A stretch of 64,000 bases of DNA from positions 11,688 through 75,687 of the IMG/VR virus record IMGVR_UViG_2974621193_000001; one strand, 5' to 3'. The notes under the pieces are model-generated. The model did not search any database. It was not told the DNA's origin and worked only from the letters and a program-made list of their open reading frames with translations. The DNA comes from a virus. Taxonomy: Duplodnaviria > Caudoviricetes. The position numbers and the translations under genes are program-made. Below, piece after piece: positions 1-64,000 of this stretch (positions are counted from its first letter, which is position 1; each line of letters opens with the position of its first letter).

Positions 1-762
1 GGGTCGATCACCTGGACGTTGCAGAACGCACGCCGGGTGCGGGTGTGGCATGTGAAGTCCGCCTCCGGTGGGGTCATCCAGTACACGATCGACGGCACGG
101 TCACCGCCGCCCTGCCGACATGGAACGCGGCAAGCCTCACCGTCGGACACCGCACCGACTGGATCGACCTGGGCACTCTCGGGTTTCACACCTTCAAGCT
201 CAGCGCGGACGCCTCCAACGGAGCCACCGTGTGCGGACTGGAAGTGTCGACGGTCGGCTCCGACGCCGAAGAGGCCAACCAGGTACATGTCTACGACTTC
301 GCCCGATCTGGCTCCGACATCATCACGTCCTCCTACATCAACTCGGCGTGGCGGGACTACCAGCTGGAGTGGCTGAAGACGGTGCAGCCCGACTTGATCA
401 TTCTCGGCTTCGGCTCGAATGCGTACGCCTCGAAGGCTGCGACGCCAGCGTTGATCGAGTCGAATATGCGGGCGTTCATCGCCGACGCGCATACGAAGAT
501 GGGGTCGTACCCGTCGTGGCTGCTGGTGGGCCAGCAGGCGCGGGAGGAGCCGGCGTCGCCGCTCGCGCCGTGGGCCGACTATGTCGCCCGCATGAAGGCC
601 ATCGCCGATGACACGTCCGGGGTGTCGTTCCTGGACTGGTCGACGCGAGTGCCGTCGTACGCGGCGGACTCCACCTGGTATGCCGACGCCGCACACCTCA
701 ATCGGATCGGTCATGCGATGGGTGCGGCGATGACAGCGCAGGAACTCATCGGCGCGCTCTGA
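1..762 (+). CDS. 5'-truncated virion-associated protein with C-terminal SGNH/GDSL hydrolase domain
   Basis: Frame is open from base 1 (GSITWTLQNARR...). SGNH-like blocks: YDFARSGSD, IILGFGSNA, and WYADAAHLNRIGH (DxxH catalytic block). The GDS block would lie upstream of the window. Confidence 0.7.
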   Translation, partial: GSITWTLQNARRVRVWHVKSASGGVIQYTIDGTVTAALPTWNAASLTVGHRTDWIDLGTLGFHTFKLSADASNGATVCGLEVSTVGSDAEEANQVHVYDFARSGSDIITSSYINSAWRDYQLEWLKTVQPDLIILGFGSNAYASKAATPALIESNMRAFIADAHTKMGSYPSWLLVGQQAREEPASPLAPWADYVARMKAIADDTSGVSFLDWSTRVPSYAADSTWYADAAHLNRIGHAMGAAMTAQELIGAL

Positions 763-831
763 TCACCCGCCCATAACCCCGGATATACCGCGCGCGGTTT
801 GTTATTGACTCATAATAGAAAGATTGGTGCT

Positions 832-1137
832 ATGAAACCAGAGTCGAGACACCCACTGAGGTGTACGTGCAGGACGCAGCCGCTGCTGGCTTACTACGGC
901 AGGAACAACAGAGGTCGGGCGTTTGTCCACGTAGCTTCATTCAAGAACAAGCGTCCGATCTCGCAGGTCTACACCACTGCACCCATATCAATCTGGTGCC
1001 CGTCGTGTGGGAAGTGGTGGAACATCTTCGTCAAGAATGAGAAGCTCACTGCGGAAGAGCGACAGAGTGCTCCGCCGGTACCCGAGCAAAAATCCAAATC
1101 GCGGGTATTGCTGGACAACCCGCCCGATGACCAGTAA
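832..1137 (+). CDS. small Zn-ribbon protein, Mu Com-like
   Basis: LRCTCRTQPLLA...ISIWCPSCGKWWNI resembles the Com-type RCxxCxxLL...CPxC pattern; ATG at 832 preferred over TTG at 799. Confidence 0.5.
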   Translation: MKPESRHPLRCTCRTQPLLAYYGRNNRGRAFVHVASFKNKRPISQVYTTAPISIWCPSCGKWWNIFVKNEKLTAEERQSAPPVPEQKSKSRVLLDNPPDDQ

Positions 1138-1140
1138 GGT
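1112..1140 (+). promoter_or_regulatory. putative SigA-type promoter for the head operon
   Basis: TGGACA (1112-1117), 17 bp, TAAGGT (1135-1140); ATG at 1152. Confidence 0.4.
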
Positions 1141-1151
1141 TCGGTGACATT

Positions 1152-2375
1152 ATGACAACCGCCACGCTATCGCCCGCGCAGAGGCGGAACTGCGTCTTCG
1201 TTCGCAACCTCGGTGCGCCGGTCAAGACCTACGAAAAGCAGGTCGATGACAAGTCGGGCAACGGAGGCACGGTCGAGGCACTCATCGTGGAGGGCAAGCC
1301 GATCTTCCGGAGCGGCACGTTCTCCGACAGCATGGGCATCGAGCATACGTGGGAAACGCTGCACATGCAGCAGATGGTGGACCACGCAACGCTTCTGTCC
1401 AGCCGTGGAATCTTCGAAGATGTCCCGGTGCGCAAGGGTCATCCCGACTGGGGCGGTCTGTTCAGCGATCCGGTTCGGAACGCTATGGACGAGCTCATCG
1501 GGTACATGGGCAACTTCCGTACCGAGGAACGGGTCAATCCGGCAGACGGACAGACCTACACATACTTGCTCGCCGACCTCGAGATTCTCGAAGAGACCGC
1601 GATCAAGAACATCAAGTCCGGTCTCTGGCGGAACGTTTCCGCCGAGATCAGCACATACGTCACCAACGGCAATGCCGAGTACTGGCCAGTGATGTACGGG
1701 GTGGCCTACGTAGACATCCCGGCTGTCGAGGGTCTCAAGGCTCAGCATTCGAAGGCGGCGAACCAATTCAGCATCATCTTGGAGGAAGACATGGGATCGA
1801 CGCCCAGCAACCCGAACCCCCCGGTTCCGGCTGAGCAGAACACCACCGGCGAGCAGAACAACCAGGGTGGCAGCAACCACAGCGCCCCGGCTCCGACGCC
1901 GACCCCCGCCTTCGCGTTCAGCATCGGCGGCAAGCAGACCACCGACTTCGCTGCGGTGCAGGCTCACATCAACGGCATCGAGACCGAGAACGCTTCGCTG
2001 AAGCAGTTCAAGCAGGAATCGGTCGAGGCGGGTCGCGCGGCGTTCGTCAAGTCGCTCGTCGAGACCAACCGTGTTCCGGCCACCGAGGAGCAGAAGTTCC
2101 TCGACTACGCCAAGAAGCAGACCGACGAGAGCTTCGCCGAGTGGAAGTCCATGATGGAAGCGATTCCGGTCATGGGCATCGCCACCCCTCAGGGCGCCGG
2201 GTTCTCGCAGAGCCACGATCAGACCCAGCAGACCGACGCCAAGGCGGAGCGCATCGACGTGCTCAAGTCCATCGTCTCGGCTCATCAGATGGGCAACCGG
2301 ATGACCACCGCCCAGATCATGGAGCAGGACTCGTACAAGGAGCTCCTGCGACTCGAGCCGACCTTCACCCTCTAG
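1152..2375 (+). CDS. capsid maturation protease / scaffold fusion
   Basis: Lies directly before decoration and capsid genes. VSAEISTY...GVAYVDIPAVEGL resembles Mu gpI-type proteases; Pro/Asn/Gln linker then a helical scaffold-like C-terminus. Confidence 0.75.
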   Translation: MTTATLSPAQRRNCVFVRNLGAPVKTYEKQVDDKSGNGGTVEALIVEGKPIFRSGTFSDSMGIEHTWETLHMQQMVDHATLLSSRGIFEDVPVRKGHPDWGGLFSDPVRNAMDELIGYMGNFRTEERVNPADGQTYTYLLADLEILEETAIKNIKSGLWRNVSAEISTYVTNGNAEYWPVMYGVAYVDIPAVEGLKAQHSKAANQFSIILEEDMGSTPSNPNPPVPAEQNTTGEQNNQGGSNHSAPAPTPTPAFAFSIGGKQTTDFAAVQAHINGIETENASLKQFKQESVEAGRAAFVKSLVETNRVPATEEQKFLDYAKKQTDESFAEWKSMMEAIPVMGIATPQGAGFSQSHDQTQQTDAKAERIDVLKSIVSAHQMGNRMTTAQIMEQDSYKELLRLEPTFTL

Positions 2376-2411
2376 GTTCGCGGCCACCCTCAAGAAGAAG
2401 GAAGAAACACA

Positions 2412-2891
2412 ATGGCTGATTTCGTCAAGGGCCGCGAAGAGTACGCGGTCCACGGCAAGCGCCAGATCCTCCGGCACGCACACCCCGGCGCGTACACGGT
2501 GGTCTCCAAGACCATCTCGCACGAGGCCTTCCCGGTGGCCGAGGATGCAGACGGCAATCCCGACTACGTGCTGCAGGAGGGCGAGGTCATGGTCACCCTG
2601 ACCTCCGGCCCGCACGCAGGCAAGTGCGTCCCGTTCCAGGAGTTCCAGGCAGACGGCACGACCGCCTTCACTGACGGTCGCTCGACCCTCGCCAACCTGG
2701 TCGGCGTCTGCAAGGACTACTTCGGCTGGGAGCTCTCCGAGCGCGATGTCGAAGCGGGCATCCTCGATCGGGGTCACCTGGTGCAGAACTGGTGCACCGT
2801 TCGTGATCCAGACGGGAACCGGGTCACGATGACCAACGCGGTAGCCGACGCGCTCCGTAGCAAGAAGAACCTCGACATCCTCTTCTCGTAA
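2412..2891 (+). CDS. head decoration protein
   Basis: 159 aa between protease and capsid genes; VLQEGEVMV..TSGPHAGKCVPF..DG pattern typical of lambda gpD-like decoration proteins. Confidence 0.65.
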   Translation: MADFVKGREEYAVHGKRQILRHAHPGAYTVVSKTISHEAFPVAEDADGNPDYVLQEGEVMVTLTSGPHAGKCVPFQEFQADGTTAFTDGRSTLANLVGVCKDYFGWELSERDVEAGILDRGHLVQNWCTVRDPDGNRVTMTNAVADALRSKKNLDILFS

Positions 2892-2903
2892 GGAGACGAA
2901 CAA

Positions 2904-4103
2904 GTGACCGCATCACTGGGCATGTTCAACAAGCCCCAGCCCACTGCCCACGGCGCGCAGCCGCTGGACAAGCTCATCCGCAAGGAGGTGGCGCTCGGCG
3001 TCATCAAGGAGATCGTCAAGCCCGAGGACCACCTCGGCCTGACCCTCTTTCCCTTCAAGGACGTGCCGACCGATGACTACATCTTCTCGTACGTCAAGGG
3101 TCTGACCACCGGCCTGGCCCCCGCCATCGCCGAGTCGGCCGAGTCGGAACTGGCCCAGAAGGACAGCGGCCTGGCCAACCAGGGTCGCGCGTCGATCATC
3201 GACTGGCGACTCAAGGACCACTACGACGCCGCCGACGTGCAGCGTTTCCTGGACCTGCAGCTGCTCGCCGAGGCGAACCAGTTCGGCCCCTACGGTCTGC
3301 CCAACACCCTGCTGGGTGACATCAACCAGCTGCCGCAGCGGATGCAGCGCGACACCGAAGAGCGTCGCCGCCGCCTCGACAACCGAGCCGAATGGCTCAT
3401 CATGCAGTCGCTGTCCAACGGCGGCATCGCTTACAACGACGGGAACATCAAGTTCTCCGTCGACTGGAAGCGTCCGGTCGATCAGCAGGCACAGACGCCG
3501 GCCTCGGGCACCTACGCCAGCACCACTCACGATCCCATCGGGGACATCAACAAGATCAAGCGACTGATCTACAATCGCTACGGCGTGCTGATCACTCGCG
3601 CGATCTGCTCGAACAAGTTCCTGTTGAGCCTCATCAACTCGGACAAGTTCATCCTGCGTGCGGGTCTCGGCACCGCGTCCAACTCGGGCATCACCCAGTC
3701 GGACGTGCCGTACCTGATCAACGGCTGGGGTCCGCAGGTCGCCATCGACATCGTCGAGCAGCAGACCGGCATCAAGTTCATCGAGTACGATTCGGGCTAC
3801 CGCAGCAAGCCGGACTTCGCTCAGGGGCCGGTCACCTTCAATCGGTACCTGCCCGAGAACCGGGTGATCTTCCTGCCGGACGACAACGCGATGGCCGAGT
3901 ACGACTCCTCGGACATCGGCCTCGGCAAGATGCTGACCAGCCCGCACAGCATGGGCAACGGGTCCGCAGGGTTCTACATGTGGGAGCAGGACACCACGGA
4001 CCCCTGGGGCAAGAACGTGGGCACCGGGATCAAGATGTTCCCGCTATTTCCTCACATGGAATTGACTTACACGATGGATGTCACGCTCCCGGCCGACCTC
4101 TGA
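2904..4103 (+). CDS. major capsid protein (lambda gpE-like family)
   Basis: 399 aa, synteny, very strong GC3 bias; RLDNRAEWLIMQSLSNG.I.Y, VDWKRP and C-terminal WEQDTTDPWG...GIKMFPLFP typical of the capsid-E family. Confidence 0.85.
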   Translation: MTASLGMFNKPQPTAHGAQPLDKLIRKEVALGVIKEIVKPEDHLGLTLFPFKDVPTDDYIFSYVKGLTTGLAPAIAESAESELAQKDSGLANQGRASIIDWRLKDHYDAADVQRFLDLQLLAEANQFGPYGLPNTLLGDINQLPQRMQRDTEERRRRLDNRAEWLIMQSLSNGGIAYNDGNIKFSVDWKRPVDQQAQTPASGTYASTTHDPIGDINKIKRLIYNRYGVLITRAICSNKFLLSLINSDKFILRAGLGTASNSGITQSDVPYLINGWGPQVAIDIVEQQTGIKFIEYDSGYRSKPDFAQGPVTFNRYLPENRVIFLPDDNAMAEYDSSDIGLGKMLTSPHSMGNGSAGFYMWEQDTTDPWGKNVGTGIKMFPLFPHMELTYTMDVTLPADL

Positions 4104-4109
4104 TTCAGG

Positions 4110-4138
4110 TTGTGCGGTGTTTCCATTTATGTTACTAT
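4110..4138 (+). promoter_or_regulatory. putative promoter giving a leaderless HNH transcript
   Basis: TTGTGC (4110-4115), 17 bp, extended -10 TGT-TACTAT (4133-4138); HNH ATG at 4145 lies 6 nt after the -10. Confidence 0.6.
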
Positions 4139-4158
4139 CAATAAATGGAAACACCGCA
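4113..4158 (+). promoter_or_regulatory. perfect 18-bp stem hairpin sequestering the HNH start codon
   Basis: tgcggtgtttccatttat (4113-4130) is the reverse complement of ataaatggaaacaccgca (4141-4158); 10-nt loop; ATG 4145-4147 is inside the 3' arm. Confidence 0.85.
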
Positions 4159-4705
4159 ACCGCCACAGGTACCAGAGGCCTTTAGAGTTCCACCAAAGTC
4201 AATTCCGGCTTTGGTACAAAAGAATACAGTAAGTCAGAATGGTCATCGAGTGGGTCGTCGGCCAGTAATGTTTGACGACGACGGACTGAAGCCGTGTAGT
4301 TCTTGTAAGGAACGACTCCCCAGGGAGTCGTTCGACAGAAATAGGCGCATGGCGAGCGGTTATGCTTCGCAATGCAAAACCTGCTTCAGAAACAAGGGTT
4401 ACACAGACGAGGCGTCACGCTCGGAGTACAGGTTCCAAAGAAAATACGGAATCAGTATGCAAGAGTATGATCGAATGTTTGATGACCAGTGCGGGAGATG
4501 CAAGCTGTGTGGACAGTCTCCCGAGGGGTCGAGGTATAGCAAGTTATATATCGACCACAATCACCAGACCGGCAAGGTTCGCGGACTTCTTTGTATCGAA
4601 TGTAATTTCGGTCTAGGCAAGTTCAAGGACAATGCAGAATTGCTGGACAGAGCGAGTGATTACGTTCGCCAAGATGGGGACGTGACCCTCCCCGCCGATC
4701 TCTGA
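4145..4705 (+). mobile_element. free-standing HNH homing endonuclease gene (Endonuclease VII family with N-terminal CxxC Zn domain)
   Basis: CSSC...CKTC N-terminus; YGISMQEYDRMFDDQCGRCKLC...IDHNHQTGKVRGLLCIECNFGLGKFKD is the EndoVII signature; AT-richer than the flanking genes. Confidence 0.85.
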
Positions 4706-4726
4706 TCGGGAAAGGAGTAAAACGAC

Positions 4727-4921
4727 ATGGCCTCCAAGAGTACCGTCGTCGTGAAGAAGAAGGGCGCCCGAGGTGGCGTCAACCCCGGAACCGCAGGCAC
4801 CGGCGCAGGGCTCCTGCCCTACGGTGCACAGACGGGGGGACAGTCCAGCGCCGATCCGGTCAAGTCGGTGAAGGCGACGCAGGACAAGAACCGTCGGGCC
4901 ATCGGCTACGGCGAGCGCTGA
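4727..4921 (+). CDS. small basic Gly-rich protein
   Basis: 64 aa, SD aaaggag, GC3 bias. Confidence 0.7.
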   Translation: MASKSTVVVKKKGARGGVNPGTAGTGAGLLPYGAQTGGQSSADPVKSVKATQDKNRRAIGYGER

Positions 4922-4929
4922 TCGAGGAG

Positions 4930-4966
4930 CCCCGTCCGAGTTTTCTTCCCCTTAACTCGGACGGGG
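4930..4966 (+). terminator. 13-bp stem hairpin, putative terminator
   Basis: ccccgtccgagtt / aactcggacgggg perfect inverted repeat right after the stop codon. Confidence 0.55.
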
Positions 4967-4991
4967 CGACTCCGTCTCAACAAGGAGCATC

Positions 4992-5306
4992 ATGGCAGAG
5001 AACAACCAGGTTGTCGAGGACGCGAAGGCCGAAGACAACCTCCCGATCGGTCGCCCCGACTCGCCCAACGCCGAGGAGCCCGCCAACGAGGTGGACGCAA
5101 TTCTCTACTCGGACGAGGAGCGCGAGGACTACCAGCGCTTCGGCGCGACCCCGCCGCCCGAGCATCCGAACTTCGGGGCCACGTACTTCGATAACAAGTC
5201 GGAGGACAAGGACTCGGACAAGGAAGAGACCAAGAAAGAGGAACCGAAGCAGGCAACCCCGCCGACCCCGGCTGCACCGCCCGCTCCGTCCGCGCCGAAG
5301 AACTGA
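4992..5306 (+). CDS. acidic/Pro-rich hypothetical protein
   Basis: SD aaggag, 104 aa, GC3 bias. Confidence 0.7.
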   Translation: MAENNQVVEDAKAEDNLPIGRPDSPNAEEPANEVDAILYSDEEREDYQRFGATPPPEHPNFGATYFDNKSEDKDSDKEETKKEEPKQATPPTPAAPPAPSAPKN

Positions 5307-5313
5307 GTGACAG

Positions 5314-5829
5314 ATGCCGAACCGCCCCGTGTACTGCACAACCGCTTCGATCCAGACGCATGTGCAGAACATCAAGCTCCCCTCGGGTGCAACCTGGGAG
5401 AGCTTGGCTGAGACTGCCTCTAACGAGGTGGACTCTCGGTTGGGGCTTCGGTATGTCACCCCCTTCCAGGTCTCACCCAACGATCCATCTCAGCGCGCCA
5501 CTGCATACTGGCTGCAGAATGTTACCAGCATGATCGCGGCGGCGCGTCTGATGCTTTCCATTTCAGCGCCCGGTTCGCAGGACAACGCCAACAGCTACGG
5601 TCAGTACCTACTGCAGAATGCAGGCAGGTTGATCGACGACGTAGTCTCGGCCAAGGTTGACCTCACAGGCGTACCGGAGGTCGCGGCGAATGACTCGGTC
5701 ATTCAGGGTCCGACCATCCTCAACGAAGATGCTTTCTCTCAGGTCGACGTGTTCTATGACAACTTCGCGCCCGAGGGAATCATGCCCGGCTTGAAGCCCC
5801 GCGAGAAGGGAACGCCGTGGCCGAGGTAG
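5314..5829 (+). CDS. head-to-tail adaptor (Mu gp36-like)
   Basis: Position after capsid; YCTTASI...ASNEVDSRLGLRYVTPF pattern of adaptor proteins. Confidence 0.7.
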   Translation: MPNRPVYCTTASIQTHVQNIKLPSGATWESLAETASNEVDSRLGLRYVTPFQVSPNDPSQRATAYWLQNVTSMIAAARLMLSISAPGSQDNANSYGQYLLQNAGRLIDDVVSAKVDLTGVPEVAANDSVIQGPTILNEDAFSQVDVFYDNFAPEGIMPGLKPREKGTPWPR

Positions 5830-6314
5830 TTCTCGAGACGATTGTCGACGTCAGTCGTCCCACACTCCGAATCAAGGCGTACCAGGATAAGGTAGAGGGC
5901 GCATCCCTTGCAGCATTCATGCAGGGATTCGCTGCCCCACTTCTTCAGGAACGAGCACACGATCGCTTCGAGGGGGAGGGTGACGACGCTTCCGGCAAGT
6001 GGAAGCCGCTCCAGCCCTCGACCATTGCCCGACGCGAGAAGGCCGGACACGTCCCCATCAAGATCAACGACAGGACCGGCGCAATGCGGGCCTGGGTGGA
6101 GAGTGCGCAGGGCCGGATCACCGCGGTCAAGTACGCGGCAGTACTTGAATGGCCAGGCACTCCATCCAATCGGACGGTCGGCAAGAAGCTCAAGGTTGCA
6201 CAGATGGGCCTGCCTACTCCGTACACGCCTCCTCGCCCTGTCGTCGCGGTCGATGGTGAAGACCTGTTGACGATACTTGTTGCGATGGAGAATTGGATGG
6301 GAGCGGTTCCGTGA
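5817..6314 (+). CDS. neck / virion morphogenesis protein (Mu gpG-like)
   Basis: RFEGEGD..GKWKPLQPSTIARR...INDRTGAMR and C-terminal PPRPVV match the virion morphogenesis pattern. Confidence 0.65.
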   Translation: MAEVVLETIVDVSRPTLRIKAYQDKVEGASLAAFMQGFAAPLLQERAHDRFEGEGDDASGKWKPLQPSTIARREKAGHVPIKINDRTGAMRAWVESAQGRITAVKYAAVLEWPGTPSNRTVGKKLKVAQMGLPTPYTPPRPVVAVDGEDLLTILVAMENWMGAVP

Positions 6315-6796
6315 TCGAGAGTCCCGGCGATACCTTCTTCCCATACAACGCTATCGCCGTTCTCGAGAACGGAACGCGGAGCTTCATCGACCCGGCGCTG
6401 AACTTCGAGCGCCGCAGACTTCTGATCACGGACCCCAACGACACTGTGGGCATCGTGCCCATCAGTTGGAATCCGATGGCAGGGGAGATCGGGAGGGTTG
6501 AATCTTCGATCCAGCTCTACACGATCTATCTTCAGACGTTGATCGTCGATCCCGACGAGGCGCGAGGACTGCAAACGCACTCCTACTTCGCCAAGCGCAT
6601 GAGGGAAATGCTTGTGCGAAACACGGTCCTTCGTGTAGCGTTGGGGAAACTCGAGACGGTTGACCCGGCGGGCGTGAAAGAAAAGACCTCGAACGTCGTC
6701 GTTGGCGAGCAGGTCTTCCACAATCAGGAAACCGACGGTAACTGGCGGTACCTGAGTACGCTTGAGCTTCGGCTCGAAACCCAGATCAGTAACTAG
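6311..6796 (+). CDS. tail terminator / completion protein
   Basis: GTG overlaps upstream TGA (GTGA); position before major tail; 161 aa. Confidence 0.55.
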   Translation: MIESPGDTFFPYNAIAVLENGTRSFIDPALNFERRRLLITDPNDTVGIVPISWNPMAGEIGRVESSIQLYTIYLQTLIVDPDEARGLQTHSYFAKRMREMLVRNTVLRVALGKLETVDPAGVKEKTSNVVVGEQVFHNQETDGNWRYLSTLELRLETQISN

Positions 6797-6809
6797 TAAG
6801 GGAGTTGTA

Positions 6810-7172
6810 ATGGCTGAAGCGCCAACCCCCGAAGAGCTCGCGGCCAAGCGCCAGGAGCTCCAGGACCTGCGGAAGTCGAATGCCGACACGCAGGCCAATC
6901 GGGATCAGAAGGCCGCCGAGGAGCGTCGCATTCGCGAGGCCGAGGCGATCCAGGCGGAGATCAACTACGAGCTCCAGGCCCAGGCGATCCTCGAAGGCAA
7001 GCCCCTGCCGGACTTCAACCCGGAGGCAACGAACGAGCCGCCGGACAACTCGAACGTCCCGGCCACCAACGAACAGTCGTCCCCTCCCAACGAGGACCCC
7101 GCCCCGCAGAAGCCGCAGGCTCCGCAGGTCAACCTCGGCGGGGACGACGAAGACAACAAGGAAGGGGCGTAA
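6810..7172 (+). CDS. hypothetical protein, coiled-coil plus acidic Pro-rich tail
   Basis: SD aagggag then ATG at 6810. Confidence 0.65.
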   Translation: MAEAPTPEELAAKRQELQDLRKSNADTQANRDQKAAEERRIREAEAIQAEINYELQAQAILEGKPLPDFNPEATNEPPDNSNVPATNEQSSPPNEDPAPQKPQAPQVNLGGDDEDNKEGA

Positions 7173-7175
7173 GTC

Positions 7176-8195
7176 ATGGGCGTCAGTTCACAGCAGGGCG
7201 TCTTCGGCCTGAAGACCCAGACCGCTCGCGGTGTCGCTGCCACCAACATCGGCACCACCGGCCTGGCCATGTACCGGACCGGCGGCTCGATGACTCCGAA
7301 CCGGGAACTGATGATCCCCGACGCGGAGATCGGCGGCGGTCGAGATGTGCCCGACGCGCTGCTCGGACCCATCTCGTTCGGCGGCGACATCGAGTACTAC
7401 ACTCGATTCAACTCTATCGGCATCCTGTTGAAGGCAGCCCTTGGTGCCCCGGTCAGTGCAGCAGGCACTGCCACCGGCACCAACGTGCACACCTTCACTC
7501 CGACCGACGCGACCACGCTGCCGTTCCTGACGGTGTACGAGCGCATCGGTGCAGACCTCGAGCGCATCCTGTACACCGATGTCGTGGTGAACACGCTGCA
7601 TCTCGAGTCGGATGCAGACGGGTACCTCACCGGCACCGCAGGTCTCATCGCCTGCCGCGGCCTGTTCGGCACTCCGGACGTGGACGTCTCGGACGTGCTC
7701 GACGAGACCACCATCACGGTCGGCACCAACATCCAGGTGCTCTACGACGGCGCGAACATCAAGCCGAAGTCGTTCAGCATCGACATCAACAACAACTTCG
7801 AGGACGACGACTTCCGTCTCGGTTCGTTCTACCTCGAAGACCTCACCCCGAAGCGCCGAGAGGTCAACGGGTCGCTCACCCTGCGGCACGAGACCAAGGA
7901 CCTGATGCGTCAGGCCCTGCTCGGCTCGTCCTCGGCCACCCTGGCCGGTGGTCTCACCACCAAGAAGCCGATCGAGATTCAGATCGACACCTACGGTGAG
8001 ATCGAGGGATCGGCTCCGGCCACCCCGTACTCGCTGAACCTCGAGTTCGGCAAGACGGTGTTCGAGCCCTTCGGCTTCGAGCCCTCGGGCGACGACATCC
8101 TTGAGTCGGATGTGACCTTCCAGGCCCTGCGCCCGGTCGCAACCGATCCGGTGATGACCGCGACCCTGACCAACGGACTCGCCGCCATCCCGTAA
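7176..8195 (+). CDS. major tail (tube) protein
   Basis: 339 aa, strong GC3 bias, beta-rich T/G composition, synteny before chaperone and tape measure. Confidence 0.8.
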   Translation: MGVSSQQGVFGLKTQTARGVAATNIGTTGLAMYRTGGSMTPNRELMIPDAEIGGGRDVPDALLGPISFGGDIEYYTRFNSIGILLKAALGAPVSAAGTATGTNVHTFTPTDATTLPFLTVYERIGADLERILYTDVVVNTLHLESDADGYLTGTAGLIACRGLFGTPDVDVSDVLDETTITVGTNIQVLYDGANIKPKSFSIDINNNFEDDDFRLGSFYLEDLTPKRREVNGSLTLRHETKDLMRQALLGSSSATLAGGLTTKKPIEIQIDTYGEIEGSAPATPYSLNLEFGKTVFEPFGFEPSGDDILESDVTFQALRPVATDPVMTATLTNGLAAIP

Positions 8196-8220
8196 GCCCC
8201 CCAGCTACCTCCTGGGGAAC

Positions 8221-8266
8221 CAACCTCCCGCATCAAGGCCGGCGAACCCCTTGGTGCGGGAGGTTG
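8221..8266 (+). terminator. 18-bp stem hairpin just upstream of the tRNA
   Basis: caacctcccgcatcaagg / ccttggtgcgggaggttg (one G-U pair), ending 4 nt before the tRNA 5' end. Confidence 0.6.
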
Positions 8267-8270
8267 TCCA

Positions 8271-8343
8271 TGACCTATAGCTCAATTGGCAGAGCATCCG
8301 ACTGTTAATCGGATGGTTGTAGGTTCAAGTCCTACTAGGTCAG
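8271..8343 (+). tRNA. trnN: tRNA-Asn (GTT), CCA not encoded
   Basis: Acceptor tgaccta/taggtca, D-arm gctc..gagc, anticodon stem tccga-ctGTTaa-tcgga (GTT at 8304-8306), T-arm gtagg-ttcaagt-cctac; 73 nt. Confidence 0.95.
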
Positions 8344-8383
8344 CGCAGTACAGATGTCAACTAAGACCAGTGAAAGGGTCACC

Positions 8384-8977
8384 ATGACACACGCAGGAAT
8401 CCCGACCGCCACGCAGGACACCAGCGACTTCGACAATCGTCCCGAGGTCGAGCGCGCCAACCAGGCGGCTGTCGCCGCCGGGGAGAAGATCGAAGAGAAG
8501 CAGTTCGTCGATTACTTCGCCGCGCCGCTCCCGGTTCGCTGGTACCTGCCCGACGGCGTCCAGTACTTCGAGTACCAGGAACTCCGCGAGGGCGGCAAGT
8601 CGGCTTACGAGAAGCTGACCAACAAGGACATCCGCGTTCAGCGGTCCACCGGCGACGCTCGCCTCTCGGTCGATCCCGCGATCCAGCGCCAGTCGCTGAT
8701 CCGCCTGTCGGTCACCGACGTGCACCTCCTGCAGAAGGACTCGGGCGGCACGCCGCAGCCGATGCCCTTCAACAAGGACCGCCCCGGCAAGTTCTGGGAG
8801 AACCTGTTCACGTTCTTCCCCGCCGCCCTCATCGACAAACTCCACCAGGAGATCGTGAAGGCCAACGCCTGGCTGGCGGCTGACGACGACGTGGAAGCGC
8901 TGAAGGAAGAGCGCGACCGCCTCGACGAGCGGATCGAGCGCGCCGAAGAGGAGCAGGCAAAAAAGCTCTCCTCGTAG
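8384..8977 (+). CDS. tail assembly chaperone (G-like, unshifted product)
   Basis: SD gaaaggg then ATG 8384; lies between tail tube and tape measure; ends just after a slippery site. Confidence 0.8.
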   Translation: MTHAGIPTATQDTSDFDNRPEVERANQAAVAAGEKIEEKQFVDYFAAPLPVRWYLPDGVQYFEYQELREGGKSAYEKLTNKDIRVQRSTGDARLSVDPAIQRQSLIRLSVTDVHLLQKDSGGTPQPMPFNKDRPGKFWENLFTFFPAALIDKLHQEIVKANAWLAADDDVEALKEERDRLDERIERAEEEQAKKLSS

Positions 8978-9252
8978 AGCAGGCCGCCGACTTCGTTAAA
9001 GGGAATCGGATAGCCAACCCTCATCCCGCCCTGCTCATCTACGGCAGGCTCGAGGCGATGAAGTGGTCGATACCCTACACGCCAGGTGGGCTTGAGGATC
9101 AGAGCGTGATGCTGCTGAGATGCTTCGATGTAATCAACCGCGTCAAGGCAGAGCACGAGAGACAAGAACAGAAGAGACGCGAACAGGAATCGAAGTCGAA
9201 ACGGCCCAATCCAAAGGGCGGGTCTCGACCAACGGGCCGTCGCAGAAGGTAA
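8384..9252 (+). CDS. tail assembly chaperone, frameshifted GT-like product
   Basis: -1 frame continues ALLVEQAADFVKG...MKWSIPYTPGGLEDQ...RRR-stop, incorporating track ORF 9058..9252. Confidence 0.8.
8959..8965 (+). other. -1 programmed ribosomal frameshift site A AAA AAG
   Basis: Frame reads GCA AAA AAG CTC; the -1 frame is open from here to the stop at 9252. Confidence 0.85.
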
Positions 9253-9296
9253 CAACGAGGGCGGTGCTTGCGGGCACCGCCCTCGTTGTGTATCAT
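9252..9296 (+). promoter_or_regulatory. 16-bp stem hairpin overlapping a putative promoter upstream of the tape measure gene
   Basis: acaacgagggcggtgc (9252-9267) / gcaccgccctcgttgt (9274-9289); loop TTGCGG fits a -35, then 17 bp, then TATCAT (9291-9296). Confidence 0.55.
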
Positions 9297-9357
9297 GGTC
9301 AGCACTCAACGGGCACACGAGGCCCATTCCAATGGACCTCGAAGTCTGGAGTAAGCG

Positions 9358-12300
9358 TTGAACACGACTGCGGCGAATATCCTCATCACCGCACAGGCCC
9401 GCCAGGCACAGGCCGTGCTGGCTCGCGCGCAGGCTGCGCTCAAGGGTCTGCAGTCGACGGCACAGGGTGCCAACGCTGCCCAGGCTACAGCTGCGAACGC
9501 TGCCGCACGGCAGATCGAAGCAGCAGAGGCACGCAAGGCTTCGGCGGCTGCCAAAGCATCTCTGGCAATTGAGCAGGCGAATCTTCGCCAGATCAAATCT
9601 GAACAAGCGGCGTCTGTAGCCGCGGCCAGATCGGCAGCCGCCACATCTCTCGCTCAAACAAAGGCGTCAACCGCGGCCCAAGTGGCCGCCGCAAAGCAGG
9701 AAGCTTCGGCGGCGAAGATGGCGGCGGCAATGGAACTCTCCGCCATGAAGCAGCAGGCCGCATTGGCTCAGCTGACTCTGGTTCAGATGCGTCAGCTTGC
9801 GCAGGCCGAAGCGGCATCGGCTCGACAGATCATTGCCGACAATCGCGCCACAATGTCGGCAGCGAAGTCCGCAGCACAGCAGGCCGCAGCTCGTGAATCG
9901 CTGACCATCGCAACACTCCGTGCGGTCGCACGCGAGGAAGCTGCATCGGCCCGCAAGATCGCAGCCGACGCACGCGCCGCACTGCAGGCACAGGTTCTCG
10001 CGAACGCCGAGACCGGCAATCAGAACCGTGTGGTCACCGCACGCCTGCGCGCTGCGGCACAAACCGCAGCGGCCAACGCAGCCAAGATCAACTCGGACAA
10101 CGGCGCTGCCATTGCAGCAGAGGTTGCAGCCAACCGTGAGGCGCGGGCTGCTCGCGATGCTGCGCTCGCCGACATGGATCGTGCGATGAAGGCGCAGGCT
10201 GCCAATGCCCGCAAGTCTGCTTCGGACGCTCAAGCTGCGGTGAATGCGCAGGCGAGTGCGATGAAGGAAGCGTCGGCAATGTCGGTCGCTGACGCCGCTC
10301 GCATCCGAAGTGCCTCGGTGGCCGCAGCGGAGAACGCACGCAAGGTAGCATCAGACGCAGCCGTCGCTAACGCGGCGGCTATGGCTGCTGGTCGCGAGTC
10401 GGTAGCCAACGCGGCCGCTGCAGCATCTGCCACCGTGGGCGCACAGGAAAAGGTTGTCGCAGACGCACGGGCTAATGCGTCTCGCCTGCAAGCCTCCAGT
10501 GTTGCGGCAACCGAGTCTGCGAAGATTGCAGCATCCGAGGCGCGTGCCGCCGCCGCCGCCGAGCGCGCCGCTATTCAGATCACCGCCGCGAAGCAGAAAG
10601 AGATCGCGGCCAACAGCGCAGCCACCGGATCGAATGTCGCCTGGTCGGAGAGCATGACCCGGTCCGGTTCTCGTATGCAGTGGATCGGTCGCCAGCTGTC
10701 GCAGAACTTCACTGCCCCGATGCTGCTTGCCGCAGGCTTCGGTGTCAAGTTCGGGTTGGACATGGAGAAGTCCATGACCCGACTCGAGAAGGTTTACGCC
10801 GACCAGGCGCTGATCCGCAAGGCGGAAGCCCAGGGCATCAACCTTGTTGCCAATGAGGTTGAAGCCCTCGAACGTAACTTCGTTGCACTGTCGAACAAGT
10901 ACGGCGTGCAGGCAGCTGAGGTTGCCAACGTCGCTGCCGAGTGGGCAGCGGCTGGTGCATCGGGCCAGGCGCTCGCGCATCAGACCGACCTCACAATGAA
11001 GACGATGGTCCTCGGCGAGATGGATGCCGAGGAGGCCACCAAGTCACTCATCGCGATCCAGTCGCAGTGGAACGCTGTCACCGAGACTTCGCTCGACCGG
11101 GCGGGTAAGCTGTCGCTTGGCACGTCCGGTTTGGCGAACGATCAGCTCAGCCTTACCACCATCCTCCGCCAGCTGAACGCAGTGGAGAACGAGACCGGCA
11201 CCACGATGAACGACCTCGTTGTCGCGTTCTCGCGCGCATCGGGTGTCGCTCGTACTGCAGGTCTGGATACCGCGCACCTCGCTGCAGCTACTGCCGCCCT
11301 CGTGCCTGCAGCTGGTAGTGCGGCTGAAGCCGGTAACGCCCTCAAGACGATCATCAGCCGTACCCTCACGCCTACCCGTGAAGCTGCCCAGATCATGGAG
11401 CTCATGGGGATCAACACCGCGAGCGCCTCTTGGCAGAGTCAGAACGCGGGCGAACGCCTTGAGGAACTTGCCGCTCGATTCGGCACACTGACCGGCGCAC
11501 AGAAGGCTCAGGTCTCGGCGTCGCTCGGTTCGCGGTATCAGGTCAACAAGCTCGAGGTTCTTTTCTCCTCGATAGCTAACACCTCGGGCTACTACCACAA
11601 GGCTTTGGGTAAGCTGGCCAACCAGGCCGACGTTGTGAAGATTGCCGAGGACGAGCTCAATACCGTCCTCGAGTCGCAGCCTCAGATGCTCAAGCAGGCT
11701 GGCGTCATCATTCAGAATAGTCTCATGAAGACTATGGTGCCGCTGATCCCGGTAATCATTCAGCTCACACAGTGGATCGGCAAGGCGTTCGATTCGTTCG
11801 CAAACCTGCCGACAGGTGTTCGCACCACGATCGTTGGACTTGGACTATTCCTCGCCACCGTCGGCCCCATTATCATCTTCCTGGGAATCTTCAAGCTGGC
11901 ACTTGGTCAGCTGACCCCAGTGTTCCTGGCGCTCGGTCGAGCAATTCTGTTCCCGATCACCGGGCTATTCAAGTTCACGGCAGTTCTCCTCAAGCCGATC
12001 GCGAGCCTTGCCAAGCTGCGCGGCGCATTGCTGTTGACCTCGCGGGCGTTCATGCTGATCCCTGCGGTCGCAGTTCTCATACCTCGGATCATCAGCTTCG
12101 CCATGATGGCTACGCAGGCGACGGTCGTCGTCGGCATGGCAGGCGTCATGGCAGCCTGGCGCACCGCCTGGGCGGCGATGATTACCTTCCAGGTTGTCTC
12201 GGGTGTGGCTATGACCACTACCCAGCGACTGACGTTCACCGCAATGCTGGCTGCACAGAACCTGTGGAACGCCGCATCGCTCGCAATGCAGAAGGCCTGG

Positions 12301-15300
12301 ACTGTAGTCTGGATCAGTATGCTGCGCGTTTGGGCAGCAGCTTCCATCATGGCGCAAGCCGCACACGCAGCGGCTTCAAGGCTCATCGTTGGCGTGTACC
12401 TCGCCAGCACACTCGCGATGAAGCGTACCTGGGCTACCGCATGGCTTGTCCTGCAGGCTGCATGGGCATCGGCGTCTGCGGTTATGCAGGCAGCGTGGGC
12501 ACGCGCATCCCTGCTGCTCACCAAGACCTGGGCTGCCGCATCACTGCTACTTACCGCAGCGTTCTGGAAGCGCATGTGGGCGCTGTTCGCCGCTGGCAAC
12601 AAGGGTCTCGTTGCGATCCTCGCATCAGGCGGCAAGGCGCTCCTAGCGATCTTTGCCTCGCCCTGGGCTATCGCCATCGGTGTGGTCGTTGCACTGATCG
12701 TCATGTTCCGCAAGCAGATTGCTCAGGCGTGGAACAACATCGTCAACTACTTCAGGAACCTTCCTGCACAGACGGCGTCGGCTCTGTCGCCGTTGACGAA
12801 CATCTTCGTTCGGGCGCGCAACGCGGTTGTGGGGGCTTTCAATTCCCTGCCCGAGGGTGTCAAGAACGCACTGCTCAAGGTGGTTGCGGTTGTCCGCGCA
12901 GCCGCCATGAAGGTGTACGAACTGTTCAGCTACCTCAACCCGTTCGCGCGTCACTCGCCGTCGCTGGTGGAGAATGTCACGAATGGCATGGCGGTTGTCA
13001 ATGAACAGTTCGCCAACGCTTCGCGCAATGCGCAGACTCACATCGGCAAGCTGCACAAGTCGATCCAGCAGCTGCAGGGATTGAGCGCGCCACTCACCCA
13101 GCAGAACGACAAGGCGAAGGACGACGAGTTCCGAGCCACCGTCACCAAGGCTGGCGCGGCAAGCTCGCTTCCTGCGTACGACGCACTCAACGCTGACGTC
13201 AAGGCCGCCAAGGCCTACATGGATCAGCTGAACAAGTCGATGGAAGCCCAGGAGCAGAAGCTCAAGGGCATCAAGGCTGGCGTCGAGGCGTACGACGCTG
13301 CCATCGAGCAGATGAACTCCTCGCTTGAGGTTACCAAGGCTATCCAGTCGGACGTGTCCGCGGCCCTGGACGGAGCCAAGGCTCGCTTCGATCGCTACGC
13401 TAACGCTCAGATCACCGGTACTCGCGCCGCCGAGGACGCACTGTTTGACAACGAGATGGCGCAGAAGCGACTGCAGCTGCAGATCGCCAAGATGGAAGAA
13501 GAGTCGGGCACTATCGACAGTGTCACCGATTCCTACTCCAAGCTCCAGGGCGAGATCGAATCCCTGACCGCGAAGCAGACGGAGCTTCGTCAGGCTGGTG
13601 CTGGCTCGGACGTGCTGGGCACGTACGACAAGATGATCGCCGATCTGAAGAGCCAGCAGTCCGGGCTCATGTCTGGTGGTGCCGACAGTCCCGCCGGAAA
13701 GATCGCAGCACTCAATACTTCGCTTCAGGCCCTGCAGAAGCAGGCCGAGATCATGGACCTCGAGAAGGCCCTGAAGTTCGATTCACTGAACCGCAAGATT
13801 GAGCAGTTCAGTAGCAACGTTGAAGAGATGCCGTACGGGCAGATCATGTCGGGGATGGATGCTTCCCGGACTTCGATCAACGCACTGCAGTACTCGTACG
13901 ATCAGCTCGACATGGTGATGGCGGGCCAACAGGCTCGCATCGACGCCACCCAGGCCCAGCGCGACGCACTTCAAGCGACCTACGATTCGGAGTCCAAGCG
14001 ACTCGAGACGGTTCGCGAGAAGTACGAGTCGGTCGAGGAAGCTGTTCGTAGCGGCGAGGACGCACTGGAACAGTTCTCCAGTGCGGCCGAAGAGTCGGTG
14101 CGCCGCCAGGAAGAAGCGGCACGCGCAGCCGAGCAGCTGGCGAAGAAGCGGAAGGGCAAGAAGGGCGGCGGCGCTGGCGACAGCGAGGAGCTCACGCCAG
14201 GCGCAATGAACTTCCTCGAAGGCGCAGCGGGCGACTTCGAGACGTTCGGCGGCAATGCCACTGTTGGTCGTGAGGGCGCAGGCCTGGATCAGTCTGCACA
14301 GATTGACGAGTTCACCAACAGCCTGACCGCCGATCTGGAGAAGAGTCTCGGCGGACTCAATCCGTTCAGTGGATTGAAGAACGCATGGAACCGGACCGTC
14401 AACTGGTTCAAGGGATTGGCGCCGGGGTTCGGTGACATCTTCAAGAATATCGGCAGCGGGGTCGGTAGCGCATTCTCGTCCGACAAGAATGAGAATGTCA
14501 AGCGCTTCGGTGACGCCATCTCGAAGGCGGTCGAGTCACTCAAGAATATCTGGGAGTGGATCAAAAAGGGTGGCGAGTTAATCGGGAAGCTCTTCGGTCC
14601 CGATCTTCAGTCGACCCTCCAGGGCATCGGTGACGGCTTCAAGACCGTCATGGATAAGATCAGTGGCCCCCTGTCCGAGTTCGGCAAGACTGTTATGCCG
14701 TTCCTGTCGACTGCGTTCACTCACCTCATGCCGGTGATAGCACTGTTCATTGGTGCACTTGAGGTTGTCTGGGAAGTTATCAACGGAGCTATCGGTCCGG
14801 TATTCAGCTGGCTCGGTGACATCATTGGCGCGGTCATCACCGTAATCACTGGAATAATGAAGGTCTTCATGGGACTCATGAAGGTCATCCAGGGTGTGGT
14901 CATGGTTGTGGTGAACATACTCAAGGGTATATTCACCTTTATTAAGGGACTGTTCTCCCTCAAGTTTGACTTGTCAGGGTTCGGCGGAATTGGTGAAGCT
15001 CTCAAGAAGATCTTCGGCGGGTTCGGAGACATGTTCGGCGGCATCGTCGACATCGTCAAGGGCATCTTCATCGCTATCTGGAGCACGATCAAGAACGCTG
15101 TCAAGCTGATCTGGAACGTGGTCTGGGGTCTCGTTAAGGGCATCATTGACTTCTTCGTGACGCTCTGGGATGTCCTCGTCGGGCACTCGATCGTGCCGGA
15201 TACGATCAACGCGATCATTGACTGGTTCAAGGAACTGCCCGGCAAGTTGCCCGGACTGGTGTGGGGACTCATCACCAAGGTGATCGGGTTCTTCCTGAAG

Positions 15301-18300
15301 CTGCCAATTATGATTGGTCAGGCGCTCATCAAGCTCGGTGGGTTCCTGTTCAACGCTTTCACTGCAGCGATGGGGTGGCTGCTGCCGAAGCTGCCGGGGT
15401 TCATCTGGAACATCGTCAAGTTCTTCGCAACGCTGCCGTTCAAGATCATCAGCGCACTCGTCGGGTTCGGCGCGAAGCTCCTCGGCTGGCTCGGTCAGGC
15501 CATCGCCTGGCTGGTGCCCCAGCTCCCAGGCATCGTCTGGGACATCATCACCTTCTTCGCAACGCTCCCGTTCAAGATCATTGGAGCACTGCTCGGGTTC
15601 GGCGCAAAGCTGCTCGAGTGGGCTAAGAACGCATTCATCTGGCTCGCACAGAACTTGCCTGGTGTGATCGGCAACGTAATCAGCTTCTTCGCTGGCCTGC
15701 CAGGGAAGCTGATCGGAGCACTCCTTGGACTCGGATCGAAGCTGTTCGAGTGGGCGAAGAATGGGTTCATCTGGCTAGCTCAGAACCTGCCGAATGCCAT
15801 CGGCGCAGTGCTTGACTTCGCCAAGGAGTTCCCCGGTCGAGTCATCCGAGGGTTTGGCAAGTGGGGTTCCTTCATCTGGGAGTGGATGAAGAAGGGCTGG
15901 GACTTCCTGGTCAACGAGATGCCAGGTATCGTCGCTGGATTCCTGAAGTGGATCGGCGGCATTCCCGGAATGCTGCTCGGCAAGCTGGGTGACGGCGCCA
16001 AGGTGCTGTACGACTACGGCAAGGACATGATCCAGGGCCTGATGAATGGCACCGCGGGTCTGCTCAAGAAGCTCGGCGACTGGTTCCTCGACAAGATTCC
16101 AGGCTGGATCAAGACGCCGTTCAAGAAGGCGCTCGGCATCGCATCGCCTTCGAAGGTCTTCGCTGGCTACGGCGTGAACATCGGCGAAGGTCTCGTCAAG
16201 GGCATTGGTAGCATGGAGGGCCAGGTCGAGCAAGCCTCGATCGCAATGGCTGCCGCAGCCGACAAGGGCGAAGTCGGAGGCATGGCTATCTCGGCCGTTG
16301 CTGACACTTCATCGGTGGGTGGCTCCGTGTCCGCGTTGGGTGATGCCGTTGCAGCATCCGGCCCGGTGGGGGTCGATACGGCGGCGGAGCCGACCGCCGA
16401 CATCGCGCCGATGCTAGCCGCAGCCGAAGCAGCGTTCGACGCTTTCGATGCATCCATGCAGAAAAAGATGGCAGCCTTCACCGCAGCAGTGACAGTCATG
16501 TTCGCTGCAATGGTGACGGGTGTCTTGTCGTCCCTCGATAAGGTGACGGTCGGAAGCGGTACCTCGTTTGCCGCAATGCAGGCGACTGTTGTCGGCATTG
16601 TCACCGCGATGGTGACTGCGGTTCAGGCTCAGCTCGCCCTGTTGATCAGCTACGTGACACAGTTCGGCCTAGCGTTTACCTCAGCTTGGGCTGAAGCTTG
16701 GAACGCATGGAAGTCCGAGACCAGCCTCGGCGTCGATCACACTCTGTCCGAGTGGGAACGCATGGCGCAGGGTATGCGCGACATCTTCGACGGCGGCATC
16801 GCGCCGATCTTTGAAGACATGGCAAAGATGTACACCACCCTGGAGGGTGCAACTAAGACGACCGTCGATAACGTCGGTACGACTTGGGCTGACATCGAAC
16901 CCAAGACAAAGCGCCCCGCCGGTATCGTCATTAACGAGGTCTACAACAACGGCCTGCGCGGAGCGTGGAACAAGTTCAACAGCTTCCTTGGTGTCGCAGA
17001 ACTCCCGGCGTTCACCGTCGCATACGCAACAGGTGGTCCCGTCCACGGACCCGGCACCGAGACCTCGGACAGCATTTACGCGAAGCTGTCGCGCGGTGAG
17101 CACGTCATTACCGCCGCCGAGGTTCGAGGCGCGGGCGGACACCAGGCCATCATGGCGCAGCGTCAGGTGTGGGCCGGACGTAAGCGGATGCAGGGTGTGG
17201 ATCAAAGTATGCCAGCATTCGCTCGCGGCGGTCCGGTCGACCCGAAGGCTCCGCCGTGGCCCGGTGAGTCGAATCTGAAGCCTGCGGCTATTCTGGCTCG
17301 ACGCAACATCCACAAGTACTGGCCGATGATCGGCGAGATCGGCGGCTACCGCCCGAGTGACCCGTATCCAGACCATCCGTCGGGCCTTGCGCTCGACGTC
17401 ATGGTCGGAGTCGGCAACCCGGTTGGCGACGAGGTCAACGACTGGCTCCACAGGAACATGGTTCCGCTGGCGCTGAACTACACCATCTGGAAGCAGTTTT
17501 ACAAGCCAGCCGGTGGTGGCGGTAACCTCATGGGCGACCGAGGCGACCCGACGCAGAACCACATGGATCACGTGCACGCCTTGTTCAACAACAACGGCGT
17601 TCCCGGTATCACGACTGGTGGTATCGGTGGTTCGAGTGGTGGCGCTCCTATCGACTACAAGAAGATAGTCCAGGAGTCCTTTAAGGCGGACATGGACGAG
17701 GTTCGCAAGAACCTCCCGGCTATCCCCGGCGGCATCGGCCAGTGGCCGAAGATCAGCGCCGATGTAGCCGAGAAGATGGCGCTGAAGAAGCTCCTCCCGC
17801 TCGCGGAGAAGATGAGCATCTCCAGCGGGTCGGCTGCGTCCGCCTGGGCGGGAGCGCCTGACGCCTCCGTTGTGACTAAGGTCAAGGAGGCGATGAAGAC
17901 TTATGGCTGGGACCAGGGCGCTGAATGGGAAGCACTCAACCAGCTGATCGGCCACGAGTCTTCGTGGAACCCGAACGCGCAGAACCCGAGTTCTACCGCG
18001 TACGGTCTGTTCCAGTTCCTCGATTCTACCTGGGCAAGCGTCGGCGGTTCCAAGACCAGCGACCCCTACCAGCAGGCAATCTACGGCGGACGCTACATTA
18101 AGAACCGCTACGGCTCGCCGTCTGCAGCGTGGGCATTCTGGCAGAACCCGCAGCCGAATCCTTATGGTGGCAACTGGTACGACAATGGTGGAGTTCTTCC
18201 GCCCGGGCTCACGCTGGCCAACAACCAGACTGGCGGACCTGAGGCTATCCTCACGGCGGCTCAGTGGAGCGCGATGTTCGACATCGCCTCGAAGCCGCCG

Positions 18301-19383
18301 CTGGATGAAGACACCATCCAGGGTGCGGTCGAGGCTGCCAACATCGCGACGGGCAACACTGACGACGCTACCACCGCAGCGATTATGAAGGGCATGGATG
18401 TCTGGTCCGCAGCATGGACGCCCGCGATGGTGGACTCTACCGATGCAGCCACGGCGGCGTCGGAAAAGGTTGCCGATGCTGCCGACAAGCAGAGCTCCAG
18501 CACGGTCCTACTGAGTAAGAGCCTGGGCAAGTACGATCAGCAGATCGCATCGCTGTCCAAGGTGCTCACGGCGTTCTCGAATAGCGCACAGCAGTCGGTC
18601 AAGGTTACGGTCAATGTGACCAACGGTACTGCCACCACTGCCAACACCTCGACTGTCGGCACGAACTCCAAGGGCGAGCAGACCATCACGGTCGAGCAGC
18701 CCACGTTCGAGCAGTGGGCACCTACCCTGAACGCATTGGCAGACTTCTTCGACACGCTGCCGTACGCGGAACGGGACTGGGCGGCGGACAACCCAGTCGC
18801 GGGTGAGACGGAACAGCAGCGCAAGATGCGTCTGGCGCAGAACAACCTTACCAACTTTGCAAAGGGCGGCTACAACGTCCTGCGCGATGTCGGCCCTGTG
18901 ATGATGCGTCACACAGCAACCATCGGTACCGCAGTCGAGCGACTCGTCAAAGAAGATGGTCCGGCATGGAGTGCAGCGCTTGCAGCTATCGCGGCCAACA
19001 ACCCAGCTGGTTACGCAGTCGCCGTGTTGCTGGTTCTCAAGGAAGTCGCAACGATGCTGCCTTTGATCCTCGCCGCGATCATGGACATTGTGCCCGCGTT
19101 GATCCGTGCTATAGTTAGGTTCCTCACCCAGTTCATGCCGGATTCAGTGTTCGCATACGCGGACATGGCCGCAGCTGAGGCCGCTGTCGTTGAACAGCAA
19201 GAGGGCGGGCAAGTCGCAATGGGTCAAGGCCAGCGCTACCCGACTGATGCGATGTCAACTTCGAGTGGCAATGAAAGTATCACACTGAACATGTACGGAG
19301 ACTTGGTCATGCCGAATGTCAGCGATGGCAGCGATGCAAACGACTTCGTCGAGCAGCTCAAGCTGTTGGCGGCGGGCTCATGA
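9358..19383 (+). CDS. tape measure protein (3341 aa) with C-terminal peptidase-like and lytic transglycosylase domains
   Basis: SD ggag + TTG; Ala-rich N-terminus, TP901-type TMP core, hydrophobic block, coiled coil, 44-aa W/F repeats, ATGGPVHGPGTETSDS motif, DHPSGLALD...HMDHVH domain, LIGHESSWNPNAQNPSSTAYGLFQFL (SLT-like). Confidence 0.92.
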   Translation: MNTTAANILITAQARQAQAVLARAQAALKGLQSTAQGANAAQATAANAAARQIEAAEARKASAAAKASLAIEQANLRQIKSEQAASVAAARSAAATSLAQTKASTAAQVAAAKQEASAAKMAAAMELSAMKQQAALAQLTLVQMRQLAQAEAASARQIIADNRATMSAAKSAAQQAAARESLTIATLRAVAREEAASARKIAADARAALQAQVLANAETGNQNRVVTARLRAAAQTAAANAAKINSDNGAAIAAEVAANREARAARDAALADMDRAMKAQAANARKSASDAQAAVNAQASAMKEASAMSVADAARIRSASVAAAENARKVASDAAVANAAAMAAGRESVANAAAAASATVGAQEKVVADARANASRLQASSVAATESAKIAASEARAAAAAERAAIQITAAKQKEIAANSAATGSNVAWSESMTRSGSRMQWIGRQLSQNFTAPMLLAAGFGVKFGLDMEKSMTRLEKVYADQALIRKAEAQGINLVANEVEALERNFVALSNKYGVQAAEVANVAAEWAAAGASGQALAHQTDLTMKTMVLGEMDAEEATKSLIAIQSQWNAVTETSLDRAGKLSLGTSGLANDQLSLTTILRQLNAVENETGTTMNDLVVAFSRASGVARTAGLDTAHLAAATAALVPAAGSAAEAGNALKTIISRTLTPTREAAQIMELMGINTASASWQSQNAGERLEELAARFGTLTGAQKAQVSASLGSRYQVNKLEVLFSSIANTSGYYHKALGKLANQADVVKIAEDELNTVLESQPQMLKQAGVIIQNSLMKTMVPLIPVIIQLTQWIGKAFDSFANLPTGVRTTIVGLGLFLATVGPIIIFLGIFKLALGQLTPVFLALGRAILFPITGLFKFTAVLLKPIASLAKLRGALLLTSRAFMLIPAVAVLIPRIISFAMMATQATVVVGMAGVMAAWRTAWAAMITFQVVSGVAMTTTQRLTFTAMLAAQNLWNAASLAMQKAWTVVWISMLRVWAAASIMAQAAHAAASRLIVGVYLASTLAMKRTWATAWLVLQAAWASASAVMQAAWARASLLLTKTWAAASLLLTAAFWKRMWALFAAGNKGLVAILASGGKALLAIFASPWAIAIGVVVALIVMFRKQIAQAWNNIVNYFRNLPAQTASALSPLTNIFVRARNAVVGAFNSLPEGVKNALLKVVAVVRAAAMKVYELFSYLNPFARHSPSLVENVTNGMAVVNEQFANASRNAQTHIGKLHKSIQQLQGLSAPLTQQNDKAKDDEFRATVTKAGAASSLPAYDALNADVKAAKAYMDQLNKSMEAQEQKLKGIKAGVEAYDAAIEQMNSSLEVTKAIQSDVSAALDGAKARFDRYANAQITGTRAAEDALFDNEMAQKRLQLQIAKMEEESGTIDSVTDSYSKLQGEIESLTAKQTELRQAGAGSDVLGTYDKMIADLKSQQSGLMSGGADSPAGKIAALNTSLQALQKQAEIMDLEKALKFDSLNRKIEQFSSNVEEMPYGQIMSGMDASRTSINALQYSYDQLDMVMAGQQARIDATQAQRDALQATYDSESKRLETVREKYESVEEAVRSGEDALEQFSSAAEESVRRQEEAARAAEQLAKKRKGKKGGGAGDSEELTPGAMNFLEGAAGDFETFGGNATVGREGAGLDQSAQIDEFTNSLTADLEKSLGGLNPFSGLKNAWNRTVNWFKGLAPGFGDIFKNIGSGVGSAFSSDKNENVKRFGDAISKAVESLKNIWEWIKKGGELIGKLFGPDLQSTLQGIGDGFKTVMDKISGPLSEFGKTVMPFLSTAFTHLMPVIALFIGALEVVWEVINGAIGPVFSWLGDIIGAVITVITGIMKVFMGLMKVIQGVVMVVVNILKGIFTFIKGLFSLKFDLSGFGGIGEALKKIFGGFGDMFGGIVDIVKGIFIAIWSTIKNAVKLIWNVVWGLVKGIIDFFVTLWDVLVGHSIVPDTINAIIDWFKELPGKLPGLVWGLITKVIGFFLKLPIMIGQALIKLGGFLFNAFTAAMGWLLPKLPGFIWNIVKFFATLPFKIISALVGFGAKLLGWLGQAIAWLVPQLPGIVWDIITFFATLPFKIIGALLGFGAKLLEWAKNAFIWLAQNLPGVIGNVISFFAGLPGKLIGALLGLGSKLFEWAKNGFIWLAQNLPNAIGAVLDFAKEFPGRVIRGFGKWGSFIWEWMKKGWDFLVNEMPGIVAGFLKWIGGIPGMLLGKLGDGAKVLYDYGKDMIQGLMNGTAGLLKKLGDWFLDKIPGWIKTPFKKALGIASPSKVFAGYGVNIGEGLVKGIGSMEGQVEQASIAMAAAADKGEVGGMAISAVADTSSVGGSVSALGDAVAASGPVGVDTAAEPTADIAPMLAAAEAAFDAFDASMQKKMAAFTAAVTVMFAAMVTGVLSSLDKVTVGSGTSFAAMQATVVGIVTAMVTAVQAQLALLISYVTQFGLAFTSAWAEAWNAWKSETSLGVDHTLSEWERMAQGMRDIFDGGIAPIFEDMAKMYTTLEGATKTTVDNVGTTWADIEPKTKRPAGIVINEVYNNGLRGAWNKFNSFLGVAELPAFTVAYATGGPVHGPGTETSDSIYAKLSRGEHVITAAEVRGAGGHQAIMAQRQVWAGRKRMQGVDQSMPAFARGGPVDPKAPPWPGESNLKPAAILARRNIHKYWPMIGEIGGYRPSDPYPDHPSGLALDVMVGVGNPVGDEVNDWLHRNMVPLALNYTIWKQFYKPAGGGGNLMGDRGDPTQNHMDHVHALFNNNGVPGITTGGIGGSSGGAPIDYKKIVQESFKADMDEVRKNLPAIPGGIGQWPKISADVAEKMALKKLLPLAEKMSISSGSAASAWAGAPDASVVTKVKEAMKTYGWDQGAEWEALNQLIGHESSWNPNAQNPSSTAYGLFQFLDSTWASVGGSKTSDPYQQAIYGGRYIKNRYGSPSAAWAFWQNPQPNPYGGNWYDNGGVLPPGLTLANNQTGGPEAILTAAQWSAMFDIASKPPLDEDTIQGAVEAANIATGNTDDATTAAIMKGMDVWSAAWTPAMVDSTDAATAASEKVADAADKQSSSTVLLSKSLGKYDQQIASLSKVLTAFSNSAQQSVKVTVNVTNGTATTANTSTVGTNSKGEQTITVEQPTFEQWAPTLNALADFFDTLPYAERDWAADNPVAGETEQQRKMRLAQNNLTNFAKGGYNVLRDVGPVMMRHTATIGTAVERLVKEDGPAWSAALAAIAANNPAGYAVAVLLVLKEVATMLPLILAAIMDIVPALIRAIVRFLTQFMPDSVFAYADMAAAEAAVVEQQEGGQVAMGQGQRYPTDAMSTSSGNESITLNMYGDLVMPNVSDGSDANDFVEQLKLLAAGS

Positions 19384-21911
19384 GTCGCATTCTCCATCGG
19401 CCGAACCAGGCCGTAGACTACGGGACGGTCGAGACGAACGGCTCGGGCAATGTGCTCGGCGACAACAACAACGACACTCGGAAGCAGTATTACGAGGACT
19501 CGGGCAGCATCCTGCTGTACCCGACCTTCGATCCGACCACTATCCCTCCGGGGCGCGAGATCATCGCCGTGCGAGCAGGTCATCGCCAGGAGCAGGGTGG
19601 TTCGCTGATCGCACTGCATAACGGCTGGGTTATGGGATACTTGCGTATCTCCAACCAGCGGTTGCCCAACTCGAAGGCATACAAGCAGGACGGGTACAGC
19701 ACGACAGCCCGCGCCGTCGAGGGTCCAGCGATCTACAACTCGGCGTTCAAGTCCTGGCTGGCGTCCGACATCAACAAGATGACAACCGATGTCGGCGCAG
19801 CCACCGGCGAGTTCGGTCCGAACAAGAAGAAGCTGTGGTGCATCGCCACCGAGGCATACATCGTTCTCGTTCTTGACGACGATGTCGCTGTTCCTACGAT
19901 CAACTACCCTGCCAACAACTCGACCATCGCTACGAGCTCGGTAGACTTCAAGGGCAACGTCACGGTCACCCAGGAAGAGCAGCCCGTCGCTTGTGTGTTC
20001 CAGGTGAGTCGGTCGGCGAACTTCGATGACGACACCGTGGACACCTTTGTTGGTGGTCTCGTGCAGACGGCTGGGCAGACCAGCAACTACGACTCGATCG
20101 TCGGCAGGGATTCGTACTCGAACCTCGGTCCCGGCAAGTGGTATGTCCGAGTCAAGGGCAAGGACTACCGTGGTGTCGAGTCTGCGTGGGGTGCGACGAC
20201 TTCGTTCACCATCACCCACGCTGCGCTTCCGGTTCCGGAGATGACCAACCCTGCAGGTGGAGCTACTCGCAACACGCCGTACGGGTACCGCGAGGCGAAC
20301 ATTCCTGTTACCCCCGCAGGCGAGCGCTACGTCGGCATCGAGTGGCAGTTCAGCCAGGCTTCGAACTTCTCGGGCACGATTGTCTCGTGGAAGAACAACA
20401 AGGTCGGTCGATACAACGCAGGTGTGATCGGATACACTGCCGACCCTGATCCCGAGGTGCAGCCTGGACAGAACGGCGACAAGGTCTCGACCGACGACCC
20501 TGATCAGTACTTGAAGCAGGGCACCTGGTACGCCCGTGCAAGATGTGTAGACGTGTGGGACCAGGTCGGCAACTGGTCTGCCGGTGTGACGTTCACCGTC
20601 TCCCACCCGCCTGTCGTCAATCAGCCCTGGCCCAGCGGTGGCGCAGGGTTCGACGATGACGCCTTCCCTGTGCGGTGGCAGTTCGGTGATGCATGGAAGG
20701 GCGACACGCAGAGCGCCTACCGAGTCATCATTCGCGACCCATCGAACACGACACTCATCCACGACACCGGCAAGATTGAGAGCCCCTTCAACAACGTGAA
20801 GGTGGTCATCCCCGACAACTGGAAAGAGCAGACGCTCAATATCTCGATCCAGGTGTGGGACCGAGATGGTGTAGCGAGTCCCATCTGGACCGGCACCTTC
20901 CGGCACTCGACGGCACCAGTCATCACGCTGCCATACCCAGCGCCCGACGAGGTAGTCATCACCGGCCAGCCCAACCTGACCTGGTCGGCAGTGTATGCTC
21001 CGGGGCAGTCACAGAAGTCTTACCACATCGCGTTCATCCGGCGCGACACTGGGGTTGTAGAGTGGAAGACGACAACGCATCAGTTGTCGACGAACAACTT
21101 CTGGAATGCACCTGCGGTTGTACTGAAGAACGTCTCGGCATACCAGCTGGCGCTGACGATTACTGACACGCAGGACTTGTACACCACCCTGCTGCGGAAC
21201 TTCAGCACTGACTACGTGCGTCCGCCGATGATCTACTGCTCGGCCTACGTCAATAACTACGAGGAAGAAGGCTACGTTCAGATACTGTGGCCTGCTACTG
21301 AGGTAGCTCCACAGTTCGTAGAGTTCCGTTTGTACAGGCGAAACGTCGACATCCCTGGTTCGGACTGGGAACAGATCGGCACGGTGTCCGACCCTGAGGT
21401 CTGGGAGTTCCACGACTGGAGCAGCTCGGGGCATTACCGCTACCAGTACGCGATCACGCAGGTGGTCATGCTCTATGGCGCGCTCGTCGAATCTCTGCCC
21501 GATGAGTACGGCGAGGCGCTGCTGATTCAGTCCAGTCACTACTGGCTGATCTCCCCGCAAGACGAGTCACTCAACACCAAGCTGTATCACATCACCGATG
21601 ACAAGTACGTGCGCAAGGTGGAGAAGAGTCGGCACACCATCATCGGCGGAGGCGAGCGGTTCAACTTCGGCAAGCCCATTGGCATTGAGGGTACACTGAG
21701 TGGGCAGATCAAGGGCGGCTCGCCGGTGACCGTGCGACAGGCGCGCGAGCGTATCGAGCGGCTGCAGCTGGAGATGGCGTACTGCTACCTGCGCGACCCC
21801 TTCGGCAATTACACCAAGATCGTCATTGACGACATCTCGATCGGGCGTATCGCGGGCGTCGGAACCTCCGAGTTCGTGGACATCGAGATTCCCTACATCG
21901 AGGTGAAGTGA
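19380..21911 (+). CDS. minor tail protein with Ig/FN3-like repeats (distal tail-like)
   Basis: First gene after TMP, ATGA overlap; repeated beta-sandwich motifs (WYVRVKG..D..G..SAW; WYARARC.D.W.Q.GNWS). Confidence 0.7.
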   Translation: MSRILHRPNQAVDYGTVETNGSGNVLGDNNNDTRKQYYEDSGSILLYPTFDPTTIPPGREIIAVRAGHRQEQGGSLIALHNGWVMGYLRISNQRLPNSKAYKQDGYSTTARAVEGPAIYNSAFKSWLASDINKMTTDVGAATGEFGPNKKKLWCIATEAYIVLVLDDDVAVPTINYPANNSTIATSSVDFKGNVTVTQEEQPVACVFQVSRSANFDDDTVDTFVGGLVQTAGQTSNYDSIVGRDSYSNLGPGKWYVRVKGKDYRGVESAWGATTSFTITHAALPVPEMTNPAGGATRNTPYGYREANIPVTPAGERYVGIEWQFSQASNFSGTIVSWKNNKVGRYNAGVIGYTADPDPEVQPGQNGDKVSTDDPDQYLKQGTWYARARCVDVWDQVGNWSAGVTFTVSHPPVVNQPWPSGGAGFDDDAFPVRWQFGDAWKGDTQSAYRVIIRDPSNTTLIHDTGKIESPFNNVKVVIPDNWKEQTLNISIQVWDRDGVASPIWTGTFRHSTAPVITLPYPAPDEVVITGQPNLTWSAVYAPGQSQKSYHIAFIRRDTGVVEWKTTTHQLSTNNFWNAPAVVLKNVSAYQLALTITDTQDLYTTLLRNFSTDYVRPPMIYCSAYVNNYEEEGYVQILWPATEVAPQFVEFRLYRRNVDIPGSDWEQIGTVSDPEVWEFHDWSSSGHYRYQYAITQVVMLYGALVESLPDEYGEALLIQSSHYWLISPQDESLNTKLYHITDDKYVRKVEKSRHTIIGGGERFNFGKPIGIEGTLSGQIKGGSPVTVRQARERIERLQLEMAYCYLRDPFGNYTKIVIDDISIGRIAGVGTSEFVDIEIPYIEVK

Positions 21912-24124
21912 TGCCGCAGCCACCTCGTGAAGACATTCAGCGTGCGTTCGTAGAGCCTGCGGTTCAGGTCATACGACGCATTGAGATCTATGAGCAGGAC
22001 GGCACGACACCCTGGAAGCAGGAGCTCTGGGATGACCTACTCATCGGCGGTTCTGTAAGCCTTGACTACAATCGTGACGAGCGCCGGGCACTTGAGTGCG
22101 AGCTCGACAACTCGTACGGTGACCTCGATCCTGAGCACGGCGGACTCTGGTACGACAAGCGATTCAAGCTGTACTACGGGATCGAGTTGAACCAGGACGA
22201 CCGAGGTGTGCGCGCGGCGATTGTTGAGGAGTACCTCGCTCCCGGCCAGGCGGCGGCGTTGAAGCAGCACTTGTCCTCGCATGGGATTAGCGAGGTTCAC
22301 TTCCTGCCTTCGGCTACCGACTACGAGCACGTCAAGGACTACGACGTACTCGTTGCCATATCCGCGACCAGCCTGCAGAAGCTCTCGTTTCTCAATCAGT
22401 GCTACAACAGGGGCAAGGGAATCGTTACCTTTGCTAATGACCAGACATCCGCGTCGATGCCCGCTATCATTGGCAATGCGGGTGCGTCAACGGTGCTCGC
22501 TGGTGTCCAGCTTAGCTATGCTCCGGTTACCGGGGCGTCCGACCTATCCGTGGGATGGGACGGTTGGAGTGAGGGATCTGGCTCCCAGGTTCTCATAAGT
22601 GAAGACTCGGAATCAAGGGCCGTTGGATCACGTATTGGCTTTAATAGCACTGACGCGATTACCATTACGGATCAGGAAGCTTACGCTGGGTCAAAGAGTA
22701 TTAAGTTTACACCTACCGTTAACTGGACAAAGTTGTTTATCGAACACTTTACTGGTAACGCTAATGTTCCCGGCAGGGTGTATCGAATATCCTTTATGGC
22801 AAAAAAAGATGCAGGGTTTAACAATCCGACATCCATTCGTTTCGAGTACAGTAACACTGGTACTACACTAGATTACACTGGACCTGCTGGTAATATCAAT
22901 ATCACCAACGAGTGGAATCGTTATGAGCATACCATAGTGGGGCCAGAGGGTTACGCTTACGTGCGCGCCACGTTTGCTAATGGGGCGGGTGGCACCTTCA
23001 CTGGAGCATCGGTATACTTGGATAACTTTACATTCGAGGACATCACCGATATTATTAAGTATCGCAAGATACTCGCACCAGCGGCGGGCGCGCAGGCGAT
23101 AGCAACACTGAGTGACACAACCAACGGCGACTCGGTCGGCGCCGTTTCAAGAGTGGGGTCCGCAGGGCAACGCTGGGTACACACTGTCGGATCGGACTTC
23201 AAGGCCGACGCCCTGGGCGGCGAGTACGAAAGCTTTGGGCGCTACGTTTCACGCATCGTATCGTGGGCTTCTTCATACCAGGCCCTCGACTACTGGGAGA
23301 TTCAGCTCGGCGAGTTCATGGCCGACTCTATCTCACTCGGAGGTTCCTATGCAACAGTCTCAATCTCAGGACGCGATCTTACTAAGTTGTGCCAGCAGTC
23401 GAAGTTCGTAACATCGACTACCTTCACCAAGAACACGCCGATCGAGAGTGTCGTCAAGACTGTCGCAACGAACGCGGGGATTTCCAAGTTCCGCCTGCCG
23501 ATCACCGGCAAAGTCCTAGATAAGGATATGACTTGGGAGCGAGACACTGCTCGCTGGGATGTGATTCGCGATGTATCAAACTCGAACAGCTACGAGGTGT
23601 TCTTCGATAATGAAGGCTATCTTGTTATGCGTGAGTTCCGTGATCCACTCACCACTCCGGCCACTCTTGAGCTTAGCGTTGGTGTGGGAGGTAATCTCAT
23701 ATCTCGTGGTGGGAAGACCTCCGACGCAAATCTTTTCAATCACATTGTTGTTGTTGGCGAATCTTCTGATTCATCGACTCCGCCTGTCTACGCAGAGGCA
23801 ATTAATACTGCAGCGACTTCGCCAACCAGTGTGCAAGAGATTGGCGACCGGGTCTCCATAATCACATCGAGCCTGGTCACCAGCGTAGCGAAAGCACAAG
23901 AGTACGCCAATGCACTCCTCGCCGTATCGGCGCTGGAAGAGTTCGAGCTCTCCTTCGAGTCGACCCTTCTTCCGTGGATTGAGGTCGGCGACATAGTTGA
24001 GATGAAGAACTCTGACGATCGTTACTGGGGACCAGACCGTTACTTGATGACGAGTCTGACGTTCCCGCTTGACCTGAATCCAATGTCAGGTGCAGGCAAG
24101 AGAACGGAAAAGGTGGAAGGCTAG
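21911..24124 (+). CDS. minor tail / baseplate hub protein with inserted carbohydrate-binding-like module
   Basis: Hub-like N- and C-termini (LGEFMAD...ISGRDLTKL...YEVFFDNEGYLV) interrupted by an AT-rich segment encoding AYAGSKSIKF...YRISFMAK...TNEWNRYE...YLDNFTF (CBM4/9-like). Confidence 0.7.
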   Translation: MPQPPREDIQRAFVEPAVQVIRRIEIYEQDGTTPWKQELWDDLLIGGSVSLDYNRDERRALECELDNSYGDLDPEHGGLWYDKRFKLYYGIELNQDDRGVRAAIVEEYLAPGQAAALKQHLSSHGISEVHFLPSATDYEHVKDYDVLVAISATSLQKLSFLNQCYNRGKGIVTFANDQTSASMPAIIGNAGASTVLAGVQLSYAPVTGASDLSVGWDGWSEGSGSQVLISEDSESRAVGSRIGFNSTDAITITDQEAYAGSKSIKFTPTVNWTKLFIEHFTGNANVPGRVYRISFMAKKDAGFNNPTSIRFEYSNTGTTLDYTGPAGNINITNEWNRYEHTIVGPEGYAYVRATFANGAGGTFTGASVYLDNFTFEDITDIIKYRKILAPAAGAQAIATLSDTTNGDSVGAVSRVGSAGQRWVHTVGSDFKADALGGEYESFGRYVSRIVSWASSYQALDYWEIQLGEFMADSISLGGSYATVSISGRDLTKLCQQSKFVTSTTFTKNTPIESVVKTVATNAGISKFRLPITGKVLDKDMTWERDTARWDVIRDVSNSNSYEVFFDNEGYLVMREFRDPLTTPATLELSVGVGGNLISRGGKTSDANLFNHIVVVGESSDSSTPPVYAEAINTAATSPTSVQEIGDRVSIITSSLVTSVAKAQEYANALLAVSALEEFELSFESTLLPWIEVGDIVEMKNSDDRYWGPDRYLMTSLTFPLDLNPMSGAGKRTEKVEG

Positions 24125-26121
24125 TGGCTACAGGGTTTGGCAACTGGGGCAACAGCGTCAAGGCTCACAGCGTTCTGCGTGAGATTGCCAAGAAAGAAGT
24201 AGAGCGCCTACGCCCTTCATCCCGGCTGGCCGAGGTGACCTCGATCATCCCCGCCGAGAAGAAGGTGCTGGTCAGGTTCGTTGGCGAGTCCAACGTTGTG
24301 CCTGTGCCGTATACTTCTACTGCGCCTGCGAACGTGGGTCAGTGGGTTCGGATCGGTGGCACGACTCACGATCGCTATGTCGAAGATGTCATCGGCACTA
24401 CGCTCACCGAGGCTCGGCTGGAGACGGCCGAGGGTCGGATCGGCTCGCTCATGGAGAGCGTTATCGGCGAGGGCTGGGAAGACGAAGACGACGGCGAGCC
24501 CGGTACGTTCACTGGTATCATCAGTCAGTACTTTGGCGGTATCGAGGAGAACGCGACCGAGGCCCTCGGCCTGGCCGGACAGGCAGACACTAAGGCGGGC
24601 CAGGCTCAGACGACAGCGGAGAACGCACAGACCACGGCCGAAGGTGCGCAGACCACTGCAGACAACGCGAACACTACCGCAGGCCAGGCGCAGCAGACTG
24701 CTAGTGATGCTAGCGCTGCTGTCGGTGGTGCAGTCACGGCAGCCGAGGACGCCGACGAGAAGGCAACCCTCGCGCAGCAGATAGCCCAGCACATCACCGA
24801 CAATATCAATGCGCTCGGTGAAGGCGTTGCGGCTGGTACTGCAGGTGTCGCACAGGTCTTCGATACGATCGCTGGCATCTTCACGACAGCAAGCGAGGCG
24901 CAGCAGAAAGCGGTGGATGCACAGACCGCACTGCAGAATCTGATTAATCAGAACGAAGGCGCGGCAGCAGGCGGGCGGTCCGGGCAGGACAACTTCGACC
25001 GACCGAACTCGTCCACCCTTGGTACGGGCTGGATTTCCACTGCGTACGGAAATATTCGAGCGAGCATTGATTCTAAAGGTAGAGTTAACTTTCCGTTTGC
25101 CACTGACCCCAGCGGGGACGAGGGTGGTCTCATCTACCACCAGTGGGCTGGGGAGACTTCGGTTGGTGATTATTTCCAGAGCACTATTGTTTTCGGAACT
25201 TCGTTCAGCAACAACGGCAGTCCGCTGGCTTATGTGTTCAATCGCTGGGATGGACTGTTCGCCGCAGACAACGGCGTCAACACCAAGCCACTCAACTGCT
25301 GGGCAGTGCGTATTACACGCGCAGGTGGTCTCACTCTCTATCGAGTTGTCAATGGAGTCATGACATCGGTGGGCACGAGTGACGTAGCAGATATCAAATC
25401 AGGTGATGCCATCTCCCTTCGCTGCGGATCGCTCGCTGGTCCTGGCAACATCTCGGTCGTGGTCAACGGTCAGGTTGAGATTGCTTACACTGACCCCGGC
25501 ACAGGGATGATCGGTGCGGACTACCGCAAGCATGGTTTCTTCGGTTTCGCCGAGAATCAGGGCCTCCTAGGCTGGCAGCAGCCTGCGAGTGTCGCGTCGT
25601 ACAACTGGTCAGACATTCCCGGCGGAAGTATCGTGCTCGGCAAGGGGTTCCGCTTCGCCAGAACTACGGTTGCCAACCTTACTCAGGTGGCAAATGCGCA
25701 GGTGCCGACGACCACATTCCAGACTGCGGTTTACAGTGAGTCGTGCAAACCACTCGCCGACTCTACCCTCAAAGCTGCACGCGGCGAGTTCGCCATACCC
25801 TTCGAGGGGTGGTGGGACTTCGAGTTCGGCTTCTATGGCTACACCCTCAGCCTCTCGGCTGGTGCGTCTACTGTTCTGGATCCTGTACTCTACAACGGGC
25901 AGGGCGCACTCTCGACTACCATCCCCTTGCGCATGTCGAAGATCACCAACGGCGGCAGTTCCGCAGCGCGCACGCTGATACAAGAGGTCGCCAAGTTCAG
26001 GAAGTACTGCCTCGTGGGCGAGCGCGTAGCTCCTGGCTGGGGTGCGCAACGTCTCGACTACATGACCGCAGATGCAGGTGGACACACCTGTTACTTCAGT
26101 GGAGTTCTACTATCACCCTAG
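24124..26121 (+). CDS. minor tail / receptor-binding protein
   Basis: GTG overlaps upstream TAG; heptad AQTTAEN/AQTTAEG/AQTTADN coiled coil then a DNFDRPNSSTLGTGW lectin-like domain. Confidence 0.7.
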   Translation: MATGFGNWGNSVKAHSVLREIAKKEVERLRPSSRLAEVTSIIPAEKKVLVRFVGESNVVPVPYTSTAPANVGQWVRIGGTTHDRYVEDVIGTTLTEARLETAEGRIGSLMESVIGEGWEDEDDGEPGTFTGIISQYFGGIEENATEALGLAGQADTKAGQAQTTAENAQTTAEGAQTTADNANTTAGQAQQTASDASAAVGGAVTAAEDADEKATLAQQIAQHITDNINALGEGVAAGTAGVAQVFDTIAGIFTTASEAQQKAVDAQTALQNLINQNEGAAAGGRSGQDNFDRPNSSTLGTGWISTAYGNIRASIDSKGRVNFPFATDPSGDEGGLIYHQWAGETSVGDYFQSTIVFGTSFSNNGSPLAYVFNRWDGLFAADNGVNTKPLNCWAVRITRAGGLTLYRVVNGVMTSVGTSDVADIKSGDAISLRCGSLAGPGNISVVVNGQVEIAYTDPGTGMIGADYRKHGFFGFAENQGLLGWQQPASVASYNWSDIPGGSIVLGKGFRFARTTVANLTQVANAQVPTTTFQTAVYSESCKPLADSTLKAARGEFAIPFEGWWDFEFGFYGYTLSLSAGASTVLDPVLYNGQGALSTTIPLRMSKITNGGSSAARTLIQEVAKFRKYCLVGERVAPGWGAQRLDYMTADAGGHTCYFSGVLLSP

Positions 26122-26130
26122 GAGGGTGCA

Positions 26131-26349
26131 GTGATCGAACAGAAAACAGTTTACTTCGACAGTCTGCCAGGCGTGGCGATTCGTCTGACACGTGGGCACG
26201 AAGAGTTTGGAGATGACTTCATCACCGCCGAAGCCTTTGACGAGAACATGAACCTCATACCCGGAGGAGGCGGCGGATTCCGTGGACCTTCGCCCCATCC
26301 GCCGGTGATCGTGGAGCAGGAGCCAGAGCCCGAGTCCCCGGGAGGTTGA
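26131..26349 (+). CDS. hypothetical protein (possible tail fibre chaperone)
   Basis: SD ggaggg + GTG; 72 aa. Confidence 0.55.
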   Translation: MIEQKTVYFDSLPGVAIRLTRGHEEFGDDFITAEAFDENMNLIPGGGGGFRGPSPHPPVIVEQEPEPESPGG

Positions 26350-26388
26350 ACCAGAGGAAGTGATGTACGCCAGCGAAGAGGGCAATGC

Positions 26389-26418
26389 TTGACCTGTAGT
26401 ACCAATGCCTGCTATCAT
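26389..26418 (+). promoter_or_regulatory. putative promoter for the lysis cassette
   Basis: TTGACC (26389-26394), 18 bp, TATCAT (26413-26418); spacer contains TAGTACC. Confidence 0.55.
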
Positions 26419-26442
26419 GGGCAGATCTTACCAGGAGGTAGT

Positions 26443-26901
26443 ATGACCAACAACTTGCCACAGGCGCCCGGTTCGGTGCCGGTTGTCGGGCCGAACATCT
26501 TCAACATCCGCTCGAAGAACGACTTCATCGGGCTGCTGTACTACGTGATCCCGCTCGTCATGGGCATCCTCGTCCTGTACGGAGCGCTCGACAACAACAC
26601 CGCACTCTTCTGGGGTGGCGCAGCCACGTCGCTGATCCAGCTGGTGTTCCAGTACACGCGGACCCAGGAGTTCGCACGCCGAGCGATCTACACCGTTCTG
26701 AACCTGATCAACGCCGGCCTTCTGATCTACGTCGCGGGATGGAGCCCGCAGCACCTCGAGAACCTGATGCCACTCCTGGCCCTCGTCCTGGGCGGCAGCG
26801 CCGCAGGTATCGCCAGCCAGAACGTGAACACCTCCGGTGACGGCACGGTGGTTCGAGTCGTCGAAGGGTCGGTCGTCGGCAACGATCCCCAGCTCGGCTA
26901 G
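26443..26901 (+). CDS. holin-like membrane protein (about 4 TM)
   Basis: SD ggagg + ATG 26443; four hydrophobic segments; precedes the endolysin genes. Confidence 0.7.
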   Translation: MTNNLPQAPGSVPVVGPNIFNIRSKNDFIGLLYYVIPLVMGILVLYGALDNNTALFWGGAATSLIQLVFQYTRTQEFARRAIYTVLNLINAGLLIYVAGWSPQHLENLMPLLALVLGGSAAGIASQNVNTSGDGTVVRVVEGSVVGNDPQLG

Positions 26902-26915
26902 CCGAGAACAAAGCT

Positions 26916-26954
26916 CCAAACGCGGATCAGGTCCCCTCCCTGATCCGCGTTTGG
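26916..26954 (+). terminator. perfect 16-bp stem hairpin between holin and endolysin genes
   Basis: ccaaacgcggatcagg / cctgatccgcgtttgg. Confidence 0.6.
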
Positions 26955-26978
26955 TCTATATACAGCTAGGACAAAGAC

Positions 26979-27302
26979 ATGATTGTCTATCACAGAAACA
27001 ACTACAAGCCGGACTCGTACCCCGAGACCGAGCACCACGTTCGCCAGCACATCTCCTCGGTTGCCAGTCCCTCGGATGATCCCACAGAGTTCTATGACCA
27101 GGTCGAGATCGAGACGAGTGAGATCGACGGTGGCGGCATTCGTGTGTTCGGGCAGCTCGACCGCGATCCCGGCTGCGAGTACACGGTCCCCGAGGACTTC
27201 GAGATGCCCGACGAGTCGCAGTACCAACAGGGCTTCGGTGTCCGCGAGATGACCCCTGAGGAACTGGAGCAGCACCTGATCGAGAAGGAGAACCGCAAGT
27301 GA
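26979..27302 (+). CDS. acidic hypothetical protein in the lysis cassette
   Basis: 107 aa, GC3 bias, GTGA overlap with the amidase gene. Confidence 0.65.
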   Translation: MIVYHRNNYKPDSYPETEHHVRQHISSVASPSDDPTEFYDQVEIETSEIDGGGIRVFGQLDRDPGCEYTVPEDFEMPDESQYQQGFGVREMTPEELEQHLIEKENRK

Positions 27303-27931
27303 ACGGTGTCGCAGTCATCGGCGCTATCGCTCGCCGGTTCACTCAGCTCGGCGGTCGCGCAGTCTACACCAGGGGATGGGAGACTCGAGGTAACGGACAG
27401 TCCCCTGACTACGGCGGCTTGCTCATCCACCACACTGCCGGAGGTCGCAATGTCAACATCGACCAGATCCTCATCAGCGGACGCTGGGACCTCGCTGGCC
27501 CGCTTTGTAACGTCTGTATCATGTATGACGGCGACCTTGGCGTCATCGCTGCGAACCCTGCGAACCACGCTGGCGCAAGCGGCGGCTGGGACACTGCGCC
27601 GTTTGAGAGAACAGGTCTCTTCAACAAGCGGATCATCGGCTGTGAGGTTCAGTACCCCGGCGTCGAGCCGATGGCGAACGTTCAGTACGAGTCCTGCAAG
27701 CGTCTCGCTATTGCCACGATGGAAGTGCTCGGTCGACCCGGCCAGTTCGAGCGGGTGAAGTTCCACCAGGGAACTTCGATCGAGGGCAAGTGGGACCCCG
27801 GCTACGCCAACGGCAAGACCTACGGCATCTCGCAGTTCCGCAAGGACTGCCGTGGTATGCCGCAGGGTGAGGACGAGAACAGCGCCGACTGGCTCGACAA
27901 CTATCGCCAGCTGTTTGGGTACCCAGAATGA
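27299..27931 (+). CDS. endolysin, N-acetylmuramoyl-L-alanine amidase (Amidase_2-like)
   Basis: GLLIHHTAG, IGCEV, VKFHQ...KWDPG zinc-amidase motifs. Confidence 0.85.
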   Translation: MNGVAVIGAIARRFTQLGGRAVYTRGWETRGNGQSPDYGGLLIHHTAGGRNVNIDQILISGRWDLAGPLCNVCIMYDGDLGVIAANPANHAGASGGWDTAPFERTGLFNKRIIGCEVQYPGVEPMANVQYESCKRLAIATMEVLGRPGQFERVKFHQGTSIEGKWDPGYANGKTYGISQFRKDCRGMPQGEDENSADWLDNYRQLFGYPE

Positions 27932-28758
27932 CCACGCGCTACCACCCCCTGAAGAAAGGGTACGTGGTTACCAGCCCGTTCGGGTGGCGAGCATTCGACA
28001 ATGCGGTGCATCAAGGCATCGACTTCGGAGCCTCTAACGGTACCGCCGCCGGATGGGACGTGTTCGCCATACAGGCTGGCACCGTGTTGTATTCCGGTGC
28101 AGCGATCGGCTATGGTGGGCCGGACCCTGCCGGGTGGATCGTGATTGATTCCGACGACTCACAGGGTTCAGGTGTGTTCGAGTACGGGCACATCGTGCGT
28201 GAGGGCTGGGTCAGGCCAGGAGCCAAGGTCGCTGCCGGTCAGAAGATCGGGCGTGTCAATGGAGTACGCGCAACCAACGGTGGAGTCGACCCTCACCTGC
28301 ATGTCTCGTACATGCCCTACGAGTACAACTCGAACAAGAAGAAGGACTTCGCGCCGCTCTTGCGGGAAGCGAAGTACGTGGGCGATGCGCCTGCACCGAC
28401 CCCTGCGCCGGTGCCCAATCAAGGAGGAACTGTGAGTCACGCATCCGATGTACGCATCCAGCTGAGGGGACCAGGCGACAACGGCTGGGCAGCGCTCGCG
28501 CCACAGCCCGACGAGAAGGGCAACCGCTTCAGCATCTTCAAGGGCAAGAACGTCACCGCCCAGACGGTGGTCGAGGGTCTCGCGACCGTGATCTTCGAGC
28601 TCACCTACCGCCTGCCCAATGCGGGACGGGGCTTCGAGAACTACCGCTCGCGCAAGGGAGACACCGTCCTCGGCCTGGCTGGAAACGCAGCCGCCATCGC
28701 CGCTGAGAACCAGGAACTCCTGCGGGACATCCAGCGCAAGCTCGACGCACAGGCGTAA
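27928..28758 (+). CDS. endolysin, M23 peptidase plus C-terminal wall-binding-like domain
   Basis: HQGIDFG (HxxxD) and PHLH (HxH) motifs; Pro-rich linker APAPTPAPVP; ATGA overlap with the amidase. Confidence 0.88.
   Translation: MTTRYHPLKKGYVVTSPFGWRAFDNAVHQGIDFGASNGTAAGWDVFAIQAGTVLYSGAAIGYGGPDPAGWIVIDSDDSQGSGVFEYGHIVREGWVRPGAKVAAGQKIGRVNGVRATNGGVDPHLHVSYMPYEYNSNKKKDFAPLLREAKYVGDAPAPTPAPVPNQGGTVSHASDVRIQLRGPGDNGWAALAPQPDEKGNRFSIFKGKNVTAQTVVEGLATVIFELTYRLPNAGRGFENYRSRKGDTVLGLAGNAAAIAAENQELLRDIQRKLDAQA
28432..28758 (+). CDS. putative internal in-frame translation product (C-terminal domain of the M23 lysin)
   Basis: AAGGAGG at 28421-28427 followed 4 nt later by in-frame GTG at 28432, right after the Pro-rich linker. 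Confidence 0.5.
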   Translation: MSHASDVRIQLRGPGDNGWAALAPQPDEKGNRFSIFKGKNVTAQTVVEGLATVIFELTYRLPNAGRGFENYRSRKGDTVLGLAGNAAAIAAENQELLRDIQRKLDAQA

Positions 28759-28761
28759 CTC

Positions 28762-29208
28762 GTGGCCAGGGGTTTTGGTCCATTCAAGAAAGCCCCGCAG
28801 GCGCCCGACAAGATCGAGGCGCTGCGGGGCTTTCTCGCAATCGAAGCGTACGCTCTGTCTTTGTTTGCAGCCTACTACGGCATACTGACATACAGGTTCG
28901 GCGATAGCCTGTGGCCTCCCAACAGGAGTGCTTTGAATGTTCCGTGGGCACCAGAGTCCTGGGGTACTGCGGTAATCATCATCGCTGTGCTTACCATGAT
29001 AGCCTCCTCGCGGAGGTTGAAGTGGTCTAAGTACGTGTCATGGACAATGAGAACGATGTGTCTGGTATGGGGAACCTTCTCTATCACGTTCTTCGTTGAC
29101 ATCACGAACGGCGCGCCGCCAACCGCTTACCCGCCAATGGGAACGTACCTCCTCCTGGCGGTGGTGTGCGCAAACAGAGCTAGCCTGGAGGATCAATGGA
29201 GAGAATGA
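28762..29208 (+). CDS. membrane protein (about 4 TM), lysis-associated
   Basis: Hydrophobic segments; immediately downstream of the lysins. Confidence 0.65.
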   Translation: MARGFGPFKKAPQAPDKIEALRGFLAIEAYALSLFAAYYGILTYRFGDSLWPPNRSALNVPWAPESWGTAVIIIAVLTMIASSRRLKWSKYVSWTMRTMCLVWGTFSITFFVDITNGAPPTAYPPMGTYLLLAVVCANRASLEDQWRE

Positions 29209-29747
29209 AGCGCGCCATACGTGCTGGCGCAGGTGCATTTCGCAAGTCATTACGAGCTGTATTTGGTCACACGAGGATCGTTGCTTCAGGCTCATACCCG
29301 CTGTACAGACTCATCTGTCTGCTGGGGATTGTATCAGCTGTGCTCACGTTCGCATACAGGTCGTGGCCAGCATCGTTTACAGAAACAACCGACGGCAATA
29401 TGGCTGCGGGAATCTTGTTCTCTACGATGCAGCTAGTTGGCTGTATCGCGGTTCTTGTGGGCATGTACTTCCATGCGGACTCTGACCCGCTGCCCTCGAA
29501 GGTTCAGACATCACTGGCAATCGAGCGGTTTGGGACTTGGCTTCTGATTCCAGTGATCGCGGTGTACACATACGGAGTTATCAAGTCGAACGGCGGACCG
29601 CCAACTACCTGGGCGACGCTAGCCTTGTTTGCCTTCGGTATTTACCTGGTGCTCCGGTCAATCGAGATCAAGGGAGCACTCGAGGAGGTGCAGCGTCCGA
29701 TTGAGGAATGCCAGGGACACGACTGCAAGGAGCTGAGGAGTGAATGA
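29205..29747 (+). CDS. membrane protein (about 4 TM), lysis-associated
   Basis: ATGA overlap at 29205; four hydrophobic segments. Confidence 0.65.
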   Translation: MKRAIRAGAGAFRKSLRAVFGHTRIVASGSYPLYRLICLLGIVSAVLTFAYRSWPASFTETTDGNMAAGILFSTMQLVGCIAVLVGMYFHADSDPLPSKVQTSLAIERFGTWLLIPVIAVYTYGVIKSNGGPPTTWATLALFAFGIYLVLRSIEIKGALEEVQRPIEECQGHDCKELRSE

Positions 29748-30072
29748 CATCATCACTTTGCTGCTTGGCGGGGGGCTTGCCGCGAGTGTCATCGAAGCAA
29801 TCAAGTTCGTTACAACACGCCGACAGGTAAAGCGCAAGGATGAAGCCGCATCCCAGAACGAGGAAGCCTCAGCTCAGGCAACCATCGGTGGGGCGTGGAA
29901 AGATCTTTGGCAGACCAACGATCAGTGGAATCAGAAGATCAACGATCTACTGAACAAGGAAAGGGAGAAGGGCGAGCTGTACGTGGACATCATCCAAGAT
30001 GCAGCCGACCTTCTCCCTCCCGAGGAAGCTGATCCGATTCTCGACCGCATGTACGCGGTGCGTCGGACCTAG
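29740..30072 (+). CDS. membrane-anchored coiled-coil protein
   Basis: N-terminal IITLLLGGGLAASVIEAI anchor then charged helix; last + strand gene. Confidence 0.65.
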   Translation: MNDIITLLLGGGLAASVIEAIKFVTTRRQVKRKDEAASQNEEASAQATIGGAWKDLWQTNDQWNQKINDLLNKEREKGELYVDIIQDAADLLPPEEADPILDRMYAVRRT

Positions 30073-30308
30073 TATTCAGAGTCCATACGATGGCGAGGCC
30101 GGGGGGTCTCGTCTCGCACAAGCGGGCCACGGCGGCTGAAGTCGTGGCCCGCTTCCTCTGTGCAGGGCTTTTCGGTACCTTCGAGGTGTCCGCAATAGCT
30201 GCAATACTTCTTCATAACTGTCACCCCCAATACCTTGTTGAGGAACCATCCCAGTGTAAACATGCCTCCGATGATGCAGGCGTACAGGATGAATGCATAC
30301 CAGTTCAT
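30069..30308 (-). CDS. small membrane protein with CxxC motif
   Basis: N-terminal TM, YCSYCGH; 79 aa. Confidence 0.55.
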   Translation of the reverse strand: MNWYAFILYACIIGGMFTLGWFLNKVLGVTVMKKYCSYCGHLEGTEKPCTEEAGHDFSRRGPLVRDETPRPRHRMDSEY

Positions 30309-30310
30309 TA

Positions 30311-31513
30311 CTACTCCTTGATGAGCCGCTTCACAACCTTGGGCTTCGGCTCGCCGATACTCTCCTGGACGGACGACCGAAGCCTTGACTTCTGGGCTGC
30401 ATTCAGGGCGTTCCCGTTCAGGAGCTTGTCGATTTCACTGTTGTTGATCTTGCCGAGTGATGCGAAGAGGTTGTCGCCGATGATCTCCCGTACCGTAGCG
30501 GGGTCATAAGACTTCCTGCGGGACGACTTGAACGTGACATGGAAGTCGTCAGTGTCGTACTCGATCTCATCTGAAGCCATAGCATCTTCAAGCAACTTCT
30601 CCATCACTTCTTCCATCGCATACTTGATAGCCTTCTGCGCACCCTCGAGTTCAGAGTAACGCTTCGCCATCTCGTTTCGATCGCCAGCCAGGGCCATGAC
30701 GCCGCCCGCTTGAACATTCTTCACGAGCGTCGGGCACGTAGCTTTCACTACGCAGAACTGGCATTCGGAGTTGAGCGTGCGCTTGCCGGGGGCTGGCTCG
30801 GCAATGATACGCTCGGCAACCTTGCGAACGTACTTCCAGGTGGCTACGTTGTCATCTCGGGTGAACTTCACCTCGACCGGATCGTACCGGAGCTGATCGA
30901 AGCACACCCAAATCTCGTCCGCGTTGAGCTCGAACCCAAGCTCCTTGGCGATCTCCGCCTTGGCCAGCATGATCGCCAGTCCGTACAGTCGACCCTGCGC
31001 CTTCTGTCGCAGTGCCTGCGGAGTGAGGTGCTGGCGCCAGGTCTTGTAGTCCACGACGCGGACGATAGTCTTGCCGTCCTCTTCGAACATGTCGAGCCGG
31101 TCGAAGATGAAGGTGTACGGAACCTCGCCGATAGAGGTCTTGATGGTCACCCGAATCTTGCGCTCGACCATGAGCACCTGCACCTTATCGAGATCGGTGC
31201 GCCCAAACCAGCGTTCGAGCATGTCGATGCCGTCGTTGTACAGATCATCCTTGGTGTCTGGAATGCGCATGAACTGCTTCATAAACTCTTGCTTGAAATA
31301 AGCAACGAGTACATTCCAGTCCATGTCTCGGGTCTTGTCCAGGTAAACTTCCTGAACGATACGCTCTAGAGCGTCATGCACGGCGGTACCCAGCTTAGCT
31401 GGCTCCGAGCTACCTCCTGGACTCGGCGTGCGCTCGACCATCTCGGCGTGGTATCGAAAGGTACAACCCTCGAACACCTGGATGGACGATGCCGAGATGG
31501 TTCTGAGTTCCAC
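30311..31513 (-). CDS. Cas4/RecB-like PD-(D/E)xK exonuclease
   Basis: ISASSIQVFEGC, LGTAVHDALE, DRLD, VVDYKT, Q.RLY, CQFCVVKATCP; GTG at 31513 overlaps the WhiB TAG, with SD gagggg. Confidence 0.85.
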   Translation of the reverse strand: MELRTISASSIQVFEGCTFRYHAEMVERTPSPGGSSEPAKLGTAVHDALERIVQEVYLDKTRDMDWNVLVAYFKQEFMKQFMRIPDTKDDLYNDGIDMLERWFGRTDLDKVQVLMVERKIRVTIKTSIGEVPYTFIFDRLDMFEEDGKTIVRVVDYKTWRQHLTPQALRQKAQGRLYGLAIMLAKAEIAKELGFELNADEIWVCFDQLRYDPVEVKFTRDDNVATWKYVRKVAERIIAEPAPGKRTLNSECQFCVVKATCPTLVKNVQAGGVMALAGDRNEMAKRYSELEGAQKAIKYAMEEVMEKLLEDAMASDEIEYDTDDFHVTFKSSRRKSYDPATVREIIGDNLFASLGKINNSEIDKLLNGNALNAAQKSRLRSSVQESIGEPKPKVVKRLIKE

Positions 31514-31926
31514 TACTTGCTTCCCCTCTTCGTTGTTATGCCGCCCCAAATACCGTCGGTCGAACCAGTGCGCTCGCGATAGTCAAGGCACTCGAGTCTT
31601 ACTGGGCAGCTCATGCATATCTTCTTCGCACGGTTGGCGCGGGCGGCTTGGCCCCGGCCAGGGAAGAAGGCGTCAGGATCGTGATACCCTACACAGAGGG
31701 CGCGGCGGGTCCACTCTTCGGGGGCGAGACTGAAGGAGGCTTCGGGGGCGTCGGCGCCTGGGTCTCCGTACTCTTCTCCTTCTCCGCAGTCGCAAGGCTC
31801 TCCGGTTCGGTCGGGTCGAAGAGCGAGGGCTGCGCAGATTCCGTTGCACCTAAAGGGCGGCGCCCCCCGGACATCTCGAGCTCGAAAGCCGTCGTCGGCT
31901 CTTCGCCATCGAGCAGTTCGTCGGCG
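31513..31926 (-). CDS. whiB: WhiB-family Fe-S transcription factor domain; frame lacks a canonical start codon
   Basis: EEWTRRALCVGYHDPDAFFPGRGQAARANRAKKICMSCPVRLECLDY...DGIWGG has all four WhiB Cys and the GIWGG turn. Missing from the ORF track; frame open 31926-31513 with no ATG/GTG/TTG before the internal Met at 31614. Confidence 0.8.
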   Translation of the reverse strand, partial: RRRTARWRRADDGFRARDVRGAPPFRCNGICAALALRPDRTGEPCDCGEGEEYGDPGADAPEASFSLAPEEWTRRALCVGYHDPDAFFPGRGQAARANRAKKICMSCPVRLECLDYRERTGSTDGIWGGITTKRGSK

Positions 31927-32111
31927 TCAGCTTGCGCATCAGCCTTGGCCTTCTGCTCCGACTGGAATGCCGTCTGCTGGAGGTGCTGCTCGAAGGCGGT
32001 CTGTGTCGGGGCTTTGGCTCGGAAGTCTTGGAACCCTTCCTGATCCATGCCACCGCGTACCGGGTGCAACTCGTTGGGACCAGCGGGCATTTTGAACTGC
32101 GGTTCAGTCAC
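31689..32111 (-). CDS. acidic hypothetical protein overlapping the WhiB frame; contains QPSLF
   Basis: SD aaggag + GTG 32111; GC3 bias. Confidence 0.65.
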   Translation of the reverse strand: MTEPQFKMPAGPNELHPVRGGMDQEGFQDFRAKAPTQTAFEQHLQQTAFQSEQKAKADAQADADELLDGEEPTTAFELEMSGGRRPLGATESAQPSLFDPTEPESLATAEKEKSTETQAPTPPKPPSVSPPKSGPAAPSV

Positions 32112-32171
32112 TGCGTTCTCCTTGTAGGTGGTGCTAGGCGTGTTCCGATACGTTAGCATACCGCACGGGAA

Positions 32172-32303
32172 TCAACCCGCGAATGCGGCGCGGCGCTCCA
32201 CGATGTCCCAGAAATACTCTTGCATGAAGGCGGTGACCATGATCTTGGCCCGCCTCTCCGGCGAGGTCCACCAGTGCTGCTTGTGCTTGTGTCGTCTGAA
32301 CAT
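32172..32303 (-). CDS. small hypothetical protein
   Basis: ATG overlaps upstream TAA; MFRRHKHKQHWW..., 43 aa. Confidence 0.55.
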   Translation of the reverse strand: MFRRHKHKQHWWTSPERRAKIMVTAFMQEYFWDIVERRAAFAG

Positions 32304-32683
32304 TACTTCGCTTTCGATACGCCCGACGGCCCCTTTGGGGGGCGACGGTTTGGCCCTGGGGGAGGGTTGTGTGTGGGGAACTTGAACAAGGTGAAGCGTC
32401 CGTTGATATTGATATTGCGACTGTTCATGTACTTCTTGCGCAGTCGCCTGGCCTTGCGACGATCTCGCCAGGTCATCTCCGACTCGTGCCACCATTCGCC
32501 CTTGGCGATGAACACTGACCCGCACTCGGGGCACAGCCAGAACGAATCACGCGGAGCCTTGGGCTCAAAGAACGGGTGCCACAGTCCGAACTCGTCTTCA
32601 GCTTTGTCGCCCCACGTTGGCGGCTTGCAGTTCTCGCCTGGGTAGCGCTCTACCTTCTTTTCGGGTGACCATACGATAGGCAT
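32303..32683 (-). CDS. hypothetical protein with CPECG Zn motif and basic tail
   Basis: ATG 32683 two nt after the upstream stop; track ORF trimmed. Confidence 0.55.
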   Translation of the reverse strand: MPIVWSPEKKVERYPGENCKPPTWGDKAEDEFGLWHPFFEPKAPRDSFWLCPECGSVFIAKGEWWHESEMTWRDRRKARRLRKKYMNSRNININGRFTLFKFPTHNPPPGPNRRPPKGPSGVSKAK

Positions 32684-32685
32684 GA

Positions 32686-32781
32686 TTACTTCCAAGCGGA
32701 GACAGCCAGGCCCACGCAGATAGCTGCGACGAGCATCAGCACACTCAGCTTGAGGACCACGCCCCATGTCAACCAGTCCAT
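32686..32781 (-). CDS. 31-aa membrane peptide
   Basis: MDWLTWGVVLKLSVLMLVAAICVGLAVSAWK; TAATG coupling. Confidence 0.55.
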   Translation of the reverse strand: MDWLTWGVVLKLSVLMLVAAICVGLAVSAWK

Positions 32782-32915
32782 TACAACCTCCCCATCTTTC
32801 GTAGTCGTTCGATCTCGAACACGCCGAGCTGTCGCCAGCCCGACATGCGCTTCCAGTGGGAGCCGCAGACGGGGCACTCAACTACAGTGCCCTCGTCCTC
32901 GGTCTCCCGTGCCAT
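32781..32915 (-). CDS. 44-aa Zn-ribbon protein (not in ORF track)
   Basis: MARETEDEGTVVECPVCGSHWKRMSGW...; stop coupled to next start. Confidence 0.55.
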   Translation of the reverse strand: MARETEDEGTVVECPVCGSHWKRMSGWRQLGVFEIERLRKMGRL

Positions 32916-32934
32916 GACTACTTCATCACAGCAC

Positions 32935-33657
32935 TTACGTGTAGTCGGCGAACATGTCATCGCCTTCTTCCTCCAGCTTCCGTGCGGACTCGAGGAAGTT
33001 GCGCTCGTCTAGCTCGATCGCAACGGCATTGCGACCACAGTTGCGAGCGGCTCGCACGAGGCTTCCAGACCCTCCGAATGGGTCCACCAGGAACCCGCCC
33101 TCCTGGGTGGAGTGCTTGATAAGAGTCTCCAGCAGAGCCGGTGGCTTCTCGTGCGGATGAATGAGCTCATTCGGCCGGAGCTGCGAGAAATGCAGTACAC
33201 CGTTGCGCCGCTTGGCGTAGCGAGGCGCACGACCCTTCTTGAAGAAGATGATGAACTCGTGACCCTGTCCCCATGATTCCAGATCGCCCATTCCAGGACC
33301 ATCCTTCTCCCATACCAGGACAGCCTTGCGAACGAAGCCGAACTGCGCACAGAACTCATCGAGCATGACCAGCCAGTCCGAGAGAACCTGGTACGCAGTG
33401 AAGACGTAGAGGTCGCAGTCTGGCTTGGTCTTGGTGAGCAGGACGGACATGACCTCCTTGAACACCTTGATTGCAACCTCGGGGGACTCGTCATTGGCGA
33501 TCTTCCGTGCATACTTCTTGCCGCCCTCCGTGACGGCCATGTTGGAGAGGTTGTCGACTCCGAATGGAGGGTCGGTGATGATGCAATCGACCGACCCTTC
33601 CTTGAAGCGCTGGCACATCTCGACGGAATCGCCATGCCAGATCTGATGAATCTTCAT
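32935..33657 (-). CDS. DNA N6-adenine/N4-cytosine methyltransferase (beta class), orphan
   Basis: CIITDPPFG (motif IV), HPHEKP, LVDPFGGSGS (motif I); no adjacent restriction nuclease recognised. Confidence 0.88.
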   Translation of the reverse strand: MKIHQIWHGDSVEMCQRFKEGSVDCIITDPPFGVDNLSNMAVTEGGKKYARKIANDESPEVAIKVFKEVMSVLLTKTKPDCDLYVFTAYQVLSDWLVMLDEFCAQFGFVRKAVLVWEKDGPGMGDLESWGQGHEFIIFFKKGRAPRYAKRRNGVLHFSQLRPNELIHPHEKPPALLETLIKHSTQEGGFLVDPFGGSGSLVRAARNCGRNAVAIELDERNFLESARKLEEEGDDMFADYT

Positions 33658-33748
33658 ATCACCTTCTCGCTGTGAGTAATAAGTGCCGGCCTTGCCCCTA
33701 CCGGCTCGCGTGCACCCTTATGTTCCACTTTGCACACCGCCCCACGTG

Positions 33749-34027
33749 TCAGTCGTCGATCTCGATCTCTTCGTCCTCTTCGATCTCGAGCCCTTCGAGC
33801 TTGACGAGCTGGATCATGCCGCCGAACTGCTCGGTGAGGGGCTCGAAGACCTCGGGGTCCAGGTTCTCGATGAAGTCCTCGACGGTCGAGGTGGCGACCT
33901 CGACCTTCTGATCAGTGGTCAGCTCGTCGGTGTCCTCGATGTCGTTCTCGGTCATGACATCTTCGAGGAAGTCATCGTCGAGAACGACGGCACCGTCAGC
34001 GACCTCGATTTTGATGGTCAGAATCAT
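33749..34027 (-). CDS. highly acidic hypothetical protein
   Basis: SD aggagg + ATG 34027. Confidence 0.65.
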   Translation of the reverse strand: MILTIKIEVADGAVVLDDDFLEDVMTENDIEDTDELTTDQKVEVATSTVEDFIENLDPEVFEPLTEQFGGMIQLVKLEGLEIEEDEEIEIDD

Positions 34028-34028
34028 T

Positions 34029-34256
34029 TCAGTTACCTCCTGTGTTGGTTGCGATCTCTTCGATTGATGAGACCTTGACGGTGACATCGCCACCGAAGTT
34101 GTAGATGACATCTTCGAGCGCGACCTCGCCGGCCTCGAACATGTCCAGGTCGTACTGGACCGCCTGCTCCAGCGTGGTGACGGGCTGGTCGGCGCACTTG
34201 TAGTGATCGAGGTCGATCTTGGGCTCGTCGATCTCGATGGTCAGGTTGATCTTCAC
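34029..34256 (-). CDS. acidic hypothetical protein
   Basis: 75 aa; start overlaps the upstream stop. Confidence 0.6.
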   Translation of the reverse strand: MKINLTIEIDEPKIDLDHYKCADQPVTTLEQAVQYDLDMFEAGEVALEDVIYNFGGDVTVKVSSIEEIATNTGGN

Positions 34257-35110
34257 TAGGACTCCTCGGGTTCCTGTGCCTGGAGCTTGCTCCAGATGTC
34301 AGCGGCGATCCACTCGGGAACAGTCTTCTTCCCGATCTTGTACTTACCGTACGAGGTGTGGACGTTGCTGGTGATGTAGTTGATCCCCCGATCAACGGTT
34401 CGCCTGAACTTCGACCTGAAGCGCAGGAGTCCCCCCAGTCCCCGGTATCCGTACTCGTCGCGTATCTTCTTCTGGAAGCTCGCGCTGTTGAGTACGGCCA
34501 ATGAGTATCCGATCCAGCCCCGAACGTCACCAACCCAGAACTTGTTGGTGAACACACTGATCTCCTGGAACAGATCAGTGCCCGGATCGGAGCTGGCGAT
34601 GATGTCGCCGGGTGCGCAGAACTGATACACCCGATTGTGTGCCCAGCGAAAGTCTCCGCGCGGCCCGGTGATACCCTGTCCGCCAGGATCGGTGCCGATG
34701 ATCTGATTGTGATTGCGGCGCGGGTCGGAGATTCCGTAGTAAGCGACGATGTCGAATGCAGTCAAGTCCATGTCGTCACCAAGTACCCACTCCATGAACA
34801 CGTCGCCAGCGATCGTCGCTCCCTGTGAGTACCCGACAAGGAAGATCGGCGCGCCCGGCGGCACCGCCTTGAGCATAGACCTGAGGTTGCGCCTTCCCTT
34901 GGCAACCGACGATTCGTAGCTCGCCTTGTCCCCATAGCCCGAGGTGTATGGCACCGACCAGTGGGTGATGTGCCAGTCATGCCTGATGCTTGCAAGCAGC
35001 TCTCCGAGCTCGCGATGAACCAGGGCGGTCATCCCGGTGGGCGGCAGCGGGTTGGGAGAGTCCTTGGTCTCCCAGGTGCCGGGCACCGAGATTATGTAGG
35101 CCTCCCTCAT
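34256..35110 (-). CDS. lysin B-like alpha/beta hydrolase (cutinase-like serine esterase)
   Basis: IISVPGTWE, FLVGYSQGA (GxSxG), SDPRR, YQFCAPGDII, HTSY. Confidence 0.78.
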   Translation of the reverse strand: MREAYIISVPGTWETKDSPNPLPPTGMTALVHRELGELLASIRHDWHITHWSVPYTSGYGDKASYESSVAKGRRNLRSMLKAVPPGAPIFLVGYSQGATIAGDVFMEWVLGDDMDLTAFDIVAYYGISDPRRNHNQIIGTDPGGQGITGPRGDFRWAHNRVYQFCAPGDIIASSDPGTDLFQEISVFTNKFWVGDVRGWIGYSLAVLNSASFQKKIRDEYGYRGLGGLLRFRSKFRRTVDRGINYITSNVHTSYGKYKIGKKTVPEWIAADIWSKLQAQEPEES

Positions 35111-35628
35111 GCGATCTTCCCATGCTTGTACGGCCTCGTCTGATTGTAGCGCATCTTGTAGATGACCGCCTCGGCGAGGGAAGCGTTCACCCCGTCGCGC
35201 TGCATCTCCTCGGCCGAGTCACCGAGGCGGATGATGATGTCCGCGAACTCGGCGAAGATTCCCTCGGCCTTGCGGATCGAGCCGTCGGAGTTGTAGGGAT
35301 CGGGGTGATGGCCTGAGCCCTTGTTGGGATCACCGATCTTGTCGTTGAACCACAGTGGCGGTTGGTTCTCGCGCCAGCATTCCAGCGCCTCGCTTGCTTC
35401 CGAGTGCAGCAGCGCGGTGACTAGGCCGAAGTTGCGTGGGCCTCCGTCCTCCTCGTGGAAGCCGTGCGCGTCGGTGATCGTCCAGCAGGCTGCTTGGATC
35501 AGGTCCAGGGCGGTGGCGATGAGGGTCTCGCCCTCGGTGGTCAGCTGACCTGTCTGCGGGTTGTACAGATGGTCGACCGGCTGACCTGCCAAGAACGCTT
35601 CGGCCTGATCCGGGGTGGGGTAAGTCAC
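35107..35628 (-). CDS. MazG-like nucleotide pyrophosphohydrolase
   Basis: ALLHSEASEALE...AEFADIIIRLGD...KMRYNQTRPYKHGK. Confidence 0.8.
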   Translation of the reverse strand: MTYPTPDQAEAFLAGQPVDHLYNPQTGQLTTEGETLIATALDLIQAACWTITDAHGFHEEDGGPRNFGLVTALLHSEASEALECWRENQPPLWFNDKIGDPNKGSGHHPDPYNSDGSIRKAEGIFAEFADIIIRLGDSAEEMQRDGVNASLAEAVIYKMRYNQTRPYKHGKIA

Positions 35629-35640
35629 TTGGGTCTCCTT

Positions 35641-36210
35641 CTAGGGGGTCCACTCGTTGTCGGCGATTTCTCCACCGCCGAGTTCACTCTTCAGCATGGC
35701 TTCCCATGCCTCCTGTCCAGCCGGTGAGAACAGTTCTTCGATCGGACAGATCGCTGTCTCCTTCGGCCGGAAGCCTTCGATGCTGTGGCGAATCTCGATC
35801 ACCACATAGGGCCAAGTCGTGACCTCTTGGGACGATACGAGGCGCGACATGTTTTGGATGACGGCGCGATCGTTGGGCAGGAACACCCCCTGCAGGGCGT
35901 CCTCCGTTCCCTTTTGCATATTGGTCACATCGGCCCAATTGCGGGTTGAAGTTCCAGTCCGCGTCTTGTATTGAGTGCGCTGTCGGCTGAACGAGTACCG
36001 GATTGAGTAGTACGGACCCGGCAGAATCTCGGCATCTCCGGCCGTCAGCTCCGCGACGAGAGCCTCCTGGTAGGCCTTCAGCGTTTTGTTCGGCGTCACC
36101 TTGGGCCAGGGCTTGCGACCCTTGGTGATGACCTGAACATCGCCCATTGCCCACGGCTCGGGGTTGAGGTTCAGCGCAGCTGCGACCACATTCGGGTAGA
36201 CCTCAGACAC
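35641..36210 (-). CDS. RusA-like Holliday junction resolvase
   Basis: ADVTNMQKGTEDALQGVFLPNDRAV resembles the RusA DxDNxxKxxxDxL...D motif; GTG 36210. Confidence 0.72.
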   Translation of the reverse strand: MSEVYPNVVAAALNLNPEPWAMGDVQVITKGRKPWPKVTPNKTLKAYQEALVAELTAGDAEILPGPYYSIRYSFSRQRTQYKTRTGTSTRNWADVTNMQKGTEDALQGVFLPNDRAVIQNMSRLVSSQEVTTWPYVVIEIRHSIEGFRPKETAICPIEELFSPAGQEAWEAMLKSELGGGEIADNEWTP

Positions 36211-36565
36211 GGGTGTCTCCGTAGCTGGTACGCATGAGCTTGAGTGCCTCGGTGATCTTCCATACACGCATGTTCAGGAAGATGGCGAGGTCGAGCTCGG
36301 TGCGCGCACCTCGTGATCCTCCCCAGCCAGGGATGAGTACGAGGTCACTGCACTCGATGAGTTCCTTGAGGTCGGCCCTGACGTAGTCCGTGTAGGGTAG
36401 ACTGCCCGGTTCGCCCGGCAGCTCGCGTGCGATCTCAGCGGGACTCACGACAGTGTAGCCCTGACTGCGCAACTCCTTGGCGTAGAAGTCGAACGTAGAG
36501 AAGTTGTACCCCTCGATGCCGGTCATCGGCCCGGCGAGGTAGAACTTGCGCTGCAACTGAACCAT
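36203..36565 (-). CDS. DUF4406 / nucleoside 2-deoxyribosyltransferase-like protein
   Basis: FYLAGPMTG..NFSTF...VVSPAE...LIECSDLVLIPGW..SRGARTELDLA. Confidence 0.78.
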   Translation of the reverse strand: MVQLQRKFYLAGPMTGIEGYNFSTFDFYAKELRSQGYTVVSPAEIARELPGEPGSLPYTDYVRADLKELIECSDLVLIPGWGGSRGARTELDLAIFLNMRVWKITEALKLMRTSYGDTRV

Positions 36566-37698
36566 TACTTGTCGCCCCTGTCTTTTGGCATTTCAACGCG
36601 AGGCATAACGCACGCCTCGAACCCTTCTTCCGCCGTGAACTTAACCATCGACGTGGTCTTAGAAGGATTGTAGTGCATGGTGAGGGTCTTGCCCGGCGCC
36701 TTGGAGACGACATCGGTGAAGGTCTCGAGCGAGAACAGATACTTCAACGGGTCGTGGGTAGATTCCATCTCCAGCATCAGGGACTCTTCGATCTCCTCGG
36801 CGGAGTCGCGGTCCTTGATCGCGAGGGTCATCATGTCTCCGGCGATCCACACATCTAGGCCGATCTGCCTATCAGATGCGCCGATCTTTGACACCCTAGA
36901 TAGTACACCGACGATAGTTTCCTTGTCAAACGAACAAGACTCCTCGTGCTCCTTGTCCATCATCCGGCTGACCGGGTCGAACTTCTCCTCGAACAACGAG
37001 CACTTGATGTAGATGTCCTCGGTTGGGGAGATGACGAGGTTTGGACCCAGTACACCCACCTCGCATTCCTCGAGTGTGCGCAGGATTGGGCCGATGAGGT
37101 GGTAAGGGATCACCACATTGCTGCGCCCGTCTGCGAACTTGTAGTCGTTCGGCACTCGCATGGCGACCTTGCCGTTCGAGGAGCACAGGTACTCCTCGTC
37201 CATGTACAGGCCGGCCCTGGGTGGAAGGCCATCGGTGTTGACACCCCAGCCGATGAGGTCCATGCGAGCTCCGAGACCCTTCGTCGGGTACATTCCATCG
37301 GGATCGTACATGAACTGCTCTTTGTCGGGGTAATCACCACCCTTGAGGAAGGGGGTGCTGGCCCTCATGCGCCCGCTGGTGATGCGCAGTCGGCCACCTT
37401 CGTCGATGAACTTGGACTGGCCCGACACCGGCAGGGCTGTCACGATGCCATGAGTCGAGATCGAGGACACCCGCCAGGTGGCCGGTGCATCGCACTCGAT
37501 GGACACTGGGTAGAGGAACTCGGTGTAGTACAGCGAGCCGTTGGTTGTCCTAAGGGTGACGTACTCGTCGACAGGATTGACGTCGATAACGAAGCCCTTG
37601 AACAGATCGAAGTCCCGCCCGCGTGTCGGGGCTACGATGTTCGCACGCTTGAATGCATCTGCAAGCGTGGCGTTGTTGAACTCGATTGTGGTTCCCAC
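36565..37698 (-). CDS. DNA polymerase III beta-like sliding clamp
   Basis: 377 aa with three-domain clamp-like periodicity; TLRTTNG, LRITSGRMRAS...DYP, SSNG...VVIP. Confidence 0.7.
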   Translation of the reverse strand: MGTTIEFNNATLADAFKRANIVAPTRGRDFDLFKGFVIDVNPVDEYVTLRTTNGSLYYTEFLYPVSIECDAPATWRVSSISTHGIVTALPVSGQSKFIDEGGRLRITSGRMRASTPFLKGGDYPDKEQFMYDPDGMYPTKGLGARMDLIGWGVNTDGLPPRAGLYMDEEYLCSSNGKVAMRVPNDYKFADGRSNVVIPYHLIGPILRTLEECEVGVLGPNLVISPTEDIYIKCSLFEEKFDPVSRMMDKEHEESCSFDKETIVGVLSRVSKIGASDRQIGLDVWIAGDMMTLAIKDRDSAEEIEESLMLEMESTHDPLKYLFSLETFTDVVSKAPGKTLTMHYNPSKTTSMVKFTAEEGFEACVMPRVEMPKDRGDK

Positions 37699-37699
37699 A

Positions 37700-37897
37700 T
37701 CACGCCCTTACTGACAGGGTCACAGTCACCTGCGGCGAGCCTCCCCGGTCATCGGGCACCGAGCTGACGTCGACCTTGACTTCGTGCTCGTCGTCGAGTC
37801 CATGAATGAAGCTATCGAGGTCGCCGATCGTGAGTCCGCGGTACTGAGGATGGTTGTTGCTGAACTTGATCTCGCGATAATTGCTTGTGAGTGCCAT
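37700..37897 (-). CDS. hypothetical protein
   Basis: 65 aa, GC3 bias. Confidence 0.55.
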   Translation of the reverse strand: MALTSNYREIKFSNNHPQYRGLTIGDLDSFIHGLDDEHEVKVDVSSVPDDRGGSPQVTVTLSVRA

Positions 37898-37898
37898 G

Positions 37899-38525
37899 TC
37901 AGGCCCCCGTCAGATCAGCGCACGCAGCAGCCGGGCCGGTGATCCACTTCGCCATGCGGCGCTCCATGTCGATCGAGTGCATCAGGTCCTCGAGCGCACG
38001 GTGCCCTGGCTTGTCGTCGGGACTCTTGTACTTGGTGGGATCGTTGTCGATCTTCTTCCACAGCTCGGGCTGCGTTGCCTTGAGCCGCTCCATGTCCGAG
38101 CTCGAGTCGACCACTCGGTAGTGGAAGTAATCGTTGAGCTTGGGCATCTTCTGCTCGAGGAACTTCCGGTCGAAGTGAACCGAGCTGCCCCACACCGGCA
38201 GGCCCTTGATCTGGAACCCGCTGATGGCACCGAGGATGCGCTCTTCGATCTCTTCGTACTCGCGGGTTGGGACGTTGCGCTCCATGAACCCGCGCAGCTT
38301 GGGGAACAGTCCGTTCTTGGTGTGCATCTCACGAACAGGCTTGACAAAGCTGTCGTCGGCCAGGCGAAGGACTACCTGCGGGGTGTAGAGAATGCCCGTC
38401 AGTGTCTTGCCCTCGACCGGAGTCCAGGTCGTCGTGTCCACCACCACGATGGCGAACTCGATGATCTCCTCGGTGACCGGATTCAGGCCGGTGGTCTCGA
38501 GGTCGATGAATACTGCATTGCTCAT
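37899..38525 (-). CDS. DEDDh exonuclease, oligoribonuclease (Orn)-like
   Basis: SD gagaagg + ATG 38525; IDLETTGL..EIIE, MHTKNGL, GSSVHFDRKFL...YFHYRVVDSSS, HRALEDL. Confidence 0.8.
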   Translation of the reverse strand: MSNAVFIDLETTGLNPVTEEIIEFAIVVVDTTTWTPVEGKTLTGILYTPQVVLRLADDSFVKPVREMHTKNGLFPKLRGFMERNVPTREYEEIEERILGAISGFQIKGLPVWGSSVHFDRKFLEQKMPKLNDYFHYRVVDSSSDMERLKATQPELWKKIDNDPTKYKSPDDKPGHRALEDLMHSIDMERRMAKWITGPAAACADLTGA

Positions 38526-38722
38526 TGGGTCTCCTTCTCTCGGCTGATGATGTAGTTGTGCACGTCCTGACGTGGGATCAGGTACCCCTTGCCCGGACGG
38601 TGAGCGTTCGGGAACTTCCCCGCCTTCACCAACTCCCGAACGTGGTTGACTGTTACCAGCAGGATCGCCGCCACCTGGTCGGTCGTCAGGTTGTCGTTCT
38701 CTGGCGCGATGTTCACGGTCAC
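38522..38722 (-). CDS. excisionase-like HTH DNA-binding protein
   Basis: LTTDQVAAILLVTVNHVRELVKAGKFPNAHRPGKGYLIP. Confidence 0.8.
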   Translation of the reverse strand: MTVNIAPENDNLTTDQVAAILLVTVNHVRELVKAGKFPNAHRPGKGYLIPRQDVHNYIISREKETQ

Positions 38723-38984
38723 TTCTTTCGTAGTATCTGTCTATCAGGGCAGATTCCTTGATGTCGCTCTCAGCAAGGACTTCTATTTGATCCACACAGT
38801 TCTCGCATATAGATCGAGTCCTTATTTGAGACGGTGCATTCCTGTAGTGCCTGTCATACTCGATCCAGTATGTGAACTGAAATACACCTGCATGATATTC
38901 AATACGAGCTGGGGTTATCTCCGCGTACCGATCACGCGGAAACTTGCAACCCCTGCGTTTCCACGCGCAGCCCGCAGCCTTCAT
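38723..38984 (-). other. AT-richer coding segment (CAW..GC, CENC) with no own stop; frame runs through the HTH gene into the exonuclease
   Basis: ATG 38984 overlaps the upstream TGA; track ORF 37899..38984 is uninterrupted. Confidence 0.45.
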
Positions 38985-39265
38985 GCCCCCGCATGAACGC
39001 GCTGCATGATGGCGTTGAGGTCGCCAATCAGTCCGTCAACCGCCTCGACGGTAGCCTTGTGAGCCTGGTACGTCTCTGTTGCTTGGTTGATCTTCACGGC
39101 CGACTGGCTGTTCTTGGTGACATCGGCAAGCTGGGCCTTGGAGACCGCCAACTGTGCACGGCTGTCTACAGCCAGGTCTATGAGGCGCTGCTCGAAGAGG
39201 TCGAGCACCCGCTTGTTGCGGTCCTCGAACAGCTTTCCTACGTTGACCAGTACAGTACGAATCAC
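38981..39265 (-). CDS. helical hypothetical protein
   Basis: GTG 39265 overlaps the helicase TGA; 94 aa. Confidence 0.6.
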   Translation of the reverse strand: MIRTVLVNVGKLFEDRNKRVLDLFEQRLIDLAVDSRAQLAVSKAQLADVTKNSQSAVKINQATETYQAHKATVEAVDGLIGDLNAIMQRVHAGA

Positions 39266-40830
39266 AGTGTGCCCTCCAGTGCATCGTTGAGCTTCTCCAT
39301 GAAGCTCGCGTCCACGGAACCCTTGGCTCCGTTGCGAATGATAGTATCGAACGAGAACTCTTTGTCTTTGATGATCTGTTCGACACGGTACTCGGCGGAG
39401 TTCTTCACCATGTAGTCGAACACCTGGATCGAAGGGTGATGCTCCGATCCGACTCGGCGCATACGGCCAACACACTGGTCATTCAAGCCGGGGCTGAACT
39501 CTTTGCCGATGAACTGCCCGTGATTAGCAGCAGTCATGTTCAGGCCCACGCCCATAGCCTTGATGATCCCGATGATGACTCCCGGCTCCTTGTCTGCCGT
39601 CCAGTCCTTCACAACCTGCTGGCGCTTGTCCTTGTTGACCTTGCCATGAATCTGGTAGACCGGCGTGCCGGGTCGAGCCTCCTCGAGGCGCCGCATGTAA
39701 GCGGTGATGATCGGCATGAACTGGGTGAACACAATGAGCTTGTGTCCGTTGTCCAGTATCTCGCACGCATCCTTGATGGCGAGGTCCAGCTTCGGAGACT
39801 CATCCCAGTCGGGCAGCAGTGTGCATGTGGATGCACAGATCTGACGCAGTCGCAGCTGCCGAACCATCGGCCACTCGAGCGCCTCCTCCTGCTCGTCGGT
39901 GAAGGCGGGCACGTACTTCTGCAGCTTGTGTTCGGTCGCCAGGTAGTTGTACATCTCACGAGGCTTGTCGATCAGCGAGACCATGCGCTTGATGACGTTG
40001 ACCTCGGGCAGGTCGATCACGTTGTCGATCTCGCGGCGCAGCATGACTTGCGATAGGCGTGCTGCAAGCTGGCGCTCGTTCTTGACTGCGGTGACCTGCT
40101 TGCCGTTGAACCCACCGAGCACACAGTACTTCGCCTTGAACCCAGCGAAGGTGCCCCACTGTCCTGGGGTAACCCAGTCGAGCAGGGTCCACAGGTCGTC
40201 GACCTGGTTGGTCATCGGCGTGCCACTCATAGCGAGACGCCGGCCAGACGCTAGTTGACTGATGTTCTTGTAGGCATTGGTCTCGCGGTTCTTGATAATG
40301 TGCGCTTCGTCGGCCACGAGGTAGTCGATGTTCATGGAGTTGAGCTGCTGGATGTGGTCACCGAGAGCTTCGTAGTTGATGACCAGAATCTTATGGTTGT
40401 CGATCCGCTTGAACTCTTCGATCTGCTTGAAGCGGTCGATGAGGTTGCCAGTCGCCACGATGTGTTCGAGCTTGGTAAACTTCACGATCTCGTCGGACCA
40501 GTTCATGCGCAGGGAGGCGGGCACCACTGCCACCATGAGGCACCGCTTGTTGGGGTCTTTCTTGACCGACGACCAGATGTGCATACCGAAGGTGAACAGC
40601 GCCTGGATCGTCTTGCCAAGGCCCATCTCGTCTCCGAGGATGGCGCCCTTCTTGTTCTTGAGCCAACGCACGCCCTCGTCCTGGTAGGGCTTGAGCTCGA
40701 TCTCGGGGCGAATCCAGTAGTCGAGTGAACCTCTACTGCGAGGGCCCTTCGTACCCGAGAGCGTGTTCAGTTTTTTCGCTGAACCTGCGCTCAAGGGTAC
40801 TGACGAAGGGCGTTCGTTCACCGTTGTCAC
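39262..40830 (-). CDS. SNF2-family (SF2) helicase; start uncertain
   Basis: LKPYQ, ILGDEMGLGKT, VADEAH, AMSGTP, LIVFTQF, QCVGRMRR; GTG 40830 has SD gggag. Confidence 0.88.
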   Translation of the reverse strand: MTTVNERPSSVPLSAGSAKKLNTLSGTKGPRSRGSLDYWIRPEIELKPYQDEGVRWLKNKKGAILGDEMGLGKTIQALFTFGMHIWSSVKKDPNKRCLMVAVVPASLRMNWSDEIVKFTKLEHIVATGNLIDRFKQIEEFKRIDNHKILVINYEALGDHIQQLNSMNIDYLVADEAHIIKNRETNAYKNISQLASGRRLAMSGTPMTNQVDDLWTLLDWVTPGQWGTFAGFKAKYCVLGGFNGKQVTAVKNERQLAARLSQVMLRREIDNVIDLPEVNVIKRMVSLIDKPREMYNYLATEHKLQKYVPAFTDEQEEALEWPMVRQLRLRQICASTCTLLPDWDESPKLDLAIKDACEILDNGHKLIVFTQFMPIITAYMRRLEEARPGTPVYQIHGKVNKDKRQQVVKDWTADKEPGVIIGIIKAMGVGLNMTAANHGQFIGKEFSPGLNDQCVGRMRRVGSEHHPSIQVFDYMVKNSAEYRVEQIIKDKEFSFDTIIRNGAKGSVDASFMEKLNDALEGTL

Positions 40831-41056
40831 TGAGTATCTCCCACTTGATTGGAACTGATTCACCGAGATCGTTGGTGCCTTCGATGAACTCAATGCGACA
40901 GTCAGGGAAGTGCCGCTCGACCCAGTCGATGTAGGCGATTGCTTCGCTAACTGTTCGGGGGACAGAAGTGTTCCAGACTTCGAACAGACCTGCCTCACGA
41001 TAGCGGTAGGCTTTGTAGGTTCTATCCGCTTCGGCTTCCCTAGGAACATATCTCAC
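40733..41056 (-). CDS. hypothetical protein overlapping the helicase 5' end
   Basis: GTG 41056 overlaps upstream TGA; GC3 bias favours this frame over the helicase frame here. Confidence 0.6.
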   Translation of the reverse strand: MRYVPREAEADRTYKAYRYREAGLFEVWNTSVPRTVSEAIAYIDWVERHFPDCRIEFIEGTNDLGESVPIKWEILSDNGERTPFVSTLERRFSEKTEHALGYEGPSQ

Positions 41057-41715
41057 CCCCACTTCGCTTTGTTCTGACATCCCTTGCACCCCCCGTCACG
41101 CTCGACATGTTCCCTCATGTCCTCGACTGAGGCGTATGGCTTGGAGCAGCTCGCACACATCAGTGGCTGCTTGCCGTGCTTGATTCCTACCACGCCTTGT
41201 CCGACATCGTAGGTCCGAGTTTCCGAGACCATCTTCGGTTCCGGCGGCTTCGGTGGGATCGTCTCCTCTTCGGAGAACTCGCCCTCGAGCGGGCCGTTGA
41301 AGGCGGGCAGTACCTCTGCTGCGTCCTCGACGGACGGCTCTTCGTCAGGCAGCTCGTCGATTGCCTTGACGATGTTGTCGAAGACGTGAGGGTCGGGCCT
41401 CTCCTCCTTGCCGCCCAGTCCGAGGGCTGCTTCGTAGGTCTGCCCGTCCACCATGCGGCCTCGGCGGTAGACGCGAGCGCCGACGATGATGCCCTGCAAC
41501 TTGAAAGCGTATGCGGTCGCGCCGAGCTCGCCGATCAGGTCGTGCAGGAAGTCGAGCTGATCGTTGCCGAGCTCGTCGATGAACGAGCTGAATGCAGCGA
41601 GGTCGGCGTTGTGGCTCTCCTCCTTCTTGCGGGAGGCTTCCTCGTACTGCTTTTGCTGGAAGCGCTGGAATGCTAGCGCCTGTTGGAACTCTTCGGGAAA
41701 ATCATTGTCGGGCAT
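41053..41715 (-). CDS. hypothetical protein with C-terminal Zn finger
   Basis: CASC...H...CKGC; SD ggaagga. Confidence 0.65.
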   Translation of the reverse strand: MPDNDFPEEFQQALAFQRFQQKQYEEASRKKEESHNADLAAFSSFIDELGNDQLDFLHDLIGELGATAYAFKLQGIIVGARVYRRGRMVDGQTYEAALGLGGKEERPDPHVFDNIVKAIDELPDEEPSVEDAAEVLPAFNGPLEGEFSEEETIPPKPPEPKMVSETRTYDVGQGVVGIKHGKQPLMCASCSKPYASVEDMREHVERDGGCKGCQNKAKWG

Positions 41716-41738
41716 GTATCATCCTTCCTGTGGGCACC

Positions 41739-41780
41739 ATAGTAAGGGGCCGCATTTCCACAGCTGCGGCCCCTTACTAT
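41739..41780 (-). terminator. perfect 16-bp stem hairpin
   Basis: atagtaaggggccgca / tgcggccccttactat, downstream of the SSB-like gene. Confidence 0.6.
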
Positions 41781-41833
41781 CCTGGTCCCTTATGATCGTC
41801 GAGTGATTGGCACTCTTTGCAGGGGAAGCACGA

Positions 41834-42913
41834 TCAGAAGGGGGGCTCTTCGTCCTCGTCGATCTGCACCGTACCGGCGGCGGGTGCCGTGTTCGAGAGG
41901 GGCTGGACCTTGCCCTTGGTGGAGATGACCTGCTCCTCGGGCTCCGGTTCCGGTTCCGGCTGGGCACGCTGCGCCTTCGGCGGCGTGGGCTGAGCCGGCT
42001 CAGGTGTCGGCGTGGGTGCCGGTTCCTGCTTCGGCTCTTCGGTCACCACGTCCGCGTCGATGACGTTGCCCTCGATGTCACCGTCAGGCACGGTGGCAGC
42101 TGCGGCCTCCCGGTCGTCGTCATCCCTCGGCATCGGGTACTGCAGCAGGAACCCCTGCGCCGACTTGAAGGAATCGAAGTAGTCCTGGTAGGACTCGGGA
42201 TCGGTCTTGGCGACCTTGGTGAAGATCGGCGTGCAGAACTTCACCATGCCACGCTTGTTCACGTCGAGCGTCAGCTTAGTTGCGACCGTGAAGATCGGGG
42301 TCTTCTTGGAGGCGAACGGCGTGACGTACTGACGAGCCGGCTTGATACCCGATCGGCGGATGGTGAACAGGGCGGGAACCCAGACGTCCGGGTCTTCAGG
42401 GTCCTGGTAGAGGAGAGGGAAGGTCCACTCCTCGGAGCACCAGGGCTTCTTGCCCGACGGGTCGGTGTTCCACTCCTTGAAGTGGCAGTCCTTGCATCCG
42501 ATGCTGGGCATCGTGAGTAGGTTGCCCTCGGGGCCGATCTCCAGGGGCTTCGCGTCAGTCGGCGCGTAGACATCCTGCGCTTCCCAGGGGAACTGCTTGC
42601 TCGTGGGGAGCTCGGAGTCCATATTCGGGAAGCCGTTGCGCATGTCGGGTGACTTGCAGAGCGGCGGGTCCTGATCGTCGCCGTCGCTCATCTCGCCCCA
42701 CATGATGCGGGACTTGTGCAGACCGAGGAGGATCACGGTGAGCTCGGAGAAGAGCTCGTCGGTCTGACTGTTCTTGAATGCCGCCTCGGGATGGTCGATC
42801 GAGAGGCGGGGCATCGTCAGGTCACTGGTGTCGAAGTCCTCGAGGCCGGTCTCCTGGCCGGACCACTCAACAACATCTGTACCCGTCGTCTGACTGGGCT
42901 GCAAAGAAGTCAT
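41834..42913 (-). CDS. putative ssDNA-binding protein
   Basis: DLTMPRLSID N-terminus, beta-rich core, Pro/Glu linker, acidic end DEDEEPPF like the SSB DDDIPF tail. Confidence 0.55.
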   Translation of the reverse strand: MTSLQPSQTTGTDVVEWSGQETGLEDFDTSDLTMPRLSIDHPEAAFKNSQTDELFSELTVILLGLHKSRIMWGEMSDGDDQDPPLCKSPDMRNGFPNMDSELPTSKQFPWEAQDVYAPTDAKPLEIGPEGNLLTMPSIGCKDCHFKEWNTDPSGKKPWCSEEWTFPLLYQDPEDPDVWVPALFTIRRSGIKPARQYVTPFASKKTPIFTVATKLTLDVNKRGMVKFCTPIFTKVAKTDPESYQDYFDSFKSAQGFLLQYPMPRDDDDREAAAATVPDGDIEGNVIDADVVTEEPKQEPAPTPTPEPAQPTPPKAQRAQPEPEPEPEEQVISTKGKVQPLSNTAPAAGTVQIDEDEEPPF

Positions 42914-42991
42914 GTACGTTGACTCATTTCTTGTTGTTCTGCAGGTTCATCGGTTCGCTGTTTTGTCATCGGCATTACTACCGATCTCTAT

Positions 42992-43020
42992 ACATTACTA
43001 CATATCGGGATCGTTGTCAA
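42992..43020 (-). promoter_or_regulatory. putative SigA-type promoter
   Basis: Minus strand TTGACA, 17 bp, TAATGT upstream of the SSB-like gene. Confidence 0.6.
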
Positions 43021-43340
43021 CCGAATCTTTGCGGACGTTTACTTGCCATCAATCGTGCGTTGCGCTGTTCCGAGAAGTTGATCCTCTTCTCTCTGAGCCA
43101 GAGCTTGAAGTCCGTTTCGGCTACACGCCAGATAGGCTTCTCGTCTGGGGCCGATATGTTAATGACCCTGAGCCGGCCCTTCATGGAGCCGGTTGACCGG
43201 CCCATGAAGAACAGGACACGTTCCTCGAGGTACGACCGAGAACAGTCCAGCATCAGGGCCACCTGCTGCACCGTATAGAAGAACTCCCGCGCAGGGAAGT
43301 GCACCTCGGAGGTCATGATGTCCTCTTGGAACGAGTTCAT
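43017..43340 (-). CDS. HTH DNA-binding protein (excisionase-like)
   Basis: FFYTVQQVALMLDCSRSYL...WRVAETDFKLWL. Confidence 0.7.
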   Translation of the reverse strand: MNSFQEDIMTSEVHFPAREFFYTVQQVALMLDCSRSYLEERVLFFMGRSTGSMKGRLRVINISAPDEKPIWRVAETDFKLWLREKRINFSEQRNARLMASKRPQRFG

Positions 43341-43690
43341 CGGATGATCGCGGACTGGTCGGCGGTGCGGATTGGAGTCCAGTGACGACTGCGAATCTCA
43401 TCCATGTGCACACCCGCCTTGGTGACGCCGAACATGAGCGCATTGCAGTACGCTTTGATCTGCTCGGCCACCCAGGGGTTGACCAGCAGTGCGTACGCGC
43501 CGTGGCCTGTACGCTCCAGGCCATGCTCGTGCTGATCCTTCAGGTCCTTCATCATCTGGATGATGGAGGGCGGAGCAAACTGGCTGACCGTGTGATCTTC
43601 GAACCGCACGTACACATACTTGCAGTCGATGAAGGTCTCGGTGCCGCTCCACACCACATTCTCCGGCGGCAAGGGGATGGTCATGTTCAT
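43337..43690 (-). CDS. hypothetical protein
   Basis: SD aggagg + ATG 43690. Confidence 0.6.
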   Translation of the reverse strand: MNMTIPLPPENVVWSGTETFIDCKYVYVRFEDHTVSQFAPPSIIQMMKDLKDQHEHGLERTGHGAYALLVNPWVAEQIKAYCNALMFGVTKAGVHMDEIRSRHWTPIRTADQSAIIR

Positions 43691-43707
43691 TTCTTGGATA
43701 CCTCCTA

Positions 43708-43974
43708 CTAGGTTATATACCTGGCTGCGTTCGAGGGTGTGGATGTGAACGCGATAGCCTTGTCGCGCGGCGTGCCACCGATCAGCCACTGAAAAGACTC
43801 AGGCGTGTCGGGGAGCAGTGCGTTCACCGAATCGACAGCCTGCTTGGGGCTGTCGAATGAGCCGACAGATTCGGCCCGTCCGTTGCCATTTGCATCAGTG
43901 ATACGCCAGTACCAGCGATGAGCTGCGGGTCGGCTATAGGTGCCACCCCGCTCAATCCGTACTCTCCTCATCAT
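43708..43974 (-). CDS. DUF1508/YegP-like protein
   Basis: RWYWRITDANGNGRAES..SFDSPKQAVDSV. Confidence 0.6.
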   Translation of the reverse strand: MMRRVRIERGGTYSRPAAHRWYWRITDANGNGRAESVGSFDSPKQAVDSVNALLPDTPESFQWLIGGTPRDKAIAFTSTPSNAARYIT

Positions 43975-44059
43975 CCACCTCCCCTAACACCTTCCGCTGG
44001 AACTTGGGGTCCAGCGCGTTCTCGCACATCGAGCGGAACAGCTCGGCGTAGTCGCTCAT
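43952..44059 (-). CDS. 35-aa peptide (not in ORF track)
   Basis: MSDYAELFRSMCENALDPKFQRKVLGEVDDEESTD; ATGA coupling. Confidence 0.45.
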   Translation of the reverse strand: MSDYAELFRSMCENALDPKFQRKVLGEVDDEESTD

Positions 44060-44190
44060 CGACCTGTCCTCTTCCGCTTGACCCGGCGCTTCTTCTTGTT
44101 CTTGTGGAACCGTTCCGCTCGCAGCTGGGTCTTGCGGTCCTCCTTCTCGATGCGCTTGATGTACTCATCGTAGTCGCCCTCGAAGCTCAT
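44056..44190 (-). CDS. 44-aa basic peptide
   Basis: MSFEGDYDEYIKRIEKE...KKKRRVKRKRTGR; ATGA coupling. Confidence 0.5.
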   Translation of the reverse strand: MSFEGDYDEYIKRIEKEDRKTQLRAERFHKNKKKRRVKRKRTGR

Positions 44191-44816
44191 GACCTCGCCT
44201 TTGCTTTCCGACGCAGCGCTTCGAGTCCGTCGCGCATACCCTCGACGGTGTAGTGCTGGAAGTACAGGGGCTTGCGATGAATCTTGGCGTAGCCGATGGT
44301 CTCCCAGCGATTGAACACTGCACCGATAGCTCCGGTGCTCGGTGGGTTGTCCGGGTTGATCAGCAGTGCGATCGCTTGCGGCGTCATGAGCTCGTCGAAC
44401 TCGCCCATCATGGCTCGGTGGCACACGGCCTGCACCTCGGACTCCAGCTGTCCGCGTTGGCGCTGCCCGGTCGGCGTGCCGGTGTAGACGGGTGCCAATT
44501 CCAATAGGCCAGGAGCCGATTCGCTCGGACGTTCGCGGGGCACGCGGGTCGGTGCAACCCCCGACAATGAAGCACCCTCGAGTTCGACTATCGGCGTCAG
44601 GTACTCGGACATGTCAGGGTACTGATACGGCACATAGTTGGGGTTCTCATGGAGCCTTCGCTCCGTGTTCGCCATCTTGTACATGCGATCGAACTTGGCA
44701 TGGCACTCGCAGTTGCACAGTTCGTGTGCGGTGCACACCTTCATCGGCTTGCCGGAGGGGCTCACTGGAGCGGTGCCCTCGCAGTGGCCGATGCCACAGA
44801 AACCAGTCTTATACAC
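44187..44816 (-). CDS. protein with N-terminal Cys/His cluster and C-terminal winged-helix-like domain
   Basis: FCGIGHC...C...CNCECH; MTPQAIALL..NPPSTGAIGAVF. Confidence 0.6.
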   Translation of the reverse strand: MYKTGFCGIGHCEGTAPVSPSGKPMKVCTAHELCNCECHAKFDRMYKMANTERRLHENPNYVPYQYPDMSEYLTPIVELEGASLSGVAPTRVPRERPSESAPGLLELAPVYTGTPTGQRQRGQLESEVQAVCHRAMMGEFDELMTPQAIALLINPDNPPSTGAIGAVFNRWETIGYAKIHRKPLYFQHYTVEGMRDGLEALRRKAKARS

Positions 44817-44826
44817 GGTACTCCTT

Positions 44827-45387
44827 TCAGTCGTCGTCAGGCTCGGGCGAGTCTGCGAACCCGTTGTCCTCGTCGAGGTCTTGAGTCACTGTCGTGATCG
44901 GAGGCACAAAGGGCGTGTGTACCCTCGACACCTGCTCGGTATGCAGTCCTTCCCATACAGTCTTGAGTACAGGACGGTCCGGCCAGCGTTCCCCCTCCCT
45001 CTTCCATAGGACGCCTGCCTCGCGGAAGGATCGAGTGTAGTCGCCCTCGCCCGTCTCGAGCGCTCGTGCTGCGTGCAGGTCGCGCTCAGCGCAGACCGGA
45101 TACGCCTCAGCAAAGGCGATGTCGAACGCACCCTTCAGTGCGGCGAGCTCATCCGTTCTTAGTGTGGTCAACTCCAGCGTAGTCCTGCCGAACTGATTGC
45201 TGACCTCGATGAAAACATCTGCACCGGGCTCGATCCCCTTGGGCTCAGGAAGAATGCGGACGACCGCCTGGGTGGTGAACACCTTGGCCCAGGCCCTGCG
45301 ACCTTGACCGAACACACCAGGCGCGTGGCCCTTCTTCTTAAGTTGAGCTTCCCTCTTCTTGCCTGGCCCGCGCTGCGGCTGCGGCAT
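44827..45387 (-). CDS. hypothetical protein
   Basis: SD gagagg + ATG 45387; track ORF trimmed. Confidence 0.6.
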   Translation of the reverse strand: MPQPQRGPGKKREAQLKKKGHAPGVFGQGRRAWAKVFTTQAVVRILPEPKGIEPGADVFIEVSNQFGRTTLELTTLRTDELAALKGAFDIAFAEAYPVCAERDLHAARALETGEGDYTRSFREAGVLWKREGERWPDRPVLKTVWEGLHTEQVSRVHTPFVPPITTVTQDLDEDNGFADSPEPDDD

Positions 45388-45595
45388 TGCGCATCCTCTC
45401 TGCTCTCGATACATCTTTGGGGTAGTTGAATGCTGGGTCTTTGCCGAGGCAGGGATCGCACAGCCAGTCGACCACCCGAGACCTGAACACGGTCGTCGCG
45501 TTGCCAATGCCTGCGAACAGCACCTTCTTACTCGAGAGCTGATCCCTCGGTAGCTGCTTTCCGCAGACGGTGCAGGCGTAGATTGGTTCGGGCAT
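45338..45595 (-). CDS. Zn-finger protein
   Basis: CTVC...LCDPC. Confidence 0.6.
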   Translation of the reverse strand: MPEPIYACTVCGKQLPRDQLSSKKVLFAGIGNATTVFRSRVVDWLCDPCLGKDPAFNYPKDVSRAERMRNAAAAARARQEEGSST

Positions 45596-45607
45596 GATCT
45601 CTCTTTC

Positions 45608-46483
45608 TTACCAGGGTGCGGGTACAGCGTCGGGGAAGGATGCTGGCGATTCGGACAAACAGGTCCGACAGTATCCAAGGGTAGCCACCAGTGCTCGGTC
45701 ACTACTGCCGGGGTCGAGTGCAGAATAGCTGACGTTACACTGTTTGCAATCGTAGTCGAACCCGATGCCAAGGTCAATCACTCCGTCCAGGGCGGCGAGG
45801 TAGCCCCTGATGAGCTGCTCGGACGTGAGCAGGTAGCCAGTCGGGAACTCGCCGATGTTGAGTGTGAGTGTGTCGATCACCTTGATCGGGGCTGACGGTG
45901 GCTCTGGGTCGAGGAAGGTGGGGCGGCACAGGCCGATGACCTTGTAGGTCTGCGCCTCCAAGTCAACCTTGGCACGGAAGCGTGCCCAGCCCTGGACCTT
46001 CGTGCCATTCTCGCCATAGCCCGAGGCAATCGGCCAGTCGAAGTACACCTGGGCTCTTGTCATGCCCCAGATGGCGAGGTTTGTCATGGCTTGCCATTTT
46101 GCTCCGACCGTACTTACATCACAGAAGAACACGGGCACGTCACCCGCAGGTCCGTATGCCCTGGGGTACATGTCATAGATGAAGTCCTTGTTGACCGCCG
46201 AGTGGTTGACCTTCTGAATCTTCATCCTGCTCTGCGGCGCGCCATTGGTGGCCAGCAATCCGATGGACCCAGCGGCCACGCCCTCGGTGATGTCGTTTCG
46301 TTCGAGCGGCTCAGTCATTAACGCATGGGTGACAGAGATGGTGGCACTCATCTCGTAGTTTGCGAAGTTCTTCATCGAGTTGGCGATTGACTCGATCTTG
46401 GTTGCATACTCTTCATGCTCGGACGGAGCAAAGAGCGGCTCCTCAAGTCTGGCTATCGCCTTCTGTAGGCCAACTACAGACAT
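45608..46483 (-). CDS. hypothetical protein with C-terminal CxxC...CxxC
   Basis: SD aggagg + ATG 46483; CKQC, CRTC. Confidence 0.6.
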   Translation of the reverse strand: MSVVGLQKAIARLEEPLFAPSEHEEYATKIESIANSMKNFANYEMSATISVTHALMTEPLERNDITEGVAAGSIGLLATNGAPQSRMKIQKVNHSAVNKDFIYDMYPRAYGPAGDVPVFFCDVSTVGAKWQAMTNLAIWGMTRAQVYFDWPIASGYGENGTKVQGWARFRAKVDLEAQTYKVIGLCRPTFLDPEPPSAPIKVIDTLTLNIGEFPTGYLLTSEQLIRGYLAALDGVIDLGIGFDYDCKQCNVSYSALDPGSSDRALVATLGYCRTCLSESPASFPDAVPAPW

Positions 46484-46922
46484 GTTCGTCACCTCCTGTG
46501 ATGTGTGATGCGGCAAGACCCCCTGATAGGGGAGGACTGATAACGTCAGCGAACCGTCGGGACTCACTCGGGTCAAGTAGCCCTGCCTTATGGAGATTGT
46601 ATATTGCCTGATGCTCTCCGATGGGTCGGCCCCCGCGCCTCCGACGCTTCCGTCCCACCCGAGTACCACTTCCCCCGGCTTCAGGTTTGGACCAAATGCC
46701 TGGATCGGCAGGGGCTTGCTCTGTATCCACCCCCCTCTTGGGAACTTCTCCTTGCGGGGCTTCTTCTTTTGCTTCTCCCCCGCTAGCAGGCGCCTTCTTT
46801 CCTCCCGCCTTTGCTGTGCGCTTTCGTGGAGTAGCTTTCGGTTTCGGCTTGGGTGCCACCCCTTCGCACTCACAGGGCGCCGCCTCGCAGAACATGCACA
46901 GCTCTGGTCCCTTCTTCGCCAT
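46443..46922 (-). CDS. basic, disordered protein with N-terminal Cys cluster
   Basis: LCMFCEAAPCEC then Lys/Ala/Pro-rich; TAATG coupling. Confidence 0.5.
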   Translation of the reverse strand: MAKKGPELCMFCEAAPCECEGVAPKPKPKATPRKRTAKAGGKKAPASGGEAKEEAPQGEVPKRGVDTEQAPADPGIWSKPEAGGSGTRVGRKRRRRGGRPIGEHQAIYNLHKAGLLDPSESRRFADVISPPLSGGLAASHITGGDEHVCSWPTEGDSQT

Positions 46923-47092
46923 TACTCCACCGGCTTGATGAGCGCCACGTTCTTGCCGTCGATCTGCTTGAAGTCCCCAGTCGGCTCGTAGGTGTCACCG
47001 TTCTCGGCGTCGAGCAGGTATACCTTCTCGGTACCGCTGCGGTTCTTGGTGGCCAGCTTGACTAGCCCTTCCTTGAAGTCGAAGAGGTTCAT
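46922..47092 (-). CDS. 56-aa protein (not in ORF track)
   Basis: MNLFDFKEGLVKLATKNRSG...; coupled at both ends; GC3 bias. Confidence 0.6.
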   Translation of the reverse strand: MNLFDFKEGLVKLATKNRSGTEKVYLLDAENGDTYEPTGDFKQIDGKNVALIKPVE

Positions 47093-47352
47093 GCGGGTCC
47101 GCTCATCTCCATCGTGTGATACCCGGCAGCGTAGCCGGCGAGTCCCACAGCTTCGGCGTGTGTTCCACCGATCAGGGTGGATCGGTACTGTTCCTTGGTA
47201 TCGAATGGCGAGGCAAGGCGCAGTGCGATCACCATGCTGGCGATGACGTGCGAGTCGTCTGCAGCCTCGGCTGCTACCAGGTATGCGTGCACAGCCTCCT
47301 GCACTTTGCGTTCGTGTTCTGCAAGGTCACTCAAGTGTATGGCCTCCTTCAA
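47089..47352 (-). CDS. hypothetical protein
   Basis: Just downstream of the promoter at 47365-47394; true start may be a TTG 15 nt in, after AAGGAGG. Confidence 0.55.
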   Translation of the reverse strand: MKEAIHLSDLAEHERKVQEAVHAYLVAAEAADDSHVIASMVIALRLASPFDTKEQYRSTLIGGTHAEAVGLAGYAAGYHTMEMSGPA

Positions 47353-47364
47353 GTTGATAAGCGA

Positions 47365-47394
47365 ATGGTACCATACGCGGTACTAGTTTGTCAA
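47365..47394 (-). promoter_or_regulatory. SigA-type promoter with operator-like motif in the spacer
   Basis: Minus strand TTGACA, 18 bp (AACTAGTACC...TGG), TACCAT. Confidence 0.65.
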
Positions 47395-47398
47395 ATCG

Positions 47399-48127
47399 CT
47401 AGAGCTTGCTGACCTCGTGGTCATATTGCTCCTGCGAGATCTTCAGCATCGCCATGATTGGGCCAGCTGGAATGCCCTTGCCATGCATGTTCTTCAGGTG
47501 CGTGCGCTCGTCATCATTGAGCGCCTTGAACTTGCCGGTCTTGGGGTTGGATGCAGGCGAGGAAGCCTTGGGCTGCGGACGCGCAGCCTTGATCTCCCTG
47601 GACGGAGCGGGCATCGGGTTGTAGCCCTGACAGCCGGGCGTGTCCATGAAGTCGATCTGCCCGGCGTTCATCCGGTATCTCTTGAGCGACCACTTGCTCA
47701 CGGCAGCAACGTCGTCGAAGTGAGGAACACTCATGAGCTGGATCGCGATTGCCAGGCCCATCGCCTGGCCCTGCAACTTGAAGTAACCCTCGAGCTCATC
47801 GGGAGTCATCTCGTCGTTCTTGAACCGGGGCCGCTGCTCCATGATCGCTTTGGTCACATGGTCGAGCTCGTCCCACATCTTCTCCAGGATGCTTGGCCCT
47901 CTTGCCATCAGGCCTCCCTCCTCGTTGAATGTGTACGCAGGCCCGAGGTATGGGCACTGGTCATTGTCGTGATGGCGCTGCTTCTCTGCGCGTGCGCCTT
48001 CCGCGCTGCGGTGGTAGGTCATCCACCGACACCCAGGAGCACCACACTCGAACGTGTAGTCGAGGTGGTGCTCATGGTCTGGCTGGTTCAGTGTCGGATA
48101 TATCTCCGGCCAGGTGGGGTACGTCAC
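47399..48127 (-). CDS. two-part hypothetical protein (Zn-binding N-terminus; strong internal SD before ATG 47908)
   Basis: SD aggagg + GTG 48127; CGAPGC...H...C. Confidence 0.6.
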   Translation of the reverse strand: MTYPTWPEIYPTLNQPDHEHHLDYTFECGAPGCRWMTYHRSAEGARAEKQRHHDNDQCPYLGPAYTFNEEGGLMARGPSILEKMWDELDHVTKAIMEQRPRFKNDEMTPDELEGYFKLQGQAMGLAIAIQLMSVPHFDDVAAVSKWSLKRYRMNAGQIDFMDTPGCQGYNPMPAPSREIKAARPQPKASSPASNPKTGKFKALNDDERTHLKNMHGKGIPAGPIMAMLKISQEQYDHEVSKL

Positions 48128-48134
48128 TGTCCTC

Positions 48135-48272
48135 CTAGAGGATCGTGTCGAGTATCTCTTCTTCTTCAGGAGTCAACGGGACCTGCAGGTCGGACCAGTA
48201 CTCCGATACACTCTCGGGTACCGGCCCGACCTCTTCCTCCGCAGGTCCGTAGTAGTACGGCCCGCCCTGCAT
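48135..48272 (-). CDS. 45-aa acidic peptide (not in ORF track)
   Basis: MQGGPYYYGPAEEEVG...; TGATG coupling. Confidence 0.5.
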   Translation of the reverse strand: MQGGPYYYGPAEEEVGPVPESVSEYWSDLQVPLTPEEEEILDTIL

Positions 48273-48688
48273 CAGATGCAGTAGGTGTACGCACCGCTCG
48301 AGCCACCGAAGTCGGTGGACTCGCTGACCATCACGCCGTTCCGGTAGATGGCACAGTAGATCTTGCCCGGCCCGAACGACTCGATGCTCGTGGACAGCCC
48401 GCCGAACCCGCCGTCAGCGACCACGGTGTAGTCCCAGGTCGCGCACTTCCAGCCGGGGATCGAGGTGTTGCCGATGATGTTGACGTGCTCGCGCTCGTCA
48501 TTGCCGTACTGGTTCGTGCGATCCAGTACCACCGGGTTGTTGTCGGCCTCGGTGCAGTTGACCAGGCGGATGCGGTCCCACTCGTCGACGATGACTGCGC
48601 TGGCGGGCGCCGGGATCAGGGCAGCCCCGGCGATGACTCCGAGCGTTGCAGCTCCGGTGATCAGGTGGGCCTTCATCTTCTTCAGCAT
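48272..48688 (-). CDS. secreted protein with MmpS-like C-terminal domain
   Basis: Signal peptide (KKMKAHL...AALIPAPASA); IYCAIYRNGVMVSE...GAYTYCI resembles the MmpS-type CRITVDG...AYTYCL ending. Confidence 0.55.
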   Translation of the reverse strand: MLKKMKAHLITGAATLGVIAGAALIPAPASAVIVDEWDRIRLVNCTEADNNPVVLDRTNQYGNDEREHVNIIGNTSIPGWKCATWDYTVVADGGFGGLSTSIESFGPGKIYCAIYRNGVMVSESTDFGGSSGAYTYCI

Positions 48689-48732
48689 TTGGATTCTCAC
48701 TTTCGGTAGTAGGTTGGTGGCCGAGTCGAACG

Positions 48733-49029
48733 TCAGTCCTCGGCGGGCGCTTCCGTTTCGGACTCGGTCGGCTCCGGCGTCACCTCGACCTCGACCTCTT
48801 CGGTCTTGGTGACGGTGACCGTGGGCTCGGGTGCCGGGCTGCCGGGATCGACTGCCGGAGCTCCGCCGACCTGCGGGATGACGGGCGGGCAAGGCGCGAT
48901 GCCGCCGGGGACCTCGATGACACAGGCCTTTGCGGGTGCAGGGGTCGGCGTGGTGGCGAGGGCGAGGGCGGGTGCTCCGACGGACAGTGCGAGTGCCGAG
49001 GCGAATGCGATCTTCTTGAGGACGGTCAT
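48733..49029 (-). CDS. secreted Pro/Thr/Glu-rich protein
   Basis: Signal peptide MTVLKKIAFASALALSVGAPALALA; one Cys pair; SD aaggag. Confidence 0.65.
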   Translation of the reverse strand: MTVLKKIAFASALALSVGAPALALATTPTPAPAKACVIEVPGGIAPCPPVIPQVGGAPAVDPGSPAPEPTVTVTKTEEVEVEVTPEPTESETEAPAED

Positions 49030-49084
49030 GTGGTACTCCTTTGTTTGTTGTGACAGATAGAACTGGTACTACTAGGTAACTAAC

Positions 49085-49123
49085 GCTAAGCCCGAGCCAT
49101 GATCCATATGGCTCGGGCTTAGC
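49085..49123 (-). terminator. perfect 16-bp stem hairpin
   Basis: gctaagcccgagccat / atggctcgggcttagc. Confidence 0.6.
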
Positions 49124-49152
49124 TCTGTCCCACTTGTGCAGTACGCGGTGGG

Positions 49153-49572
49153 TCAGTTCTTGTCGCCGGCCTCCGACTTGTCCTTGTCGGCGGGCGGGTC
49201 GGCGTGGAAGTGCGACAGCGGCGCGTGGTCGATCCCGTCGTGGAAGGACAGTGCCTGCTCCGGTGGCATCGCGTTGATGTCTGCGAGGGCGTAGCCGTGG
49301 CGATCCACGAGGTGGCGCTTCACCGAGTCGAGGTTGACGATGTTGAGGCGGCGTGCCTTCATCTCGGGCTCGGCCTCGGTGGCGATTCGGATGTCGGCGA
49401 TCTGATCACCCGGCACCAGGGTCAGGGACGAGCGGCCCTTCTCCTTGAAGGCGATGCCCTTCGGGGATGCCGAAGCGACGGTGCCGATGACGGCCTCTTC
49501 GGCGCCGACGGTGAGCAGTTCGACTCGCTTGTCGGTGTAGTCGGTGAGCTGGAGCTCGGTTGCGGCGGTCAT
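49153..49572 (-). CDS. hypothetical protein
   Basis: SD aggagg; strong GC3 bias; C-terminal HLVDRHG...HDGIDH. Confidence 0.7.
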   Translation of the reverse strand: MTAATELQLTDYTDKRVELLTVGAEEAVIGTVASASPKGIAFKEKGRSSLTLVPGDQIADIRIATEAEPEMKARRLNIVNLDSVKRHLVDRHGYALADINAMPPEQALSFHDGIDHAPLSHFHADPPADKDKSEAGDKN

Positions 49573-49629
49573 TGTGTCCTCCTATGTAGCGTTTCCGGTG
49601 GTCAGGGCGGTGGTCCGCCGTACCCGTTA

Positions 49630-49659
49630 ATAGTACCACGGGCACGGTGGCACCCGCAA
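49630..49659 (-). promoter_or_regulatory. putative promoter
   Basis: Minus strand TTGCGG, 18 bp, extended -10 TGG-TACTAT. Confidence 0.55.
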
Positions 49660-49693
49660 CCCCGAAAACCCCACATCTTTCAGGGGAACGAAC

Positions 49694-50260
49694 TCACCCG
49701 GCACGCAACACCTGCAAGGTCTCGAGTCCCTTGACGCCCATGAACTTCACGAGCTCAGCCCAGGGCATCGGGGAGATCGCACGCCTGCCGGCCGAGACGT
49801 ACCACATGATTCGGTAGCCGAAGACTTCCATGTCAGGGTGTGCATCACTACTGCGGATGTACTCCTGCGGGATGCCGATGGCGACGAACTCGTAGGTCTT
49901 GGTCTCGTCCCGGCTGTACCGCTTACGGAAGGCGACGACCGGCGAGTCACCGTCGGCATTGGGCTTCGGCTCACGGCTGAGCATCTCCCGAGTCAGCGCC
50001 TCCTGCGCCATCTCGGCGGCACGCTGGTGATCCTCGACTCGCTTCTCGGCGAGGCGCAGGGAGTCCAGCGAGGTGGCCAGGAGGTTGGCGAGCTGTGCCA
50101 CACTCATGCCGTCGCCGGTGGTGTTCTGCCCGACCTGGACGGAGCCTGTGAGGTCCTCGCCCTTGTCGGTGATCGCCGCTAGACGCGCGGCGCGACACTT
50201 GGCTCGAGCATGGTTCGTCTTCTTGTGCGTGCAGTTCTTGTGACTCATCGGCTTTGCCAT
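49694..50260 (-). CDS. hypothetical protein with N-terminal SHxxCxH...RAKCR motif
   Basis: 188 aa, GC3 bias. Confidence 0.65.
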   Translation of the reverse strand: MAKPMSHKNCTHKKTNHARAKCRAARLAAITDKGEDLTGSVQVGQNTTGDGMSVAQLANLLATSLDSLRLAEKRVEDHQRAAEMAQEALTREMLSREPKPNADGDSPVVAFRKRYSRDETKTYEFVAIGIPQEYIRSSDAHPDMEVFGYRIMWYVSAGRRAISPMPWAELVKFMGVKGLETLQVLRAG

Positions 50261-50264
50261 GCAG

Positions 50265-50483
50265 TTATCTCCTTCGTTCGGCCTGGAGCCTGATCTTCAG
50301 GCCCAGGTATTCGGACGAGGGAAGGGCTTCGTACTTACCCGTCTCCTCGTTCTTCTTCTCGATGACCGTGAAGATGTATCGGTTATCTATCTCGATCATC
50401 GCACGCACAGCGTCCTCAAGCTCCGGCCAGGTGTTCGGGGTCACGAGCTTGTAGGGCGTGTGCGTGATGGCGCAGCGGTACAT
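50265..50483 (-). CDS. hypothetical protein
   Basis: 72 aa; TGATG coupling. Confidence 0.55.
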   Translation of the reverse strand: MYRCAITHTPYKLVTPNTWPELEDAVRAMIEIDNRYIFTVIEKKNEETGKYEALPSSEYLGLKIRLQAERRR

Positions 50484-50794
50484 CAGGTTGGTCTCGTGAT
50501 CGTCACGTTCGGCCGCTCGTTGTCGAGGTCGGCGATGATCTCGGAGGCAGGCATCACGCCCACACTCTCGCGGCGTGACATGATGGTGATTGCTGCTGCC
50601 ACGTCTCTCGCATTCATCTTTACCTTGACCGTGTCTCCGTCGACAAGCATGATCTCGGCAGCCGCCTTGCCGTACTCGTCAACGGAAGTAATCTTGTCGA
50701 TGACGACGAAGACGTACTCGGCCTTGTCCCCCTCCTCGAATGGAGGAGTCTTGGGAGCGTAGGCGAACCGCTCGAACTGAAGCAGCTGGATCAC
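50483..50794 (-). CDS. hypothetical protein
   Basis: 103 aa. Confidence 0.55.
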   Translation of the reverse strand: MIQLLQFERFAYAPKTPPFEEGDKAEYVFVVIDKITSVDEYGKAAAEIMLVDGDTVKVKMNARDVAAAITIMSRRESVGVMPASEIIADLDNERPNVTITRPT

Positions 50795-50795
50795 G

Positions 50796-51092
50796 TCAGT
50801 CCTCCGTCGGTCGGTCGGCGTTCGGGTCCACCTTCTCGCTCGACTTCGGATCGTTCGGCATGACGACAGCGCCCCGGTTGCCGAGCTCGGACTTCATGGC
50901 TTCCATGATCTCCCTGGTGCGCTTGGCCTTCTCTTCCTTGTCCTCGATGCGGACGAGTTGTTCCAGCGAACCGGCGGCGAGGCGCACGATCTCACCGGGC
51001 TCGATGTCCTTGTTGGTGAACAGCTCCACCCGGAACTCCAGCTCAGCCTTGTCCTGGTTGCTGTCGTCCTCGAGCTCTAGTATTACTCGCAT
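50796..51092 (-). CDS. hypothetical protein
   Basis: 98 aa, SD gaggag. Confidence 0.6.
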   Translation of the reverse strand: MRVILELEDDSNQDKAELEFRVELFTNKDIEPGEIVRLAAGSLEQLVRIEDKEEKAKRTREIMEAMKSELGNRGAVVMPNDPKSSEKVDPNADRPTED

Positions 51093-51691
51093 TGGTTCTC
51101 CTCAATTCGTTTCGTCTGATTGCGGTACTCAGGTGGTGGTAACAGGCGCTCGTCTATTGCTGCGAGACGAGCGCGAGCACCCTCCTGGTAAGCTTTCACT
51201 CGGGCCATAACATACTCATTACTCTGTGGGGTAGATGGTGGCCAGTCCCCAATGCCGGGGCCGAGCTTGATCGGATCACTGATCGGATAGGTGCCTACCA
51301 GTTCGGTTTGCGGGTGCCGCCTACCCCTACCTTTGGGCCGCTTGGGCTTCTTGATTCGGTTAGCTCTTCGGTCACGCTGGCTTTGCTCAGAGCGTAGCCT
51401 ACGTTCCCAGTGGTCGAACGTCTCGTTATGCCAGCGTCCGTTCTCCTTTGTTCCGATCCAGATGGTCATGCTGGGGAGTCGGTGTCCCCGTCTTGAGTTG
51501 CACAGCATGTGCGAAGGGCGTAGATTCTTTTCATCATCCGTGCCACCATGATACCTGGGTATGTAGTGATCCACATTGAGGGACCAGTGCCCGCCCCTCG
51601 TTTCGTAGTCGATGGGCTCACTACATATCCAGCAGTCAGGCTTCTCTTCTCTACACTTGAATCGGAACAGATCGAGCTGTGTCCAGCTCAT
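51083..51691 (-). CDS. HNH endonuclease with basic C-terminal extension
   Basis: CWICSEPID...NVDHYIPRYHGGTDDEKNLRPSHMLCNSRRG. Confidence 0.85.
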   Translation of the reverse strand: MSWTQLDLFRFKCREEKPDCWICSEPIDYETRGGHWSLNVDHYIPRYHGGTDDEKNLRPSHMLCNSRRGHRLPSMTIWIGTKENGRWHNETFDHWERRLRSEQSQRDRRANRIKKPKRPKGRGRRHPQTELVGTYPISDPIKLGPGIGDWPPSTPQSNEYVMARVKAYQEGARARLAAIDERLLPPPEYRNQTKRIEENQCE

Positions 51692-51981
51692 CTTCGCTGG
51701 TGTGCGTGTTCGAGTAGCAGCTCGACACGGAACTTGCCGAGCTGTTCACGACTGACACCACCGGACACCTGGTACCCTTCGGGGTACTTGTACCGGCGAC
51801 CGAGCACGTAGCCTGTGCGGCGCTCCACCTTGGTGATGCGCTCGGTGTTGCACTTCATGCACTGGAGTTCTTCGAGTATCCAGTGCTTGTTGAAGCTGAT
51901 CCCGACTGTGTCATAGTCGTGACCATTCACCCGGCATCTCGTGTGCTCGGGCAGTACTGCACGCTTCTTACTCAAGTCCAC
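51688..51981 (-). CDS. Zn-binding hypothetical protein
   Basis: CRVNGH...CMKC...YKYPEGY. Confidence 0.6.
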   Translation of the reverse strand: MDLSKKRAVLPEHTRCRVNGHDYDTVGISFNKHWILEELQCMKCNTERITKVERRTGYVLGRRYKYPEGYQVSGGVSREQLGKFRVELLLEHAHQRR

Positions 51982-52307
51982 CTCCTTGCTTCTTCGTTCC
52001 AGGTCTTGACCCCGGAGTCCTCGGTGTGTAGCTGGACATCGAGCCTGGTCTCGTAGTCATACTCACCCGAGACCACCTGCCCCTGGCCCAGAACCACCAG
52101 CCCTGCGTTGCCGTAAGGGGTGGGTGGAAACAGGTGGATGATGCGCAGCTCGGCGATGTTGATATCGTCCACGTCTGCGTTCTCGAGGACGATCTCGTAG
52201 TCGTCGGGCAACCCCTCGAGTGCAGCCTTCATCTCGCCCACTGATGTGGACCACTTGTTGGACCACTCGTCGCTACCCTCGACGGGCTCTGGTATGAATC
52301 TTCCCAC
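51972..52307 (-). CDS. hypothetical protein
   Basis: SD aggagg; TSVGEMKAALEGLPDD. Confidence 0.6.
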   Translation of the reverse strand: MGRFIPEPVEGSDEWSNKWSTSVGEMKAALEGLPDDYEIVLENADVDDINIAELRIIHLFPPTPYGNAGLVVLGQGQVVSGEYDYETRLDVQLHTEDSGVKTWNEEARRWT

Positions 52308-52316
52308 GTCTACCTC

Positions 52317-52460
52317 CTAGATAATCAGGGCAATGACAATGAACACTGCCATGACAACAGTGGTCAGTGCCAATGTCACTGCCATAAACTTGCCGATGAA
52401 CACCAGCGGCTTGTCGGACTTCGGCGGATCGAACAGTCGCACGAACCAGTGCTCACCCAC
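52317..52460 (-). CDS. 47-aa membrane peptide (not in ORF track)
   Basis: MGEHWFVRLFDPPKSDKPLVFIGKFMAVTLALTTVVMAVFIVIALII. Confidence 0.55.
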   Translation of the reverse strand: MGEHWFVRLFDPPKSDKPLVFIGKFMAVTLALTTVVMAVFIVIALII

Positions 52461-52701
52461 TGGCGTACCTCACATCCGCATTGCAGAACTTCCGCTCGAG
52501 CCCCCATGTGTATGCCTGCCATGAGGGCTTCAACTTGTTGTTGCCCCTGTTGCCCACGTCACCAGCCGCTCGTGCGTACGCTTCGATCTCCTCGATGTCT
52601 CGGTACGGAGACATGTTGCAGTACCCGCACCCGCCTTCGAGACACACGGCGTCAGGGTTGGGCCAGCAGATGCGCCGAGCCACGATGCTGTGCATTGTCA
52701 C
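52453..52701 (-). CDS. Cys-rich small protein
   Basis: CWP...CLEGGCGYC; ATGA coupling. Confidence 0.55.
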   Translation of the reverse strand: MTMHSIVARRICWPNPDAVCLEGGCGYCNMSPYRDIEEIEAYARAAGDVGNRGNNKLKPSWQAYTWGLERKFCNADVRYASG

Positions 52702-54602
52702 TTCAACCTCTTCCCTAGGTGCTGCACTACCTTGCGGTAGTCCTCCGGCCCGTCCACCTGGCAGGTATCAAAGCCGTGTTCGTTGGGGGAGTCGACCCCC
52801 ATCCCTACTGCCATCAGTGTGATGTTGTTCTTCGCACAGTATGCGATCTCGGACTTAAGCACCCGCAGTTCCTCGGCGTAGTTGGACGCAGGCATCGCCC
52901 CGTCTGTGTAGTACATGAGGATGCGCTCGGTCGCACGCATTGTCTCGAGACGCTTGCGGTAGAACTGTAGCGAGTGTCCGTCCAGGTTGCCCGCCGAGGA
53001 CTGGATCGTGCGCAGCGCCTGCCGCGACTTGGTGCCCCACGGTTCGTCCGCTGTCTTGATCTGGTACATAGCGGGTCGGTCTTGGTAGTCACCGTGGCGG
53101 CGGCAGTACTCGGTGGTGTGTGCCCACACCTCGAACTTGATGCCGAGTCGGTGCAACACGTCCGCCATTGCGAGTACCGCGAACTTCTCTTCTTGCAGCG
53201 TGTGTCCACCAGTGGAGCCACTGATGTCCATGCCGATCACGACTGCGTAGTCCTTCTTGTCAGGCGTGATGCGCTTGGCGAACAGTCGATCGTCACCGAA
53301 GGGCACACGCTTGGCCAGCGTCTTGCCCGATACCCGCCCGCTCCGCTGGTTGCGGATGCGCTGTGACCGTGCGTTGTCGCCGAAGGTGATGCGTGCCTGG
53401 GTCAGCGCCGGGGTCAGGTTGCGCTCGTCGGACTTGAAGAGTGCTTCCGACATCGGTTGCCCGTATCCACGGTACGCCTCGCCTTGCAGTGCCGGGTAGA
53501 CGATCGGCGAGCCCACGTTCTCGGGCACGTGATCGAGGTGCTTGAGGGACTCGAGTGCATCCTTGATGTCCTCAGGTCGCAGCCCCTGCATCCCGCCGCT
53601 GTGTTCGCCACTGCCGCCGATGCTCTTGCTCTCGAGGTCGTCGGACTCGTCCGGCCCCTGCATGTGCACGCCGTGCCCGAACAAAGCCTTGAGCAGTTCC
53701 TGGATAGCCTTGATCAGCTCCTCCAGTTCCTCGTCGGCCTCGGGCTTGAGCATGTACCCTTCCTTGCGGAAGAGTGACAACGCCTGCGCTGCGATAGCGA
53801 AGGTCTCGATGGTATCGACAGCGTCGACACCAGCCTCCACCATGTCCCGCACCTTGCGAGTGCCGATGATCTCGAGGAGTTCCTCCTTGAAGTAGCCCTC
53901 GAGTTCATCGACCGGGAACCGCGCCGAGAACAGGTACGCCATCGCCAGCTGCATGTCGTCTTCCATGTCGATGTAGTGCTTGACCTCGCCGTTGATCTTC
54001 TCAACGCCGTGGATCAGCAGGTTCATCGACAGTGCATCGAACACCTCCTGCTCGGTCGGGTCGAAGTTCATACGCGCTGCATCACAGCGCATGTCCTCGC
54101 CGATCAGCATGAGCATCGACAGCCAGGGGTCACGCGCACTGTTCACCGCTGCAACCAGGGTTGGTGCCGTGTAGAGGTTGGCACTGATTGTAGACGTGAT
54201 GCTTGAATCAAGGTCGTGCACGTACCCACCACGCTGAAGGCACACATTCTCGGCACGGGTCCGATCGAACTTGGCAAACGATCCGTGCACGATGTGCCCG
54301 ATCTCGTGGTTGAGTACCTCCATCACCTCCTCCTGGGTGGCGCACGCTGGGCACACCGACAGGCCATCGGCTCTCGTGTTGCACATTCCGTTGTGTCGCT
54401 GCACCAGGCCGAGCTTGATCGGGGGCTCGATCCAGATGGTCTCGCCGTCGGTGAGACTGTTCTGCCCAGCCTGCAGCTTGAGACTAGGGTTGCCCGACAC
54501 CTTGCGAGCGTGGGAACGCAGCGCCGGGATCATGCGATTGAACTTGCGAACTGCAGACTCGGCCTGCTTCATACGAGCAGCGTCAACCTTGCTCACATCC
54601 AC
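52698..54602 (-). CDS. VWA-domain protein (CobT-like) with N-terminal HExxH motif
   Basis: MIDAS VVIGMDISGS, NLDG, YYTDGAMP; NHEIGHIVH near the N-terminus. Confidence 0.8.
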   Translation of the reverse strand: MDVSKVDAARMKQAESAVRKFNRMIPALRSHARKVSGNPSLKLQAGQNSLTDGETIWIEPPIKLGLVQRHNGMCNTRADGLSVCPACATQEEVMEVLNHEIGHIVHGSFAKFDRTRAENVCLQRGGYVHDLDSSITSTISANLYTAPTLVAAVNSARDPWLSMLMLIGEDMRCDAARMNFDPTEQEVFDALSMNLLIHGVEKINGEVKHYIDMEDDMQLAMAYLFSARFPVDELEGYFKEELLEIIGTRKVRDMVEAGVDAVDTIETFAIAAQALSLFRKEGYMLKPEADEELEELIKAIQELLKALFGHGVHMQGPDESDDLESKSIGGSGEHSGGMQGLRPEDIKDALESLKHLDHVPENVGSPIVYPALQGEAYRGYGQPMSEALFKSDERNLTPALTQARITFGDNARSQRIRNQRSGRVSGKTLAKRVPFGDDRLFAKRITPDKKDYAVVIGMDISGSTGGHTLQEEKFAVLAMADVLHRLGIKFEVWAHTTEYCRRHGDYQDRPAMYQIKTADEPWGTKSRQALRTIQSSAGNLDGHSLQFYRKRLETMRATERILMYYTDGAMPASNYAEELRVLKSEIAYCAKNNITLMAVGMGVDSPNEHGFDTCQVDGPEDYRKVVQHLGKRLK

Positions 54603-56149
54603 ACCTTGCCCTTCGTGTTCTGGCTGACGACGTTGCCAACCATCGCCTTCGTCTCAGGCTCGAGGTAGTCGAGCACCGCCAGGTTGTACGCCTTCTCGAT
54701 CGGGAACCAGGCAGTGGCTCGTGCCACCTTGATCTGGTTGCGGATGCCCCAGGTCAGTGGCACCTCGTCATTGTCGCTCATCTCGCGAATCGTCTTGGCG
54801 ATAGACATGATCGAGTCCAGCGTCTGGTTCGGGATGTCATACCCGTCGAGCTTGCAGCGATCCTCGATGATCTGCCGCTCGAGATTCTCGGGTGGCATGT
54901 CCACGAAGATGTGCATGAGGCGTGACCCGTCAGCGTCACCGATGACCTGCGCACCGACGTTGCGATGATCCCAGGCAGGGTTCATCGCCATGCCGAGGAA
55001 GCAGAACTGGTTGCGCTGCACTGCCTCACCCTCGTTGGCATCGTTGATCAGCTGCTTGCTGTTGTCAGTGAGCGGGCGGATGAACTGCCACACCTCGGGC
55101 GGACCTGTGTTCGGCTCGTCGAGCACTACCACGTTCGGCTTCTTCCACGCCGACACGATGCGCCCGTCCTTGAACACAGTCTCGTTGTCCTCGAAGAACA
55201 TCTTGCCGGCCAGGTCGTCCTTCTCCGACTCGCCCGTGATCGAGATGCGCTCGAACGGTAGCTGCATGAGCCATGCCATGTACCGGAAGAACTCCGTCTT
55301 GCCCGTGCCCGCCTTGCCGTGCAGTGCAGGGGTCTCGTCGAGCATGAACCACAGTGCTGCGACTGTGAACGTCAGCCCCATGTGGTCGATGTAAGTCTCG
55401 GGATGCTCCTGGTCACCAGTCGAAGGGATCTTCGCCTGCTCTTCCGGCGAGAAGATCTCACGCTTGAAGATCGGGATGAACAACTCCCGCTTGCCCTGTG
55501 TGATGCGACGCCAGGCGCGGATGCCTGCTGCATCCTGGGATGCGCTGACCGGGCGGTCAGTCGGGTACGTGCTCGGCTCGATCGAAGTGTCCACCGAGTC
55601 CTTGTTCCACAGCTTCGTACCACCGGGCACGTCGTGCGGCGTGAGGAACTTGGCCAGGCCTGGGTCGAGTGTGATCGAGTCGATCATTGCCTTGCGATGT
55701 GCAGTCACGTCGGTGACCTCACCACGCTTGGACTCGCCACAGTTGCGTGCGATCTGGGCGGCGTGCAGATCGGGGATGAGCTTGCCGAAGCGTGCGCACG
55801 CTCCCATGCCGATGCCGAACTTCTCCGACACGGCGACGGGTGCGATGTAGAAGTAGCAGGCCTTGCATGTCTTGGCCGGGCCGCTGGATGCGACAGGGTT
55901 GTTCGGCGTGCCAACTCCGATCGTCGGAGCGATGACCACTTCCTTGTTGTTGGTGCTGTGCTGACTGCACACAGAACCAACCTCCTCCATGCGTTCAATC
56001 ACCTGGTCGGCAGGCATTCCAGTGGTGCCCAGCACCATGCCTCGCACTCGGCAGGTGACCAGGTTGGTGGGCTTGCCGTAGATTCTGGTCTGCTGCGCAG
56101 TGTCGTTCACTGCGACTACATGCGGGCATGTGGAACAGCTCTTGCTCAT
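54593..56149 (-). CDS. MoxR/CobS-like AAA+ ATPase with Cys-rich N-terminal region
   Basis: Walker A LHGKAGTGKT, Walker B VVVLDEPNT, AMNP, SRL; N-terminal CSTC, C, C, CKAC, C, C. Confidence 0.85.
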   Translation of the reverse strand: MSKSCSTCPHVVAVNDTAQQTRIYGKPTNLVTCRVRGMVLGTTGMPADQVIERMEEVGSVCSQHSTNNKEVVIAPTIGVGTPNNPVASSGPAKTCKACYFYIAPVAVSEKFGIGMGACARFGKLIPDLHAAQIARNCGESKRGEVTDVTAHRKAMIDSITLDPGLAKFLTPHDVPGGTKLWNKDSVDTSIEPSTYPTDRPVSASQDAAGIRAWRRITQGKRELFIPIFKREIFSPEEQAKIPSTGDQEHPETYIDHMGLTFTVAALWFMLDETPALHGKAGTGKTEFFRYMAWLMQLPFERISITGESEKDDLAGKMFFEDNETVFKDGRIVSAWKKPNVVVLDEPNTGPPEVWQFIRPLTDNSKQLINDANEGEAVQRNQFCFLGMAMNPAWDHRNVGAQVIGDADGSRLMHIFVDMPPENLERQIIEDRCKLDGYDIPNQTLDSIMSIAKTIREMSDNDEVPLTWGIRNQIKVARATAWFPIEKAYNLAVLDYLEPETKAMVGNVVSQNTKGKVWM

Positions 56150-56156
56150 ATGTGGT

Positions 56157-56176
56157 GCACTCCTTACGGTAGTGAG
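56157..56176 (-). promoter_or_regulatory. 20-bp start-associated sequence, copy 1
   Basis: Minus strand CTCACTACCGTAAGGAGTGC includes the SD of the AAA+ gene; identical to 58778-58797. Confidence 0.75.
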
Positions 56177-56203
56177 TATGTGTTAGTCAGTGGCACGGTG
56201 GTG

Positions 56204-56232
56204 ATACTACCACGGTTGCCAGCTATTGTCAA
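56204..56232 (-). promoter_or_regulatory. SigA-type promoter for the AAA+/VWA operon
   Basis: Minus strand TTGACA, 17 bp, extended -10 TGG-TAGTAT. Confidence 0.7.
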
Positions 56233-56888
56233 ATGTTTTCTTTGTCCTCCCGATTCCGTTGCTGCTCGTAGTTGCGCTTTCGCTCGTGTCGTGAGCACAT
56301 GGGCACCACTCGCTTCGGGTTGACCTGCACCAGCGGGCAGCCCTGTTCTATCTCGACGTGGTCGACGTCGACGATGCGCTCGCCTGCGTCCACGAACTGC
56401 TCGGCTACCTCGCGCACGCACTCAACGCACTTGCGCGAGGGGTGCACGAGCATGTAGCTGAACTTCTTCTCGGCTGCGTAGATCGGGCTCGGCAGTAGCT
56501 CGTACGGGTAGATGCCCTGGTACTCGGACAGCTGATTGAGGATGCGCTTCACCCGGCTGATCTTGACGTAGTAGTCTTGCCAGAGCGCTTCACCTTCGCT
56601 CTCGATCATGCCAGCCACGGTGACCGGGAACACTGGCTCACGATCCTCGGTGAACATCGAGCCATTGAACTGGGCGGCGCACTCGGTGGTGTTCTCGTCA
56701 TCCCAGCTGTCGTTGAAGATGGACTGCAACCAGTGGTAGTGAGTGATGGTGTAGTCACCCACGTTGACCTCAGTGAAGGTCGGCTCCACCGGCATGTCCA
56801 TCACCATGATCTCGAGCCGAGGCGGGTTGATGTAGTCGCCCGAAAGCGCCGGGTCATACACCTCGGCAGCAGTAACGCTCAGGCTCAT
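56229..56888 (-). CDS. hypothetical protein with C-terminal CVEC...CSRH Zn site
   Basis: ATGA coupling at 56888. Confidence 0.6.
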   Translation of the reverse strand: MSLSVTAAEVYDPALSGDYINPPRLEIMVMDMPVEPTFTEVNVGDYTITHYHWLQSIFNDSWDDENTTECAAQFNGSMFTEDREPVFPVTVAGMIESEGEALWQDYYVKISRVKRILNQLSEYQGIYPYELLPSPIYAAEKKFSYMLVHPSRKCVECVREVAEQFVDAGERIVDVDHVEIEQGCPLVQVNPKRVVPMCSRHERKRNYEQQRNREDKENI

Positions 56889-57088
56889 CCCGACATCGCC
56901 TCCCGGACCACTTCCACCTTGCCCTCGCGTACGAGGTGGAACCAGTTCACGTCGCGCCTTCCGCTGTCGGTCGGAACCGTGCAGGGCTTGCCCGCCCGTG
57001 CGAAGCACGCCTCGCACTCGAAGTTGAGCGGTGTGATCTCGGTTCCGTCAGGCATCACAAACTTCTTGATTTCTTTGTGCAGTGTCAT
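56885..57088 (-). CDS. small phage Zn-binding protein
   Basis: SD aggagg; CEACFARAGKPC...FHLVR. Confidence 0.65.
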   Translation of the reverse strand: MTLHKEIKKFVMPDGTEITPLNFECEACFARAGKPCTVPTDSGRRDVNWFHLVREGKVEVVREAMSG

Positions 57089-57096
57089 GTGTCCTC

Positions 57097-57519
57097 CTAC
57101 TTCAGGCATGGGTTGCCTTCTTTCTCGTAACGATCGAGCTTCGATGTAGCATCACCGATTGCAACCCAGGCGTTATCCATCTGGTTCTGCACACTCTTCA
57201 TCTGGCCTTGAAGTTCTTTAATCTTGAACGGGTCTTGGTTGAAGATGTTCAGCTGAATGTCGTCAAGCATCTGCTTCATGCGACCCTTCGCAAGGGATAG
57301 CTCCCACTGCCCGTCGACCAAGTTGTCCACCTCTTCGAGATACCATTGGCACTGCGGGCTTACCTTGCGTGGCACCTCCTTCTCTACCTGTTCGGTGACG
57401 TACACCTTCATAGGTTCTTGTGGTTCAGTGTCGGGCTGTGTAGCACTGGAAGCCTCGGCCATCCAGATGGCACCTACCATAGATGCGCCGAGGATGAATC
57501 CAGTTATCCGTTGCTTCAT
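57097..57519 (-). CDS. membrane-anchored coiled-coil protein
   Basis: N-terminal hydrophobic ITGFILGASMVGAIWMA. Confidence 0.6.
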   Translation of the reverse strand: MKQRITGFILGASMVGAIWMAEASSATQPDTEPQEPMKVYVTEQVEKEVPRKVSPQCQWYLEEVDNLVDGQWELSLAKGRMKQMLDDIQLNIFNQDPFKIKELQGQMKSVQNQMDNAWVAIGDATSKLDRYEKEGNPCLK

Positions 57520-57522
57520 GGA

Positions 57523-58434
57523 TCAGTCTCGGGATGCAGCTCCCGGCACCCACGCTCCGAAGTTCTCGTCGACGTACTCAACGATCTCGGGTCGGCGCGT
57601 GATGCACTCGGAACCGAGCCTGTAGTACCGTGACTTGTCATCGGTCAGCTCCCTTCCACAGTTCACGCACTCCTTGAAGCGCTCGCCGTACCGATCAGCG
57701 CACCCGGCCTTGTCCATCATAACCTGAACCAACAGGTCAGCGACCACCGAGCCATGCACCTCGTTGCGCCCGGTCACCATGCCCGAAGGCCAGAACTTCT
57801 GGAGCTCGAGCCAGTCATCGCTCGACTTGTAGCGCACGTCCCGATACTCCTCGTTGGAGTTCTTCGTCGTGCGCGTGGCCAGCTTGAGGAACACTGTCTG
57901 CTTGCCGTCGTCAGATGTGACAGCGTATCGCCCGTCTGGGATCATGCGCAGCACGTTCTTGTCGAGCTTGTCGGTGACCGGAATTGGCTGCGCTGGCTGG
58001 GGCGTGCCCGATGCCACTGCGTCAGTGTAGTCGCGGTCCTCCTCTGCCACGTTGCCGAGCACCTTGAGCTCGCTGATGACCTGGCTGGCTTCGAGCATGG
58101 ATGTAATCGGAGGCTCGACTCGTGCGAACTTCTCGTCGCACAGTATCTCGATCAGCTTCCGCTGCTTCGGGGTCGCCGAGTACAGCCTGCGCTTGTCGCT
58201 CGGGTTGGTCGGTCCAGCGCTGACCACGCGCTGCTTCACCTTGCCAGTGGCAACAACACTCCCGCCAGTGGGCACCGGCGAGGTGAGCTTGGCTGCCTCG
58301 TTGTTGATGTTGTCGAGCACAGTCATGTAGCCAGTCATCGCCGTCTTGTGCCGGTCACACTCACGCTCAATCCCGGTACGCAGTAGTGCGATCTCACGCA
58401 GCAGCTGTGCGTGCGGGTCAGGAGATGCGGTCAT
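57523..58434 (-). CDS. hypothetical protein with C-terminal DUF6011-like Zn ribbon
   Basis: ATPKQRKLI motif; CVNCGRELTDDKSRYYRLGSEC. Confidence 0.65.
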   Translation of the reverse strand: MTASPDPHAQLLREIALLRTGIERECDRHKTAMTGYMTVLDNINNEAAKLTSPVPTGGSVVATGKVKQRVVSAGPTNPSDKRRLYSATPKQRKLIEILCDEKFARVEPPITSMLEASQVISELKVLGNVAEEDRDYTDAVASGTPQPAQPIPVTDKLDKNVLRMIPDGRYAVTSDDGKQTVFLKLATRTTKNSNEEYRDVRYKSSDDWLELQKFWPSGMVTGRNEVHGSVVADLLVQVMMDKAGCADRYGERFKECVNCGRELTDDKSRYYRLGSECITRRPEIVEYVDENFGAWVPGAASRD

Positions 58435-58771
58435 GCTTGACCTCCTCGATGGTAGCGAAGCCGATGTGCTCGCCGTCGTGATCGGTCACGAAGAACTCGC
58501 TGAAGCTGTCCGTCTCGAGCGTCAGCTTGAGTCCCACGTTGTCGCCGAGGTCGGCCATCAGCCGGTCATGCAGTGCCTGCTTCGCAGCCCGATAGTCGGG
58601 TCGGTCAGCGATCTCGAAGGTCACGATTCGTGATGACCCGAGGTGTTCCCTCGCCGATGCTTCACCGCGCCACGTTGGTGACACGCGGACCGCTAGAGGG
58701 TCGGCGTGCGGGTCAGCGGGGGCGCAGCGATCGGTGGTCGTGATGTCGTCGGGTCGGTTGTGTTTACCCAT
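58418..58771 (-). CDS. hypothetical protein
   Basis: SD aaggag within the start-associated sequence + ATG 58771. Confidence 0.6.
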   Translation of the reverse strand: MGKHNRPDDITTTDRCAPADPHADPLAVRVSPTWRGEASAREHLGSSRIVTFEIADRPDYRAAKQALHDRLMADLGDNVGLKLTLETDSFSEFFVTDHDGEHIGFATIEEVKHDRIS

Positions 58772-58777
58772 GCGGGC

Positions 58778-58797
58778 GCACTCCTTACGGTAGTGAG
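58778..58797 (-). promoter_or_regulatory. 20-bp start-associated sequence, copy 2
   Basis: Identical to 56157-56176. Confidence 0.75.
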
Positions 58798-58814
58798 ATG
58801 TGTAGTTGTTCAGG

Positions 58815-58946
58815 TCAGTCTTCGTCGGGCTCGTCGTCGTCCTCGGTGTGACAGTCGAAGCACAGGTACTCCTGCCCGAGGTCACACCAGTCGAAGATCG
58901 GATGCACCAGCTCCCCACAGCTGTTGCATCTCGGGTAGGTGGTCAC
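58815..58946 (-). CDS. 43-aa Zn-finger peptide (not in ORF track)
   Basis: MTTYPRCNSCGE...LCFDCH + acidic tail; SD gaggag. Confidence 0.55.
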   Translation of the reverse strand: MTTYPRCNSCGELVHPIFDWCDLGQEYLCFDCHTEDDDEPDED

Positions 58947-58947
58947 G

Positions 58948-59130
58948 TTACTCCTCGGTGTCGCGCTTCCTGATACCGAGGAGACGCTCGTGTCTGATGT
59001 CAGACACGCGGCGTGCCTCGATCTCGATTCGGATACCGTCCTCCCGAAGTTCGCTCTGCAGTGCAGCGAGTTCCTCGTCGGACAGCTTGTTGAGCTGGCG
59101 CGTAGTACGCGGCTCCATCATGGAGCTCAT
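58948..59130 (-). CDS. small helical protein
   Basis: ATGA coupling at 59130; LNKLSDEELAAL. Confidence 0.55.
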   Translation of the reverse strand: MSSMMEPRTTRQLNKLSDEELAALQSELREDGIRIEIEARRVSDIRHERLLGIRKRDTEE

Positions 59131-59231
59131 CCGCGTGCTCCGAGGAACTTGACCAGGCTCACGCGCTTGACCAGGTTGACACGGTAGCGGGTGACAGGTC
59201 GGCGCTTCGGGTGATCGTAGCTGATGCTCAT
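59127..59231 (-). CDS. 34-aa basic peptide
   Basis: SD aaggggag + ATG 59231. Confidence 0.5.
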   Translation of the reverse strand: MSISYDHPKRRPVTRYRVNLVKRVSLVKFLGARG

Positions 59232-59269
59232 GGTGGGTGCTCCCCTTTTCAGTGGTGATGGAATGGAAA

Positions 59270-59303
59270 CAGGCCACGTCACCCTCTCGAGTGACGTGGC
59301 CTG
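59270..59303 (-). terminator. 13-bp stem hairpin
   Basis: caggccacgtcac / gtgacgtggcctg downstream of the 59326 stop. Confidence 0.55.
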
Positions 59304-59325
59304 CGGTACTGCGGTGACCCTTAGG

Positions 59326-60303
59326 TCAGTTCTTCGTGGCGCCCTTGGTCCCGGCCTCGTTGGTGCCGGGCGTGATGCCCTCGACGTTGCACTTCGAGGC
59401 GTCACCCTGCGGGAACAGGCGGGCCGACACGGCGCCCGAGCTGGGCGCGTCGTCACCGTACTCCTCGGACTTGTGCTTGACAATCTCGGACACGGTCAGG
59501 AACCGTCCCGACTCCACGCCCTCGAATGCGCTCGTGATGTGCGCACCGACGTTGCGGCGGACTCCGTTGAAGGGCTGGCGGACGCCACCGCCACCGCTGG
59601 CGCGTCGGCCACCGATGCCCTTACCCTGGAAGACCTTCACCGCTGCGGCCGCGATACCGTTGAGCTCGGGCTCCTCGCCACGTGTCTCCTCGTCGGCCTC
59701 GAGCCAGTCGAGGTACGCGGTGGCCTGGTTGTACGCGGCATCGGTCGAGGGGACCTCGTAGTCCTCGGCCTCGGTCGGGACGCGGTCGGTCAGGAGCGAC
59801 AGCCCCAGCTCCAGGACGGCGACGCGCTCGCCGAACGCCTCCTTCGGGTCGACCTTCGGTGCGGTCGCCTTCGGTGCGGGCTTCGTGGTCCGCAGCTTCT
59901 CGGACACCTCGTTGTACGAGACTGCCTTGATGTACTCACCCGCGGGCAGCGCCGCCTTCATCGACTCGTCGACGAAGTCCTTCGCGAGGTTCTTGTACTT
60001 GATGCCACCCGTCACGCCACGGTAGGCCTCGGCGACCTTGTCGAGGTCGGCCTCGGACACGGTGCCCGTGCTCGGGTCGGCCGCCTCGACGGCTTCGGTC
60101 ACCACGGTCTTGAACGCCTCGACGTTGGGCAGGTGCTCGGCGTCGGCGGCAGCCTGCTTGGCAGCCTTGTCCACGTCCTCGGTGCTGGCGGGGGTCTGGG
60201 TCGGTTCGGTCACGGTGGCCTCCTGTGCCTCGTTGGTCGGCGCCTCGGTCGAGACGTCGTCGGTGGTGGTGATCTCTTCGTCGAAGATGTCGGTGCGTGC
60301 CAT
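59326..60303 (-). CDS. acidic protein with C-terminal winged-helix-like domain; probably highly expressed
   Basis: SD aggagg + ATG 60303; extreme GC3 bias; FLTVSEIV...APSSGAVSARLF. Confidence 0.7.
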   Translation of the reverse strand: MARTDIFDEEITTTDDVSTEAPTNEAQEATVTEPTQTPASTEDVDKAAKQAAADAEHLPNVEAFKTVVTEAVEAADPSTGTVSEADLDKVAEAYRGVTGGIKYKNLAKDFVDESMKAALPAGEYIKAVSYNEVSEKLRTTKPAPKATAPKVDPKEAFGERVAVLELGLSLLTDRVPTEAEDYEVPSTDAAYNQATAYLDWLEADEETRGEEPELNGIAAAAVKVFQGKGIGGRRASGGGGVRQPFNGVRRNVGAHITSAFEGVESGRFLTVSEIVKHKSEEYGDDAPSSGAVSARLFPQGDASKCNVEGITPGTNEAGTKGATKN

Positions 60304-60361
60304 GATGATTACCTCCTGGTTGGTGGGCGTCGTGCGCCCGTGTGTTTTTCGTGATGTGTTC

Positions 60362-60391
60362 ACCCTACCCTGGCGAGTAGGTTCAATGCAA
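60362..60391 (-). promoter_or_regulatory. putative promoter
   Basis: Minus strand TTGCAT, 18 bp, TAGGGT; GGTACTAG motif at 60399-60406 just upstream. Confidence 0.4.
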
Positions 60392-60422
60392 CAACTGCGG
60401 TACTAGTTCGGTGTGATCTACG

Positions 60423-60710
60423 TCACACATATTCACGTGTCACGTATGCGACGGTGTCACCCTCCCTCCATACAGCGAACGAGAGCTTCAGCTCGTCACC
60501 GAGGCGCGTCCACACCAGCTCCCGAGTTGTGTTCGGGTTGGCTAGTCGGATCATAGCTTCAGTGTTTCCGAACATACCCGCCCGCGTGCCGAAGATGCGG
60601 GAATCACGCAACGTGCCTGCGCGCCACACTGCCACGCGGTAGCGTGCGTGCTCCGGCCAGGTGGTCGGGATCAGGTGGGTCGGGACTGGGACCACGTTCG
60701 GCAGCGGCAT
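60423..60710 (-). CDS. hypothetical protein
   Basis: TAATG coupling at 60710. Confidence 0.55.
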   Translation of the reverse strand: MPLPNVVPVPTHLIPTTWPEHARYRVAVWRAGTLRDSRIFGTRAGMFGNTEAMIRLANPNTTRELVWTRLGDELKLSFAVWREGDTVAYVTREYV

Positions 60711-60988
60711 TAGATCACCGCCAGTAGTTCGCCGATGGACACCTGCTCGTCGTCGAGGTGCCACGTCAGGACCTCCGGCGACTGCAGCCACGTGATCAGG
60801 TCGGGCGTGCTGTCAAACGCCTCGTAGCACTCGAGGTCACCCTTGTTATGGGCGATCACACACCAGCCGCGCCCCACTTCCTCGATGACTACGTCCAGGC
60901 TGGGCGAACCGTAGTCGCTGTGTTTGCGCGCGAAGGCGTAGGACACCTGCGCGGTGATCTGGTGGGTTGTTTCGGTCACGGTCATCAC
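60710..60988 (-). CDS. hypothetical protein
   Basis: SD gaaggag; GTGA coupling. Confidence 0.55.
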   Translation of the reverse strand: MMTVTETTHQITAQVSYAFARKHSDYGSPSLDVVIEEVGRGWCVIAHNKGDLECYEAFDSTPDLITWLQSPEVLTWHLDDEQVSIGELLAVI

Positions 60989-61077
60989 AACTCCTTCTTC
61001 GTGCAGCACGCCCACACAACTACAGCGATCACGGCGAGGAGGAACAGGTGTCCACCGTGGAAAATGATGGTCGGCAT
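60985..61077 (-). CDS. 30-aa membrane peptide
   Basis: MPTIIFHGGHLFLLAVIAVVVWACCTKKEL. Confidence 0.5.
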   Translation of the reverse strand: MPTIIFHGGHLFLLAVIAVVVWACCTKKEL

Positions 61078-61078
61078 G

Positions 61079-61231
61079 TCACAGCTCCCCTGGCATCTTG
61101 GCGTTGGGACCACACACGCCGTTGCCCATTGTGGCGCAGTCCCAGAACAGGTTGTCCTCGTAGACGGTCGGGTCACCGTTCTGGGTGACAATCGCGTACA
61201 GGGTGCTGAGCACCTCCCACACGGCGCTCAT
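61079..61231 (-). CDS. 50-aa protein with WDCATMGNGVCGP motif
   Basis: ATGA coupling at 61231. Confidence 0.55.
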   Translation of the reverse strand: MSAVWEVLSTLYAIVTQNGDPTVYEDNLFWDCATMGNGVCGPNAKMPGEL

Positions 61232-61392
61232 GCGTTGCCACGCTCGGCGCTGGTGCGAACCCACCCGACAATCGGTGCCACCCCGACTGCCGACATGCGC
61301 TCGAGCTCACGTAGCTCCGATGCCCGCAGGCGTCGACCACGGTGGACCTGGTTGGACGTGCGGACCTGGTTGCGCCTGATTGTTTTTGCCAT
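61228..61392 (-). CDS. 54-aa basic protein (not in ORF track)
   Basis: SD gaaaggg + ATG 61392; MAKTIRRNQVRTSNQVHRGRRL... Confidence 0.55.
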   Translation of the reverse strand: MAKTIRRNQVRTSNQVHRGRRLRASELRELERMSAVGVAPIVGWVRTSAERGNA

Positions 61393-61432
61393 TGTGCTGC
61401 CCTTTCGGTGCTGTGTTGGTTGGTTGTGCGGG

Positions 61433-61780
61433 TTAGTTGCGTGCGGTCAGTCGGTCGAGGTCGGCACTGTACTCGGCCCGTGCCACGCGGCCGATCAGTT
61501 CCACGCCGATATTGTGCAGTCGGGTCGGGTCATCCAACTCACGGCGCTGCAGCGGCATCGACACTTCCATGTCGTGCCACTCCCACCCGTCGGTGCTGTG
61601 TTCCACGTGCACCCACATGCCTTCGTCGGGGGTGCGGCGCCACGGTTCGCCACGCAGTCGATAGTGACCCGCGAGAATCGCCTCGTCGCCCGACCCGTCG
61701 ATGTCGGCGAGTGTTTCGGTCATATGGCGCAGTGCCATTGTGTGCCACGTACGGTTTGGGGACTGATTGAAGGTTGCCAT
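61433..61780 (-). CDS. hypothetical early protein
   Basis: SD gaaagg + ATG 61780. Confidence 0.6.
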   Translation of the reverse strand: MATFNQSPNRTWHTMALRHMTETLADIDGSGDEAILAGHYRLRGEPWRRTPDEGMWVHVEHSTDGWEWHDMEVSMPLQRRELDDPTRLHNIGVELIGRVARAEYSADLDRLTARN

Positions 61781-61827
61781 TGTTCGGCCTTTCACGGTCG
61801 GTCGGTGGTGTGGGTTGGATGGATGGA

Positions 61828-62232
61828 CTAGCGGGCGCGACGACGCGCCAGTTTCGCGGCTGCCCGTGCGCGCTTTTGTTCGGCCAATTCACGGGCACTA
61901 CGTTGTGCCGACTTCGGTGCGTTCGGTCGGACGGGTACGGTGGTCAGTTTCGGTGCGCGGAATTGCGTATCGTTCAATTCTTTCAATTCTTTTTCCGCGT
62001 AGTAGTCGCGCCAGTTGGTATCGGGGTCGGTGCATTCAATCGGCCCGCCAACGTGCCAGTTGTCGACGTTGGCGGCATTGTCGCGATTGACGTCCATCTG
62101 ATTCAGTTGCGCGCCAGTGTTTCCTAGGTTGGCGGATAGCGCGGTCCCACGGGTGGCCGTTAGTGACTTGCGTTCGGTCACGCGAACGTCGTGCATGATT
62201 CCGTATCCGCGTGATGTGATGTTATGTTTCAT
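61828..62232 (-). CDS. hypothetical protein, first gene of the leftward arm; basic C-terminus
   Basis: SD ggggaaag + ATG 62232. Confidence 0.65.
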   Translation of the reverse strand: MKHNITSRGYGIMHDVRVTERKSLTATRGTALSANLGNTGAQLNQMDVNRDNAANVDNWHVGGPIECTDPDTNWRDYYAEKELKELNDTQFRAPKLTTVPVRPNAPKSAQRSARELAEQKRARAAAKLARRRAR

Positions 62233-62253
62233 GTCTTTCCCCTAATGGTTTGG

Positions 62254-62337
62254 GAATGTTTCACGCTAACTATTCCGCGATTCTTTTCGGAATCGTTAGC
62301 GCGAAACATTCAATTAATGGATCTAATTGAATGTTTC
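62254..62337. promoter_or_regulatory. two overlapping, mutually exclusive inverted repeats
   Basis: 62254-62270 pairs with 62295-62311 (16/17); 62303-62316 pairs with 62324-62337 (14/14); they share 62303-62311. Confidence 0.7.
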
Positions 62338-62375
62338 CACTTTTAAATTAGTCATAAACAATAGTCGCATTATGT

Positions 62376-62793
62376 GGTACTAGTTCTAATTCCACATCTA
62401 TTGCCTACCATTCCGTAACGTAACCCGTTCGCGATTATTCGGACATGTCTACGAATAGTTGCCGCTATCTATGAAACGCTACGGTTAATTTTTCGCACCC
62501 TATCCGCGTGACCGCTATCGACATCTAGCATCGGTGGTCATCCAATTTTTCGGAATCGGCTATGCGATTGTCCTATACCGCGTAGGCGTATGGATCGCGC
62601 CCCGTGGTACTAGGTTGTTAGTGGCCGCTAGCGGTGACCGCGCCCGGGACCGGGACAACGTGCGCGCCCCGACCGGGGCGACCACCGAACTAACTAACAA
62701 CTAACACCTAGAACACTACGGGTAGTGGTACTAGTTGTCTATAATAAAATCGTTATGATCGGAAGTCGGAAAAAGCTTGACACGTGGTACTAG
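62376..62793. repeat. cluster of four GTGGTACTAG operator-like motifs
   Basis: GGTACTAG core at 62376, 62606, 62727, 62786; also at 47379 and 60399. Confidence 0.75.
62713..62741 (-). promoter_or_regulatory. putative leftward early promoter with operator in spacer
   Basis: Minus strand TAGACA, 17 bp (ACTAGTACCA...), TAGTGT. Confidence 0.5.
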
Positions 62794-62898
62794 GATAGTG
62801 TATCGGGCGCATAGCGCGGTATAGAAACGTAGCGGCTTTTGTAGCAAAGGTTGTATTGGTACAACGGCTGGTACAAACCAGCCGGCTGGACTCAAAAG

Positions 62899-62917
62899 GT
62901 AGGCAAGCCTAACCTAA
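62899..62917. promoter_or_regulatory. IdeR/DtxR-like iron box 1
   Basis: gtaggcaagcctaacctaa, 17/19 to TWAGGTWAGSCTWACCTWA. Confidence 0.7.
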
Positions 62918-63086
62918 GTTTCGTGATAGTGAATGTTCTTTGTGATAGTGAATTAAATGCAGTATCCGAAAGAATCTTTGTGATAGTGAATAATCTTTGT
63001 GATACTGGATTTAATTTGAGATAGTGAAGAATCTTTGCGATAGCGGATTTAATTCAATGTAGTAAAGAAAATGTAGGATAGTGAAG
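62916..63086. repeat. nine tandem, degenerate 19-bp units (iteron-like), core GTGATAGTGAA
   Basis: Units start at 62916, 62935, 62954, 62973, 62992, 63011, 63030, 63049, 63068 (e.g. aatctttgtgatagtgaat, aatctttgtgatactggat, aatctttgcgatagcggat); inverted core at 63110-63120. Confidence 0.85.
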
Positions 63087-63144
63087 ATTGTTCACTGTAG
63101 TAAAGAACATTCACTATCGCGGATATGATGCACCATAGCAAACA

Positions 63145-63163
63145 CTAGGCAAGGCTAACCTAA
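63145..63163. promoter_or_regulatory. IdeR/DtxR-like iron box 2
   Basis: ctaggcaaggctaacctaa, 17/19; extra half-site ttagggtaggct at 63165-63176. Confidence 0.7.
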
Positions 63164-63290
63164 GTTAGGGTAGGCTTGTAGCATGGGTTGTAGCACTACA
63201 ATGGTGAGTACAATACAGTCGTTGGTACAATACAATGGTTGCTACAATGCATATAGTTGCGGATAGCAACTACTAAGTCGGTGTGCATAG

Positions 63291-63309
63291 ATAGGTAAGG
63301 CTAACCTTA
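63291..63309. promoter_or_regulatory. IdeR/DtxR-like iron box 3
   Basis: ataggtaaggctaacctta, 18/19. Confidence 0.75.
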
Positions 63310-63920
63310 CTAGACGTGTGTCTAGACATCCGTCCAGGTGGTACATGGCATGGTACAAAGACGGTAATGAGCGGCATCTAACCATAGTGTGATAGGAATT
63401 GTCAAATCAGCGGTCCCAAAATGTGGGAATTGTTGGCCGATTGGCAATGTTACCGAGTCGTGTGTGTAACGGGTAAACGTCGTGGTCAACGTGGTACTAC
63501 GTGGTTACCGGACGGGTCTGTAACGCACGCTAGCGGCCGAAAATTGAGTTCCGCATAGTCCGGTGACCATATGGGGGTTCGGGGCGCCTACGGGCCATCT
63601 AGGGGGCAGAGCAAACATTCTCGATTTTGTCAAATCGACGCCGGAACCCTAGACGTAGGGTTGAGGGTTGACAACGAGCGAATTGTGTGCATCGGGTCTG
63701 ATTCAAGATACCAAATATCCAGTTTCGTGAGCCGATGGCTTTACGATCGTGAATGTTGACGATGGCAAAGAATTTCTTTGTGATGGTGAATGTTTGGATA
63801 TGCGGAGCAGTGCATCTTTATTCAGACTTCACCCGTGATCAGTTGAGGGTTGCAACGACTTTTAGTTGCGTGTTGCATCTGATAACGTTGAAGGTCGCAA
63901 CTAAATCGGCGCCGCCCAGG

Positions 63921-63939
63921 CAAGGGAAGGCTAACCTAA
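63921..63939. promoter_or_regulatory. IdeR/DtxR-like iron box 4
   Basis: caagggaaggctaacctaa, 17/19. Confidence 0.7.
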
Positions 63940-64000
63940 CTTTGCTAGCGTGAATGTGGGATGCAACTTTGCGAAGGGTGTGTGCGATCGTGAAGCTCTC

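Follow-up and report, generated by a model that had tools for sequence, protein, structure and literature searches.

The comparisons described here confirm the presence of an element inside the 3' end of the major capsid protein gene of a Gordonia Montyvirus. It supplies the expressed end of the capsid gene, while its nuclease gene reads into the displaced resident tail and stop codon. The best reading, to which we give a probability of roughly 80%, is that of an intronless-homing cassette carrying a capsid terminus that diverges from its target; its cleavage, target, immunity, homing and regulation we infer from the sequence.

The window is a stretch of 64,000 nucleotides, positions 11,688 to 75,687 of the IMG/VR record IMGVR_UViG_2974621193_000001. 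On both flanks of the insertion site it matches phage Diabla at about 99%. All features described below lie on the + strand.

Two versions of the capsid 3' end

The major capsid protein gene (positions 2904-4103) codes for 399 amino acid residues and belongs to Phage_cap_E (PF03864, E=1.2e-15; phrog_29, major head protein, E=7.6e-63). The gene is intact and its product is 99.7% identical to the Diabla capsid protein, although it ends in the terminus borne by the element. As the original prediction had it, this reading frame and that of the downstream HNH nuclease gene (4145-4705) both terminate in DVTLPADL-stop. The expressed, upstream copy found in the repeat search spans 4076-4104 and is identical to 4678-4706 in 24 of 29 nucleotides. 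The five mismatches (4079, 4082, 4085, 4091 and 4097) are all at synonymous third positions. The copies are 602 nt apart and in different frames, and the longest run that they share is 7 nt.

When the capsid 3' end of Diabla and the sequence following it are aligned with positions 4678-4760, they are identical from 4678 and first differ at 4741. Positions 4678-4705 (a G, the DVTLPADL codons and TGA; identical to Diabla 15492-15519) are thus the displaced resident capsid tail. This tail now provides the last eight residues and the stop codon of the nuclease reading frame, an in-frame fusion that would arise by chance in one case out of three. It is followed at 4706-4921 by an unchanged Shine-Dalgarno sequence (GGAAAGGAG) and the head-tail connector gene (phrog_7074; 4727-4921, ATG at 4727), exactly as after the capsid stop in relatives that have no HNH gene. 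The predicted insertion inside the capsid 3' end, with the original tail and stop adopted by the nuclease gene and the ribosome-binding signal of the next gene behind it, is borne out by this arrangement. The forecast alignment result was also obtained. In HNH-less Diabla, PokyPuppy, Jellybones, Hotorobo and others the capsid gene has the 4679-4705 version at its end, and the sequence behind it is likewise the same. The opposite outcome, in which HNH-less relatives carry the version at 4040-4103, was not seen, and the spelling of 4044-4103 occurs in none of the HNH-less relatives compared.

The HNH gene is absent from 92 of 92 related phage records, and about 38 other capsid loci compared are HNH-less as well. 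In a consensus over about 38 capsids of the family, the conserved core is spelled as in Diabla, and the HNH-less state is therefore shown, as judged from these alignments, to be ancestral and the insert derived. It might be supposed instead that Montyviruses had the element from the start and that recombination between the tail copies, which flank the HNH gene body as direct repeats, removed it precisely from every sampled relative. However, such a deletion would leave the upstream spelling CTA TTT CCT .. TTG ACT, which is found in no relative, whereas the relatives show the consensus; the runs shared by the repeats are at most 7 nt long, and GC3 is 0.52 in the HNH gene against 0.92 in the host gene, between flanks about 99% identical to Diabla. 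This explanation is already contradicted and very improbable. The origin of the sequence in an IMG/VR record raises the question of an assembly chimera of two co-occurring phages. The record is, however, a complete 75.7-kb genome with terminal repeats, and a chimera would not combine a fusion in frame with a 57-nt patch of synonymous changes only and an undisturbed downstream context; we consider the chances of such an artefact to be slight.

The replacement terminus

The replacement terminus consists of the last 19 capsid codons and the stop (4044-4103). It differs from Diabla at 12 of the 52 bases between 4046 and 4097, and all of these differences are synonymous (12/57 nt and 0/19 residues over the terminus). 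In the preceding 1142 nt of the gene there are only five differences, and positions 3390-4045 have none at all (656 identical nt). Chance is excluded as the source of this contrast (binomial P=9e-18). The sharp limits of the 57-nt patch are compatible with a conversion tract.

The abrupt change of codons that had been noticed at the capsid end is real: codons ending in A or T make up 6/18 within the last 20 capsid codons compared with 9% in the remaining gene (Fisher p=0.005-0.007). The change (CTA TTT CCT .. GAA TTG ACT .. GAT) is, however, confined to the first half of the stretch, while the 27-mer tail copy in the capsid gene is still G/C-rich. Of the 42 capsids compared, only two, those of the window and of locus L018, have a tail in which the A/T-ward spelling reaches significance, and both loci carry an HNH gene.

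The nearest natural alleles of the terminus differ from it at 9/57 positions (Woes, L010 and L012, the last two distances being hand counts of codon rows). About half of the 12 differences from Diabla, six or seven, are alleles of other natural lineages (Woes, TIN-like), so that the terminus was most likely imported together with the element from an unsampled relative and not recoded on the spot. The original prediction of a recoded replacement terminus thus stands as regards the replacement, while a simple recoding of the resident tail does not account for it. As these are ordinary alleles, no recoding for immunity is needed to explain them. The other five differences are unique A/T-ward changes on the conserved core coding for FPxFPHME, and only these look like additional recoding. 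An exact 36-mer of the replacement end had no match elsewhere in IMG/VR.

The nuclease gene and its relatives

The free-standing gene at 4145-4705 codes for 186 amino acid residues, and its predicted identity as an EndoVII-type HNH endonuclease agrees with the profile matches. The match to PF02945 (E=1.7e-23) scores 82.8 bits against a gathering cut-off of 23.6 and covers profile positions 3-81 of 82. That to phrog_2633 (E=5e-42, residues 45-177) covers positions 10-139 of 142. The protein contains a Cys4 finger at residues 51-80 and the nuclease domain at 96-175; the HNH fold stops at residue 175, just ahead of the junction with the capsid-derived tail. The invariant residues C119, C122, D137, H138, C150, C153 and N154 are present together with the nearly invariant H140, and the catalytic and zinc motifs of the predicted nuclease are shown to be intact. 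The nearest solved structures are Hpy99I and T4 endonuclease VII. For annotation it is important to note that the automatic call of the gene begins 105 nt too late and that the final eight residues are derived from the capsid gene. The GC3 values given above show that the insert has a foreign composition. The gene combines the intact catalytic residues of a recognised homing-endonuclease superfamily with sporadic presence, foreign composition and no intron or intein.

HNH genes are frequent in phage introns, and the resident tail downstream of the gene resembles a 3' exon. A group I or group II intron, or an intein, with the capsid mRNA or protein spliced across the insert, is nevertheless extremely improbable. 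No Rfam intron family was found at E<=1 over 3800-5000, where there were only chance miRNA-like matches on a hairpin; just 41 nt are non-coding, and the upstream copy with its own stop gives a full-length capsid protein. An intein is excluded by the spacing of the copies, since 602 cannot be divided by 3 and the frame of the HNH gene is a different one.

The hairpin is located between the two genes. It is a perfect 18-bp stem found by the inverted-repeat search (4113-4158; arms 4113-4130 and 4141-4158, 100% complementary), with a folding energy of -39.9 kcal/mol (z=-7.0; none of 200 shuffles folds equally well). The start codon of the HNH gene at 4145 is inside its 3' arm, and a -10-like box is in its loop. 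A candidate promoter for the nuclease gene can be read at 4110-4138, consisting of TTGTGC (4110-4115), a 17-nt spacer and the extended -10 element TGT-TACTAT (4130-4138). The A of the ATG is only the seventh base past this -10, so that a leaderless mRNA would result. A TANNNT box 7 nt ahead of an ATG that has no Shine-Dalgarno sequence is seen again in homologous loci L018 and L020, as are start-codon hairpins; the proposal of a promoter is based on this recurrence and the actinobacterial style of the extended -10. A promoter and terminator scan of 3900-4900 gave nothing at E. coli-consensus thresholds. An operator of the I-TevI style was also considered and rejected: the best match of the hairpin and promoter region with the presumed target is 14/22, which was reached by 52 of 300 shuffles and is not significant.

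Searches of 50,697 phage records and of 5.8 billion proteins gave no homologue of the nuclease above about 46% identity. Its three closest homologues (43-47% identity; loci L018, L019 and L020) have a Phage_cap_E capsid gene directly on one side and a small gene of connector type directly on the other, and the capsids of the phages concerned share only about 50% identity. The same junction in such distant phages shows, on the basis of gene order, a site-specific family association of the capsid-connector site with what appears to be a lineage specialised on it. T7-like homologues of Klebsiella were rejected as evidence of capsid specificity, being flanked by the tail tubular genes A and B. Each of the three elements at L018, L019 and L020 ends in a stop codon of its own and lacks a duplicated tail, and the capsid-tail spelling of L019 and L020 is not unusual; the carried terminus is thus not a constant feature of the family. 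HNH-less close relatives of these three loci were not found among the phage records or the 31 metagenome loci.

These relatives bear on the possibility that the locus arose by one-off illegitimate recombination, ordinary mosaicism having brought in a nuclease gene together with a short piece of the capsid gene from a diverged relative. The nuclease would then be inactive or not target the capsid gene, and the duplication would be a recombination scar that plays no part in mobility or immunity. Actinophage genomes are mosaic, and in the present one joints relative to Diabla are seen near 823 and near 22572. Natural alleles make up half of the 12 differences, microhomology-type junctions are known from illegitimate repair of double-strand breaks (PMC2988022), and a second carrier was not found in the IMG/VR 36-mer and protein searches. 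However, three distant phages have the nearest homologues at this very capsid-connector junction, the patch measures just about 57 nt and ends at the conserved core, the catalytic residues are all intact and the A/T-ward tail spelling occurs again in HNH-carrying L018. We regard such an origin as unlikely.

Proposed mechanism and comparison with known systems

In the preferred reading, the homing cassette would be about 660 nt long and consist of the carried capsid terminus (4044/4046-4103), the spacer with hairpin and promoter, and the HNH gene body (4145-4677). It probably entered a Diabla-like Montyvirus from an unsampled relative by break and repair, either intronless homing or an illegitimate variant of it. 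The putative target is the capsid gene of HNH-less phages, in or next to the core TTC CCG CAC ATG GAG ... ATG|GAC (Diabla 15461-15492). During repair the donor capsid end, stop codon and nuclease gene would have been copied in, while the last 28 nt of the recipient gene survived to the right of the break, becoming the last eight codons and stop of the nuclease gene and preserving the ribosome-binding context of the connector gene. Twelve synonymous differences among 52 bases, which lie over the conserved core, set the carrier's DNA apart from the target and leave the capsid protein unchanged; this should protect the carrier from its own enzyme, and identical runs of at most 7 nt should prevent loss of the element through recombination between the repeats. 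Expression of the nuclease is probably low. RNA reading through from the capsid gene would fold the 18-bp hairpin over an ATG with no Shine-Dalgarno sequence. The promoter with its -10 box in the loop would instead give a leaderless mRNA that is unable to fold the hairpin.

The locus is unusually clean for direct tests, because the near-isogenic HNH-less partners Diabla and Eggsie grow on Gordonia terrae 3612, a host in standard use in teaching laboratories. Homing, self-immunity and marker exclusion are directly testable at this capsid gene, with a predicted target of about 31 nt and 12 candidate immunity substitutions.

A wider reading may be put forward tentatively, and we hold it to be possible rather than probable. 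An EndoVII-type homing lineage could be specialised on the near-invariant core coding for FPxFPHME in Phage_cap_E genes across actinobacteriophages, carrying a portable terminus that diverges from the target. It might act as a weapon in co-infection by cutting the capsid gene of competitors and might drive the turnover of capsid 3'-end alleles, with the unusually diverged Woes-type tails and the L037 spelling, for example, as footprints of past invasions. Terminus replacement could then be a general, so far undescribed viral solution for the insertion of endonucleases into essential genes. The locus itself suggests that synonymous hot spots at the ends of capsid genes may be scars of such elements.

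The closest layout is known from the gene hybrids of fungal mitochondria, formed by mobile endonuclease genes (mORFs) in atp6 of Allomyces macrogynus, in atp6, atp9, cox2 and nad3 of Glomus sp., in atp6/cox2 of Phlebia radiata and in rps3 of Ophiostoma (PMC3630166, PMC4019555). In these hybrids the native C-terminus is nearly identical to that of relatives. The inserted one has a diverged DNA sequence that codes for the same protein sequence, and was read as horizontally acquired (PMC3630166). The same pattern is found here: the native copy is 100% identical to Diabla, and in the inserted copy 12/57 nt and 0/19 residues are different. As in the fungi, an endonuclease gene is located within the 3' portion of an essential gene, behind a substitute C-terminus that is in frame and has a stop of its own, and the native C-terminus is found downstream. 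The host gene is, however, a phage capsid gene and not a mitochondrial respiratory gene, and the enzyme is of EndoVII-type HNH instead of LAGLIDADG or GIY-YIG. In Glomus atp6 and nad3, though not in all fungal cases, the endonuclease reading frame shares the phase of the upstream gene or is fused to it, while here the two are kept apart by the stop at 4101-4103, 41 nt of spacer and a change of frame. The nuclease also has its own start and a 3' fusion to the displaced native tail, and the duplication is very short (28-29 nt).

Free-standing endonucleases carried by T-even phages (SegF, SegG, MobE and others) spread by intronless homing, in which flanks are co-converted and cleavage is expected near, not at, the insertion point (PMC2988022). 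The present gene resembles them in adjoining essential genes, in its sporadic presence among close relatives and in carrier alleles that differ from the target. It differs in that the seg and mob genes are intergenic, none being described with a replacement gene terminus or an end made of host codons (PMC2988022), and the nuclease is of EndoVII type (PF02945), not of the HNH-3/Mob type. Mob-type HNH enzymes of T4 nick instead of cutting both strands (PMC2988022), which counts against the preferred reading. With regard to regulation, a hairpin and an internal promoter control I-TevI, I-TevII, I-TevIII, segB and mobE; as appears to be the case here, a very stable hairpin in read-through RNA hides the translation start, and a promoter within the hairpin gives transcripts that cannot fold it (PMC2988022). 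The T4 hairpins cover a ribosome-binding site, while here there is no Shine-Dalgarno sequence and the predicted transcript is leaderless from the ATG in the actinobacterial manner.

Insertions inside phage genes are known for mobE in Aeh1 nrdA, mobA in T4 gene 60/39 and a seg gene in gene 43 of phage 25 (PMC2988022). They share with the present case a free-standing endonuclease gene inside an essential coding sequence of a viable phage. Their host genes are in pieces, giving two polypeptides or requiring translational bypass, while the capsid gene is whole because the element supplies its missing end. Replacement 3' ends also come with integrases, as in E. coli icd with phage 21 and e14, where the mobile element enters the 3' end of the gene, the substitute end is diverged and largely synonymous and the native end is displaced. 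There an integrase recombines site-specifically at att sites of a bacterial chromosome, and the capsid locus has no integrase or att logic.

The layout is documented for fungal mitochondria, and a full-text literature search of incomplete coverage found no published description of a terminus-replacing endonuclease in a phage. In the published phage cases the endonuclease gene is intergenic or splits an essential gene (PMC2988022). The capsid gene described here represents a third way, in which the element brings its own copy of the gene end.

Structure of the capsid locus and comparison with HNH-less relatives

The window is part of the genome of a Gordonia phage in the genus Montyvirus, and its parent virus record is complete (75.7 kb, terminal repeats present). 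The major capsid protein gene (2904-4103; PF03864, phrog_29) is followed by an endonuclease VII-type HNH gene (4145-4705; PF02945, E=1.7e-23; phrog_2633, E=5e-42) and by a small head-tail connector protein gene (4727-4921), which comes next after the capsid gene in all relatives. The shared DVTLPADL-stop ending of the capsid and HNH reading frames, noted in the original prediction, is borne out on the window sequence, as are the five synonymous third-position mismatches between the two copies; the repeat is 29 nt long (4076-4104 and 4678-4706).

It is useful to compare this locus with that of Diabla, a near-identical phage lacking the HNH gene. The identity is 98.7% over window 823-4104 and about 99% for several hundred bases beyond 4678. 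The insert is absent from 92 of 92 related phage records, each of which aligns as two pieces skipping it. HNH-less relatives had been expected to match the second copy and the sequence behind it; the alignment agrees, the capsid 3' end and downstream sequence of Diabla, PokyPuppy, Jellybones, Hotorobo and others corresponding to the window from 4678 on. Downstream identity to Diabla is unbroken from 4678 up to position 4741, Diabla 15492-15520 has two matches in the window, and the insertion amounts to a net gain of 602 nt.

Between 2904 and 4045 the window and Diabla differ at five positions, none of them in 3390-4045, while 4046-4097 contains 12 differences, all synonymous (binomial P=9e-18). 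In the core, the FPxFPHME-coding stretch near the capsid gene 3' end, about 38 further HNH-less capsid genes of the family (down to 44% protein identity) have the spelling TTC CCG CAC ATG GAG, which Diabla shares except for GAA as last codon. The HNH-less state is therefore ancestral. Recombination between the repeats can be ruled out as a way in which the relatives lost the element, since it would leave the upstream part of the new spelling (4044-4103) in place. Splicing and an intein are likewise excluded for the insert, since the two tail copies sit in different frames; no intron family is detectable at the locus.

Other stretches of the window (1-822, 22572-23060, 24499-26383, 50486-50793 and 60710-60985) have no nucleotide match to Diabla, their flanks being 88-99% identical; they represent either mosaic joints or replaced genes, and the first of them falls in a glycoside hydrolase gene, upstream of the protease. 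A lower-GC reading frame at 799-1137 (112 aa, two CxxC pairs), between the hydrolase and capsid protease genes, has a counterpart in Diabla (gp12, hypothetical) and is thus not specific to the window phage.

Origin of the replacement capsid end

The original prediction proposed that the element supplied a recoded capsid terminus. The expressed capsid end is indeed distinct from that of Diabla; a mere rewriting of the resident tail (4678-4705) does not hold, as many of the changes are natural alleles. Several of the 12 changes have counterparts in other natural lineages (Woes-type Montyviruses; TIN-like phages L009, L010 and L012): CCT, the G of TTG, ACG (4073), GTC, ACG, CCG and GAC (4097). 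The five changes unique to the replacement end (CTA, TTT, the T of TTG, ACT and GAT) are all A/T-ward and located on or beside the conserved core. The distance of the replacement end is 9/57 bases to the nearest known allele (Woes) and 12/57 to Diabla. By hand count of codon rows, L010 and L012 are also 9/57 away, and the 27-mer copy is two bases away from the L010 allele. An exact 36-mer from the replacement end has no other occurrence in IMG/VR. Of 42 capsids, only two show a significant A/T-ward spelling of the last 20 codons: that of the window (p=0.007) and that of L018 (p=0.001), a phage contig with a homologous nuclease. Most likely, the capsid terminus travels with the nuclease gene and originated in a Montyvirus-like donor outside the sampled phages. 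The resident tail always belongs to the current host.

In the last 19 capsid codons, Woes-type Montyviruses (L008:2644-2700) differ from Diabla (L001:2644-2700) at 10/57 nt, with a gene-wide value of 8.9%. Hardly any other 57-nt stretch diverges as much, and the Woes-type codons have 5-6 changes in common with the replacement end. A similar element, lost later, may have left the Woes-type tail as an old footprint. The HNH-less metagenomic capsid gene at L037:2740-2788 has the core TTT CCT CAC ATG GAA, resembling the replacement end, and an ordinary structural gene comes next after it; its spelling could represent a resistant allele or a former carrier.

The nuclease, its expression and its homologues

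The EndoVII/HNH motif is complete, with zinc and catalytic residues C119, C122, D137, H138, H140, C150, C153 and N154, and a Cys4 finger (residues 51-80) lies ahead of it. Among solved structures, Hpy99I and T4 endonuclease VII are the nearest. The conserved fold and the phrog profile stop at about residue 175-177, and RQDG is the sole spacer between the nuclease domain and eight capsid-derived residues; homologues terminate 4-12 residues past the domain end at a stop of their own. The GC3 of the gene is 0.52, compared with 0.92 for the capsid body.

The database gene call P0001 (151 aa) begins at GTG 4250 (window region 4145-4252). The NGxKVGR motif upstream of this call is kept in homologues, which supports ATG 4145 and makes this hairpin-embedded codon the better start. 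A perfect 18-bp hairpin (dG -39.9 kcal/mol, z=-7.0) stands directly 3' of the capsid stop, with ATG 4145 in its 3' arm and TGT-TACTAT in its loop, six bases ahead of the ATG, which has no SD. Strong start-codon hairpins are also present in L018 (z=-4.7) and L020 (z=-3.8); in both, a TANNNT box stands 7 nt upstream and an SD is missing. The chance of this pattern in 3/4 loci is about 1e-3, though the loci are homologous and not independent. The arrangement is like the hairpin-plus-internal-promoter control of I-TevI, I-TevII, I-TevIII, segB and mobE (PMC2988022), and we infer that this design has been adapted here to leaderless translation. A scan with the E. coli consensus called no promoter at the gene. 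The hairpin region was rejected as an I-TevI-type operator, its resemblance to the presumed target being only at chance level.

No protein in phage records or in a 5.8-billion-protein collection exceeds 46% identity to the nuclease. Its three nearest homologues (P0004, P0002 and P0003), on the phage contigs L018-L020, are each flanked immediately by a Phage_cap_E capsid gene on one side and a small connector-type gene on the other; the capsids of these contigs share only about 50% identity with that of the window. These nucleases have their own stop codon and no tail duplication. Such a gene is missing from all of the other 31 metagenomic loci examined for this capsid family. L018 and L020 are related phage contigs (L018:1506-2021, L020:545-1087): their capsids are 87% and their connectors 90% identical, but the HNH proteins at the same site only 55%, suggesting that one nuclease allele has taken the place of another while the site stayed fixed. 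Together, these observations point to a sporadic, turnover-prone nuclease lineage specific to this site. Klebsiella Przondoviruses (IL33, L022:1257-2301; kpssk3, L021) have more distant EndoVII homologues, with about 36% identity, which sit between the genes for tail tubular proteins A and B and overlap the gene A 3' end by 38 nt; in kpssk3 the nuclease reading frame is without any annotation.

Proposed mechanism and known systems

The locus structure fits a break-and-repair process. An HNH-less capsid gene would be cut between the left edges of the new spelling and the retained tail (Diabla 15461-15492), and the donor capsid end, stop and nuclease gene would be copied during repair, which would rejoin either at the resident tail or immediately to its left. 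With a donor already carrying the duplication, rejoining would be homologous; with one like L018-L020 it would be illegitimate, trimming off the codons with which the nuclease had ended. For T4 homing, microhomology junctions of the illegitimate type have been documented (PMC2988022). Through the new spelling the carrier would be shielded from its own enzyme, because a continuous capsid end would otherwise restore the target. Identical runs between the tail copies are no longer than 7 nt, which would also block loss of the element via repeat recombination. By reading into the resident stop, the nuclease gene leaves the connector gene SD in its original context.

Free-standing endonucleases with intronless homing are well known in T-even phages; there, the host gene is described as being split when such an element inserts within it (mobE in nrdA, mobA in gene 60/39) (PMC2988022). 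A full-text literature search found no description of a phage case of a terminus-replacing endonuclease. The mechanism class is known, and we place terminus replacement in a phage as a putative variant of it. An almost isogenic HNH-less partner phage and a standard laboratory host are available, which gives the finding high practical value. Replacement of a gene terminus, with the native end displaced, has been described for fungal mitochondria (PMC3630166, PMC4019555). In the mobile-ORF gene hybrids of Allomyces and Glomus, the native C-terminus is nearly identical to that of close relatives, while the inserted C-terminus is divergent in DNA and identical in protein, which is ascribed to horizontal transfer (PMC3630166; also PMC4019555). 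The capsid/HNH locus of the window shows the same signature as these mitochondrial gene hybrids.
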